From Caldimonas sp. (GTDB taxonomy: Bacteria; Pseudomonadota; Gammaproteobacteria; Burkholderiales; Burkholderiaceae_C): a stretch of 35,220 nucleotides of DNA. The translations under genes and the position numbers were made by a program. Position 1 is the first letter of the stretch, and each line of letters begins with the position of its first letter. Positions 1 through 35,220 of this stretch are shown in pieces. The notes beneath the pieces are model-generated. The model was not told the origin of the DNA. It was given only the letters and a program-made list of their open reading frames with translations, and ran no database searches. The DNA is taken from contig JBDTJD010000138.1 in assembly GCA_039935975.1 (NCBI GenBank), forward strand, positions 1 through 35,220. Reading direction: 5' to 3'.

Positions 1-396
1 GAGGGTCTGAACCCGCTCTGCGGCGACCACATCCACGTGGCCCTCGATCTCGCCGGCGACACGGTCGAGGCGATCGCGTTCCAGGGCGAATCGTGCGCCA
101 TCTGCAAGGCCTCGGCGTCGATGATGACGGTGGCGGTCAAGGGCAAGAGCCGCGACGATGCCGACAAGATGATCGACGAGTTCATCGCCATGGCCACCGG
201 GCGCCTCGTCCCGGAAAACGGTCGACTGATCGGCCGGCTCGCGGTCTTCTCCGGCATCAGCGAGCTGCCGATGCGGGTCAAGTGCGCGATCCTGCCCTGG
301 CACACGCTGCGAGCCGCGTTCGACGCCGTCGCGACGGCGTCCACCGAGGCCGATGCCGACCCGATGCCCACGGCGTCCGACGGCGGCTGGGCCTGA
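1..396 (+). CDS. sufU: SUF-system NifU/SufU-family Fe-S cluster scaffold / sulfur-transfer protein (5' truncated by window edge)
   Basis: Frame 1 is open from base 1: EGLNPLCGD...GESCAICKASASMM...RVKCAILPWHTL. This gives the three conserved Cys and the NPxCGD motif of SufU/IscU, with a long spacer between Cys2 and Cys3 as in SufU. Confidence 0.85.
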   Translation, partial: EGLNPLCGDHIHVALDLAGDTVEAIAFQGESCAICKASASMMTVAVKGKSRDDADKMIDEFIAMATGRLVPENGRLIGRLAVFSGISELPMRVKCAILPWHTLRAAFDAVATASTEADADPMPTASDGGWA

Positions 397-418
397 GGCC
401 GCTGCGCCAGGACACGCC

Positions 419-979
419 ATGCCCAAGATCGCGGACATCGAAGAGACGCCGAACCCGAACGCGCGCAAGTTCGTCCTGCACGAGCCGCTCACGTGGGGCG
501 TGTCGCGCTCGTTCGAGAACGCCGCGCAAGCCGAAGGCGACGAACTGGCGCGCGCTCTCTTCGCGATCGAGCACGTGACGAATGTCTTCTATGTCGACCG
601 CTGGCTCACGGTCACCCAGGACGGCGGCGCCGACTGGCAGCAGCTCGCACGGCAGATCGCCGTTCCGCTGCGCGCCGCGCCGGCGGCCAGCGAACAGTCG
701 GCCGCCGCGGTGGTTGCCGCGCAGGCGTCGTTCGACCACCTGAGCGAGCGCGACCAGGATCGTCTCGACGAGATCAACCTCCTGCTCGACCAGCAGATCA
801 GGCCCTATCTGCAGAGCGACGGCGGTGACCTTCATGTTCTCGGGCTGGAGGGCGACCGCCTCGTCGTCCACTACCAGGGCGCGTGCGGGAGCTGCCCGAG
901 CTCGATCTCGGGGACGCTCCAGGGCATCCAGAATCTCCTTCGCACCATCGAGCCGGAGATCGAAGTCGTCGCTGCCTAG
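419..979 (+). CDS. NifU/Nfu-family Fe-S carrier (Nfu_N + NifU C-terminal domain)
   Basis: The N-terminus MPKIADIEETPNPNARKF is typical of Nfu_N. The C-terminal IRPYLQSDGGD...YQGACGSCPSS carries the CxxC motif. ATG at 419 follows the sufU stop. Confidence 0.9.
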   Translation: MPKIADIEETPNPNARKFVLHEPLTWGVSRSFENAAQAEGDELARALFAIEHVTNVFYVDRWLTVTQDGGADWQQLARQIAVPLRAAPAASEQSAAAVVAAQASFDHLSERDQDRLDEINLLLDQQIRPYLQSDGGDLHVLGLEGDRLVVHYQGACGSCPSSISGTLQGIQNLLRTIEPEIEVVAA

Positions 980-1422
980 GAGCGGCTTTCGACAGCGATG
1001 TCGATCTTCCTGAATTGCCGCCGCATGGACGGCTCGTGGAGCAGATCGGCCAGGGTCACTTCGTTGAGGCTGGCGATGAAGGCCGCACTGGCGCGGTCCA
1101 GCGCCCCCTTCAGGGAGCACCCCGGAGTGAGGACGCAGTCGAGAGCGACGCAATCGACGATGCTGAGATCCTCTTCCATCGCGAGAATGACATCGCCGAT
1201 CCGGATCGCGCCCGCCGCACGGCCGAGCATCAGACCGCCGCCGCGGCCGCGGAAGGTATCAAGATACCCCAGCCTGGACAGCTTGTGAACCACTTTGCGA
1301 AGGTGCTCGAGAGAGATCCGGTGCACGGCAGCGATCTCGCCCATGGTGCAGACGCGATCGCCGTGCCTGCCCACGAACAGCAGAACGCGCAAGGAGTAGT
1401 CGGTGAATCGGGTCAGTTGCAT
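976..1422 (-). CDS. nsrR: Rrf2-family NO-sensing transcriptional repressor NsrR
   Basis: MQLTRFTDYSLRVLL...HLRKVVHKLSRLGYLDTFRGRGGGLML and three C-terminal Cys (VDCVALDCVLTPGCSLKGAL). The TxFTDYSLR start is NsrR-like rather than IscR-like. Confidence 0.85.
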   Translation of the reverse strand: MQLTRFTDYSLRVLLFVGRHGDRVCTMGEIAAVHRISLEHLRKVVHKLSRLGYLDTFRGRGGGLMLGRAAGAIRIGDVILAMEEDLSIVDCVALDCVLTPGCSLKGALDRASAAFIASLNEVTLADLLHEPSMRRQFRKIDIAVESRS

Positions 1423-1485
1423 GGGTGATGCCGCGCGAGAGCCATCGGCTGCGCTTCGAGTCTAGCTGCCGCGACACGCAACACC

Positions 1486-2079
1486 CTAGACCGCGGGCGA
1501 CTCGCGAAGGGAATCGAAGCGTCCCCAGAGAAGCTTGCCGGCGATGGCGAGAAACAGTGCTGCGCCGATCAGCAGCATGAGCTGTCCGAGCAACTGTTGA
1601 TCGTCGAGCAGGTAGTTGTTGCACAAGCGCTCGGGCCAGATCAGATAGAGCCAGCCAAGGCGAAAGAACGTGGCGATGAATTCGACCAGGAAGAGGCCTC
1701 TGACGATGAAATTCATGTGTGCCCAGCCCAGCGAGATCGGCATTCCGATCAGCAGCGGCACGGTCAGATACTTGAACCCATTCAGAAGCGGATCGGTCAC
1801 CGATGCATCGAGCGTTCGCGGCAGCATCCAGTAGGCGCTGGCAACGCTCGCGAGCACCAGCCCCGTGACGCCGTGATGGTTCCAGTCGGCGACCAGCGCC
1901 CGGGCGCGCGTCGGAACCGCCTTCGCCAGCAGCCAGCCGACGCCGACGAGCAACGGCATCTGCAGCAGCATCTGCGCGGTCATGCTCGCTTCGAGAGTGT
2001 GCTTGACGGGCGGTGCGATCAGCACGAGCAGCGCCAGTAGCGCGATGCCGGCGTGACGCCGCCGCGTCGGGCTGCTCAT
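1486..2079 (-). CDS. CtaG/caa3-assembly-like integral membrane protein (equivalent to 'orf1' of norSY-senC clusters)
   Basis: ATG at 2079 overlaps the SCO stop (TGATG). About 5-6 hydrophobic segments. LEASMTAQMLLQMPLL, YWMLPRTLD and LCNNYLLDDQQLLG resemble Caa3_CtaG-type motifs. Confidence 0.6.
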   Translation of the reverse strand: MSSPTRRRHAGIALLALLVLIAPPVKHTLEASMTAQMLLQMPLLVGVGWLLAKAVPTRARALVADWNHHGVTGLVLASVASAYWMLPRTLDASVTDPLLNGFKYLTVPLLIGMPISLGWAHMNFIVRGLFLVEFIATFFRLGWLYLIWPERLCNNYLLDDQQLLGQLMLLIGAALFLAIAGKLLWGRFDSLRESPAV

Positions 2080-2720
2080 CACTCGAGCCGGCGCAGAACC
2101 GCTTGCCCGACGAGCGCCGGGTCGCCCAGGTCGAATATCTCTACCAGTCGTCCGCCCGGATCGACGAGATGGATGGCGGCGTTGTGCGTGTAGCCCCCCG
2201 ACTTGTCGGCCACGACGGTGATGCCGAAGGCGCGCTCGAGGCGTTCGAGGCCACCGCTTCCCGCGACCGGTCGGCCTGCGAGCCAGCCGGGTCGGCCGGC
2301 CTGGCCCTGCTCGTGATCGCGGCTGCCCGAGCGTTGCAGGTATGCCGCCAGCCGCTCCGGCGTGTCGTGGTCCGGATCGAAACTGATGCTGAGAAGCTGC
2401 ACCTTGCCTTGCGCGATCGGAGCGGCGAGGCGGTCCTGCAATTGCGCGAACTCGCCTCCCAGCGCCAGGCAGTAGGTCGGGCATCGGGTGTAGATGAAAT
2501 CGACCAGTAGCCAGCTCCCGCGCAATGCGGCGAAATTGATGTGTGCGCCGGACTGGGTCTCCAGCGCGACCTGCGGAACCTCGATCGGCTGGCGGAGCAC
2601 TTCGAGGCGGCGCGCCGCTTCGGTCGTGAAGGCCTGGAACCGGTCGGTGGCCGCGCCGAGCACGGCGATGCCGGCCACAAGCAACGCCAGGCTAGCCAGC
2701 AGCGCGCGCAGGATCGACAT
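2079..2720 (-). CDS. senC: SCO1/SenC copper chaperone
   Basis: N-terminal membrane anchor, DFIYTRCPTYC (CxxxC), SISFDPDHDT and the distal His in GYTHNAAIHLVDP. Confidence 0.9.
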   Translation of the reverse strand: MSILRALLASLALLVAGIAVLGAATDRFQAFTTEAARRLEVLRQPIEVPQVALETQSGAHINFAALRGSWLLVDFIYTRCPTYCLALGGEFAQLQDRLAAPIAQGKVQLLSISFDPDHDTPERLAAYLQRSGSRDHEQGQAGRPGWLAGRPVAGSGGLERLERAFGITVVADKSGGYTHNAAIHLVDPGGRLVEIFDLGDPALVGQAVLRRLE

Positions 2721-4182
2721 TGACGGGCGACCGCAACAGTCCGACAACGATGTGAATGCTGAACATGAGCATCGCCGCGATCACCAAGGCCGCACCCACG
2801 GCTCCGACCCGGTCATAAGCGAGCCATTGGGGCAGGTGCACCGCGAAGCGTCGCGGCGTGCTGATATGGCCGGCGGCAAGGAACGCGAAGACGAAGATCA
2901 GGCCACCGAAGACGTACAGCGGGAAACTCAGCTTGTCGCTGGTGCGCTCGGGCGTGCGCTGGCCGATCACGTGGAACATCAGCGCCAGCACCATCGGCAG
3001 CACGCCGAGCAGGAGATAGAAGTGAAAGTGCCCCGGCACCCATTGCGTGTTGTGCATCAGTCGGTTGACCCCGATGGTGCCGTCGATGATGGCGGGCACG
3101 ATTCCGGCGGCCCAGCCGAACATCGACAGCATCAGGAGCTTGGCCGGCATGCTCCAGCGCATGCCGGAGTGATACACATTGGTCAGGGCGCCGTACGCTG
3201 TCACGGTGAACACCGGCAGGCCGGCGCAATAGGAAATGATCTGGCCCATCACGAGCATCCAGAACGGCATCGCATAGTCCATGAGCAGGTGGTGCGGATA
3301 GACGATCAGCACCATCACCATGCTCGACGCCCATGACCACAGGAACGCACGGGATATCGGATAGGGCCGTCCGCTGTAGCGAGGCAGCAGCTCGTAGACG
3401 GCGATCACGCCCATGTAGATGCTGGCATTGATGAACATGTGGCCGAACAGGAAGATCAGGTTCTTGACGACGAGCGCGTTCAAGCCGATCGACGGGAAAT
3501 AGATGTTGATCAGGCACATCACCAGCACGACGGCGCCGGCGAGGATGCCCAGGGAGTTCGTGATCGCCACCATCGTGCTCGCGACCACGGTCTTCGGGTG
3601 CGATTTGTCGATCTCTCCGCCGAAAAGCCACTGCAGGCCGAGCGCACGACCGAGGTTGCCGTAGACCCGGATGATGGCGCGCATCGCATCCAGATAGAAC
3701 AGCAGGAAACCGACGCCGATCAGCAGATAGCCGAGCATGAAGAGCGCCGCCGCATTGACGCTCCACACATTCATCGAATGCACTGGCAGCGGATAGAGGA
3801 ACGTCCAGGCGCCGGCGTATCTGCCGAGGAAGACGGCCGCGAGAATGGCGACCGCGCCGAGCATGAAAAGGACATAGTTCGCGGTGAACAGCGCGAGGCT
3901 GAGGCTCACGTACTTGCGCAGGAAGAACCACATCACCGCGCTCGACGCGAGGCCGATGGTGCCGACCATCGCGGCGCCGTGCGCTGTCATCACCTGATAG
4001 AAAAGGTCGGTCGGAATGTCGAGCCAGGTGCTCTGGGCCAGACGCATCGTCACGCCGAGCAACATCATCAGCACGATTACCGTCAGCGCCGAGATGACAT
4101 AGAGGTTCAGGACCGCGCGCTCGGGGCGGCTCAGGGCTTCGTTGGCCGGATGCAGCACATCCTCGGATTGATGCGCGCTCAT
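2692..4182 (-). CDS. norY: Heme-copper oxidoreductase subunit I, probable sNOR-type nitric oxide reductase catalytic subunit (NorY)
   Basis: About 12 TM helices and six conserved His: MTAHG (helix II), FGHMFIN (helix VI), YPHHLLMD (helix VII), WVPGHFH (helix X). PRR is present near the C-terminus. The helix VI His+4 residue is Asn, not Tyr. Family assignment is confident; the norY name is inferred. Confidence 0.8.
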   Translation of the reverse strand: MSAHQSEDVLHPANEALSRPERAVLNLYVISALTVIVLMMLLGVTMRLAQSTWLDIPTDLFYQVMTAHGAAMVGTIGLASSAVMWFFLRKYVSLSLALFTANYVLFMLGAVAILAAVFLGRYAGAWTFLYPLPVHSMNVWSVNAAALFMLGYLLIGVGFLLFYLDAMRAIIRVYGNLGRALGLQWLFGGEIDKSHPKTVVASTMVAITNSLGILAGAVVLVMCLINIYFPSIGLNALVVKNLIFLFGHMFINASIYMGVIAVYELLPRYSGRPYPISRAFLWSWASSMVMVLIVYPHHLLMDYAMPFWMLVMGQIISYCAGLPVFTVTAYGALTNVYHSGMRWSMPAKLLMLSMFGWAAGIVPAIIDGTIGVNRLMHNTQWVPGHFHFYLLLGVLPMVLALMFHVIGQRTPERTSDKLSFPLYVFGGLIFVFAFLAAGHISTPRRFAVHLPQWLAYDRVGAVGAALVIAAMLMFSIHIVVGLLRSPVNVDPARAAG

Positions 4183-4724
4183 GGTCGACCTCCCGTCCCA
4201 GCGGCAATGACCTCGAATTCGGCCACCATCGCGTGATGGGCGAGGCCGCAGTATTCAAGACACATCACCCGGTATGTGCCGGCCTGGTCGAACGTGTAGA
4301 TCAGCCGGTTCGTGAAACCGGGCATCGCCTGCGTCTGCGTCAGGATTCGGTCATTGGGGCCATAGACGGCGAAGCCGTGGTTGACATCGAGGCTGGTGAC
4401 GTTGAACTGGACGGGCGTGCCGGCCTTCACCTGGTTCTGGCTCAGTTCCCATGACCATTGGCGCCCGACCGCATTGACGATCTGCGCGGTTTGCGATTGC
4501 GCCCGCTGGTCGCTCAACGGGAACGGATTCAAGGTGGCGTAGGCGACGGTCACGCCGAGCAGGATCAACGCGCCGAACCACCATCGTCGAATGGCGTAAG
4601 CCTTGCGGGTGATCTGTTCCGAATCGGCCTGCTTGCCCGTGTGGGCGATGACGTAGATGAACGTCAGGGCGACCACCCCGATCCCTGCCAGCGTGAAAAT
4701 CCAGACCGCATCTTGCGTCAGCAT
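4179..4724 (-). CDS. norS: Heme-copper oxidoreductase subunit II with CuA centre (probable NorS)
   Basis: Two N-terminal TM helices, GRQWSW, DVNHGF, QAMPG and the CuA motif CLEYCGLAHHAM. GGAGG RBS before the ATG. ATGA overlap with subunit I. Confidence 0.85.
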   Translation of the reverse strand: MLTQDAVWIFTLAGIGVVALTFIYVIAHTGKQADSEQITRKAYAIRRWWFGALILLGVTVAYATLNPFPLSDQRAQSQTAQIVNAVGRQWSWELSQNQVKAGTPVQFNVTSLDVNHGFAVYGPNDRILTQTQAMPGFTNRLIYTFDQAGTYRVMCLEYCGLAHHAMVAEFEVIAAGTGGRP

Positions 4725-4741
4725 GGTGGTCCTCCGCGATT

Positions 4742-4764
4742 AACATGTATTTCGGGCACATGTA
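4742..4764. promoter_or_regulatory. Candidate NsrR operator
   Basis: AACATGTATTTCGGGCACATGTA aligns to the proteobacterial NsrR consensus AAGATGYATTTnAAATRCATCTT with correct ATG...CAT spacing (left half 10/11, right half 5/11). It lies 18-40 nt upstream of the norS ATG. Confidence 0.65.
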
Positions 4765-4792
4765 ATGTCGGCACCGGCTGGGAGACTGTCAA
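4764..4792 (-). promoter_or_regulatory. Sigma70-type promoter for the norS operon
   Basis: Perfect TTGACA (4792-4787), 17-nt spacer, then GACATT (4769-4764) on the minus strand. Confidence 0.6.
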
Positions 4793-5057
4793 ACCCGTGT
4801 AAACCCACCCCGGCGCGGCTTGCGGACGCCTGGCCGGTGCTCGATGCGCCGTGAGGTGTCGATGCTTGCCGACACCGGCGCAACCGTGGTCAGCCGATGA
4901 CCGTCGCATCCAAGCCGCGCCCGCGCGCCTGCCGTTTTCGCTATCTCGATCCTCGCCCCGGGGCGCCTCACTTTCGGGCGATCCAGTACCGATTGGCGGC
5001 GGCGACGGGCGGCGAAGGTGATCGCGATGACGTGCGAGGCCGTTGTCACCAGACGAG

Positions 5058-5414
5058 TCAGGCGACGGTGTGGCCGTGCTTGCTCGCGAACTGGTTCATC
5101 GCGTCGAGCGCTAGGTTCGAGTGCGCGTAGGCCGCGCCGGCCCGCATTTCGGCGGCCACCCAGATCGCTTCCATCACTTCCTGTGGGGTCGCACCCTTTC
5201 GCAGTGCTCGCTCGGTATGGCCACGGATGCAATACGGGCATTGCGTGACGTGAGCGGCAGCGACGGCGATCAACTCCTTGATCTTTCCCGGCAGCGCGCC
5301 GTCGGCAAAGACGCTTTCACCGAATGCCTTGAAAGCCGCCGAGGTCGCAGGCGTCAGTTCCTGGCGCTGGCGGTGCAACTCCCTCGAGGCTTCGGGGTAC
5401 AGCGGGTCTTCCAT
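5058..5414 (-). CDS. Carboxymuconolactone decarboxylase / AhpD-like protein
   Basis: DGALPGKIKELIAVAAAHVTQCPYCIRGH...GATPQEVMEAIWVAAEMRAG. AGGAG RBS before ATG 5414. Confidence 0.88.
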   Translation of the reverse strand: MEDPLYPEASRELHRQRQELTPATSAAFKAFGESVFADGALPGKIKELIAVAAAHVTQCPYCIRGHTERALRKGATPQEVMEAIWVAAEMRAGAAYAHSNLALDAMNQFASKHGHTVA

Positions 5415-5442
5415 GATCGGCTCCTGGTTGAAAGGGATGCGG

Positions 5443-6984
5443 TCACGCCGTCTCGGCGAGCGCGCGCTCGAACTCGACCTCGCTGCGCAGACCTTCGAGG
5501 TCCCGATGCACGACTGCGACGGCGAGCTTCCTGCCGTCGCGCCAGTACGAGAGCGTGCAGTCTCGCGTCTCGAGGCTGCCATCGATCCGGACCGCGTCGA
5601 AGCGTTCGGCATGGCCGACATAGGCCAGGCTGAAGTCGTACTGCTCGGTCCAGAAGAACGGCACCATGTCGAACGCCTCGCGGCGCCCCAGCATGTTGCG
5701 CGCTGCGACCTGTCCCTGACGCTCCGCCACCACCCAGTGCTCGACGCGGATCGGCTCGCCGCCTAGCCGGTCGGGCCAGCGCGCAATGTCGCCGGCGGCG
5801 TAGATGCCCGGGACACTGGTCGCCAGGTACCTGTCGACGCTGACGCCGCGGTCGATGGCGAGGCCCGCCTGCTCCGCGAGAGCGAGCGCGGGGCGAACGC
5901 CGATGCCGACGACGACCAGGTCAGCGCGAAGGGTTTCGCCGTTCGCCAGCGTCACCGCGTGCTCGTCGATGCCGACCGCGGTCGTCCCGAGATGAAACGT
6001 GACGCCGTGGTCCTCGTGGAGCGTGCGCAGGAACGTCCCGACCTCGGTGCCGAGGACGCGCTCCATGAGAGCGGTTTCGCGGCCGACGACGTGCACCTCG
6101 AGGTTTCGGGCCCTCAGCGACGCCGCGACTTCCAGGCCGATGAAGCTGGCGCCGATCACCACCGCGCGGCGCGCCGTGGTGGCCGCCGCGACCAGGGCGC
6201 GAGCGTCGGTCCAGGTGCGCAGGCAGTGCACGTGGCGCAGTTCGCCACCGGGAATGTCGAGACGCACCGGATCGGCGCCCGTGGCGAGCAGGAGCGCATC
6301 GAAGTCGTGGTGGCTGCCGTCGTCGAGTCGTACGCAGCGGTTCACCGTGTCGACGAGGACGACGCGCGAGTTCAGCCTGAGATCGATTCGCTGTTGCTGG
6401 TAGAACTCGGCGGATCGAAGCGGAATCCAGTCGTCGGCTGCGCTGCCGGCGAGAAAGTTCTTGGAGAGATTCGGGCGATCGCATGGCAGCGAGTCGTCGG
6501 CGCTCAGCACCGTGACCGTGCCTTCGAAGTGCTCGCGCCGAAGCATCTCCGCCGCCGCGTTGCCCGCGGCCCCTCCGCCGACGATGACGATCGACTTGGG
6601 CGCCGAAAACGCTCCGCTCGCAATCCGTGGGGTTGGCCCGGGCTCGATCTTGGCGCCGACGTAGATGTGGTCGTTGCGTTGCTCGACGTGCCAGCATGCC
6701 ACCGGATCGAGGGCGGGCGCACGCAGCGCCTCGCCGGTGCGCAGGCTGAAGCAGGCGTGATGCCAGGGGCAGCGGACCGTGTCGCCGTCCACCAGGCCTT
6801 CGGCGAGCGGGCCGCCGTAGTGCGTGCAAAGGGCGCCGATCGCGAACAACTCGCCGCGACGCCGGACCACGATCACCTGCTCGCCCTGCGAGTGGCCGAG
6901 CAGCGGAGTGCCCTCGAGCGCGTCGGACGCGCGAACGCCCTTTTCGAAATCCGGACCGACGAGCTCGTTGTTCGCTTCACTCAT
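5443..6984 (-). CDS. Rieske [2Fe-2S] ferredoxin fused to FAD/NAD(P)H ferredoxin reductase (AIF-like)
   Basis: Rieske motifs CTHYGG...CPWHHACF, FAD-binding GGGAAG, NAD-binding GASFIGLE, AAGD, RVEHW and VPFFW. Confidence 0.92.
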   Translation of the reverse strand: MSEANNELVGPDFEKGVRASDALEGTPLLGHSQGEQVIVVRRRGELFAIGALCTHYGGPLAEGLVDGDTVRCPWHHACFSLRTGEALRAPALDPVACWHVEQRNDHIYVGAKIEPGPTPRIASGAFSAPKSIVIVGGGAAGNAAAEMLRREHFEGTVTVLSADDSLPCDRPNLSKNFLAGSAADDWIPLRSAEFYQQQRIDLRLNSRVVLVDTVNRCVRLDDGSHHDFDALLLATGADPVRLDIPGGELRHVHCLRTWTDARALVAAATTARRAVVIGASFIGLEVAASLRARNLEVHVVGRETALMERVLGTEVGTFLRTLHEDHGVTFHLGTTAVGIDEHAVTLANGETLRADLVVVGIGVRPALALAEQAGLAIDRGVSVDRYLATSVPGIYAAGDIARWPDRLGGEPIRVEHWVVAERQGQVAARNMLGRREAFDMVPFFWTEQYDFSLAYVGHAERFDAVRIDGSLETRDCTLSYWRDGRKLAVAVVHRDLEGLRSEVEFERALAETA

Positions 6985-7008
6985 GACAATCTCGGGAACG
7001 TGAAGACG

Positions 7009-7368
7009 CTACTTCACGTTCAACGTCCCCTTCATGTTTGGATGAAAGGTGCAGGTATAGGCGAATTCGCCGACTCGCAGCGGCTTGAATTTCCACGACC
7101 CTCCGGCAGCAATGCTTTTCGAGTCGAAGGTCCCGGCGGCCGTCACCGTGTGCGGAAAGGGATCTTCGTTGATCCACACGACGGTGTCGCCACGCTTCAC
7201 CGTCACCACCTGCGGCGCATAGCTCGTCGATTTGATGACGACGGTATGGGTCGCGGGTTTTGCGGTGGCCGACCCTTGGCCGCCCGCTTCGGCAGGGCCG
7301 ACCACGCCGACGGCCAGCAGGAGCAGCCACAGCGGGAATGAGCCGGCGGACCGCCGCGTGGTGTTCAT
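7009..7368 (-). CDS. Periplasmic type-1 blue-copper cupredoxin (amicyanin/plastocyanin-like)
   Basis: Signal peptide, VKRGDTVVWIN, PHTVT and YTCTFHPNM, giving the His/Cys/His/Met ligand set. Confidence 0.88.
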   Translation of the reverse strand: MNTTRRSAGSFPLWLLLLAVGVVGPAEAGGQGSATAKPATHTVVIKSTSYAPQVVTVKRGDTVVWINEDPFPHTVTAAGTFDSKSIAAGGSWKFKPLRVGEFAYTCTFHPNMKGTLNVK

Positions 7369-7378
7369 GGACGTGACG

Positions 7379-7900
7379 TCACTTCTTGGCAAGCGTGGCC
7401 TGGATCTGCTTGGCGTGCTCCAGATGGCCGACGAAGGCCGGACGGACGGACACCAGCAGCGCCTTCAGCTCTGCGTTGTGGGCGCTCGGAATGAGAGTCT
7501 TGTCGATCGCGTCGATGACCTGCGCGTGATAGGCGACCTCATGCTCGATGTAGGCCTTGTCGAAGGCCGCGCCCTTGAGCATGCGCAGGGCCTTGAGGTT
7601 GTCTTCGCCGCCCTTCTTGAGGCTCTGGCTCGTCGGGTTGTCCTCCGGCACGACCTTGAGCTTGGTGACCAGCGCCACCGCTTGCTGGTTGACGCCGGTG
7701 TGGTCGGTGATCATCTGGCGGGCGAAGGCTTTGACCGCGTCGGCGTGGGCGTCGGACACTGCAAGCTTGCCCGCGTCGATGTCGACCTGATTCGCGGTGA
7801 CGACGATCGACGCGATTTGCGCGTCGCTGGGCGCCTGTGCGCTGGCCGCCGTCGTAGCAGCGAGCAGCAGGGCTGCAAAGGTGATTCGGAACAGTTTCAT
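7379..7900 (-). CDS. DUF4142 periplasmic ferritin-like protein
   Basis: Signal peptide MKLFRITFAALLLA...ASAQA, then SDAQIA...VKAFARQMITDH...FDKAYIEHEVAYH...HLEHAK. GGAG RBS. Confidence 0.85.
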   Translation of the reverse strand: MKLFRITFAALLLAATTAASAQAPSDAQIASIVVTANQVDIDAGKLAVSDAHADAVKAFARQMITDHTGVNQQAVALVTKLKVVPEDNPTSQSLKKGGEDNLKALRMLKGAAFDKAYIEHEVAYHAQVIDAIDKTLIPSAHNAELKALLVSVRPAFVGHLEHAKQIQATLAKK

Positions 7901-7968
7901 GGTCGACTCCGGGTTAGTTCGTGGGGGTGTCGGGAGGCCGCCGGCGTGGTGCGCGCGGGGCCCGTCCA

Positions 7969-8493
7969 TCAGGCCCTAGTGGACCCGGTTGTCGAAGAGA
8001 CGTCTGTCCGCTGCGACACGGAGCCGACGGGAGCCGCCGCTGGCTGCGAAGCAGCTGCCAGGATCGCCAGAATCTCGTCGAGGGTGCGATAGAGGTGGCT
8101 GAGCAGATCGCTGCCGAGTTGCTGCTCCATCTGCCGATAGGTTTCCTCGACCTTCGGTGCAATTCGCGCCGCGATCGCCCGGCTCCTGGCCGTCAGGCTC
8201 ACCCGCACGCGGCGCTGGTCTTGAACCGCGCGCTTGCGCGCGACCAGTCCCAGTTCATCCATGCGAGCCAGCATGCCGGCGAGGCTCGGGCTGGAGATCC
8301 GGCAAATCTCGCCGATCTCGCGCGGCTCCAGGGTGCCGGCGTCGAGCAGCGCTCGAATGATCCGCCACTGCTGCTCGGTGACCCCATGCTCGTTCAATAT
8401 CGGCCGGAAGCGCGCCATCAGCCGCTCGCGCGCCTGCAGCAGCAGCAACGGAAGGTTGCGATGCGCAAATCCGGCTTGGTGCTCGATCTTCAT
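7969..8493 (-). CDS. hpaR: MarR-family regulator, HpaR-like
   Basis: HRNLPLLLLQARERLMARFRPILNEHGVTEQQWRIIRAL...ISSPSLAGMLARM...DQRR is characteristic of HpaR. Confidence 0.8.
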   Translation of the reverse strand: MKIEHQAGFAHRNLPLLLLQARERLMARFRPILNEHGVTEQQWRIIRALLDAGTLEPREIGEICRISSPSLAGMLARMDELGLVARKRAVQDQRRVRVSLTARSRAIAARIAPKVEETYRQMEQQLGSDLLSHLYRTLDEILAILAAASQPAAAPVGSVSQRTDVSSTTGSTRA

Positions 8494-8528
8494 GCTCAGC
8501 GTTTTCCCATCTCTTGACCCTGCCCCAT

Positions 8529-8557
8529 GCTAGCAAGTACATTGCTAACTTGTTAGC
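8529..8557. promoter_or_regulatory. Inverted repeats in the divergent promoter region, candidate HpaR/MarR operator
   Basis: GCTAAC-TT-GTTAGC (8544-8557) overlaps TAGCAA-N5-TTGCTA (8531-8547) in an AT-rich 72-bp gap between divergent genes. Confidence 0.55.
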
Positions 8558-8565
8558 GAATTACC

Positions 8566-9348
8566 GTGCTGCCTGACGTACTGAGCGAACTCGAGGACTC
8601 CCGCCCGCCATCGATGGCGGCTGAGGAGTGGCGCCTGCGGGTGCAGCTCGCAGCGTGCTATCGGGTCTTCGATCACCTGGGCTGGACCGAACTCGTGTTC
8701 AACCACATCACGGTTCGCGTGCCGGGCGATCGGCCGGCCTATCTCATCAACCCGTTCGGCCTCAACTACCGCGAGGTCACGCCGCGCAACCTGATCAAGG
8801 TCGGGCTCGACGGGGTCGCGCTCGAACCGACGGAGCATCTTGTCAACCGGGCGGGGTTCGTGATCCACAGCGCCGTGCACGCGGCACGCAGTGATGCGCA
8901 CTGCATCATGCACACCCACACCACCGCCGGCATGGCCGTGGCCTGCAAGCAGGCGGGCCTCGGCCACGACGACTTCTACGGCGCCGAGTTGTTCGGCGAC
9001 GTCGCCTACCACTCGTTCGAAGGCATCACGGTGCACGAGGACGAAGGGCCGCGTCTGGTGACGAGCCTGGCCGACAAGCGCATCCTGATCCTGCGCAACC
9101 ACGGCATGCTGGTCGTCGGCGGCGATGTCTTCAACGCCTTTCGCTGGATGTGGACACTGCAGCGCGCCTGCGAGGTGCAGGTCGCGGCAGCTGCGCTCCC
9201 GGGGCAAGACATCCCGCTCAGCGACGAAGTCCGCCGTACCTGCGCTCGCGACGCACGCGATTTCGAGCCGCGCGACCGGCTCGAACGAATGCTTTTCACG
9301 AGCGTCCTGCGCCATGCCGGGGTGACCGCCGCCTCGCTCTCCTACTGA
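8566..9348 (+). CDS. Class II aldolase/adducin-family protein
   Basis: LRVQLAACYR...WTELVFNHITVRVP...LINPFG, GFVIHSAVH, CIMHTHT and LRNHG (metal-binding His residues). Confidence 0.9.
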   Translation: MLPDVLSELEDSRPPSMAAEEWRLRVQLAACYRVFDHLGWTELVFNHITVRVPGDRPAYLINPFGLNYREVTPRNLIKVGLDGVALEPTEHLVNRAGFVIHSAVHAARSDAHCIMHTHTTAGMAVACKQAGLGHDDFYGAELFGDVAYHSFEGITVHEDEGPRLVTSLADKRILILRNHGMLVVGGDVFNAFRWMWTLQRACEVQVAAAALPGQDIPLSDEVRRTCARDARDFEPRDRLERMLFTSVLRHAGVTAASLSY

Positions 9349-9366
9349 CGACCCGACGGAGCCACC

Positions 9367-10515
9367 ATGAAGACCCTGCTCGCCCTCACCGCCGCAACGC
9401 TTGCTCTCGGGCTCGCTGCTTCCGCGCGCGCCGACATCAACGTCGGTGTCATCCTTTCGACCACCGGTCCCGGCGCGTCGCTCGGCATTCCCGAGCAGAA
9501 CAGCATCAAGCTGTGGCCGACCGAGATTGCCGGGCAGAAGCTCGTCCTGACGATCCTCAACGACGAGTCCGACACGACCGTCGCGGCCAAGAACGCCGCT
9601 CGGCTGCTCAGCGAGCACAAGGTCGACGTCATCGTCGGCCCCTCGCTCACGCCGACGTCGCTCTCGGCCCTCGAGCTGGTCGCGCAGGCCGGCACGCCGA
9701 TGATCTCGCTCGCGGGTGGTGGCGCGATCATCAACCCGCCCGACGGCGCACGCCGCTGGGCCTTCCGGATGGCACCACCCGAGTCGATCGCCGTTGGCGT
9801 CGTTCTCGAGAACATGATCGCCCAGGACGTCAAGAAGGTCGGGATCATCGCCCTCGCGACAAGCTTCGGCGACGGCTACACGAAGACGCTCGAGCAGCTC
9901 GCGCCCACCAAGGGGATCAAGGTCGTCGGCGTCGAACGCTACAACCAGAACGACACCTCGGTCACGGCCCAGGTGCTGCGCCTCATGGCGGCCCAGCCGG
10001 ACGCCATCTACATCATGAGTTCGGGAACCCCGGGCGCGCTGCCGCAGATCGAGCTCTCTCAACGCGGCTTCAAGGGCCCGGTGTACCAGACCCAGGGCGT
10101 CGCCAATGCCGACTACCTGCGGATCGGCGGCAAGAATCTCGAAGGCGGCTACATGACGGTGGGCGCGGTGCTCGTGGCCGAGCAGCTCGCCGACAGCTCG
10201 ATCCTGAAAAAGCCCGCGCTCGATTTCGTCACCCGCTACGAAGCTGCCTACGGGCCGAATTCGCGTTCGCTTTTCGGTGCTTCGGCGTGGACGGCGTTCG
10301 AGTGGCTGAAGTACGCGGTGCCCCAGGCGCTGAAAAAGGCCCAGCCCGGGACGCCGGAGTTCCGCACCGCCCTGCGAGACGCGCTCGAGACCATGAAGGA
10401 CATCGTCACGCCCGAGGCGGTCTACACGATGAGCACGACGAATCACAATGGCGCCGACCAGCGCTCGCAGGTGCTGGTGCGCATCGTCGGCGGAACCTGG
10501 AAACTCGCCCGGTGA
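9367..10515 (+). CDS. ABC transporter substrate-binding protein (LivK-like fold, aromatic-acid-binding subfamily)
   Basis: Signal peptide, INVGVILSTTGPGASLGIPE, SVTAQVLRLMAAQPDA, YQTQGVAN. GGAG RBS. Confidence 0.88.
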   Translation: MKTLLALTAATLALGLAASARADINVGVILSTTGPGASLGIPEQNSIKLWPTEIAGQKLVLTILNDESDTTVAAKNAARLLSEHKVDVIVGPSLTPTSLSALELVAQAGTPMISLAGGGAIINPPDGARRWAFRMAPPESIAVGVVLENMIAQDVKKVGIIALATSFGDGYTKTLEQLAPTKGIKVVGVERYNQNDTSVTAQVLRLMAAQPDAIYIMSSGTPGALPQIELSQRGFKGPVYQTQGVANADYLRIGGKNLEGGYMTVGAVLVAEQLADSSILKKPALDFVTRYEAAYGPNSRSLFGASAWTAFEWLKYAVPQALKKAQPGTPEFRTALRDALETMKDIVTPEAVYTMSTTNHNGADQRSQVLVRIVGGTWKLAR

Positions 10516-10553
10516 GCGCGCCTTCAACGCATCCGATGATCAGGAGTCCAGTC

Positions 10554-11621
10554 ATGGCAGACACGAGCGACGGAATCTTCGTGAAGAACTGCTGGTACGT
10601 GGCCGCGTGGGACCACGAGTTGATCGACGGCGCCAAGCTGGCGCGCACGATCCTCGAGAAGCCTGTCGTCGTCTACAAGGGTGAGAGCGGCAAGGTGGTC
10701 GCGCTCGAAGATCGATGCTGCCACCGTGGCGCGCCCCTCTCGATGGGCCGCATCGAGGGCGACTGCATCCGCTGCATGTACCACGGCATGAAGTACGAGC
10801 CTTCGGGGCGCTGCATCCAGATTCCCGGCCAGGACGTCATCCCGCCCAAGCTTGGCGTGCGCAGCTTTCCAGTGGTCGAGCGCGACCATCTGGTCTGGAT
10901 CTGGATGGGCGATCCGGCGCGCGCCGACGAGTCCGAGATCGTCGACTACGGTCCGCTTCACGACCCGGGCTGGAAGGGCATGCCGGCCTACATGCACTAC
11001 GACGCGAACTGGCTCCTGATCGTCGACAACCTGAGCGACTTCGCCCATCTCGCCTTCGTTCACACCAAGACGCTGGGCGGCTCGGAAGAGTACGCGTACC
11101 AGACCAAGCCGCTCAACATCGAGCGCCTGGCCGACGGCTTCCGCGTCGAGCGCTGGCACATGAACAGCGACTCGCCCCCGTTCCACAGAAAGGTGATCCC
11201 CGACAAGGCGGCGAAGGTCGATCGCCGCAACATCGGCCACATGAAGGTGCCCGGAATCTTCTTCCTGGAGTCGATGTTCGCGCCGGCCGGCAGTGGCGCC
11301 GAGAAAGGCAATCTGGATGGCGCGCGGCAGTATCGCAACTGCCAGTTCATGACGCCCGAGACGCGGCGCTCGACCCACTTTTTCTGGAACTACCTGCACA
11401 ACTTCGACCTCGACGATCCGAACATCGCGCTGTCGCTCTGCAACAGCCTGCGCGAGGGTTTCATGGAGGACAAGGCGATCATCGAGGCGCAACAGAAGCT
11501 CTTCGATGTCGACCCCGACACCAAGCTGCTGGCGATCGCGGCCGACGCCGCGCTGGCCCACTTCCGCAGGGTCTTCGAGCAGCGTCTCGCGTCGGAGCGG
11601 AGCGAAGCGCTAGCCGCCTGA
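10554..11621 (+). CDS. Rieske non-heme iron oxygenase alpha subunit (VanA/O-demethylase-like)
   Basis: NCWYVAAW, Rieske DRCCHRG...CMYHG, mononuclear Fe site DNLSDFAHLAFVH plus FMEDKAII. AGGAG RBS before ATG 10554. Confidence 0.9.
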   Translation: MADTSDGIFVKNCWYVAAWDHELIDGAKLARTILEKPVVVYKGESGKVVALEDRCCHRGAPLSMGRIEGDCIRCMYHGMKYEPSGRCIQIPGQDVIPPKLGVRSFPVVERDHLVWIWMGDPARADESEIVDYGPLHDPGWKGMPAYMHYDANWLLIVDNLSDFAHLAFVHTKTLGGSEEYAYQTKPLNIERLADGFRVERWHMNSDSPPFHRKVIPDKAAKVDRRNIGHMKVPGIFFLESMFAPAGSGAEKGNLDGARQYRNCQFMTPETRRSTHFFWNYLHNFDLDDPNIALSLCNSLREGFMEDKAIIEAQQKLFDVDPDTKLLAIAADAALAHFRRVFEQRLASERSEALAA

Positions 11622-11925
11622 GGCATCTCGACCGCGTGCCGCTCGCGCCCGATCGCGCGCTCGACGACGTGCGCGCCTGGACCCGGCACGAGGCGATCAG
11701 CCGGGTGCAGCGGACGGCGGCGACCGGGCACCGCTCGACCCGGGCCGGCGGCCACGCCCGACGCGGCGTCGAAGTGAACATTCGTACAAACATACAATCG
11801 CCGCGCGCTTGAGCGTGGCTGTCGCATCCCGTCGCCGTCTCGCTCGCGGCACCGCTCTTGTGTCGTCGCGTGCACGACGTGCCGGCGATCCGGCCCGCCC
11901 GGCCAGCGCAGCGACCGCGATATCG

Positions 11926-14151
11926 ATGAAAGCCCTCAACCTCCAACTCCGCTTCCTGGCGCCGCTGCTGGTGACGCTGGTCGTCGCCGCCTATTTCGCG
12001 CTGCCGCTGATGGACCGGCTGACCCTGCGCTGGTTCGCGCGCGACCTCAACCTTCGCGGCAACCTCGTCACCAACACCCTTTCGGATTCGATCGCCGACG
12101 CGCTCGGCGACGCCAAGGGCGCGCGCCTGCAGCTCCTGTTCGATCGCGCCGTGCAGGACGAGCGGCTTTTCGCCATCGGCCTGTGCTCGCCCGATGGGAC
12201 GATGCTGCAACGGACCGCCAGCTTTCCGAGAAGCCTCGACTGCCGCCAGGCGGCGGCTGCCGCCGAGTTGCCCGACCCGCGCCTCAGGCTCGCGGGCGGC
12301 GCCGTGCATGTCGGCGTGCACACCGTGCAGGGCGACAACGGCCCGATCGCGAAGCTGGTGCTCCTGCACGACCTGAGCTTCATCGACCGGCGCAGCCAGG
12401 ACACGCGTCGATATCTGCTCCTGTTCATCGGCGCGCTCGGCCTGACGATCGCGCTGATCACCGTGGTCGTGGCGCAGTTGAGCTGGCGCGGCTGGGTCTC
12501 CGGCGTGCGCGGACTGCTGCGCGGCGAAGGGCTCCTTCGGCCCGTGATGGCCGCTCCCGAGATGGCGCCGCTGGCCGCGGAGATCCGCGCCCGGATGCGC
12601 GATCTCGAGGACGAGTACCGGCGTGCCCAGGGGCCGCAGGCCGGCTGGGATCCGGAGCGCCTGCGCGCGCTGCTGCGCACGCAGCTCCAGGGTGACCAGG
12701 TCATCGTCGTGTCGAACCGGGAGCCCTATATCCACGAGCGCGGCGCCGACGGGATCGTCATCCGGCGGCCCGCCAGCGGGCTCGTCACCGCCGTCGAGCC
12801 GGTGATGCGCGCCTGCTCCGGAACCTGGATCGCCCACGGCAGCGGCAGCGCCGACAAGGACGTCGTCGACCGCCACGATCGCGTCGGCGTGCCGCCGGAG
12901 CACAGCGAGTACGTCCTGAGGCGAATCTGGCTCAGCGCAGAGGAGGAGAAGGGCTACTACTACGGCTTCGCCAACGAAGGCATGTGGCCGCTCTGTCACG
13001 TCGCGCACGTGCGACCGATCTTTCGCGAGTCGGACTGGGAGCAGTACCGCATCGTCAACCAGCGCTTCGCCGACGCCGTCGTCGCCGAAGCGCGCAGCGA
13101 GGATCCCGTCGTCCTGGTCCAGGACTATCACTTCGCGCTGGTGCCGGCGATGGTCCGGGCCGTTCTGCCGCGCGCCACCATCCTCACCTTCTGGCACATT
13201 CCCTGGCCCAATCCCGAGTCGTTCGGCATCTGTCCGTGGCGACGCGAGATCCTCGAGGGGATGCTCGGCAGCACGATCCTCGGCTTTCATACGCGCTTTC
13301 ACTGCAAGAACTTCATCGAGACCGTGGACCGCTTTCTGGAGGCCCGCATCGAGCACGAGCATTCGACGATCTCGTTCAAGGGTGCAGAGACGCTCGTCGA
13401 GAGCTACCCGATCTCGATCGAATGGCCGGCGACGGAGCTGCAGGCGGCCTGGCCGACGATCGCCGAATGCAGGCGACGGGTGTTCGCGCGGCTGCAGCTG
13501 CCCGAGCGAGCCTGCCTGGCCGTCGGCGTCGACCGGTTCGACTACACCAAGGGAATCCTGGAGCGGCTGCATGCCGTCGAACGGCTGCTCGAGAAGCGGC
13601 CGGAATGGGTGGGGCGCTTCGTGTTCGTGCAGGTGGCCGCGCCCTCGCGCAGTCTGCTGGAGGAGTACCAGTCGTTCCAGGAACGGATCGCCCGCGTGAC
13701 CGATCGCGTCAACGAGCGCTTTGGCCGGCCCGGCTACCAGCCGGTCCACCTGCTCGCGCATCACCACGAGCATGACGCCGTGACCGAGCTTTTCCGTGCG
13801 GCCGACGTCTGCCTCGTCACCAGCCTGCACGATGGCATGAATCTCGTGTGCAAGGAGTTCGTCGCTGCGCGCGACGACGAGCAGGGCGTCCTGATCCTGA
13901 GCCGCTTCGCCGGTGCCGCGCGGGAGATGACCGAAGCATTGATCGTCAATCCGTATCACGTCGAGGAGACGGCGGATGCCCTGCACCGCGCGGCGACGAT
14001 GCCGCCGGCGGAGCAGCGCGAGCGGATGGCGAGCCTGCGCATGACGGTGCGTGAGAACAACGTCTTCCGCTGGGCCGGGCACATGCTGACCGACGCGGGC
14101 CGCTCGCGCCTGCGCGAGCGCATCGATGCGCGGGTCCGCAGCGCAGCCTGA
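11926..14151 (+). CDS. otsA: Trehalose-6-phosphate synthase (GT20) with N-terminal two-TM / extracytoplasmic domain
   Basis: GT20 motifs [49 protein letters not shown] and [10 protein letters not shown], preceded by about 250 aa containing two TM helices. Start uncertain (TTG 11809 is an alternative). Confidence 0.88.
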
Positions 14152-14172
14152 CGGGCGAACTGAACCCGAGGG

Positions 14173-15207
14173 TCAGGCGAGCGCCGGCGCGGCGGGTCGA
14201 TCGAGTGCGATGTCCGCTCCGCGCAGCGTCGCAGCGGAAGGGTGGGCGATGACTCGCGTGGGGATGCCCGCGAGGTAGTCGCGAAAGCGTCCCTTGCCTT
14301 CGAACCGGCTGCGGAAATTCGACGTCACGATGCGCTGGCCGAGCCGGGGCACGATCCCCCCGCCGAGATAGACACCGCCTCGCGCCGCCAACGTCAGGGC
14401 GAGATTGCCGGCGAACGCGCCGAGAAAGCCGAAGAAGCTCTCGACCGCAGCAACGCAGCAGGCGTCGCTGCCCTCGTCGGCGCGCGCTGTGATCACCTCG
14501 GCGTCGTACGGCGCGGCCTCGAGTCCGGCCAGCTCGCAGTGCGCGCGATAGAGGTTCACGATCCCCGGCCCGGAGACGACCCGCTCGAAAGAGACATGCC
14601 CATACCAATTCCGCAGCACCGCCAGCAGCTGATCTTCGACCGCATCGCCGGCGCTGAGCGAGGCATGACCGCCCTCGCTCGGCATCTGCCGGGGGCCGTC
14701 GGGCGTGTCGAACAGGCCCGAGACACCCAGGCCGGTCCCGGGGCCGAGGACCGCTACCGCGGCTCCCGGCACGGCCTGCCCGCCGCCGACCGGCCAGGTC
14801 TCCTCGGGCTTCAGCGACGGGATCGCGAGCGCGAGTGCCGCGAAGTCGTTCAGGACGACGAGACGCTCGAGGCCCAGCGTGCGTTGCAACGAGGCGATGG
14901 AGAAGGTCCAGCCGAGATTGGTGAGGCAGACCGTGTCGGCCGAGACCGGTGCCGCGACGGCCATCGCGAACGAGGCCGGGGGCGGGGTGCGGCGGCCCAG
15001 GCCGGCGGCGATGGCGTTCTCGATGCGCTCGAAATCGGCGCAATCGACGGCGCCGAGGGCAGTGATGCCGTCGCCCGGGCCGCGCGTCCATCCGAAGCGC
15101 ATGTGGGTGCCGCCCAGATCGGCCAGAAGTCGAGGATAGGGACTGCCTGCGCGCACCGCCGGTGGCGAAGACGATGGCTCGGGCGGACTGCCTTGCGGTT
15201 CGGCCAT
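14173..15207 (-). CDS. glk: Glucokinase
   Basis: LLADLGGTHMRF, LTNLGW, VLNDFAALA, GPGTGLGV, SEGGH, SFERVVSGPG and GGVYLGGGI...FEGKGR. Confidence 0.93.
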   Translation of the reverse strand: MAEPQGSPPEPSSSPPAVRAGSPYPRLLADLGGTHMRFGWTRGPGDGITALGAVDCADFERIENAIAAGLGRRTPPPASFAMAVAAPVSADTVCLTNLGWTFSIASLQRTLGLERLVVLNDFAALALAIPSLKPEETWPVGGGQAVPGAAVAVLGPGTGLGVSGLFDTPDGPRQMPSEGGHASLSAGDAVEDQLLAVLRNWYGHVSFERVVSGPGIVNLYRAHCELAGLEAAPYDAEVITARADEGSDACCVAAVESFFGFLGAFAGNLALTLAARGGVYLGGGIVPRLGQRIVTSNFRSRFEGKGRFRDYLAGIPTRVIAHPSAATLRGADIALDRPAAPALA

Positions 15208-15213
15208 CGAGAC

Positions 15214-16041
15214 CTAGCGCCGTTGGCGTGGCGTCGTGACCAGGCGGCGGAACTCCGCGAGCCTGGCCTTGACGCGCCGCTCGTTGATCACGCCCATCCT
15301 GAGCAGGACCTTCTGGCCCGATGACAGCGCTTCGAGGGACGGATCGGCGAATTCGTAAAGCACCCAGGGACGCGCCGGACGCACGGGCCCGTTGATCGGG
15401 GGCATGCGCACCTGGAGCGGAGCATCGGTCTCGGGTGTCGCGAGCAGCAGGTCGATCACCTCGACGAGCCGGTCGTTGAAGTAGCCCTTCGGATAGCCGA
15501 GCTCCTCGTAGCTCTTCTGAAGCGAGGGGTAGATCCGCGCATAGAGCGAAGCGGCCTGCGGCAGGTTCACCGTCTCGAGCAACAGCACGTAGGGCGCATA
15601 GCGCAAGTTGTTGTCGGTGCCGATGAACACCGAGCCGTCGCGCTCCTCGACCGTGAAGCGGCCGCTCGCCGGCTGCATCGGCCAGAGAGAGGCGGACGCG
15701 CTCGATCGACCGAGGTTGTCGACCGTCGCGGCGAGGCGGCGCGAGAAATCTTCGAGCCGGAACAGCGACTGCACCGTCCTCAGCCCGAACAGGTCGGTCA
15801 TCTCCGCCTGCAGATCGAACCGGGCCGACGGCGCCGACGCGGCGAGGGTGGCCTCGATCGGATAGTGGACTTGCGCCTCGGGCGCGGCCAGAGGCGGTGC
15901 GGAGGGCGCCGCCGCGGCCGGCGCGGGCGTGAAGGCGACGGCCGGTGCGGTCGCGTCCTTGCGCCAGAGGTAGAAGGCGGCGGCGAGCAGCGCGACCGAT
16001 GCCGCGGCCGCGGCCGTGATCGCGATCGTGGTCCTTTTCAC
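15214..16041 (-). CDS. DUF3014-family membrane-anchored protein
   Basis: N-terminal TM helix, Pro/Ala linker, ATVDNL, RYAPYV, YEELGYP.GYFNDRL and YEFADPSLEALSSGQKVLLRMG. Confidence 0.82.
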   Translation of the reverse strand: MKRTTIAITAAAAASVALLAAAFYLWRKDATAPAVAFTPAPAAAAPSAPPLAAPEAQVHYPIEATLAASAPSARFDLQAEMTDLFGLRTVQSLFRLEDFSRRLAATVDNLGRSSASASLWPMQPASGRFTVEERDGSVFIGTDNNLRYAPYVLLLETVNLPQAASLYARIYPSLQKSYEELGYPKGYFNDRLVEVIDLLLATPETDAPLQVRMPPINGPVRPARPWVLYEFADPSLEALSSGQKVLLRMGVINERRVKARLAEFRRLVTTPRQRR

Positions 16042-16107
16042 TCGAAACCCCGCCGGGTCACGAGGATCGGGATCGCGCCACGAAACCGCGGGCGGCGATG
16101 TCTTGAA

Positions 16108-16124
16108 ATTGCATTCGATGCAAT
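16108..16124. promoter_or_regulatory. Perfect palindrome ATTGCAT-TCG-ATGCAAT, candidate repressor operator
   Basis: 7-3-7 perfect inverted repeat in an AT-rich patch between the MarR gene and the DUF3014-glk genes, overlapping a minus-strand TACATT -10-like hexamer. Confidence 0.55.
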
Positions 16125-16166
16125 GTACATGAACCGGTCCCGCACAACGAGACAGCGGAGCGTGCG

Positions 16167-16682
16167 CTACAGCCCGGAGAGCGGAATCCCGGCGGATCTG
16201 GAGTCGGCATGAAGCTCGCGGAGAAGCAGCTTCAGATCTGCTTCCATCCTCGCCAGCGTTTTCGGGTCGAGCGCGGCGAGTGCGCCCGGCAAGACGCCGG
16301 CGAAGGGACCGGGGCTGCGCTCGAGCAACCGCGCCCCGGCGGGGAGCAGCCGGAGCATCACGGCGCGACGATCGTCCGCGTCCCGCGTCACGCTGACGAG
16401 GCCGCGCTCGACCAGGGTCTTGACGAGATTGCTCGCGGTCGATTGGTGGATGGTCATTGCCCGGGCGAGGCGACTGACGCCGATGTCGGGCGACTCGGCG
16501 ATCACGCTGAGCGCCCAGACCTGCGCGCCGCCCAGGCCGACGCTCGCCTCCACGCGCTGGAAATGGCTCTTGACGGTATTGAAGATCTGCCGGAACTGTC
16601 GCAGCACGTGCGCCGCGATCACGTCGTTGGTGTCATGCGCGTCGTGCGACTTGGCGGAAGATGGAGCGGTGCGGCGAGGCAT
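16167..16682 (-). CDS. MarR-family transcriptional regulator
   Basis: GLGGAQVWALSVI...VSRLARAMTIHQSTASNLVKTLVERGLV...DDRRAV.LRL is a winged HTH. Confidence 0.88.
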   Translation of the reverse strand: MPRRTAPSSAKSHDAHDTNDVIAAHVLRQFRQIFNTVKSHFQRVEASVGLGGAQVWALSVIAESPDIGVSRLARAMTIHQSTASNLVKTLVERGLVSVTRDADDRRAVMLRLLPAGARLLERSPGPFAGVLPGALAALDPKTLARMEADLKLLLRELHADSRSAGIPLSGL

Positions 16683-16719
16683 CGCAGAATGATATCGACG
16701 ACGCCTCGGCAGGGCGAAG

Positions 16720-18066
16720 TCACTTCGAAAGCCAGCCACCCCGGAAGCCCGCGGCGCGCAGCCCGCGGACGAAGGGCGGCGACTTGCGGGTCAGCGACCA
16801 GATCAGCCCGCTGCGGTAGTTCTCGATCATCAGCACCGTCGGCCCTTCGTTGATGCCGAAGTGGAACTTCGATATCCAGCCGACGCCGTTGCCATCGAGG
16901 CCGCCGAACATCGGATTGATGGAGGCCTTGAAGCCGTAGGGATTGGAGATCTCGACCTTCAGTCGCCGGAAGCTCATGACCGTCGGCAGCACGATGTCGG
17001 GCGCGAACGGAAGCGACGCGGCGACTGCCCAGGGCGCCAGCGTCCCGTCGTCGGGCCCGTAGGGAACGCCCCGCGCGAGGTAGTCGAAGAAGACCCGCTC
17101 GACGCCGTCGATCTTCCTGGTGAGCGGCCCCGGACCGTCGCTCGCGGTGATTCCCCAGCAGAGCTCGCCGATGTTGGCCAGGCCGAGCGGGTTGCGCATG
17201 CCGTACTGCTGCTGCACCTGCGTGGCGCGGCGACTGTTCTCGAAGTAGTCGCTTCGCTTGGCACGCATGAACGTGTCCTGGATGTCGCGAAAGTCGATCC
17301 AGACGTGCGAGAGCTGATGAATGAAGAGCGGCCCGGCGTAGAGGTACTCGATGTCGTAGACGGTCTTCCACTCGTAGGTCCGGCACCAGGCGTCGTAGCA
17401 CTCGCGACCGATCCCGTGCGTCCGCGAGCCCAGGGCCAGGACGTAGAGCACGAGTGCCTCGTCGTAGCCTTCCCAGCGATGCGGGATGAAGCCCGCGTCC
17501 GGTTCGGGTCGCCAGCCGTGGCAGATCGTCGTTTGACCCTGCAGCATCCAGTCCCACTCGACGCGCTCGTAGAGCGTCCGGGCCAGCGACCGGATCTCTC
17601 GTTCGTCGCGGGACTTGCCGTTGAAGTACTGCGCAGCGGCGAGAGCGCCGGCGATGAAGAGCGCCGTGTCGATGCTGGAGAGTTCGCTTTTCCAGGCCCG
17701 CTTGCCGCTGCCCATGTGCAGAAAGTGATAGTAGAAGCCCTTGTAGCCGGTCGCATCCGGCGACATGCTCTGCTCGCTTGCGGCGAAGAAGCGCAAGGTC
17801 GTCAGCGTGCGCTCCGCCCCTTCTTTTCTCTCGATGAAGCCACGCTCGACGCCGACCGGGTAGCAGGTGAGCGCCATGCCGACGGCAGCGATGCTGGCCG
17901 GCCAGTCCTCCTCGGTCTTGTCGAGGACCAGGCCGTTCGCGCGGTTGACCTCGTGGAAGAAGTACCCGAAGGAATTCTTCTGCAGATCGTGCAGGAGACG
18001 GGCGTGTTCGGGTTGCTCCTTCAAGTTGCGAAATCCCATTCGATGCGAGTCAGGAAAGGACGCCAC
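16720..18066 (-). CDS. Glucoamylase-like (Glycoamylase / GH144-like beta-1,2-glucanase) glycoside hydrolase
   Basis: ASIAAVG, ELSSIDTALF, WEGYDEA, GPLFIHQLSHVWIDFR, WGITASDGP, DDGTLAP and GINEGP..LMIENYRSGLIW. No signal peptide. Start is GTG 18066 or ATG 18039. Confidence 0.75.
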   Translation of the reverse strand: MASFPDSHRMGFRNLKEQPEHARLLHDLQKNSFGYFFHEVNRANGLVLDKTEEDWPASIAAVGMALTCYPVGVERGFIERKEGAERTLTTLRFFAASEQSMSPDATGYKGFYYHFLHMGSGKRAWKSELSSIDTALFIAGALAAAQYFNGKSRDEREIRSLARTLYERVEWDWMLQGQTTICHGWRPEPDAGFIPHRWEGYDEALVLYVLALGSRTHGIGRECYDAWCRTYEWKTVYDIEYLYAGPLFIHQLSHVWIDFRDIQDTFMRAKRSDYFENSRRATQVQQQYGMRNPLGLANIGELCWGITASDGPGPLTRKIDGVERVFFDYLARGVPYGPDDGTLAPWAVAASLPFAPDIVLPTVMSFRRLKVEISNPYGFKASINPMFGGLDGNGVGWISKFHFGINEGPTVLMIENYRSGLIWSLTRKSPPFVRGLRAAGFRGGWLSK

Positions 18067-18179
18067 GACGGCGGTCGGCCGGACGAATCCGGCGTGCGAA
18101 TCCTACTGCGGGGCGCTCCGCTTCGAGCGGTGCCTCGCAACGAGATGTCTCCCATCAACAGGGCTCGACCCTGCGAGCC

Positions 18180-18203
18180 CGCTATAGTCGGCCGTGCATT
18201 TCG
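18180..18203 (+). promoter_or_regulatory. Possible degenerate ModE box upstream of modA
   Basis: CGCTATAGT-N6-TGCATTTCG versus consensus CGnTATATA-N6-TATATAnCG. Good left half, weak right half, 16 nt before the modA ATG. Confidence 0.35.
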
Positions 18204-18219
18204 CTCGTCGCCGCTTTTG

Positions 18220-19002
18220 ATGCCGAAACTCGCCAAAGCCGCTGCTCGATACGGCGGCGCCCGGGCGACTCTCGTCGCAATCGTCCTGGCCGCGGCGAGC
18301 GTCGCGACGAGGGCGGGCGACCTCACCGTCTCGGCCGCTGCCAGCCTTGCCAACGCGTTCAAGGACATCGGCACCGCGTTCGAGAAGGCCAACCCCGGCA
18401 CGCAGGTGCTTCTCAACTTCGCCGCCTCGGGCGCCTTGCTGCAGCAGATCGCCAAGGGCGCCCCGGTCGACGTCTTCGCCAGCGCCGACCAGGAGACGAT
18501 GAACCAGGCCGAGCAGCGGCAGCTCGTCGAGCCGGCGATGCGCGTCAATTTCGCGAGCAATTCGCTCGTCGTCGTCGTGCCTCGCGACGCGGCGACCGTG
18601 CCCGGGTCGCTCGCCGACCTCACCGCTCCCTCGATCCGCCGAGTCGCGATCGGCGTGCCGGCGAGCGTGCCCGTCGGCCGCTATACCAAGGCGGTTCTCG
18701 AGGCGGCCAATCTCTGGCCGGCGATCGAGGCCAGGATGATCGGCGCCCAGAGCGTTCGCCAGGCGCTCGACTACGTCGCCCGCGGCGAGGTCGATGCCGG
18801 CTTCGTCTACGGGACCGACGCGGCGATCATGCCGGACAAGGTCAGGCTGGCCTTCACGGTCCCCACCGACCGGCCGGTGCTCTATCCGATCGCCCCCGTG
18901 GCCGCCGCGCAGAACATGGCGGCAGCGAAGAAGTTCGTCGCCTTCGTCGCGTCGCCGGCGGGCCAGGCGATCCTCGCCCGCTACGGGTTCGGCAAGCCGT
19001 AG
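18220..19002 (+). CDS. modA: Molybdate ABC transporter periplasmic binding protein
   Basis: LTVSAAASL, NFAASGALLQQIAKGAPVDVFASAD, SVPVGRY and GEVDAGFVYGTDA. Confidence 0.93.
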   Translation: MPKLAKAAARYGGARATLVAIVLAAASVATRAGDLTVSAAASLANAFKDIGTAFEKANPGTQVLLNFAASGALLQQIAKGAPVDVFASADQETMNQAEQRQLVEPAMRVNFASNSLVVVVPRDAATVPGSLADLTAPSIRRVAIGVPASVPVGRYTKAVLEAANLWPAIEARMIGAQSVRQALDYVARGEVDAGFVYGTDAAIMPDKVRLAFTVPTDRPVLYPIAPVAAAQNMAAAKKFVAFVASPAGQAILARYGFGKP

Positions 19003-19008
19003 GCGCTC

Positions 19009-19683
19009 GTGGAGCCGGCATGGATTGCGCTCGGGCTGTCGCTGAAGGTGGCGCTCTGGGCGACGGCCATCGACATCGTCTTCGGCGTCGCCGCGGGATT
19101 CGCGCTGGCGCGCTACCGCTTTCCCGGCCGCGAGCTCGTCGACTCGATCCTGCTGCTGCCGATGGTGCTGCCGCCGACGGTGCTCGGCTACTACCTGCTG
19201 GTCGTCGTGGGGCGGCGCGGCTGGCTCGGCGGCTGGCTCGAACGCACCTTCGGCATCCATCTCATCTTCACGTGGCAGGGGGCCGTGCTTGCCGCGTCGG
19301 TGGTCGCCTTTCCGTTCGTCTGCAAGTCGGCCCGGGCGGCGTTCGAGAACGTCGACCCGCAGCAGGAGCAGGCGGCCAAGGTGCTCGGCCTCGCGGCGCC
19401 GGCGATCTTCCTGCGCGTGACGCTGCCGCTCGCCTGGCGCGGAATCCTCGCCGGCGTGCTGCTCGCCTTCGCGCGCGCGCTCGGCGAGTTCGGCGCGACG
19501 CTGATGGTCGCGGGCAGCATTCCCGGCAAGACGCAGACGCTCTCGATCGCGGTCTACGAGGCGGTTCAGGCCGGCCAGGACGATCTCGCGAACGGGCTCG
19601 TGCTGCTCACGTCGGTGACCTGCGTCGTCGTCCTGCTGATCGCGGGGCGCATCGCGCCGGCGCGGATTCCGGGACGCTCATGA
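19009..19683 (+). CDS. modB: Molybdate ABC transporter permease
   Basis: LSLKVA, LPMVLPPTVLGYYLL and FARALGEFGATLMVAGSIPGKTQTL. Confidence 0.95.
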   Translation: MEPAWIALGLSLKVALWATAIDIVFGVAAGFALARYRFPGRELVDSILLLPMVLPPTVLGYYLLVVVGRRGWLGGWLERTFGIHLIFTWQGAVLAASVVAFPFVCKSARAAFENVDPQQEQAAKVLGLAAPAIFLRVTLPLAWRGILAGVLLAFARALGEFGATLMVAGSIPGKTQTLSIAVYEAVQAGQDDLANGLVLLTSVTCVVVLLIAGRIAPARIPGRS

Positions 19684-19693
19684 GGCCGACGCG

Positions 19694-20374
19694 ATGAGGT
19701 GGGACATCGCCATCCGCAAGTCGATGGGCGCCGGCGCTCAGCCGTTCGTGCTCGACCTGGCGTTCACGAGCGACCGGATGCGGCTCGTCCTGTTCGGTCC
19801 CTCGGGCGCCGGCAAGACGCTGACGCTGAAAGCGATCGCCGGGCTGCTCACGCCCGACCAGGGCCGCATCGTCTTCGATGGCCAGACGCTCTTCGACTCG
19901 AAGGCCGGGGTCGACGTCGCGGCCCGACGTCGCGGGCTGGCCTACCTGTTCCAGGAGTACGCGCTCTTCCCGCACCTCACCGTCCGGCAGAACGTCGCCT
20001 TCGGCCTCGACACCGGACTGCGCAATCCCGGTCGACACGTCGTCAGCGAAGTCGCCGATCGCTGGCTCGAAGCCCTCGAGCTTCAGGCGCTCGGCCACCG
20101 CTATCCCGACCAGCTCTCGGGCGGTCAGCGCCAGCGCACCGCGGTCGCTCGCGCCCTTGCGGCCGGTGCCCGCGCGCTGCTCCTCGACGAGCCGTTCGCG
20201 GCCCTCGACCAGTCGCTGCGCAGCCGGCTGCGCGCCGAACTCGCCGACCTGCAGGAGCGTCTCGCGATCCCGATCCTGCTCATCACCCACGACGTCGCCG
20301 ACGTGGAGGCCTTCGCCGACGAGGTCGTGCACATCGAAGGCGGCCGCATCCCGTCGGCCGTGGCGATCGCGTAG
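19694..20374 (+). CDS. modC: Molybdate ABC transporter ATPase (short, no TOBE domain)
   Basis: GPSGAGKT, FQEYALFPHL, LSGGQRQR, LLLDEPF and ITHD, directly after modB. Confidence 0.9.
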   Translation: MRWDIAIRKSMGAGAQPFVLDLAFTSDRMRLVLFGPSGAGKTLTLKAIAGLLTPDQGRIVFDGQTLFDSKAGVDVAARRRGLAYLFQEYALFPHLTVRQNVAFGLDTGLRNPGRHVVSEVADRWLEALELQALGHRYPDQLSGGQRQRTAVARALAAGARALLLDEPFAALDQSLRSRLRAELADLQERLAIPILLITHDVADVEAFADEVVHIEGGRIPSAVAIA

Positions 20375-20397
20375 GGTGCTTTCCCGAAACCCCAGCC

Positions 20398-20850
20398 TCA
20401 ACGCGTCGAGCGTGATGGTCGGCGTTGTCCACCCGCAGCGATGGGGGCGGCGCTCGATCGGCCGGGCGACTCGATGAGGCCGGTCAGGGTCGCGATGTCT
20501 TTTGCGCACGCCGCGTTCGCGTCGGACTCGATCTTCCGGTAGGTCCGCACCACGAGCTCGCCGACCGTGGTGAGCTCGCTGCCGCCGCCGCGGTCGCCGC
20601 CGATCGCCGAGGCGACGGCGGGCTTTTTCAGCGAACGGTTGACCTCGTCGACGAGCATCCAGGCGCGCCGGTACGACATCCCCATCGCCTTGGCCGCCGC
20701 GGTGATCGAACGCGTGTCGCGGATCGACTCGAGCAGCTCGATCTTGCCTGGCCCGATCGCGATCGATTCGCCCGACATCACCCGCATCCGGAAGCGCGCG
20801 ACGGGGGCGCCTCGGCGAGGCTTCGGTGGAGAGCGGTCTGCCTTGGTCAT
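20398..20850 (-). CDS. modE: ModE-family winged-helix regulator (N-terminal DNA-binding domain only)
   Basis: IAIGPGKIELLESI...SITAAAKAMGMSYRRAWMLVDEVN...GGDRGGGSELT. Confidence 0.85.
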   Translation of the reverse strand: MTKADRSPPKPRRGAPVARFRMRVMSGESIAIGPGKIELLESIRDTRSITAAAKAMGMSYRRAWMLVDEVNRSLKKPAVASAIGGDRGGGSELTTVGELVVRTYRKIESDANAACAKDIATLTGLIESPGRSSAAPIAAGGQRRPSRSTR

Positions 20851-20874
20851 GGTGTGGCTCGGCGCCGATTGGCG

Positions 20875-21666
20875 CTATCGCCTGGCGACGCGCCCCTTGA
20901 CCGCATTGGCGCGGGCGCTGCAGATGATGCGGCCCGTGTCGTCGGCGACCCAGCGGGCGCGCAGCCGATCCTGCAGCAACGCCACATCGGCCGGCGTCAT
21001 CGCGGCGACGCGAGGCGCGACGCGCGGGCCGGTCTGCGCGATGCGCCAGAACTCTTCGAAGCTCGCGTAGGTGCGCTGCACGGAGATGGTTCGCGTCTCG
21101 ACGTCGATCAGCCCGGCGTCCTGCCACAGCGCTCTCATCGCCTCGAGCCGCGAGGCCTCGACGCTCGGCGGCAACAGGACGGGCGAGCCGAGGGCGACCA
21201 GCTCCTGCGACACGGCGGCGAACGGGAAGCCGCCGCCGAGCATGTCCCAGGCGTATGCCGAGACGCTGCCGCCGGGCCCGACGACGCGGACCATCTCGGC
21301 GACGCCCTTGGCGGGATCCGGCACGAAGAAGATGACGAGCGCCATGACGGCCGCGTCGAAGCTGCCGTCGGCGAAGGGCAGGGCCATCGCGTCGCCGACC
21401 CGGCAGGTGGCGACACTGCCGGCGAGACGCTGGCGCGCGAAGGCGATCTGCTCCGGCGAAGGATCGATGCCCTGCACCTCGACCGGCGCACAGCGCTCGA
21501 CCAGCATCTCGGTGAACACGCCGTTGCCGCAGCCGACGTCGACCCAGCGCTGCCCGGGCCCGGACGCCAGCCACTGCAGGAAGACGTCGCCGACGAGCTG
21601 GCTCCACCTGCCCATGAAGCCCTCGTAGGCGGCACCGTCGTCGAAGCGGATCTGCGGCGTGTCCAT
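20875..21666 (-). CDS. Class I SAM-dependent methyltransferase
   Basis: AYEGFMGRWS, WVDVGCGNG, GIDPS and GDAMALPFADGSFDAAV. Confidence 0.9.
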   Translation of the reverse strand: MDTPQIRFDDGAAYEGFMGRWSQLVGDVFLQWLASGPGQRWVDVGCGNGVFTEMLVERCAPVEVQGIDPSPEQIAFARQRLAGSVATCRVGDAMALPFADGSFDAAVMALVIFFVPDPAKGVAEMVRVVGPGGSVSAYAWDMLGGGFPFAAVSQELVALGSPVLLPPSVEASRLEAMRALWQDAGLIDVETRTISVQRTYASFEEFWRIAQTGPRVAPRVAAMTPADVALLQDRLRARWVADDTGRIICSARANAVKGRVARR

Positions 21667-21797
21667 CGCGCGAGGTTAGTCGAATCGCCTCTGACGGCGG
21701 CGCGACTTTCACCAGCCGCTCAGCCGACTCCGATCTGGCACGTCCGGGTCGATCGTTCGACCGCGCTGCGCGGGTCGCGGGTCGCGGGAGTGCGACC

Positions 21798-22244
21798 CTA
21801 GGCCGCTTCAGCGATCGCGGCGAGCTTCGCCGTGGCGTCGCGCTTGCCCATCCCGCGCAACGAGGCGATCGCAGGCAGGTGGCGCGCCGAGGGACGGGCC
21901 TTGCCCTGTTCCCAGTTGTAGATCGATTGCGACGACGCACCGACGAGCGCACCGCACTCGGCCGCCGAGAGGCCGAGACGGTTGCGCAGCGAGAGCAGGC
22001 CTTTCGCGCTGAAGCGACGCAGGCCGGCGCCTGCTTCTTCCGTCGACGCGGCCTCCGGGGCGGCGCGCTGGCCGCGACCGAGGCGGCGCACGGTCTGCTC
22101 GAGCGCCAGCACGCGCTGCTTCAGGGCGGCGATCTCCTTGCGATGTGCAGTGACGGTCTTTTTCGTCGTCAGCACTTCGGCGCGGATCTCCTTGCGGGAG
22201 ACGCGAGAAATCTCGCTCTTGAGGATGGATGCGATATTGGGCAT
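21798..22244 (-). CDS. XRE-family HTH protein with N-terminal coiled coil
   Basis: MPNIASILKSEISRVSRKE coiled coil, then RFSAKGLLSLRNRLGLSAAECGALVGASSQSIYNWEQGKARP (HTH_3). Confidence 0.85.
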   Translation of the reverse strand: MPNIASILKSEISRVSRKEIRAEVLTTKKTVTAHRKEIAALKQRVLALEQTVRRLGRGQRAAPEAASTEEAGAGLRRFSAKGLLSLRNRLGLSAAECGALVGASSQSIYNWEQGKARPSARHLPAIASLRGMGKRDATAKLAAIAEAA

Positions 22245-22467
22245 GTGGCGGATTGTGAAGCACCCGGATTGGGTTTTCGAAGCGAAGGCAAACGGAGCCT
22301 CGCCCCGCGGATCGAGAACTGGCGCGGCGTGGCCACGACAGCCGATGCCGTGCAGGGCATCCGGGCCCGATATTAGTCGGGCCGGGAATTGTTCGCGTGC
22401 CGCCCGTCCATGTGCGGGCAAGGGTCGCTGCGGGCGCGCAATGCGAGCTCCGCCTGCGGTCCGCCGG

Positions 22468-24435
22468 TCAACGCATGGCCGGTGCCGGATCGACGACCGG
22501 TGTCGACGCCGACTGCGCCTCGGCCGACGACCCCCGGCGCGCCGAGGCGTCGGCGACGGCTTCGACGTCGACGCTGACGTGGCCGGGCAGCCCTTCGCCC
22601 GTCCCCTGGTCGGGCAGGAAGCCGCCCGACTGGTGCTTCCACAGCATCGCGTAATGGCCGCCAAGCCGGAGCAGCTCGTCGTGCGTACCCTGCTCGACGA
22701 TGCGGCCCTGGTCGAGGACGACGAGCCGGTCCATGCGCGCGATCGTCGACAGGCGGTGGGCGATGGCGATCACGGTCTTGCCGCGCATCAGGGTGGCAAG
22801 CTGCTCCTGGATCGCGAGCTCGACCTCGCTGTCGAGCGCCGAGGTCGCCTCGTCGAGGATGAGGATCGGTGCGTCCTTGAGGATCACGCGGGCGAGGGCG
22901 ACACGCTGGCGCTGGCCGCCCGAAAGCTTGACGCCGCGCTCGCCGACGTGCGCCTCGTAGCCGCTGCGCTCCTTCCAGTCGGCGAGGTCGACGATGAAGT
23001 CGTGCGCCTGCGCCTGCCGCGCCGCCGCCTCGATCTCGTCGGCCGTCGCGCCGGGCCGGCCGTAGGCGATGTTGGCGGCGATGGAGCGATGCAGCAGCGA
23101 CGTGTCCTGCGTCACCATGCCGATCGCCGCGCGCAGGCTTTCCTGGGTCGCCTGGCCGATGTCCTGGCCGTCAATGCGGATCGAGCCCTGCTCGACCTCG
23201 TGAAAGCGCAGGAGCAGGTTGACGAGCGTCGACTTGCCCGCGCCCGAACGGCCGACCAGGCCGATGCGCTCGCCCGGCGCCACCACGAGGTTCAGATCGT
23301 CGAGGACGCGCCTTCCGTCGGCACGGCCGTACGTGAAGGTGAGGTGCTCGATCCGGATCTCGCCGCGCGGCACCTCGAGCTCGCGCGCATCCGGCCTGTC
23401 GACGAGGCTGTGCGGCACGGCGATCGTCTCCATGCCTTCCTGGACGATGCCGATGTTCTCGAAGATGCCGGTCACCTCCCAGCTCACCCAGCCCGAGACG
23501 TTGGCGATCTGCCAGGCCAGCGGCAACGCGGTGGCGACGATGGCCGCGCCGATCGCGCCCTGGGACCAGAGGACGATGCCGATCGCCGCCGTCGTCACCA
23601 GGAGCAGCGCGTTCATGACCGCCAGAGTGGCCATGAAGCGCGTGATCACGCGCATGTGCGCAGCGATCGCGGCCGTGTGCTGGTCGATCACGTCGCGCAC
23701 GTGGGCATCCTCGTCGCGGGCGCGCGCGAAGAGCTTGACGGTGAGGATGTTGGTGTAGCTGTCGACGACCCGGCCCATCACGTGCGAGCGCACTTCCGAT
23801 GAGGCCTTGGCGAGGTCGCGCATGCGCGGCACGAAATAGGACAGGAAGAAGACGTAGCCTGTGGCCCAGCAGGCGGTCGGCACGGCGAGGCGCCAGTCGG
23901 CAAACGTCATCAGGACGAGCGTGCTGATCCCGTAGACCGCGATGTACCAGATCGCGCGGATGCTCGAGACGACGCACTCGCGCACCGCATTGCCGGTCTG
24001 CATCACCCGATTCGCGATGCGCCCGGCGAAGTCGTTCTGGAAGAACGGCCAGCTCTGGCGAACGACGTGCCAGTGGCTCTGCCAGCGGATCAGGCTGGTC
24101 ACGCCCGGCACGACGGCGTTGTTGCGCACCAGGCTGTCGGCGAGGATCGCGAGCGGCCGGCCGATGAGCACGAGCAGCGCCATGGCGATCAGCCCGACCT
24201 TCGCATCGTCGACGGCGCCGACCCGGTCGCTCGACTGCATCAGGCCGACGAGCTTGCCGATGAAGACCGGGATCGTGGTGTCGATCAGCGCCACCGCCAG
24301 GCCGGTGGCGAACATCGCCGCGTAGAGGCCGCGGGTCTGGCGCACGAAGTGCCAGTAGAAGGCGATCAGGCCCGGCGGCGGCGGCGCGACGGGCAGCCGC
24401 GTCGGCCGGATGCGACGCTCGAAGTAGCTGAACAT
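22468..24435 (-). CDS. ABC exporter, fused permease + ATPase (MdlB/multidrug-like)
   Basis: Six-TM domain, FFQNDFAGRIA, GRSGAGKST, VGERGVKLSGGQRQR, ILDEATSALD and IAHRLST. Confidence 0.92.
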   Translation of the reverse strand: MFSYFERRIRPTRLPVAPPPPGLIAFYWHFVRQTRGLYAAMFATGLAVALIDTTIPVFIGKLVGLMQSSDRVGAVDDAKVGLIAMALLVLIGRPLAILADSLVRNNAVVPGVTSLIRWQSHWHVVRQSWPFFQNDFAGRIANRVMQTGNAVRECVVSSIRAIWYIAVYGISTLVLMTFADWRLAVPTACWATGYVFFLSYFVPRMRDLAKASSEVRSHVMGRVVDSYTNILTVKLFARARDEDAHVRDVIDQHTAAIAAHMRVITRFMATLAVMNALLLVTTAAIGIVLWSQGAIGAAIVATALPLAWQIANVSGWVSWEVTGIFENIGIVQEGMETIAVPHSLVDRPDARELEVPRGEIRIEHLTFTYGRADGRRVLDDLNLVVAPGERIGLVGRSGAGKSTLVNLLLRFHEVEQGSIRIDGQDIGQATQESLRAAIGMVTQDTSLLHRSIAANIAYGRPGATADEIEAAARQAQAHDFIVDLADWKERSGYEAHVGERGVKLSGGQRQRVALARVILKDAPILILDEATSALDSEVELAIQEQLATLMRGKTVIAIAHRLSTIARMDRLVVLDQGRIVEQGTHDELLRLGGHYAMLWKHQSGGFLPDQGTGEGLPGHVSVDVEAVADASARRGSSAEAQSASTPVVDPAPAMR

Positions 24436-24493
24436 CGGCCGATTTTCGCTGCTGTCGCGCGGCGCCGCCGAAGGGCGCCGCGTTCGCGGGAGC

Positions 24494-25105
24494 CTACCTG
24501 GCGGGCGCGATGCTCGCGAGCCAGGCCGCCATCTCGTCGCCGATCAGGCCCAGCCCGACGCGAAAGCCCTGCACCGCGCCGGCGGCATCGAACGACGCGG
24601 CGGGCACGGCGGTCGTGAAGGTGCGACGCGCGAGGAGCACGTGCTTCGCCGGCTCGCGCAGTTCGGCCGCGACGACGATCTTCGCCGTGCCGGGGCTCGA
24701 CGACGCGTCGTGGTAGATCTCGAGCAGCTGCGTCGCGAGGACGAGGCTGCCGCGCACGCCGGCGCCGGCAATTGCCACGGTGCGAAAGAGGCGGGCGTTG
24801 TCGATCCGCTCGACGAGGGCGCGCGTCATGGCGACTTCCGGCGGCTCGGTCCAGCTGCTGAACTGGTAGTAGGCGCGCACCCCTTCGGCCTTGCTGTAGG
24901 CCATCTCCTGGGTCGCGTAGAACGAGGCGGCGACGGTCGGCAGCACGAGCAGGGTGGCATCGATCCTGGCCGGCGCCGACGCGGGCGCGGCAGGCGCAGC
25001 GGAGGCCGGCGCGTCGAGCACGAAATAGCGAAACGGCTCGTGCGGACTGGAGCCGGCGCAGCCGGCAAGCAGCAGCAACGAGGCTGCGAGCAAGAGGGCC
25101 TTCAT
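24494..25105 (-). CDS. ABC-type transport auxiliary lipoprotein (PqiC-like)
   Basis: Lipobox LLLAGC, RYFVL and YYQFSSWTEPP. ATGA overlap with the MCE gene. Confidence 0.8.
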   Translation of the reverse strand: MKALLLAASLLLLAGCAGSSPHEPFRYFVLDAPASAAPAAPASAPARIDATLLVLPTVAASFYATQEMAYSKAEGVRAYYQFSSWTEPPEVAMTRALVERIDNARLFRTVAIAGAGVRGSLVLATQLLEIYHDASSSPGTAKIVVAAELREPAKHVLLARRTFTTAVPAASFDAAGAVQGFRVGLGLIGDEMAAWLASIAPAR

Positions 25106-26049
25106 CGCTTCCCCTCGCCGGGCCCCATGTTCTCGGCCGCCGGGCCGAAGACGGCGGCGCGCGGATCGCTGAGCTTGCGCGCCGTGGTGCCGAGCGCGGC
25201 CGCGGTCGCGCGCAGCTGCTGGCTGGTCGAGCGCAATTCGAGCTCGCTGTTGCCGAGGAGCGTTTCGGACGCGTCGGCGATGTGCGAGAGGTCGCTGGTA
25301 ACACGCGTGGCCGAGCTGGTGACCTCGCGCAGGCTGGCCCGTACTTCGCTGCCGAGTCCGTCAACCGTGAGGGCGACGCGGTGGACGTCACCACCGAGCT
25401 GCTGGAGCGAGACACGCGCCTGATCCGATGTCCGCGCCACGGAGTCGACGGCGCGCTCGAGGTGGTCGACCGTCGCGCCCGCGTGCTTCGTCAGGTCCTG
25501 CAGGTTGACCAGGGTCGCGCCGATCGCCGCCGTGTTGTCGGGCGAAAGCAGGGCGGAGATGCGCCGCATCGTCTCGTCGGCGCGCGCCGCCAGCTCGTTC
25601 GCGGTGTCGGAGAACTGCTGCAGCTGCGACGAGCCCTCGGCGATGACCGGATTCGGGTCACCGCTCTCGCTGCGCTCGACGAGCGGGCTGGTCTCGTCGT
25701 CGTTGACGAGGCGGATGCTCGCCAGGCTGGTGACGAGGTTGCGGTCGACGACCGCCCGCGTGCTCGTGCGCACCGGCGCCTTGGGCGAGATGCCGATCGA
25801 CACCTCGACCGTCCCCGGCCGCTTCGTCGAGAAGGCGAAGCCGGTGACGGCGCCGACGCGGATGCCCTTCATGCGCACGTCGCTGCGCACCTCGAGACCT
25901 TCCAGCGACTGCTTGGCGAAGTAGATCGTGTAGCCCTGCACCTCCTGTCGCTGGCCGCTCGCGAGCAGCCAGACGATGACCGCGGCGAGCAGGCCGACGA
26001 GGACAAGCGCCGAGGCGCCGACGAGCGTGTACTTGGCTTCGGGTTCCAT
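25102..26049 (-). CDS. MCE/MlaD-family protein with helical extension
   Basis: MEPEAKYTLVG, TM helix, SLEGLEVRSDVRMKGIRVGAV, then a long coiled-coil region. Confidence 0.88.
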   Translation of the reverse strand: MEPEAKYTLVGASALVLVGLLAAVIVWLLASGQRQEVQGYTIYFAKQSLEGLEVRSDVRMKGIRVGAVTGFAFSTKRPGTVEVSIGISPKAPVRTSTRAVVDRNLVTSLASIRLVNDDETSPLVERSESGDPNPVIAEGSSQLQQFSDTANELAARADETMRRISALLSPDNTAAIGATLVNLQDLTKHAGATVDHLERAVDSVARTSDQARVSLQQLGGDVHRVALTVDGLGSEVRASLREVTSSATRVTSDLSHIADASETLLGNSELELRSTSQQLRATAAALGTTARKLSDPRAAVFGPAAENMGPGEGKR

Positions 26050-26807
26050 CAGCGGTTCTCTCCGGAAGGTGCGGCGCGTGCCGAGAAGTATTCCTGGATC
26101 CAAGGATCGTCGGTGCGCCGCACGGCGGCGACCGGTCCGTCGGCGACGACCTTGCCGGCCGACAGCGCGATGACGCGGTCGATGATCGACAGGATCGTGT
26201 CGAGATCGTGGGTGACCATGAAGACGGTGAGGCCGAGGCTGTCGGACAACGTGCGCACCAGAGTGTCGAAGGCGCGCGCGCCGATCGGGTCGAGCCCCGA
26301 CGTCGGCTCGTCGAGAAACAGGATCTCGGGCTCGAGCGCCAGCGCGCGGGCGAGCGCGACCCGCTTTCTCATTCCGCCCGAGAGCTGCGACGGCGCCTTC
26401 TTGCCGACGTCGGGTGCGAGGCCGACGAGCGAGAGCTTGAAGCCGACGAGCGGCGCGATCAGCGATTCGGGCAGTGCGGTGTGCTCGCGGAGCGGCACGG
26501 CGATGTTGTCGGCGACGCTCAGCGACGAGAAGAGGGCGCCGTCCTGGAACAGCATGCCGAAGCGCTTGCGCAGCGCGTTCATCTCCTCCTCGCCGGCGGC
26601 CTGCACGTCCGTGCCGAGCAGGCGCACGCGGCCGGCAGTTGGCCGCATCAGGCCGATCATTTCCTTGAGCAGGACCGACTTGCCGGTGCCGCTGCCGCCG
26701 ATCAGGGCGACGACCTCGCCGCGCGGAACGGCGAAGGAGACGCCGTCGTGGACCGTGTCGGTGCCGAACCGGGTGACGATGCCGTCGACCTCGAGGATCG
26801 CGTCCAT
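26049..26807 (-). CDS. MlaF-like ABC ATPase
   Basis: GGSGTGKS, GMLFQDGALFSSL, LSGGMRKRVALARALALEP..LFLDEPTSGLDP. Confidence 0.9.
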   Translation of the reverse strand: MDAILEVDGIVTRFGTDTVHDGVSFAVPRGEVVALIGGSGTGKSVLLKEMIGLMRPTAGRVRLLGTDVQAAGEEEMNALRKRFGMLFQDGALFSSLSVADNIAVPLREHTALPESLIAPLVGFKLSLVGLAPDVGKKAPSQLSGGMRKRVALARALALEPEILFLDEPTSGLDPIGARAFDTLVRTLSDSLGLTVFMVTHDLDTILSIIDRVIALSAGKVVADGPVAAVRRTDDPWIQEYFSARAAPSGENR

Positions 26808-27926
26808 CTAGAGGTCCAGCTTCTGCAGGGTGACGGCGAAGATCGCGTCGAGCACGATCACCCAGACGATGCTCTGGACGACCGTCGAGGTCGTGTTCTC
26901 GCCCACGCTTCTCGCGTCGCGCTCGACCGACATGCCCATGCGGCAGGCGATCATGGCGATGAAGGCGGCGAAGGCCGGCGCCTTGGCGATGCCGATCACC
27001 AGCGCGCTGAGCGGCAGCACGGCGTGCAGGCGCGAGACGAACGAGGGCGGCGAGATGCCGAGCTGGAGTGCGCCGATCAGGACGCCGCCGCCGATGCCGG
27101 CGAGATCGCCGACGAAGACGAGCAGCGGCAGGCCGACGACGATCGCGACCAGGCGCGGGATCACGAGCACCTGGATCGGTGACAGGCCGAGCGTGCGGAT
27201 CGCGTCGGTCTCCTCCTGCACCTTCATGGCGCCGATCTGGGCCGTGAAGGCCGCCCCCGATCGCCCGGCGACGATCACCGCGACCAGGATCGGCGAGAGC
27301 TCCCGGCAGATCGCGAGGCCGACGCCGTCGACGACGAAGATCGTCGCGCCGTAGCGCTGCGCCTGCACGCCAAGCAGGTACGCGAAGACGACGCCGATCA
27401 GGAAGGTGACGAGGACGACGATGGGGATCGCCTCGACCGTCACCGACTGGAACTGCGCGACCGTCTCCCGGAAGCGAAAGAGCGACGGCCGGCGCGCGAT
27501 CGCGACCGCCTGGACGGCGACCTCGCCGACGAATGCCGTGTGCTGCCCCAGGCTGTCGGCGACCTCGAACAGCGCGGCGCCGACCTTCTGCACCAGACCG
27601 GGTCGCTGCAGCTTCGCGCGCACCGGGGCAGCGTGCATGCTGCTTTGCACCAGCCCGATCAGACGCTCCTCGTCGGCGCCCATCGCGCGCAGCCGGAGGT
27701 CTTCGGCGGGCGGCAGTCGGCTCAGCAGCACGAACGCGGCCGAAGTGTCCATTTCCGCCAGGCGGCTGCCGTCGATGACGAGCGCTTCGCTTGGCGACAT
27801 GGCGAGGCCTGCGACGTCGCGCGCGATCCGCTCGGCGTCGCCGACGCGCCACGCGCCACCGAGATAGAGCACGGGCGTGCCGGCTTCGTCGACCAGCTCC
27901 AGAGTCGGAGCCTCGGCTTCGGCCAC
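26808..27926 (-). CDS. MlaE-family permease with N-terminal STAS-like domain
   Basis: IDGSRLAEMDTSAA (STAS), then RELSPILVAVIVAGRSGAAFTAQIGAMKVQEETDA...VGENTTSTVVQSI. GTG start at 27926 is inferred. Confidence 0.88.
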   Translation of the reverse strand: MAEAEAPTLELVDEAGTPVLYLGGAWRVGDAERIARDVAGLAMSPSEALVIDGSRLAEMDTSAAFVLLSRLPPAEDLRLRAMGADEERLIGLVQSSMHAAPVRAKLQRPGLVQKVGAALFEVADSLGQHTAFVGEVAVQAVAIARRPSLFRFRETVAQFQSVTVEAIPIVVLVTFLIGVVFAYLLGVQAQRYGATIFVVDGVGLAICRELSPILVAVIVAGRSGAAFTAQIGAMKVQEETDAIRTLGLSPIQVLVIPRLVAIVVGLPLLVFVGDLAGIGGGVLIGALQLGISPPSFVSRLHAVLPLSALVIGIAKAPAFAAFIAMIACRMGMSVERDARSVGENTTSTVVQSIVWVIVLDAIFAVTLQKLDL

Positions 27927-27964
27927 GCCGCCTTCGCTTCGGGCGCGAGCTGCCACGAGCGGGC

Positions 27965-29386
27965 TCAGGCCCCCGGCCGCAACGCCGCGAGGTCGGGCCT
28001 GGCGATCGGCCGCACGGTCTCGTAGGCGCGCGCCGCTCGCAGCACGAGGGCGTCGCCGAACATGGGACCGACGATCTGCAGGCCGATCGGCAACCCGTCG
28101 GCGGTGAGGCCGCACGGGATCGTGCACGCGGGCTGCTGCGTCAGGTTGAAGGGATAGCTGAAGGGCGTCCAGCCGAGCATCGCCTGCGGGTCCATCGGGC
28201 TGTGGCCGGCGGGACGTGCGACGAAGGCCGGCACCGACACCGACGGCGTGACGAGCAGGTCGAAGCGCTGCATGAACTGGCGCATGTGCGAGCCGAGCGT
28301 GCCGCGACGCAGGTTGAGTTGCTGGATGTCGAGCGCGCTCAGCCGGGCGCCCAGCAACGCCTCGGCACGGAAATCAGGATCGACGACCTCCTGCTGCGCC
28401 GGCGTGAGCGAATTCCAGATCGTCCATGCGCCGAGGAACCAGAGACCCGTGGTGATGTCGAGCGGGTCCTCGAATCCCGGATCGACCGCCTCGACGTGAG
28501 CGCCGAGCGCCGCGAGCTGGGTGGCCGCGACGGCGACCGCGGCGGCGACCTCGGGGTGGACCTGCGCGTAGCCGAGCGTCGGCGAGAAGGCGATGCGCAG
28601 GCCGGCGATGCCGTCGTCGAGGCCCTGCGTGTAATCGCCGTCGTCGGGCGGCAGAGACGTCCAGTCGCGCGCATCGGGCCGCTTCATCACGTTCATCGCC
28701 AGCGCCGCGTCGGCGACGCTCATCGTGTGCGGTCCGAGGTGGGCGACGCTGCCGAAGGGCGAGAGCGGGTAGGCGGGTACGCGGCCGAAGCTCGGCTTCA
28801 GCCCGAAGTTGCCGCAGAAGGCGCCCGGGATGCGGACGCTGCCGGCGCCGTCGGTGCCGATCGCGATCGGGCCCATGCCGCAGGCGACCGCCGCTGCCGT
28901 GCCGCCCGACGATCCGCCGGTGGTGCGTTGCGGATTCCAGGGATTGCGGGTGATGCCGGTGAGCGGCGAATTGGTCTCGCCCTTGCACCCGAACTCGGGC
29001 GTCGTCGTCTTGCCGAGGATCACCGCGCCGGCCTCGCGCACGCGCGCCGAGACCGGCGCGTCGACGTCCCAGGGCTGGTCGGGATCGACCGTGCGCGAGC
29101 CGCGCAGCGTCGGCATGCCGGCGACGAGGATGAGGTCCTTGATGGCCATCGGCACACCGTCGAGCGCGCCGCACGGTTCGCCCCGTTGCCAGCGCGCCTC
29201 GCTGTCGCGAGCCGATGCGAGCGCGCTGTCCGTGGCGACACGGACGAAGGCGTTGACCACCGGGTCGAGGCGCTCGATCCGCGCCAGCACCGAGCGCGTC
29301 GCCTCGACCGGGGACGCCTCGCGGGTGCGATAGAGGCGCAGCAGCTCGGTGGCGCTGCAGTCGGCAAGATCCGAGACGGAAGTCAT
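27965..29386 (-). CDS. Amidase signature-family enzyme
   Basis: LDGVPMAIKDL, GKTTTPEFG, TRNPWN...GGSSGG and GTDGAGSVRIP (Ser-cisSer-Lys triad). AGGAG RBS. Confidence 0.92.
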   Translation of the reverse strand: MTSVSDLADCSATELLRLYRTREASPVEATRSVLARIERLDPVVNAFVRVATDSALASARDSEARWQRGEPCGALDGVPMAIKDLILVAGMPTLRGSRTVDPDQPWDVDAPVSARVREAGAVILGKTTTPEFGCKGETNSPLTGITRNPWNPQRTTGGSSGGTAAAVACGMGPIAIGTDGAGSVRIPGAFCGNFGLKPSFGRVPAYPLSPFGSVAHLGPHTMSVADAALAMNVMKRPDARDWTSLPPDDGDYTQGLDDGIAGLRIAFSPTLGYAQVHPEVAAAVAVAATQLAALGAHVEAVDPGFEDPLDITTGLWFLGAWTIWNSLTPAQQEVVDPDFRAEALLGARLSALDIQQLNLRRGTLGSHMRQFMQRFDLLVTPSVSVPAFVARPAGHSPMDPQAMLGWTPFSYPFNLTQQPACTIPCGLTADGLPIGLQIVGPMFGDALVLRAARAYETVRPIARPDLAALRPGA

Positions 29387-29454
29387 GGTGCTCCTGGGGC
29401 CGGCAGACAAATGCGTAGGATCGGCCGTTGCCCCAGAACCGGAGACGACGAGCC

Positions 29455-31053
29455 GTGACCCTGCATTCTGCGTTGCCTTCCCTGCGCCCGCGAGGGCTTT
29501 GCGCGGCGATCGCTGCGCTCGCCCTGGTGGCGTCGCTCGCGGGCTGCGGCGGTGGCGGCGGCAGCGCCGGCACAAGTGCCGGGCCCTCGCCCGCGCCGCC
29601 GGTGGACGGACCCGCCTGGCGCGGCTTCGCGAGCAACCCGCAGCACACCGCGCTTGCCGCGATCGCGAGCCAGGACCTGAACCGCATCGCGTGGTCGACG
29701 CCGGTCGACCTTGCGCCGGCGTTCACCGCCAGCGGCGCGCTTCTTGCGCACTACGGTTCGCCCGTCGTCACCTCGCACAACACTGTCGTCGTGCCGGTGA
29801 AGACCGGCCGCGCCGGCGGCTTTCGCGTCGAGGCGCGCTCGGGCACGAACGGCGGACTGATCTGGTGGGCGAACAGCGACTACGTGCTGCCGCCGAGCAA
29901 CTGGGTGCCGAGCTACAACGTCGCGCTCACGACGGGCAACCGCCTCTTCGCGCCGGCCGTCGGCGGCAAGCTGCTGGTCAAGGACGACGCCGACGCATCG
30001 GGCGGCACGCTGCGCACGCTGATCTTCTACGGCACGAACGCCTACAGCGCGGCGCCCGCCACCTTCGACGCCACCGTCTTCGTCAACACGCCGATCACCG
30101 TCGACACGCAGGGCAACGCATTCTTCGGCTTCTATGTCAACGGCGCGAATCCGCTCGGGCTGGTGAGCGGAATCGCGCGCATCGCGGTCGATGGCACGGG
30201 CCTGTGGCTCGGTGCGAGCGCCGCTGCCGCCGATCCGACCGTCGACAAGGTCGCGATGAACAGCGCGCCGGCACTTTCGCCCGACGAGGCGACGCTCTAT
30301 GTCGCCGTCAACGCGAAGGCGGTCGCGGGCTCGGTCCAGGGCGGCTACCTGCTCGCCCTCGACAGCCGCACCCTGGCGGTCCAGGCCCGGGCCCTGCTGC
30401 GCGACCCTTCGACCGGAACGCCGGCGCGAGTCTACGACGACGGCACCGCCTCGCCCACGGTCGGGCCCGACGGCGACGTCTACTTCGGCGTCCTCGAGGC
30501 GAACTTCGGCAGCCACAACGGCCGCGGCTGGCTGCTCCACTTCAGCGCGGCGCTGGCGCCGACCGCGGTGCCGGGCGGCTTCGGCTGGGACGACACCGCG
30601 TCGATCGTGCCGGCGGCCATCGTGCCCTCCTACACCGGCAGCTCGAGCTACCTGCTGATGATCAAGTACAACAACTACGACGGCATCGGCACGGGCGACG
30701 GTGCAAACCGGATCGCGATCGTCGATCCGCGCGCCTCGCAGGTCGACCCGATCTCGGGCCTGCCGATCATGAAGGAGGTGCTGACGATCCTCGGGCCCAC
30801 GTTCGAGTCGGGCACGTCCGGGCCGGTGCGCGAGTGGTGCGTCAACACCGCGGCCGTCGATCCGCTGACGCGCTCGGTGCTCGTCAACAACGAGGACGGC
30901 ATGCTCTACCGCTGGGACCTGACGACCAATCGACTGACGCAGAAGATCCGCCTCACCGCCGGCCTCGGCGAGGCCTACACGCCCACTGCCATCGGCGCAG
31001 ACGGCGCCATCTACGCAGTCAACGACACGGTTCTGTTCTCGGTCGGCAGGTAG
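29455..31053 (+). CDS. Uncharacterised lipoprotein, probable beta-propeller
   Basis: Lipobox LAGC, Gly/Pro linker, and beta-rich repeats (SPVV, TPITVDTQGNAFF, SAPALSPDEATLYV, SPTVGPDGDVYF, TPTAIGADGAIYA). Clear coding-type GC3 bias. Start is GTG 29455 or TTG 29428. Confidence 0.7.
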   Translation: MTLHSALPSLRPRGLCAAIAALALVASLAGCGGGGGSAGTSAGPSPAPPVDGPAWRGFASNPQHTALAAIASQDLNRIAWSTPVDLAPAFTASGALLAHYGSPVVTSHNTVVVPVKTGRAGGFRVEARSGTNGGLIWWANSDYVLPPSNWVPSYNVALTTGNRLFAPAVGGKLLVKDDADASGGTLRTLIFYGTNAYSAAPATFDATVFVNTPITVDTQGNAFFGFYVNGANPLGLVSGIARIAVDGTGLWLGASAAAADPTVDKVAMNSAPALSPDEATLYVAVNAKAVAGSVQGGYLLALDSRTLAVQARALLRDPSTGTPARVYDDGTASPTVGPDGDVYFGVLEANFGSHNGRGWLLHFSAALAPTAVPGGFGWDDTASIVPAAIVPSYTGSSSYLLMIKYNNYDGIGTGDGANRIAIVDPRASQVDPISGLPIMKEVLTILGPTFESGTSGPVREWCVNTAAVDPLTRSVLVNNEDGMLYRWDLTTNRLTQKIRLTAGLGEAYTPTAIGADGAIYAVNDTVLFSVGR

Positions 31054-31070
31054 CCACCGATCCGGCCAGA

Positions 31071-31141
31071 AGCCGCGAGCGGGTAGCTCTCGTCGTAGAT
31101 GTGCATGTGGCAGTCGCACGCGGTGACCAGGGCGCAGTCAT
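31071..31141 (-). pseudogene. N-terminal remnant of an amidohydrolase (LigI/lactonase-like), frameshifted and truncated
   Basis: ATG 31141 overlaps the dehydrogenase stop (ATGA). One base out of frame with it the sequence reads LVTACDCHMHIYDESYPLA, the DxHxH-I-Y-D N-terminal motif of amidohydrolase_2 proteins. The similarity ends near 31070. Confidence 0.6.
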
Positions 31142-32178
31142 CTCGTCCGCCTCGAATTGGGCGTCGCGGTCGTGCGCGCGCCGGCGAACACGGGCCACTT
31201 GCGGATCCGTGACGCGTGCTCCGCGTTGACGGCGCCGGTCGGCATCTCGCCGCGCAGCAGCGACGCGACCTGCGACACCGTCTCCATCGACTGGTGCTCG
31301 ATCGCCGGCGGCGTGAGGCCGCCGATGTGCGGCGTCGCGATCACGCGCGGATGGCGCGCCAGCGCCGGGCTCGGCATCTGATCGGGTGCGCGGCCGACGT
31401 CGAGCGCGGCGCCGGCGAGCCGCCCCGACTCGAGCGCGGCCAGGAGTGCAGCCTCGTCGACCAGCTCGCCGCGCGAGGCGTTGATGAAGAAGGCGCCCGG
31501 CGCCATGCGCGCGAATGCGGCGCCGTCCATGAGGTTTGCCGTGCGCTTGTTGGAAACGGCCAGGCAGACCACGAAGTGCGACTCCGCGAGCAGCTCGTCG
31601 AGTGCCATCTGATGGACGCCGTCGCGCGCGCCGATCGACTCCGGCGCCGCGACCGCGACGCGCATGCCGAAGGCCGCGGCGAGCCGGCACACCGACTGCG
31701 CGATCCGGCCGTAGCCGACGACGCCGATCGTCGAGCCGCAGAGTTCCCGCCCCATCGTCGGTGCAGGTGTCGTGCCCTGGTGATACGCCTCGGCGTGCCC
31801 GACGATGCCCCGGCCGAGCGCGATCATCGAGGCGACGACCCATTCCGCGACGGCGGAGACGAAGCCCGGGCTGGCCTGCGTCACGAGGACGCCGTTCGCG
31901 CTCGCGGCGGCGACATCGACGGTGCTGATGTCGACGGCGCAGCGCATGAAAGCGGCGAGCTCGGGCAGCTCGGCGAACAGCCGCGAGGAGCCCGGCGTCT
32001 GGCGGTAGCCGATCATCAGCTCGCAGCCTTGCGCGGCGGCGACGAGCTCGTCGATGGTCAGTTCGTGCGACTCGAGATTGAAGCGGACCGCGGCGATCTC
32101 TTGCAGCGCGGCGACGGCGCGCGGACCGTAGTACCGGGCGAGCGGGCCTGGTGGATGGGTCAGGAAAACGGTGGTGAT
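31138..32178 (-). CDS. D-isomer-specific 2-hydroxyacid dehydrogenase (SerA-like); no canonical start codon
   Basis: TIGVVGYGRIA, FINASRGELVDE, AALDV and IATPHIGG. The likely N-terminus ITTVFLTHP begins at an ATC codon; an in-frame GTT at 32199 is an alternative. Confidence 0.8.
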   Translation of the reverse strand: MTTVFLTHPPGPLARYYGPRAVAALQEIAAVRFNLESHELTIDELVAAAQGCELMIGYRQTPGSSRLFAELPELAAFMRCAVDISTVDVAAASANGVLVTQASPGFVSAVAEWVVASMIALGRGIVGHAEAYHQGTTPAPTMGRELCGSTIGVVGYGRIAQSVCRLAAAFGMRVAVAAPESIGARDGVHQMALDELLAESHFVVCLAVSNKRTANLMDGAAFARMAPGAFFINASRGELVDEAALLAALESGRLAGAALDVGRAPDQMPSPALARHPRVIATPHIGGLTPPAIEHQSMETVSQVASLLRGEMPTGAVNAEHASRIRKWPVFAGARTTATPNSRRTR

Positions 32179-32275
32179 GGCAGGACCAGGAGGCCGAACC
32201 GATTCACTGTATCGAGCCCACTGCCTTCGAGCGCAGCGGGTTTGCCCGCAGCGCCCGGCAGGCGCAGCGATCCGC

Positions 32276-33595
32276 TCAGGCGGGCAGCCAGGCCTGCGCC
32301 GAGTGCGCGAGCACGGTTTCGAGGCCGCCGAATTTCTCGGCCAGTGCCTCGGTCTCGCGCATGTCGTAGCGCTCGAGGGCAAGGGCGATCGAGAGGTAGC
32401 GCTGCCATGGCCCGGTGCCCTGGCGCAGCGCCTCGACCGCTTCGGCAGGCAGGTTGAGCGACGAGGTCGCGTCGTCGATGCCGCATTGCAGGAGCGTCGG
32501 CAGCATCGAGGCCAGGCCGAGCACGTAGAGACTTCCCGGGTTCGCCTCGCCGGTCTGGCGCGCGAGGCGCTCGAGCAGACGGGCACGGGCGAGGGCGAGG
32601 GCGCGCAGCGCATCGGCCGCAGGCCGCGACGGCGACAGCCGCACGAGCATCTGCGCGACCCAGCGGTAGAGCGTGTCACGGCCGAGCACCATCACCGCCT
32701 GATCGATCGAGCTCAGCTCGCGGCCCGGCGAAGCGCCGGCGCTGTTGAGGTACTGGAGCAGGCGCAGGGCCAGCGTCGGATCGCTCTTGATGTCGGTCAC
32801 CAGGAGCGCGTTGTCATCGTCGCGGACGAGCCGGCTCATCAGCTGCAGCAGCCGCTGTGCCTGCGGGGGCAGGGCTTGGGTCTGGGCCGGCACGAGGCTC
32901 TTGCTCATCGCGCAGGCGGCCAGGAAGACGGGCGGATGAAGAAGCGACTCCATCAGCTCGACGCCTTCGATGTCGAGCAGCAGCAGCGCCGCCTTGGGAT
33001 GGTGCGTGCGCGCGTCGTCGATGGCGCGCTGCCATGCGGCAGCGTCCGAATCGGGCGACTGACGCACCGGGACGAAGTCGGGCTCGCCGGGCGGCAGGGC
33101 GATCGGTGTCGCGGACGGCCGGGCCCAGCCGACGCTGGCGCCGGACCGGCGGATGCGGGCGAACATCGCCGACGTCGCGGTGGCGTCGGCGAACATCGGA
33201 TCGGGTCCGACGGCGATGTACATGCCAGCGCAGAAGTCGCCGTCGCGCTGGAAGCGGACCAGGCCGCTGGCGGGCAACTCGGCCAGCGCGACCATCTTCT
33301 GGTCGATGCTGAGGCGCATCGCGCCGAGGACGTTGCCGACGCCGGCGTGCAGGCCGGCATCGCCGGTGCCGGCGCGGGCGCGCGCCAGCACCGCGGCACT
33401 GGCGCCGAACTCGAAGCCGGCGAGCCCGCCGGCGGGCGCGATCAGGGGCCGGCGCGCCCCGAGGCCGATCGGTGCGTCGTCGGCGACGGCGCTCGTCATC
33501 GTCGACGCCGCAGCCGGGCGGGCCGGAGCGGGCGCCTTGGCCGGCACGTCGGTCGAGCGGCGACCGGTGAGCTTGTCGAAGAGGGCACCGAACAT
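32276..33595 (-). CDS. Degenerate EAL-like + HDOD domain signalling protein (YuxH/PdeH-like architecture)
   Basis: ARRPLIAPAGGLAGFEF corresponds to the RQPI...GYELL start of an EAL domain. HDOD motif: IKSDPTLALRLLQYLNSA...LSSIDQAVMVLG...ALARARLLE...GLASML. Confidence 0.75.
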   Translation of the reverse strand: MFGALFDKLTGRRSTDVPAKAPAPARPAAASTMTSAVADDAPIGLGARRPLIAPAGGLAGFEFGASAAVLARARAGTGDAGLHAGVGNVLGAMRLSIDQKMVALAELPASGLVRFQRDGDFCAGMYIAVGPDPMFADATATSAMFARIRRSGASVGWARPSATPIALPPGEPDFVPVRQSPDSDAAAWQRAIDDARTHHPKAALLLLDIEGVELMESLLHPPVFLAACAMSKSLVPAQTQALPPQAQRLLQLMSRLVRDDDNALLVTDIKSDPTLALRLLQYLNSAGASPGRELSSIDQAVMVLGRDTLYRWVAQMLVRLSPSRPAADALRALALARARLLERLARQTGEANPGSLYVLGLASMLPTLLQCGIDDATSSLNLPAEAVEALRQGTGPWQRYLSIALALERYDMRETEALAEKFGGLETVLAHSAQAWLPA

Positions 33596-33850
33596 GGCCG
33601 GGAAGGCTATGCCTCGACAGCCGCGCTCATCAGCCGATATGCGCCGCGTTCCGCGTCCATTTCTTCGCCGGCTGGACCGGCGACCTCGAGCGCGCGAAGG
33701 TTGCCACCGTTCGACTGCGGTGCGGTGCCGGTACCAGTGCACTGAAACGCATCGGCGCAACGCGAGTCGTATTCACGCTGGATGGCGTCGTTTTCCGGAG
33801 ACAATTCGCGCATCTGCACTGCGGCCGACACGCCGCTAGAAAGGAGACGC

Positions 33851-35080
33851 ATGACACGACTCTCGAATCCAGGACGGCGTCGTCTGCTGGCCGGAGGACT
33901 CGGTGCCGCCGCCACGGGCATGGGCTCGCTCGCCGCACCGGCGTTCGCGCAGAGCGGCACCATGGAGCAGCCGTTCGCGAACGGCTCGCGCAAGCTGGTC
34001 GCCTTTCCCGAGAAGCGTCCGCTGATCGTGCTGAGCTCGCGGCCGCCTCAGCTCGAGACGCCTTTCTCCGTCTACAACGACGGCGTGATCACGCCCAACG
34101 ACGCGTTCTTCGTGCGTTATCACAACGCCGGGATCCCGACATCGATCGACGCCGCCACCCACGTCATCAAGCTCGGCGGTAACGCTGCCGGCAAGCCGTT
34201 GAACCTCACGCTCGCCGACCTGAAGACGCAGTTCAAGCCGGTCGAGATCGTCGCCGTGAACCAGTGCTCCGGCAACAGCCGCGGGTTCTTCGAGCCGCGT
34301 GTCACCGGCGGCCAGTCGGCCAATGGCGCGATGGGCAACGCCCGCTGGACCGGCGTGCGCCTTCGCGACGTGCTGGCCAAGGCCGAGCTCCGCAACACCG
34401 CCAAGCAGGTCACCTTCGACGGTCTCGACACCGGCGTCTACGGCGGCGGTGATTTCGTCAAGGCGCTCGACATGTCGCAGGCGATGGACCCCGACGTGCT
34501 GATCGCGTGGCAGATGAACGGTGCCGACATTCCGATGCTGAACGGCTACCCGGTCAAGCTGATCGTCCCGGGCTACTACGGCACCTACTGGGTCAAGCAC
34601 CTGTCCCAGATCGACGTCATCGACAGCGTCTTCGACGGCTTCTGGATGAAGCCCGCCTACCGCATTCCGGACAACGACTGTGCCTGCGTCGTGCCGGGCA
34701 CTGCGCCCACGGCGACGCGTCCCATCGGTCGCTTCACCGTGCGCTCCTTCGTCACCTCGCTCAGCGGCGGCCAGCGCATTCCTGCCGGTGCGCAGACGGT
34801 CGTCCGCGGCATCGCCTTCGACGGCGGCCAGGGCATCCGCGAAGTCGGCGTCTCGGTAGACGGCGGACAGACCTGGCGCCAGGCCCAGCTCGGCAACGAC
34901 CTCGGCCGCTACTCGTTCCGCGAGTTCACGTTCGGCTTCGTTCCCGACAAGCCGGGTCCGGTCGACGTGCGTTCGTGCGCCTGGAGCAAGTCGGGCGAAG
35001 GCCAGCCGACCACGGCGGTCTGGCAGCCGGCCGGCTACATGCGCAACGTGATCGAGTCGGTGAAGGTCACCGCGGTATGA
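33851..35080 (+). CDS. sorA: Periplasmic sulfite:cytochrome c oxidoreductase molybdopterin subunit
   Basis: Tat signal GRRRLL, PFANG...RPPQLETP, TPNDAFFVRYH, the Moco Cys in NQCSGNSR, GAMGNARWTGV, NGYPVKLIVPGYYGTYWVK, and a C-terminal dimerisation domain. AAGGAG RBS. Confidence 0.9.
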   Translation: MTRLSNPGRRRLLAGGLGAAATGMGSLAAPAFAQSGTMEQPFANGSRKLVAFPEKRPLIVLSSRPPQLETPFSVYNDGVITPNDAFFVRYHNAGIPTSIDAATHVIKLGGNAAGKPLNLTLADLKTQFKPVEIVAVNQCSGNSRGFFEPRVTGGQSANGAMGNARWTGVRLRDVLAKAELRNTAKQVTFDGLDTGVYGGGDFVKALDMSQAMDPDVLIAWQMNGADIPMLNGYPVKLIVPGYYGTYWVKHLSQIDVIDSVFDGFWMKPAYRIPDNDCACVVPGTAPTATRPIGRFTVRSFVTSLSGGQRIPAGAQTVVRGIAFDGGQGIREVGVSVDGGQTWRQAQLGNDLGRYSFREFTFGFVPDKPGPVDVRSCAWSKSGEGQPTTAVWQPAGYMRNVIESVKVTAV

Positions 35081-35097
35081 CAGCGAGGAAGCAACCC

Positions 35098-35220
35098 ATG
35101 CAACCCACCCTTCGTCTGGTCGCGACAGCGGCTGTCCTCGCGGTTGCCGGCGCGTGCGCCGTCGCCGCGCCGAAGACCATGGACCTGCCGCCGGACGGTG
35201 CGCAGTTGCGCGCCAGCCCG
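35098..35220 (+). CDS. sorB: Probable SorB cytochrome c subunit (3' truncated)
   Basis: MQPTLRLVATAAVLAVAGACAVAAPKTMDLPPDGAQLRASP is a signal peptide plus a SorB-like mature start, immediately after sorA with a GAGG RBS. No CxxCH is visible within the window. Confidence 0.65.
   Translation, partial: MQPTLRLVATAAVLAVAGACAVAAPKTMDLPPDGAQLRASP

What the first reader, a model, noticed from the sequence alone, without database searches (positions are those of the whole stretch)
976..4792. Self-regulated sNOR-type nitric oxide reductase module: norS-norY-senC-orf-nsrR
Seen: the first four genes overlap one another (ATGA, 29-nt and TGATG overlaps) and encode a CuA subunit II, a 12-TM heme-copper subunit I, SCO and a CtaG-like protein, with nsrR following on the same strand. 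Subunit I keeps all six His but reads GHMFIN in helix VI, with Asn where A/B-family O2 reductases have the cross-linked Tyr. Established: Tyr-to-Asn with a CuA subunit II marks the B-family-derived NORs (sNOR/bNOR), and norSY-senC-orf1 is the order reported in ammonia-oxidising bacteria. sNOR is poorly characterised biochemically. Inference: pipelines would label this cytochrome c oxidase, but it is probably an NO reductase in a likely heterotroph. The built-in NO sensor is independent contextual support for an NO role.
Basis: partly seen in the sequence, partly recalled or inferred. Interest (0 to 1): 0.85.

Follow-up and report, generated by a model that had tools for sequence, protein, structure and literature searches.

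The report
sNOR operon with own NO switch
This is an intact copy of the known but never purified sNOR enzyme cassette, predicted to turn nitric oxide into nitrous oxide, and it carries its own NsrR-type repressor gene plus a matching DNA palindrome on its predicted promoter, which likely means NO itself switches it on and offers a direct test of whether these enzymes act on NO or on oxygen.

Summary
Observation confirmed: norS-norY-senC-orf1 overlap exactly as described and an Rrf2 gene follows 63 bp later. Subunit I carries all five published sNOR marker residues at identical spacing (N252, Y256, Y263, E264, T328), fails the bNOR pattern, has no C-family Tyr, and groups (100/100) with Nitrococcus, Paralcaligenes, Ruegeria and ammonia-oxidiser sNORs. 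New here: a 23-bp NsrR-type palindrome (4742-4764) sits between the predicted -10 and the RBS of norS. It is the top-scoring such site in the genome and tracks the regulator gene: 20 of 20 dereplicated loci with the gene have it, 4 of 78 without; 10 of those 78 have an FNR-type box instead. Phylogenetically this is only 5-7 independent contrasts (p 0.03-0.13). Ruegeria pomeroyi DSS-3 has the same logic with a divergent regulator. So the enzyme is an ordinary sNOR; the NO-gated wiring is a variant not found in my paper searches, though this scan noted it before on other DNA (e1-1525013). NO reduction remains inferred for the whole family; an NO-induced O2 reductase is not excluded. The 65%-complete genome also holds nirK and a qNOR fragment, and no amoA or RuBisCO was found.

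The parts
4787..4792 (-). Predicted sigma-70 -35 hexamer (TTGACA) of the norS promoter
   Evidence: Sequence; TTGAC[A/C] lies at -85..-50 in 19 of 20 regulator-bearing and 49 of 78 other dereplicated loci. Promoter not shown experimentally; the simple scan did not call it because the -10 matches only 3 of 6.
4764..4769 (-). Predicted weak -10 hexamer, 17 bp from the -35
   Evidence: Sequence; inferred from spacing only.
4742..4764 (.). 23-bp imperfect palindrome of NsrR-operator type, directly after the predicted -10 and over the predicted transcription start
   Evidence: 4 mismatches to the published NsrR consensus (PMC1274295); best site in the 2.65-Mb genome with a matrix trained on 19 relatives only, 30.8 bits against 19.2 for the next; co-occurs with the regulator gene.
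4731..4735 (-). Ribosome-binding site (GGAGG) of norS
   Evidence: Sequence.
4179..4724 (-). norS: subunit II with CuA ligand motif, 181 aa
   Evidence: Pfam COX2 33.1 bits; CuA motifs.
2692..4182 (-). norY: sNOR subunit I, 496 aa, 12 helices, six His, N252/Y256/Y263/E264/T328
   Evidence: Pfam COX1; marker residues; trees; model.
2079..2720 (-). senC: SCO1/SenC copper chaperone, 213 aa
   Evidence: Pfam SCO1-SenC 59 bits; CxxxC at 80-84.
1486..2079 (-). orf1: membrane protein, 197 aa, Caa3_CtaG/DUF1404-like fold, likely assembly factor
   Evidence: No Pfam hit; Atlas structure match TM 0.83 to a Caa3_CtaG cluster; present in 77 of 80 GTDB loci.
976..1422 (-). NsrR-type Rrf2 repressor, 148 aa (D8, R12, C92/C97/C103)
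   Evidence: Best NCBIfam hit NsrR 119 bits, below the 182 cut-off; best PDB hit S. coelicolor NsrR E 6e-19 against IscR 2e-8; 41% identical to E. coli NsrR with the same Cys spacing and in the same clade.

Best explanation
This is an sNOR operon (norS-norY-senC-orf1) with its own NsrR-type repressor gene and an NsrR-type palindrome on the predicted promoter, and it likely works as an NO-triggered, NO-consuming loop. Shown by sequence: gene order and overlaps, CuA and haem/metal ligands, loss of the catalytic Tyr, sNOR marker residues, the palindrome and its co-occurrence with the regulator. Inferred steps: the Rrf2 dimer carries an Fe-S cluster on three Cys plus Asp8 and sits on the palindrome, blocking transcription; NO (from the cell's own NirK or from neighbours) damages the cluster and releases the DNA; the five genes are probably read as one message, so the repressor also limits itself; SenC and the CtaG-like protein likely load copper; electrons from periplasmic cytochrome c would pass CuA, low-spin haem and the binuclear site, which reduces 2 NO to N2O, a two-electron reaction that needs no Tyr; protons may come from the cytoplasm through Y256/Y263/E264/T328. 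As NO falls the repressor is rebuilt and the operon closes. The main role is likely NO removal that does not need an anaerobic signal, as a supplement to the qNOR of this genome.
For: Marker residues match the sNOR column of Dataset S1 of PMC11214002 at a constant +9 offset and are nearly invariant: N252, Y256, Y263 in 163 of 163 aligned NorY, E264 and T328 in 161. No Tyr at the C-family helix VII site (V291 in 161 of 163). Tree: clade of 12 with Nitrococcus (74%), an amoA-bearing genome (50%), Cytobacillus and Ruegeria proteins at 100/100, apart from A, B, C, eNOR, cNOR, qNOR references. P. ureilyticus (82% identical) has five HCO genes, matching the A2/C1/qNOR1/sNOR1 row of Dataset S6. Operator: 20 of 20 against 4 of 78, shuffle background 43 of 2000, never opposite in 5 and 7 independent pairs; perfect palindrome and divergent Rrf2 at the R. 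pomeroyi sNOR. NsrR sites precede norB in several betaproteobacteria (PMC1274295, passages). bNOR, with the same active site, and eNOR are shown NO reductases, and N. mobilis makes N2O with sNOR as only identified NOR (PMC11214002 parts 1-3; PMC5665590 passages).
Against: No purified sNOR appeared in my searches; Murali et al. list it as predicted. N. europaea sNOR is induced by O2 limitation and was proposed to be a high-affinity oxidase (PMC6967387, passages). 78 of 98 dereplicated loci lack the regulator and 10 of them carry an FNR-type box, which can mean O2 or NO sensing. The regulator is below the NsrR equivalog cut-off and no RirA reference was in my tree. The window's own site has 4 mismatches to the consensus, and the positional window was chosen after seeing the data. 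Independent contrasts are few (p 0.06-0.125; 0.03-0.06). One locus with a divergent Rrf2 has no clear box (L226) and L003 has a strong box without the gene. The sister group in my trees keeps the Tyr. The genome already has a qNOR. No expression data.
Confidence: 0.72

Rival explanations
1. NO-induced, NO-tolerant oxygen reductase: the regulator senses NO, but the enzyme is made to keep O2 respiration going when NO inhibits the A- and C-family oxidases, reducing O2 without the Tyr cofactor or with both gases as substrates.
For: Proposal for N. europaea sNOR from O2-limited induction (PMC6967387); Tyr-bearing B-type sister group; SCO and CtaG-like factors are typical of oxidase assembly; FNR-type boxes in 10 of 78 regulator-less loci; R. 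pomeroyi sNOR lies beside a cbb3 operon.
Against: Catalytic Tyr absent in all 163 aligned NorY and no Tyr at the C-family site; O2 reduction in this superfamily needs that cofactor and purified eNOR, also Tyr-less, did not reduce O2 (PMC11214002); the genome has two A-type and two C-type oxidase genes already.
Confidence: 0.13
2. The enzyme is an NO reductase but the Rrf2 protein senses something else (iron or Fe-S status like RirA, O2, or nitrite-derived species), so the regulator is no independent evidence for an NO role.
For: Score below the NsrR cut-off, RirA second at 95 bits; recognition helix differs from E. coli NsrR; the genome has a second NsrR-type gene next to nnrS that could be the main NO sensor; the gene abuts nfu/sufU at the window's start.
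Against: D8, R12 and C-x4-C-x5-C as in E. coli NsrR, grouping with it at SH-aLRT 94; the site resembles the NsrR consensus; nfu and sufU are not next to the cassette in any of 163 other loci.
Confidence: 0.1
3. The Rrf2 gene and the palindrome are passengers inherited together in one lineage, and the repressor does not control the operon.
For: Most regulator-bearing loci form neighbouring branches; only 5-7 independent contrasts.
Against: Box is lost or decayed where the gene is lost (L001, L009, L011, L017) and present where the gene reappears in a distant NorY (L076, 61%) or in divergent orientation (R. pomeroyi); it is the best site in the genome and sits at a repressing position.
Confidence: 0.05

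Closest known systems
sNOR (norSY-senC-orf1) of Nitrococcus mobilis Nb-231, ammonia-oxidising bacteria (N. europaea NE0683-86), Paralcaligenes ureilyticus, Ruegeria pomeroyi
   Same: Gene order (PMC4940428 table), marker residues, 74% (Nitrococcus), 82% (Paralcaligenes), 50% (amoA-bearing genome G153), 47% (Ruegeria) identity of subunit I, one clade.
   Different: An NsrR-type gene follows orf1 and an operator covers the promoter; the Nitrococcus, Paralcaligenes and G153 loci have neither. In N. europaea nsrR (NE0926) lies by nirK (NE0924), not by norSY (PMC4940428).
bNOR (CuA-NOR) of Bacillus azotoformans
   Same: Asn in place of the cross-linked Tyr, CuA subunit II, senC and a membrane protein alongside (PMC3475470, PMC11214002); shown to reduce NO.
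   Different: bNOR has Tyr at N+3, Ser at T-3, no Glu at N+12 and a longer, 13-helix subunit I; here I255, F325, E264 and 12 helices. No bNOR sequence was available for my tree.
B-family O2 reductases (Thermus thermophilus ba3; Tyr-bearing Gaiellales-type sister group)
   Same: Best solved matches to the family profile; CuA subunit II; Y248 equivalent kept as Y263.
   Different: They keep the His-linked Tyr; 20-25% identity only.
NsrR regulon modules (nsrR with hmp, nnrS, norB, nirK; S. coelicolor NsrR with three targets)
   Same: Rrf2 repressor with three Cys and Asp8, 23-bp palindrome, small local regulon (PMC1274295, PMC9338935 passages).
   Different: Target is an sNOR operon, which I did not see among the NsrR targets in the passages read; NO sensing and binding untested here.

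Membership tests
sNOR | HCO subunit I with six His and Asn in place of the cross-linked Tyr | tested here: met
   H68/248/297/298/385/387, N252.
sNOR | Channel residues Y(N+4), Y(N+11), E(N+12), T(N+76), no Ser (Dataset S1 of PMC11214002) | tested here: met
   Y256, Y263, E264, T328, F325.
sNOR | CuA-binding subunit II | tested here: met
   Motifs at 113-117 and 155-166; metal binding itself not testable.
sNOR | Phylogenetic grouping with published sNORs, derived from the B-family | tested here: met
   Clade 100/100 with Nitrococcus and Ruegeria proteins, which PMC5665590 and Dataset S6 class as sNOR; Tyr-bearing B-type sister group 100/99. bNOR, gNOR, nNOR references missing.
sNOR | Gene order norS-norY-senC-orf1 | tested here: met
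sNOR | NO reduction to N2O; identity of the active-site metal | not testable with these tools
   Needs enzyme assay; predicted only in PMC11214002.
bNOR | Tyr at N+3, Ser at T-3, no Glu at N+12 | tested here: not met
   I255, F325, E264.
A/B-family O2 reductase | Tyr four residues after the helix VI His | tested here: not met
   N252.
C-family O2 reductase | Tyr in helix VII six residues before the CuB His pair; cytochrome c subunits | tested here: not met
   V291; subunit II is CuA type.
eNOR / nNOR / cNOR / qNOR | Gln (eNOR) or Glu (nNOR, cNOR, qNOR) at the Tyr position | tested here: not met
   Asn here.
O2 reductases generally | No migrated Tyr within cross-link distance of H248 in three dimensions | tested here: inconclusive
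NsrR | Rrf2 fold with three Cys and Asp8 as cluster ligands | tested here: met
   D8, C92, C97, C103 align with S. coelicolor and E. coli NsrR.
NsrR | Score above the NCBIfam NsrR equivalog cut-off | tested here: not met
   119 against 182 bits; still the best of eight models. Filed as NsrR-type, not as a strict orthologue.
NsrR | Closer to NsrR than to IscR/SufR or RirA | tested here: inconclusive
   Groups with E. coli NsrR away from IscR-like rows; no RirA sequence was included.
NsrR | Palindromic operator resembling gATGyAT-N5-ATrCATc at target promoter | tested here: met
   4 mismatches in the window, 0-4 in all 20 regulator-bearing loci.
NsrR | Fe-S cluster and NO-dependent release from DNA | not testable with these tools
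   Needs protein work.

The most novel reading that the evidence does not exclude
NO-gated expression through a dedicated NsrR is the original wiring of this proteobacterial sNOR lineage (present on its deepest branches and, in divergent form, in Ruegeria), later swapped for FNR-type or no local control. These cassettes are portable, proton-channel-bearing NO scavengers that let aerobic heterotrophs, most without a detected nitrite reductase (9 of 11 genomes checked), respire other organisms' NO under oxic conditions with charge separation: an N2O source hidden under 'cytochrome c oxidase' annotations.
Probability: 0.3. Interest if true: 0.72.

Novelty: new variant of a known kind. Interest (0 to 1): 0.5.

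Why it matters
Whether sNOR reduces NO or O2 is an open, published disagreement (PMC11214002 against PMC6967387), and the family occurs in ammonia oxidisers and hundreds of other genomes, so it bears on N2O budgets. A cis-site and regulator that travel with the operon give evidence independent of the active-site argument and name a simple experiment in cultured, non-pathogenic strains: R. pomeroyi DSS-3 (regulator SPO_RS20765, sNOR SPO_RS20760-20755). The enzyme itself is not new, and the scan has met the same wiring once before.

Tried and rejected
Reference alignment of PMC11214002 (Dataset S2) is a picture PDF and could not be read; SI Appendix and tree file were not readable, so bNOR, gNOR, nNOR rows are missing from my trees and their figures on Tyr migration were not seen. 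The first 79-row tree finished only as a quick search; I rely on the 32-row careful tree. Fold searches returned A-family structures first and ba3 lower; they confirm the HCO fold but do not sort families. The promoter scan did not call the norS promoter. No RNA holder listed for the locus. Old Ruegeria locus tags, recalled and unverified, found no paper; one R. pomeroyi transcriptome paper had no passage on these genes. Fisher p-values (1e-11 and below) were rejected as inflated by kinship. My interim idea that sNOR is this genome's only NOR was rejected: contig C442 begins with the end of a qNOR gene. A link to the neighbouring sufU/nfu genes was rejected. A second target of the regulator was not found: next-best matrix hits are 11 bits lower and those inspected look like coding sequence; no box before nirK or within 200 bp before nnrS. 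Pfam does not recognise orf1 even at E 5. Complex prediction and read mapping were not used.
Full report
Observation. The five genes lie on the minus strand exactly as described: norS 4724..4179, norY 4182..2692, senC 2720..2079, orf1 2079..1486 and an Rrf2 gene 1422..976, with ATGA, 29-nt and TGATG overlaps and a 63-bp gap before the regulator. Pfam gives COX2, COX1, SCO1-SenC and Rrf2. orf1 has no Pfam hit even at E 5, but its Atlas model matches a Caa3_CtaG cluster at TM 0.83. The AlphaFold model of subunit I (74-row alignment, pLDDT 91.3) has 12 long helices and the HCO fold (TM about 0.8, Z 35-42). The six His are at 68, 248, 297, 298, 385, 387, and N252 aligns with the cross-linked Tyr of A-family enzymes and of Thermus ba3.

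Family of the enzyme. Dataset S1 of Murali et al. 2024 (PMC11214002; I read main-text parts 1-3 of 6, Datasets S1 and S4 whole and rows of S6) lists N243, Y247, Y254, E255, T319 for the B. azotoformans sNOR. The window protein has N252, Y256, Y263, E264, T328, a constant offset of 9. The bNOR pattern (Tyr at N+3, Ser three before the Thr, no Glu) is not met. Among 163 NorY sequences aligned (of 164 loci; one too short), N252, Y256 and Y263 are invariant, E264 and T328 are kept in 161, the C-family Tyr position is Val in 161, and Y295 is Phe in 116. In a 32-row IQ-TREE tree the protein lies in a 12-member clade (100/100) with Nitrococcus mobilis (74%), a NorY from an amoA-bearing genome (G153, 50%), a Cytobacillus-cluster protein (45%) and R. 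pomeroyi (47%); other Asn-bearing proteins join next (100/100), then a Tyr-bearing B-type group (100/99), apart from A, other B, a Gln-bearing eNOR-type, C, cNOR and qNOR rows (family labels of unnamed rows come from their motifs). bNOR, gNOR and nNOR were not available. Three anchors are classed as sNOR in print: N. mobilis has only two HCO genes, the non-A one being the sNOR of PMC5665590 (passages); P. ureilyticus, whose protein is 82% identical, has five HCO genes, matching its Dataset S6 row A2, C1, qNOR1, sNOR1; R. pomeroyi is listed with one sNOR. The order norSY-senC-orf1 is tabulated for three AOB in PMC4940428 (passages) and recurs in 77 of the 80 best GTDB loci kept out of 369. All source names shown call these proteins cytochrome c oxidase subunit I.

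The regulator. Best NCBIfam model is NsrR at 119 bits, below its 182 cut-off, RirA second at 95. Best solved match is S. coelicolor NsrR (E 6e-19; IscR 2e-8), with D8 and three Cys aligned; Asp8 as cluster ligand is from PMC9338935 (passages) and the PMC5411485 abstract (listing). It is 41% identical to E. coli NsrR with the same Cys spacing and groups with it (SH-aLRT 94) away from IscR-like proteins; no RirA was included. The genome has a second NsrR-type gene beside nnrS, so this one looks like a dedicated paralogue.

Upstream of norS lie TTGACA (4792..4787), a weak -10 17 bp on, then a 23-bp imperfect palindrome (4742-4764) and the RBS. It has 4 mismatches to the NsrR consensus gATGyAT-N5-ATrCATc of PMC1274295 (passages). 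Of 161 loci (window, 80 GTDB, 80 of 392 metagenome matches), 14 lacked 100 bp of upstream DNA and 26 lacked enough downstream DNA; 121 remained, 98 after dereplication at 95% NorY identity. With at most 4 mismatches starting at -50..-28 (a window chosen after viewing the data), 20 of 20 loci with the regulator gene have the box against 4 of 78 without; anywhere in 100 bp the counts are 20 of 20 against 7 of 78, and at 3 mismatches 15 of 20 against 2 of 78. Shuffled upstream regions give 43 of 2000. A matrix from 19 relatives, window excluded, ranks the window's site first in the genome (30.8 bits, next 19.2). An FNR/DNR-type box (at most 1 mismatch) occurs in 10 of the 78 regulator-less loci and 0 of 20 others. 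Kinship inflates these counts: the NorY tree needs 5 changes of the regulator state, and 5 independent pairs go 4-5 the same way, none opposite (p 0.06-0.125). Adding R. pomeroyi and 8 more distant loci (L221 dropped for lack of upstream DNA, L217 a duplicate, L172 left out as norY is not annotated intact) gives 7 pairs, p 0.03-0.06. R. pomeroyi DSS-3 has a divergent NsrR-type gene, a perfect palindrome at the same place (28.9 bits) and a formate/nitrite channel gene after orf1. Two more loci have a divergent Rrf2 but only weak sites (L172, L226). L003 has a strong box and no adjacent gene; L002 and L009 have decayed ones.

Host and distribution. The genome (65% complete) holds two A-type and two C-type oxidase genes, this sNOR, the end of a qNOR at a contig edge and nirK. 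nirS, narG, nosZ, amoA and RuBisCO were not found (the amoA search rang in G153), which fits a heterotroph but does not show it. norY was found in 0 of 40 relatives including 24 of the genus and 10 of 400 genomes of the order; the flanking genes are not shared with 163 other loci except ahpD in 5. The cassette is patchy and probably mobile (inference). Of 11 named genomes with the regulator-linked cassette, one has nirK and one nirS by the models used (completeness not given), which favours NO scavenging over a full denitrification role.

Mechanism and rivals. Most likely (0.72) a negative-feedback loop: repressor on the operator, NO destroys its cluster, the operon is read, NorSY reduces NO to N2O with electrons through CuA, repression returns. 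Anatomy and co-occurrence are shown; cluster, binding, NO sensing, co-transcription and catalysis are inferred. The chemistry argument (O2 reduction needs the Tyr, NO reduction does not; bNOR and eNOR are proven NORs) is from PMC11214002. The main rival is an NO-induced, NO-tolerant O2 reductase (0.13), after PMC6967387 (passages), which NO regulation alone cannot exclude. A non-NO signal for the regulator (0.10) and mere co-inheritance (0.05) follow.

Novelty. The enzyme cassette is a regular sNOR, and sNORs outside AOB are known (PMC11214002; 10.1101/2024.05.17.594689 and PMC3475470, passages, neither mentioning NsrR). Searches for norSY with nsrR (5 papers, two checked by passage), sNOR/NsrR/Rrf2 (25 of 91 listed), R. 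pomeroyi with NsrR or Rrf2 and sNOR papers since 2024 showed no report of NsrR control of sNOR and no purified sNOR; the library lacks most subscription papers and curated regulon databases were not searched. This scan noted an NsrR-controlled sNOR in another genome (e1-1525013) and two plain copies; I had found the operator before that look-up. Verdict: new variant of a known kind, interest 0.5, chiefly because it turns an open question into a simple experiment in a cultured strain.

Noticed in passing
L178:482-3178 (Thermus thermophilus SNM6-6 plasmid): HCO annotated as cbb3 subunit I has Gln at the Tyr position and Lys in place of the second low-spin haem His, i.e. eNOR-type, and is directly followed by an Rrf2 gene with three Cys.
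   Followed up: partly
L070, L071, L073, L076, L078-L080, L152: In this sNOR subclade subunit II extends about 160 residues further; the C-termini printed for L070, L080 and L152 look like a fused cytochrome c domain, as in caa3 oxidases.
   Followed up: no
L012, L075, L106, L107 norS: CuA motif reads C-x-A-x-C instead of C-x-E-x-C; seven others have Asp for Gly after the first CuA His.
   Followed up: no
P0130-P0196, L169: A wider Asn-bearing group (Thermomicrobium, Bacteroidota, Chloroflexota) often lacks the Glu at N+12 that marks sNOR, and some are 590-680 aa long; P0153 and P0174 have Ser at the Asn position and lack several His.
   Followed up: partly
L168, L172, L220, L223, L225, L169: Formate/nitrite channel gene next to distant sNOR cassettes, absent from the 160 closer loci.
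   Followed up: partly
window 976-979: The stop codons of the regulator and of the convergent nfu gene overlap in CTAG, with no terminator-like site called.
   Followed up: no
window 5058-8493, - strand: Upstream run on the same strand: AhpD/CMD protein, Rieske-ferredoxin reductase fusion, small cupredoxin, DUF4142 protein, HpaR-type MarR; the cupredoxin could be an electron donor but is not linked to sNOR in other loci.
   Followed up: partly
G000:C125 (L199:784-3141): nirK with a C-terminal cytochrome c motif, followed by a protein resembling the formylglycine-generating-enzyme family (label from recall).
   Followed up: no
G000:C175 (L083): Divergent C-family-like subunit I with a long branch, followed by a multi-haem CcoO fusion and preceded by a molybdate-binding-like protein.
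   Followed up: no
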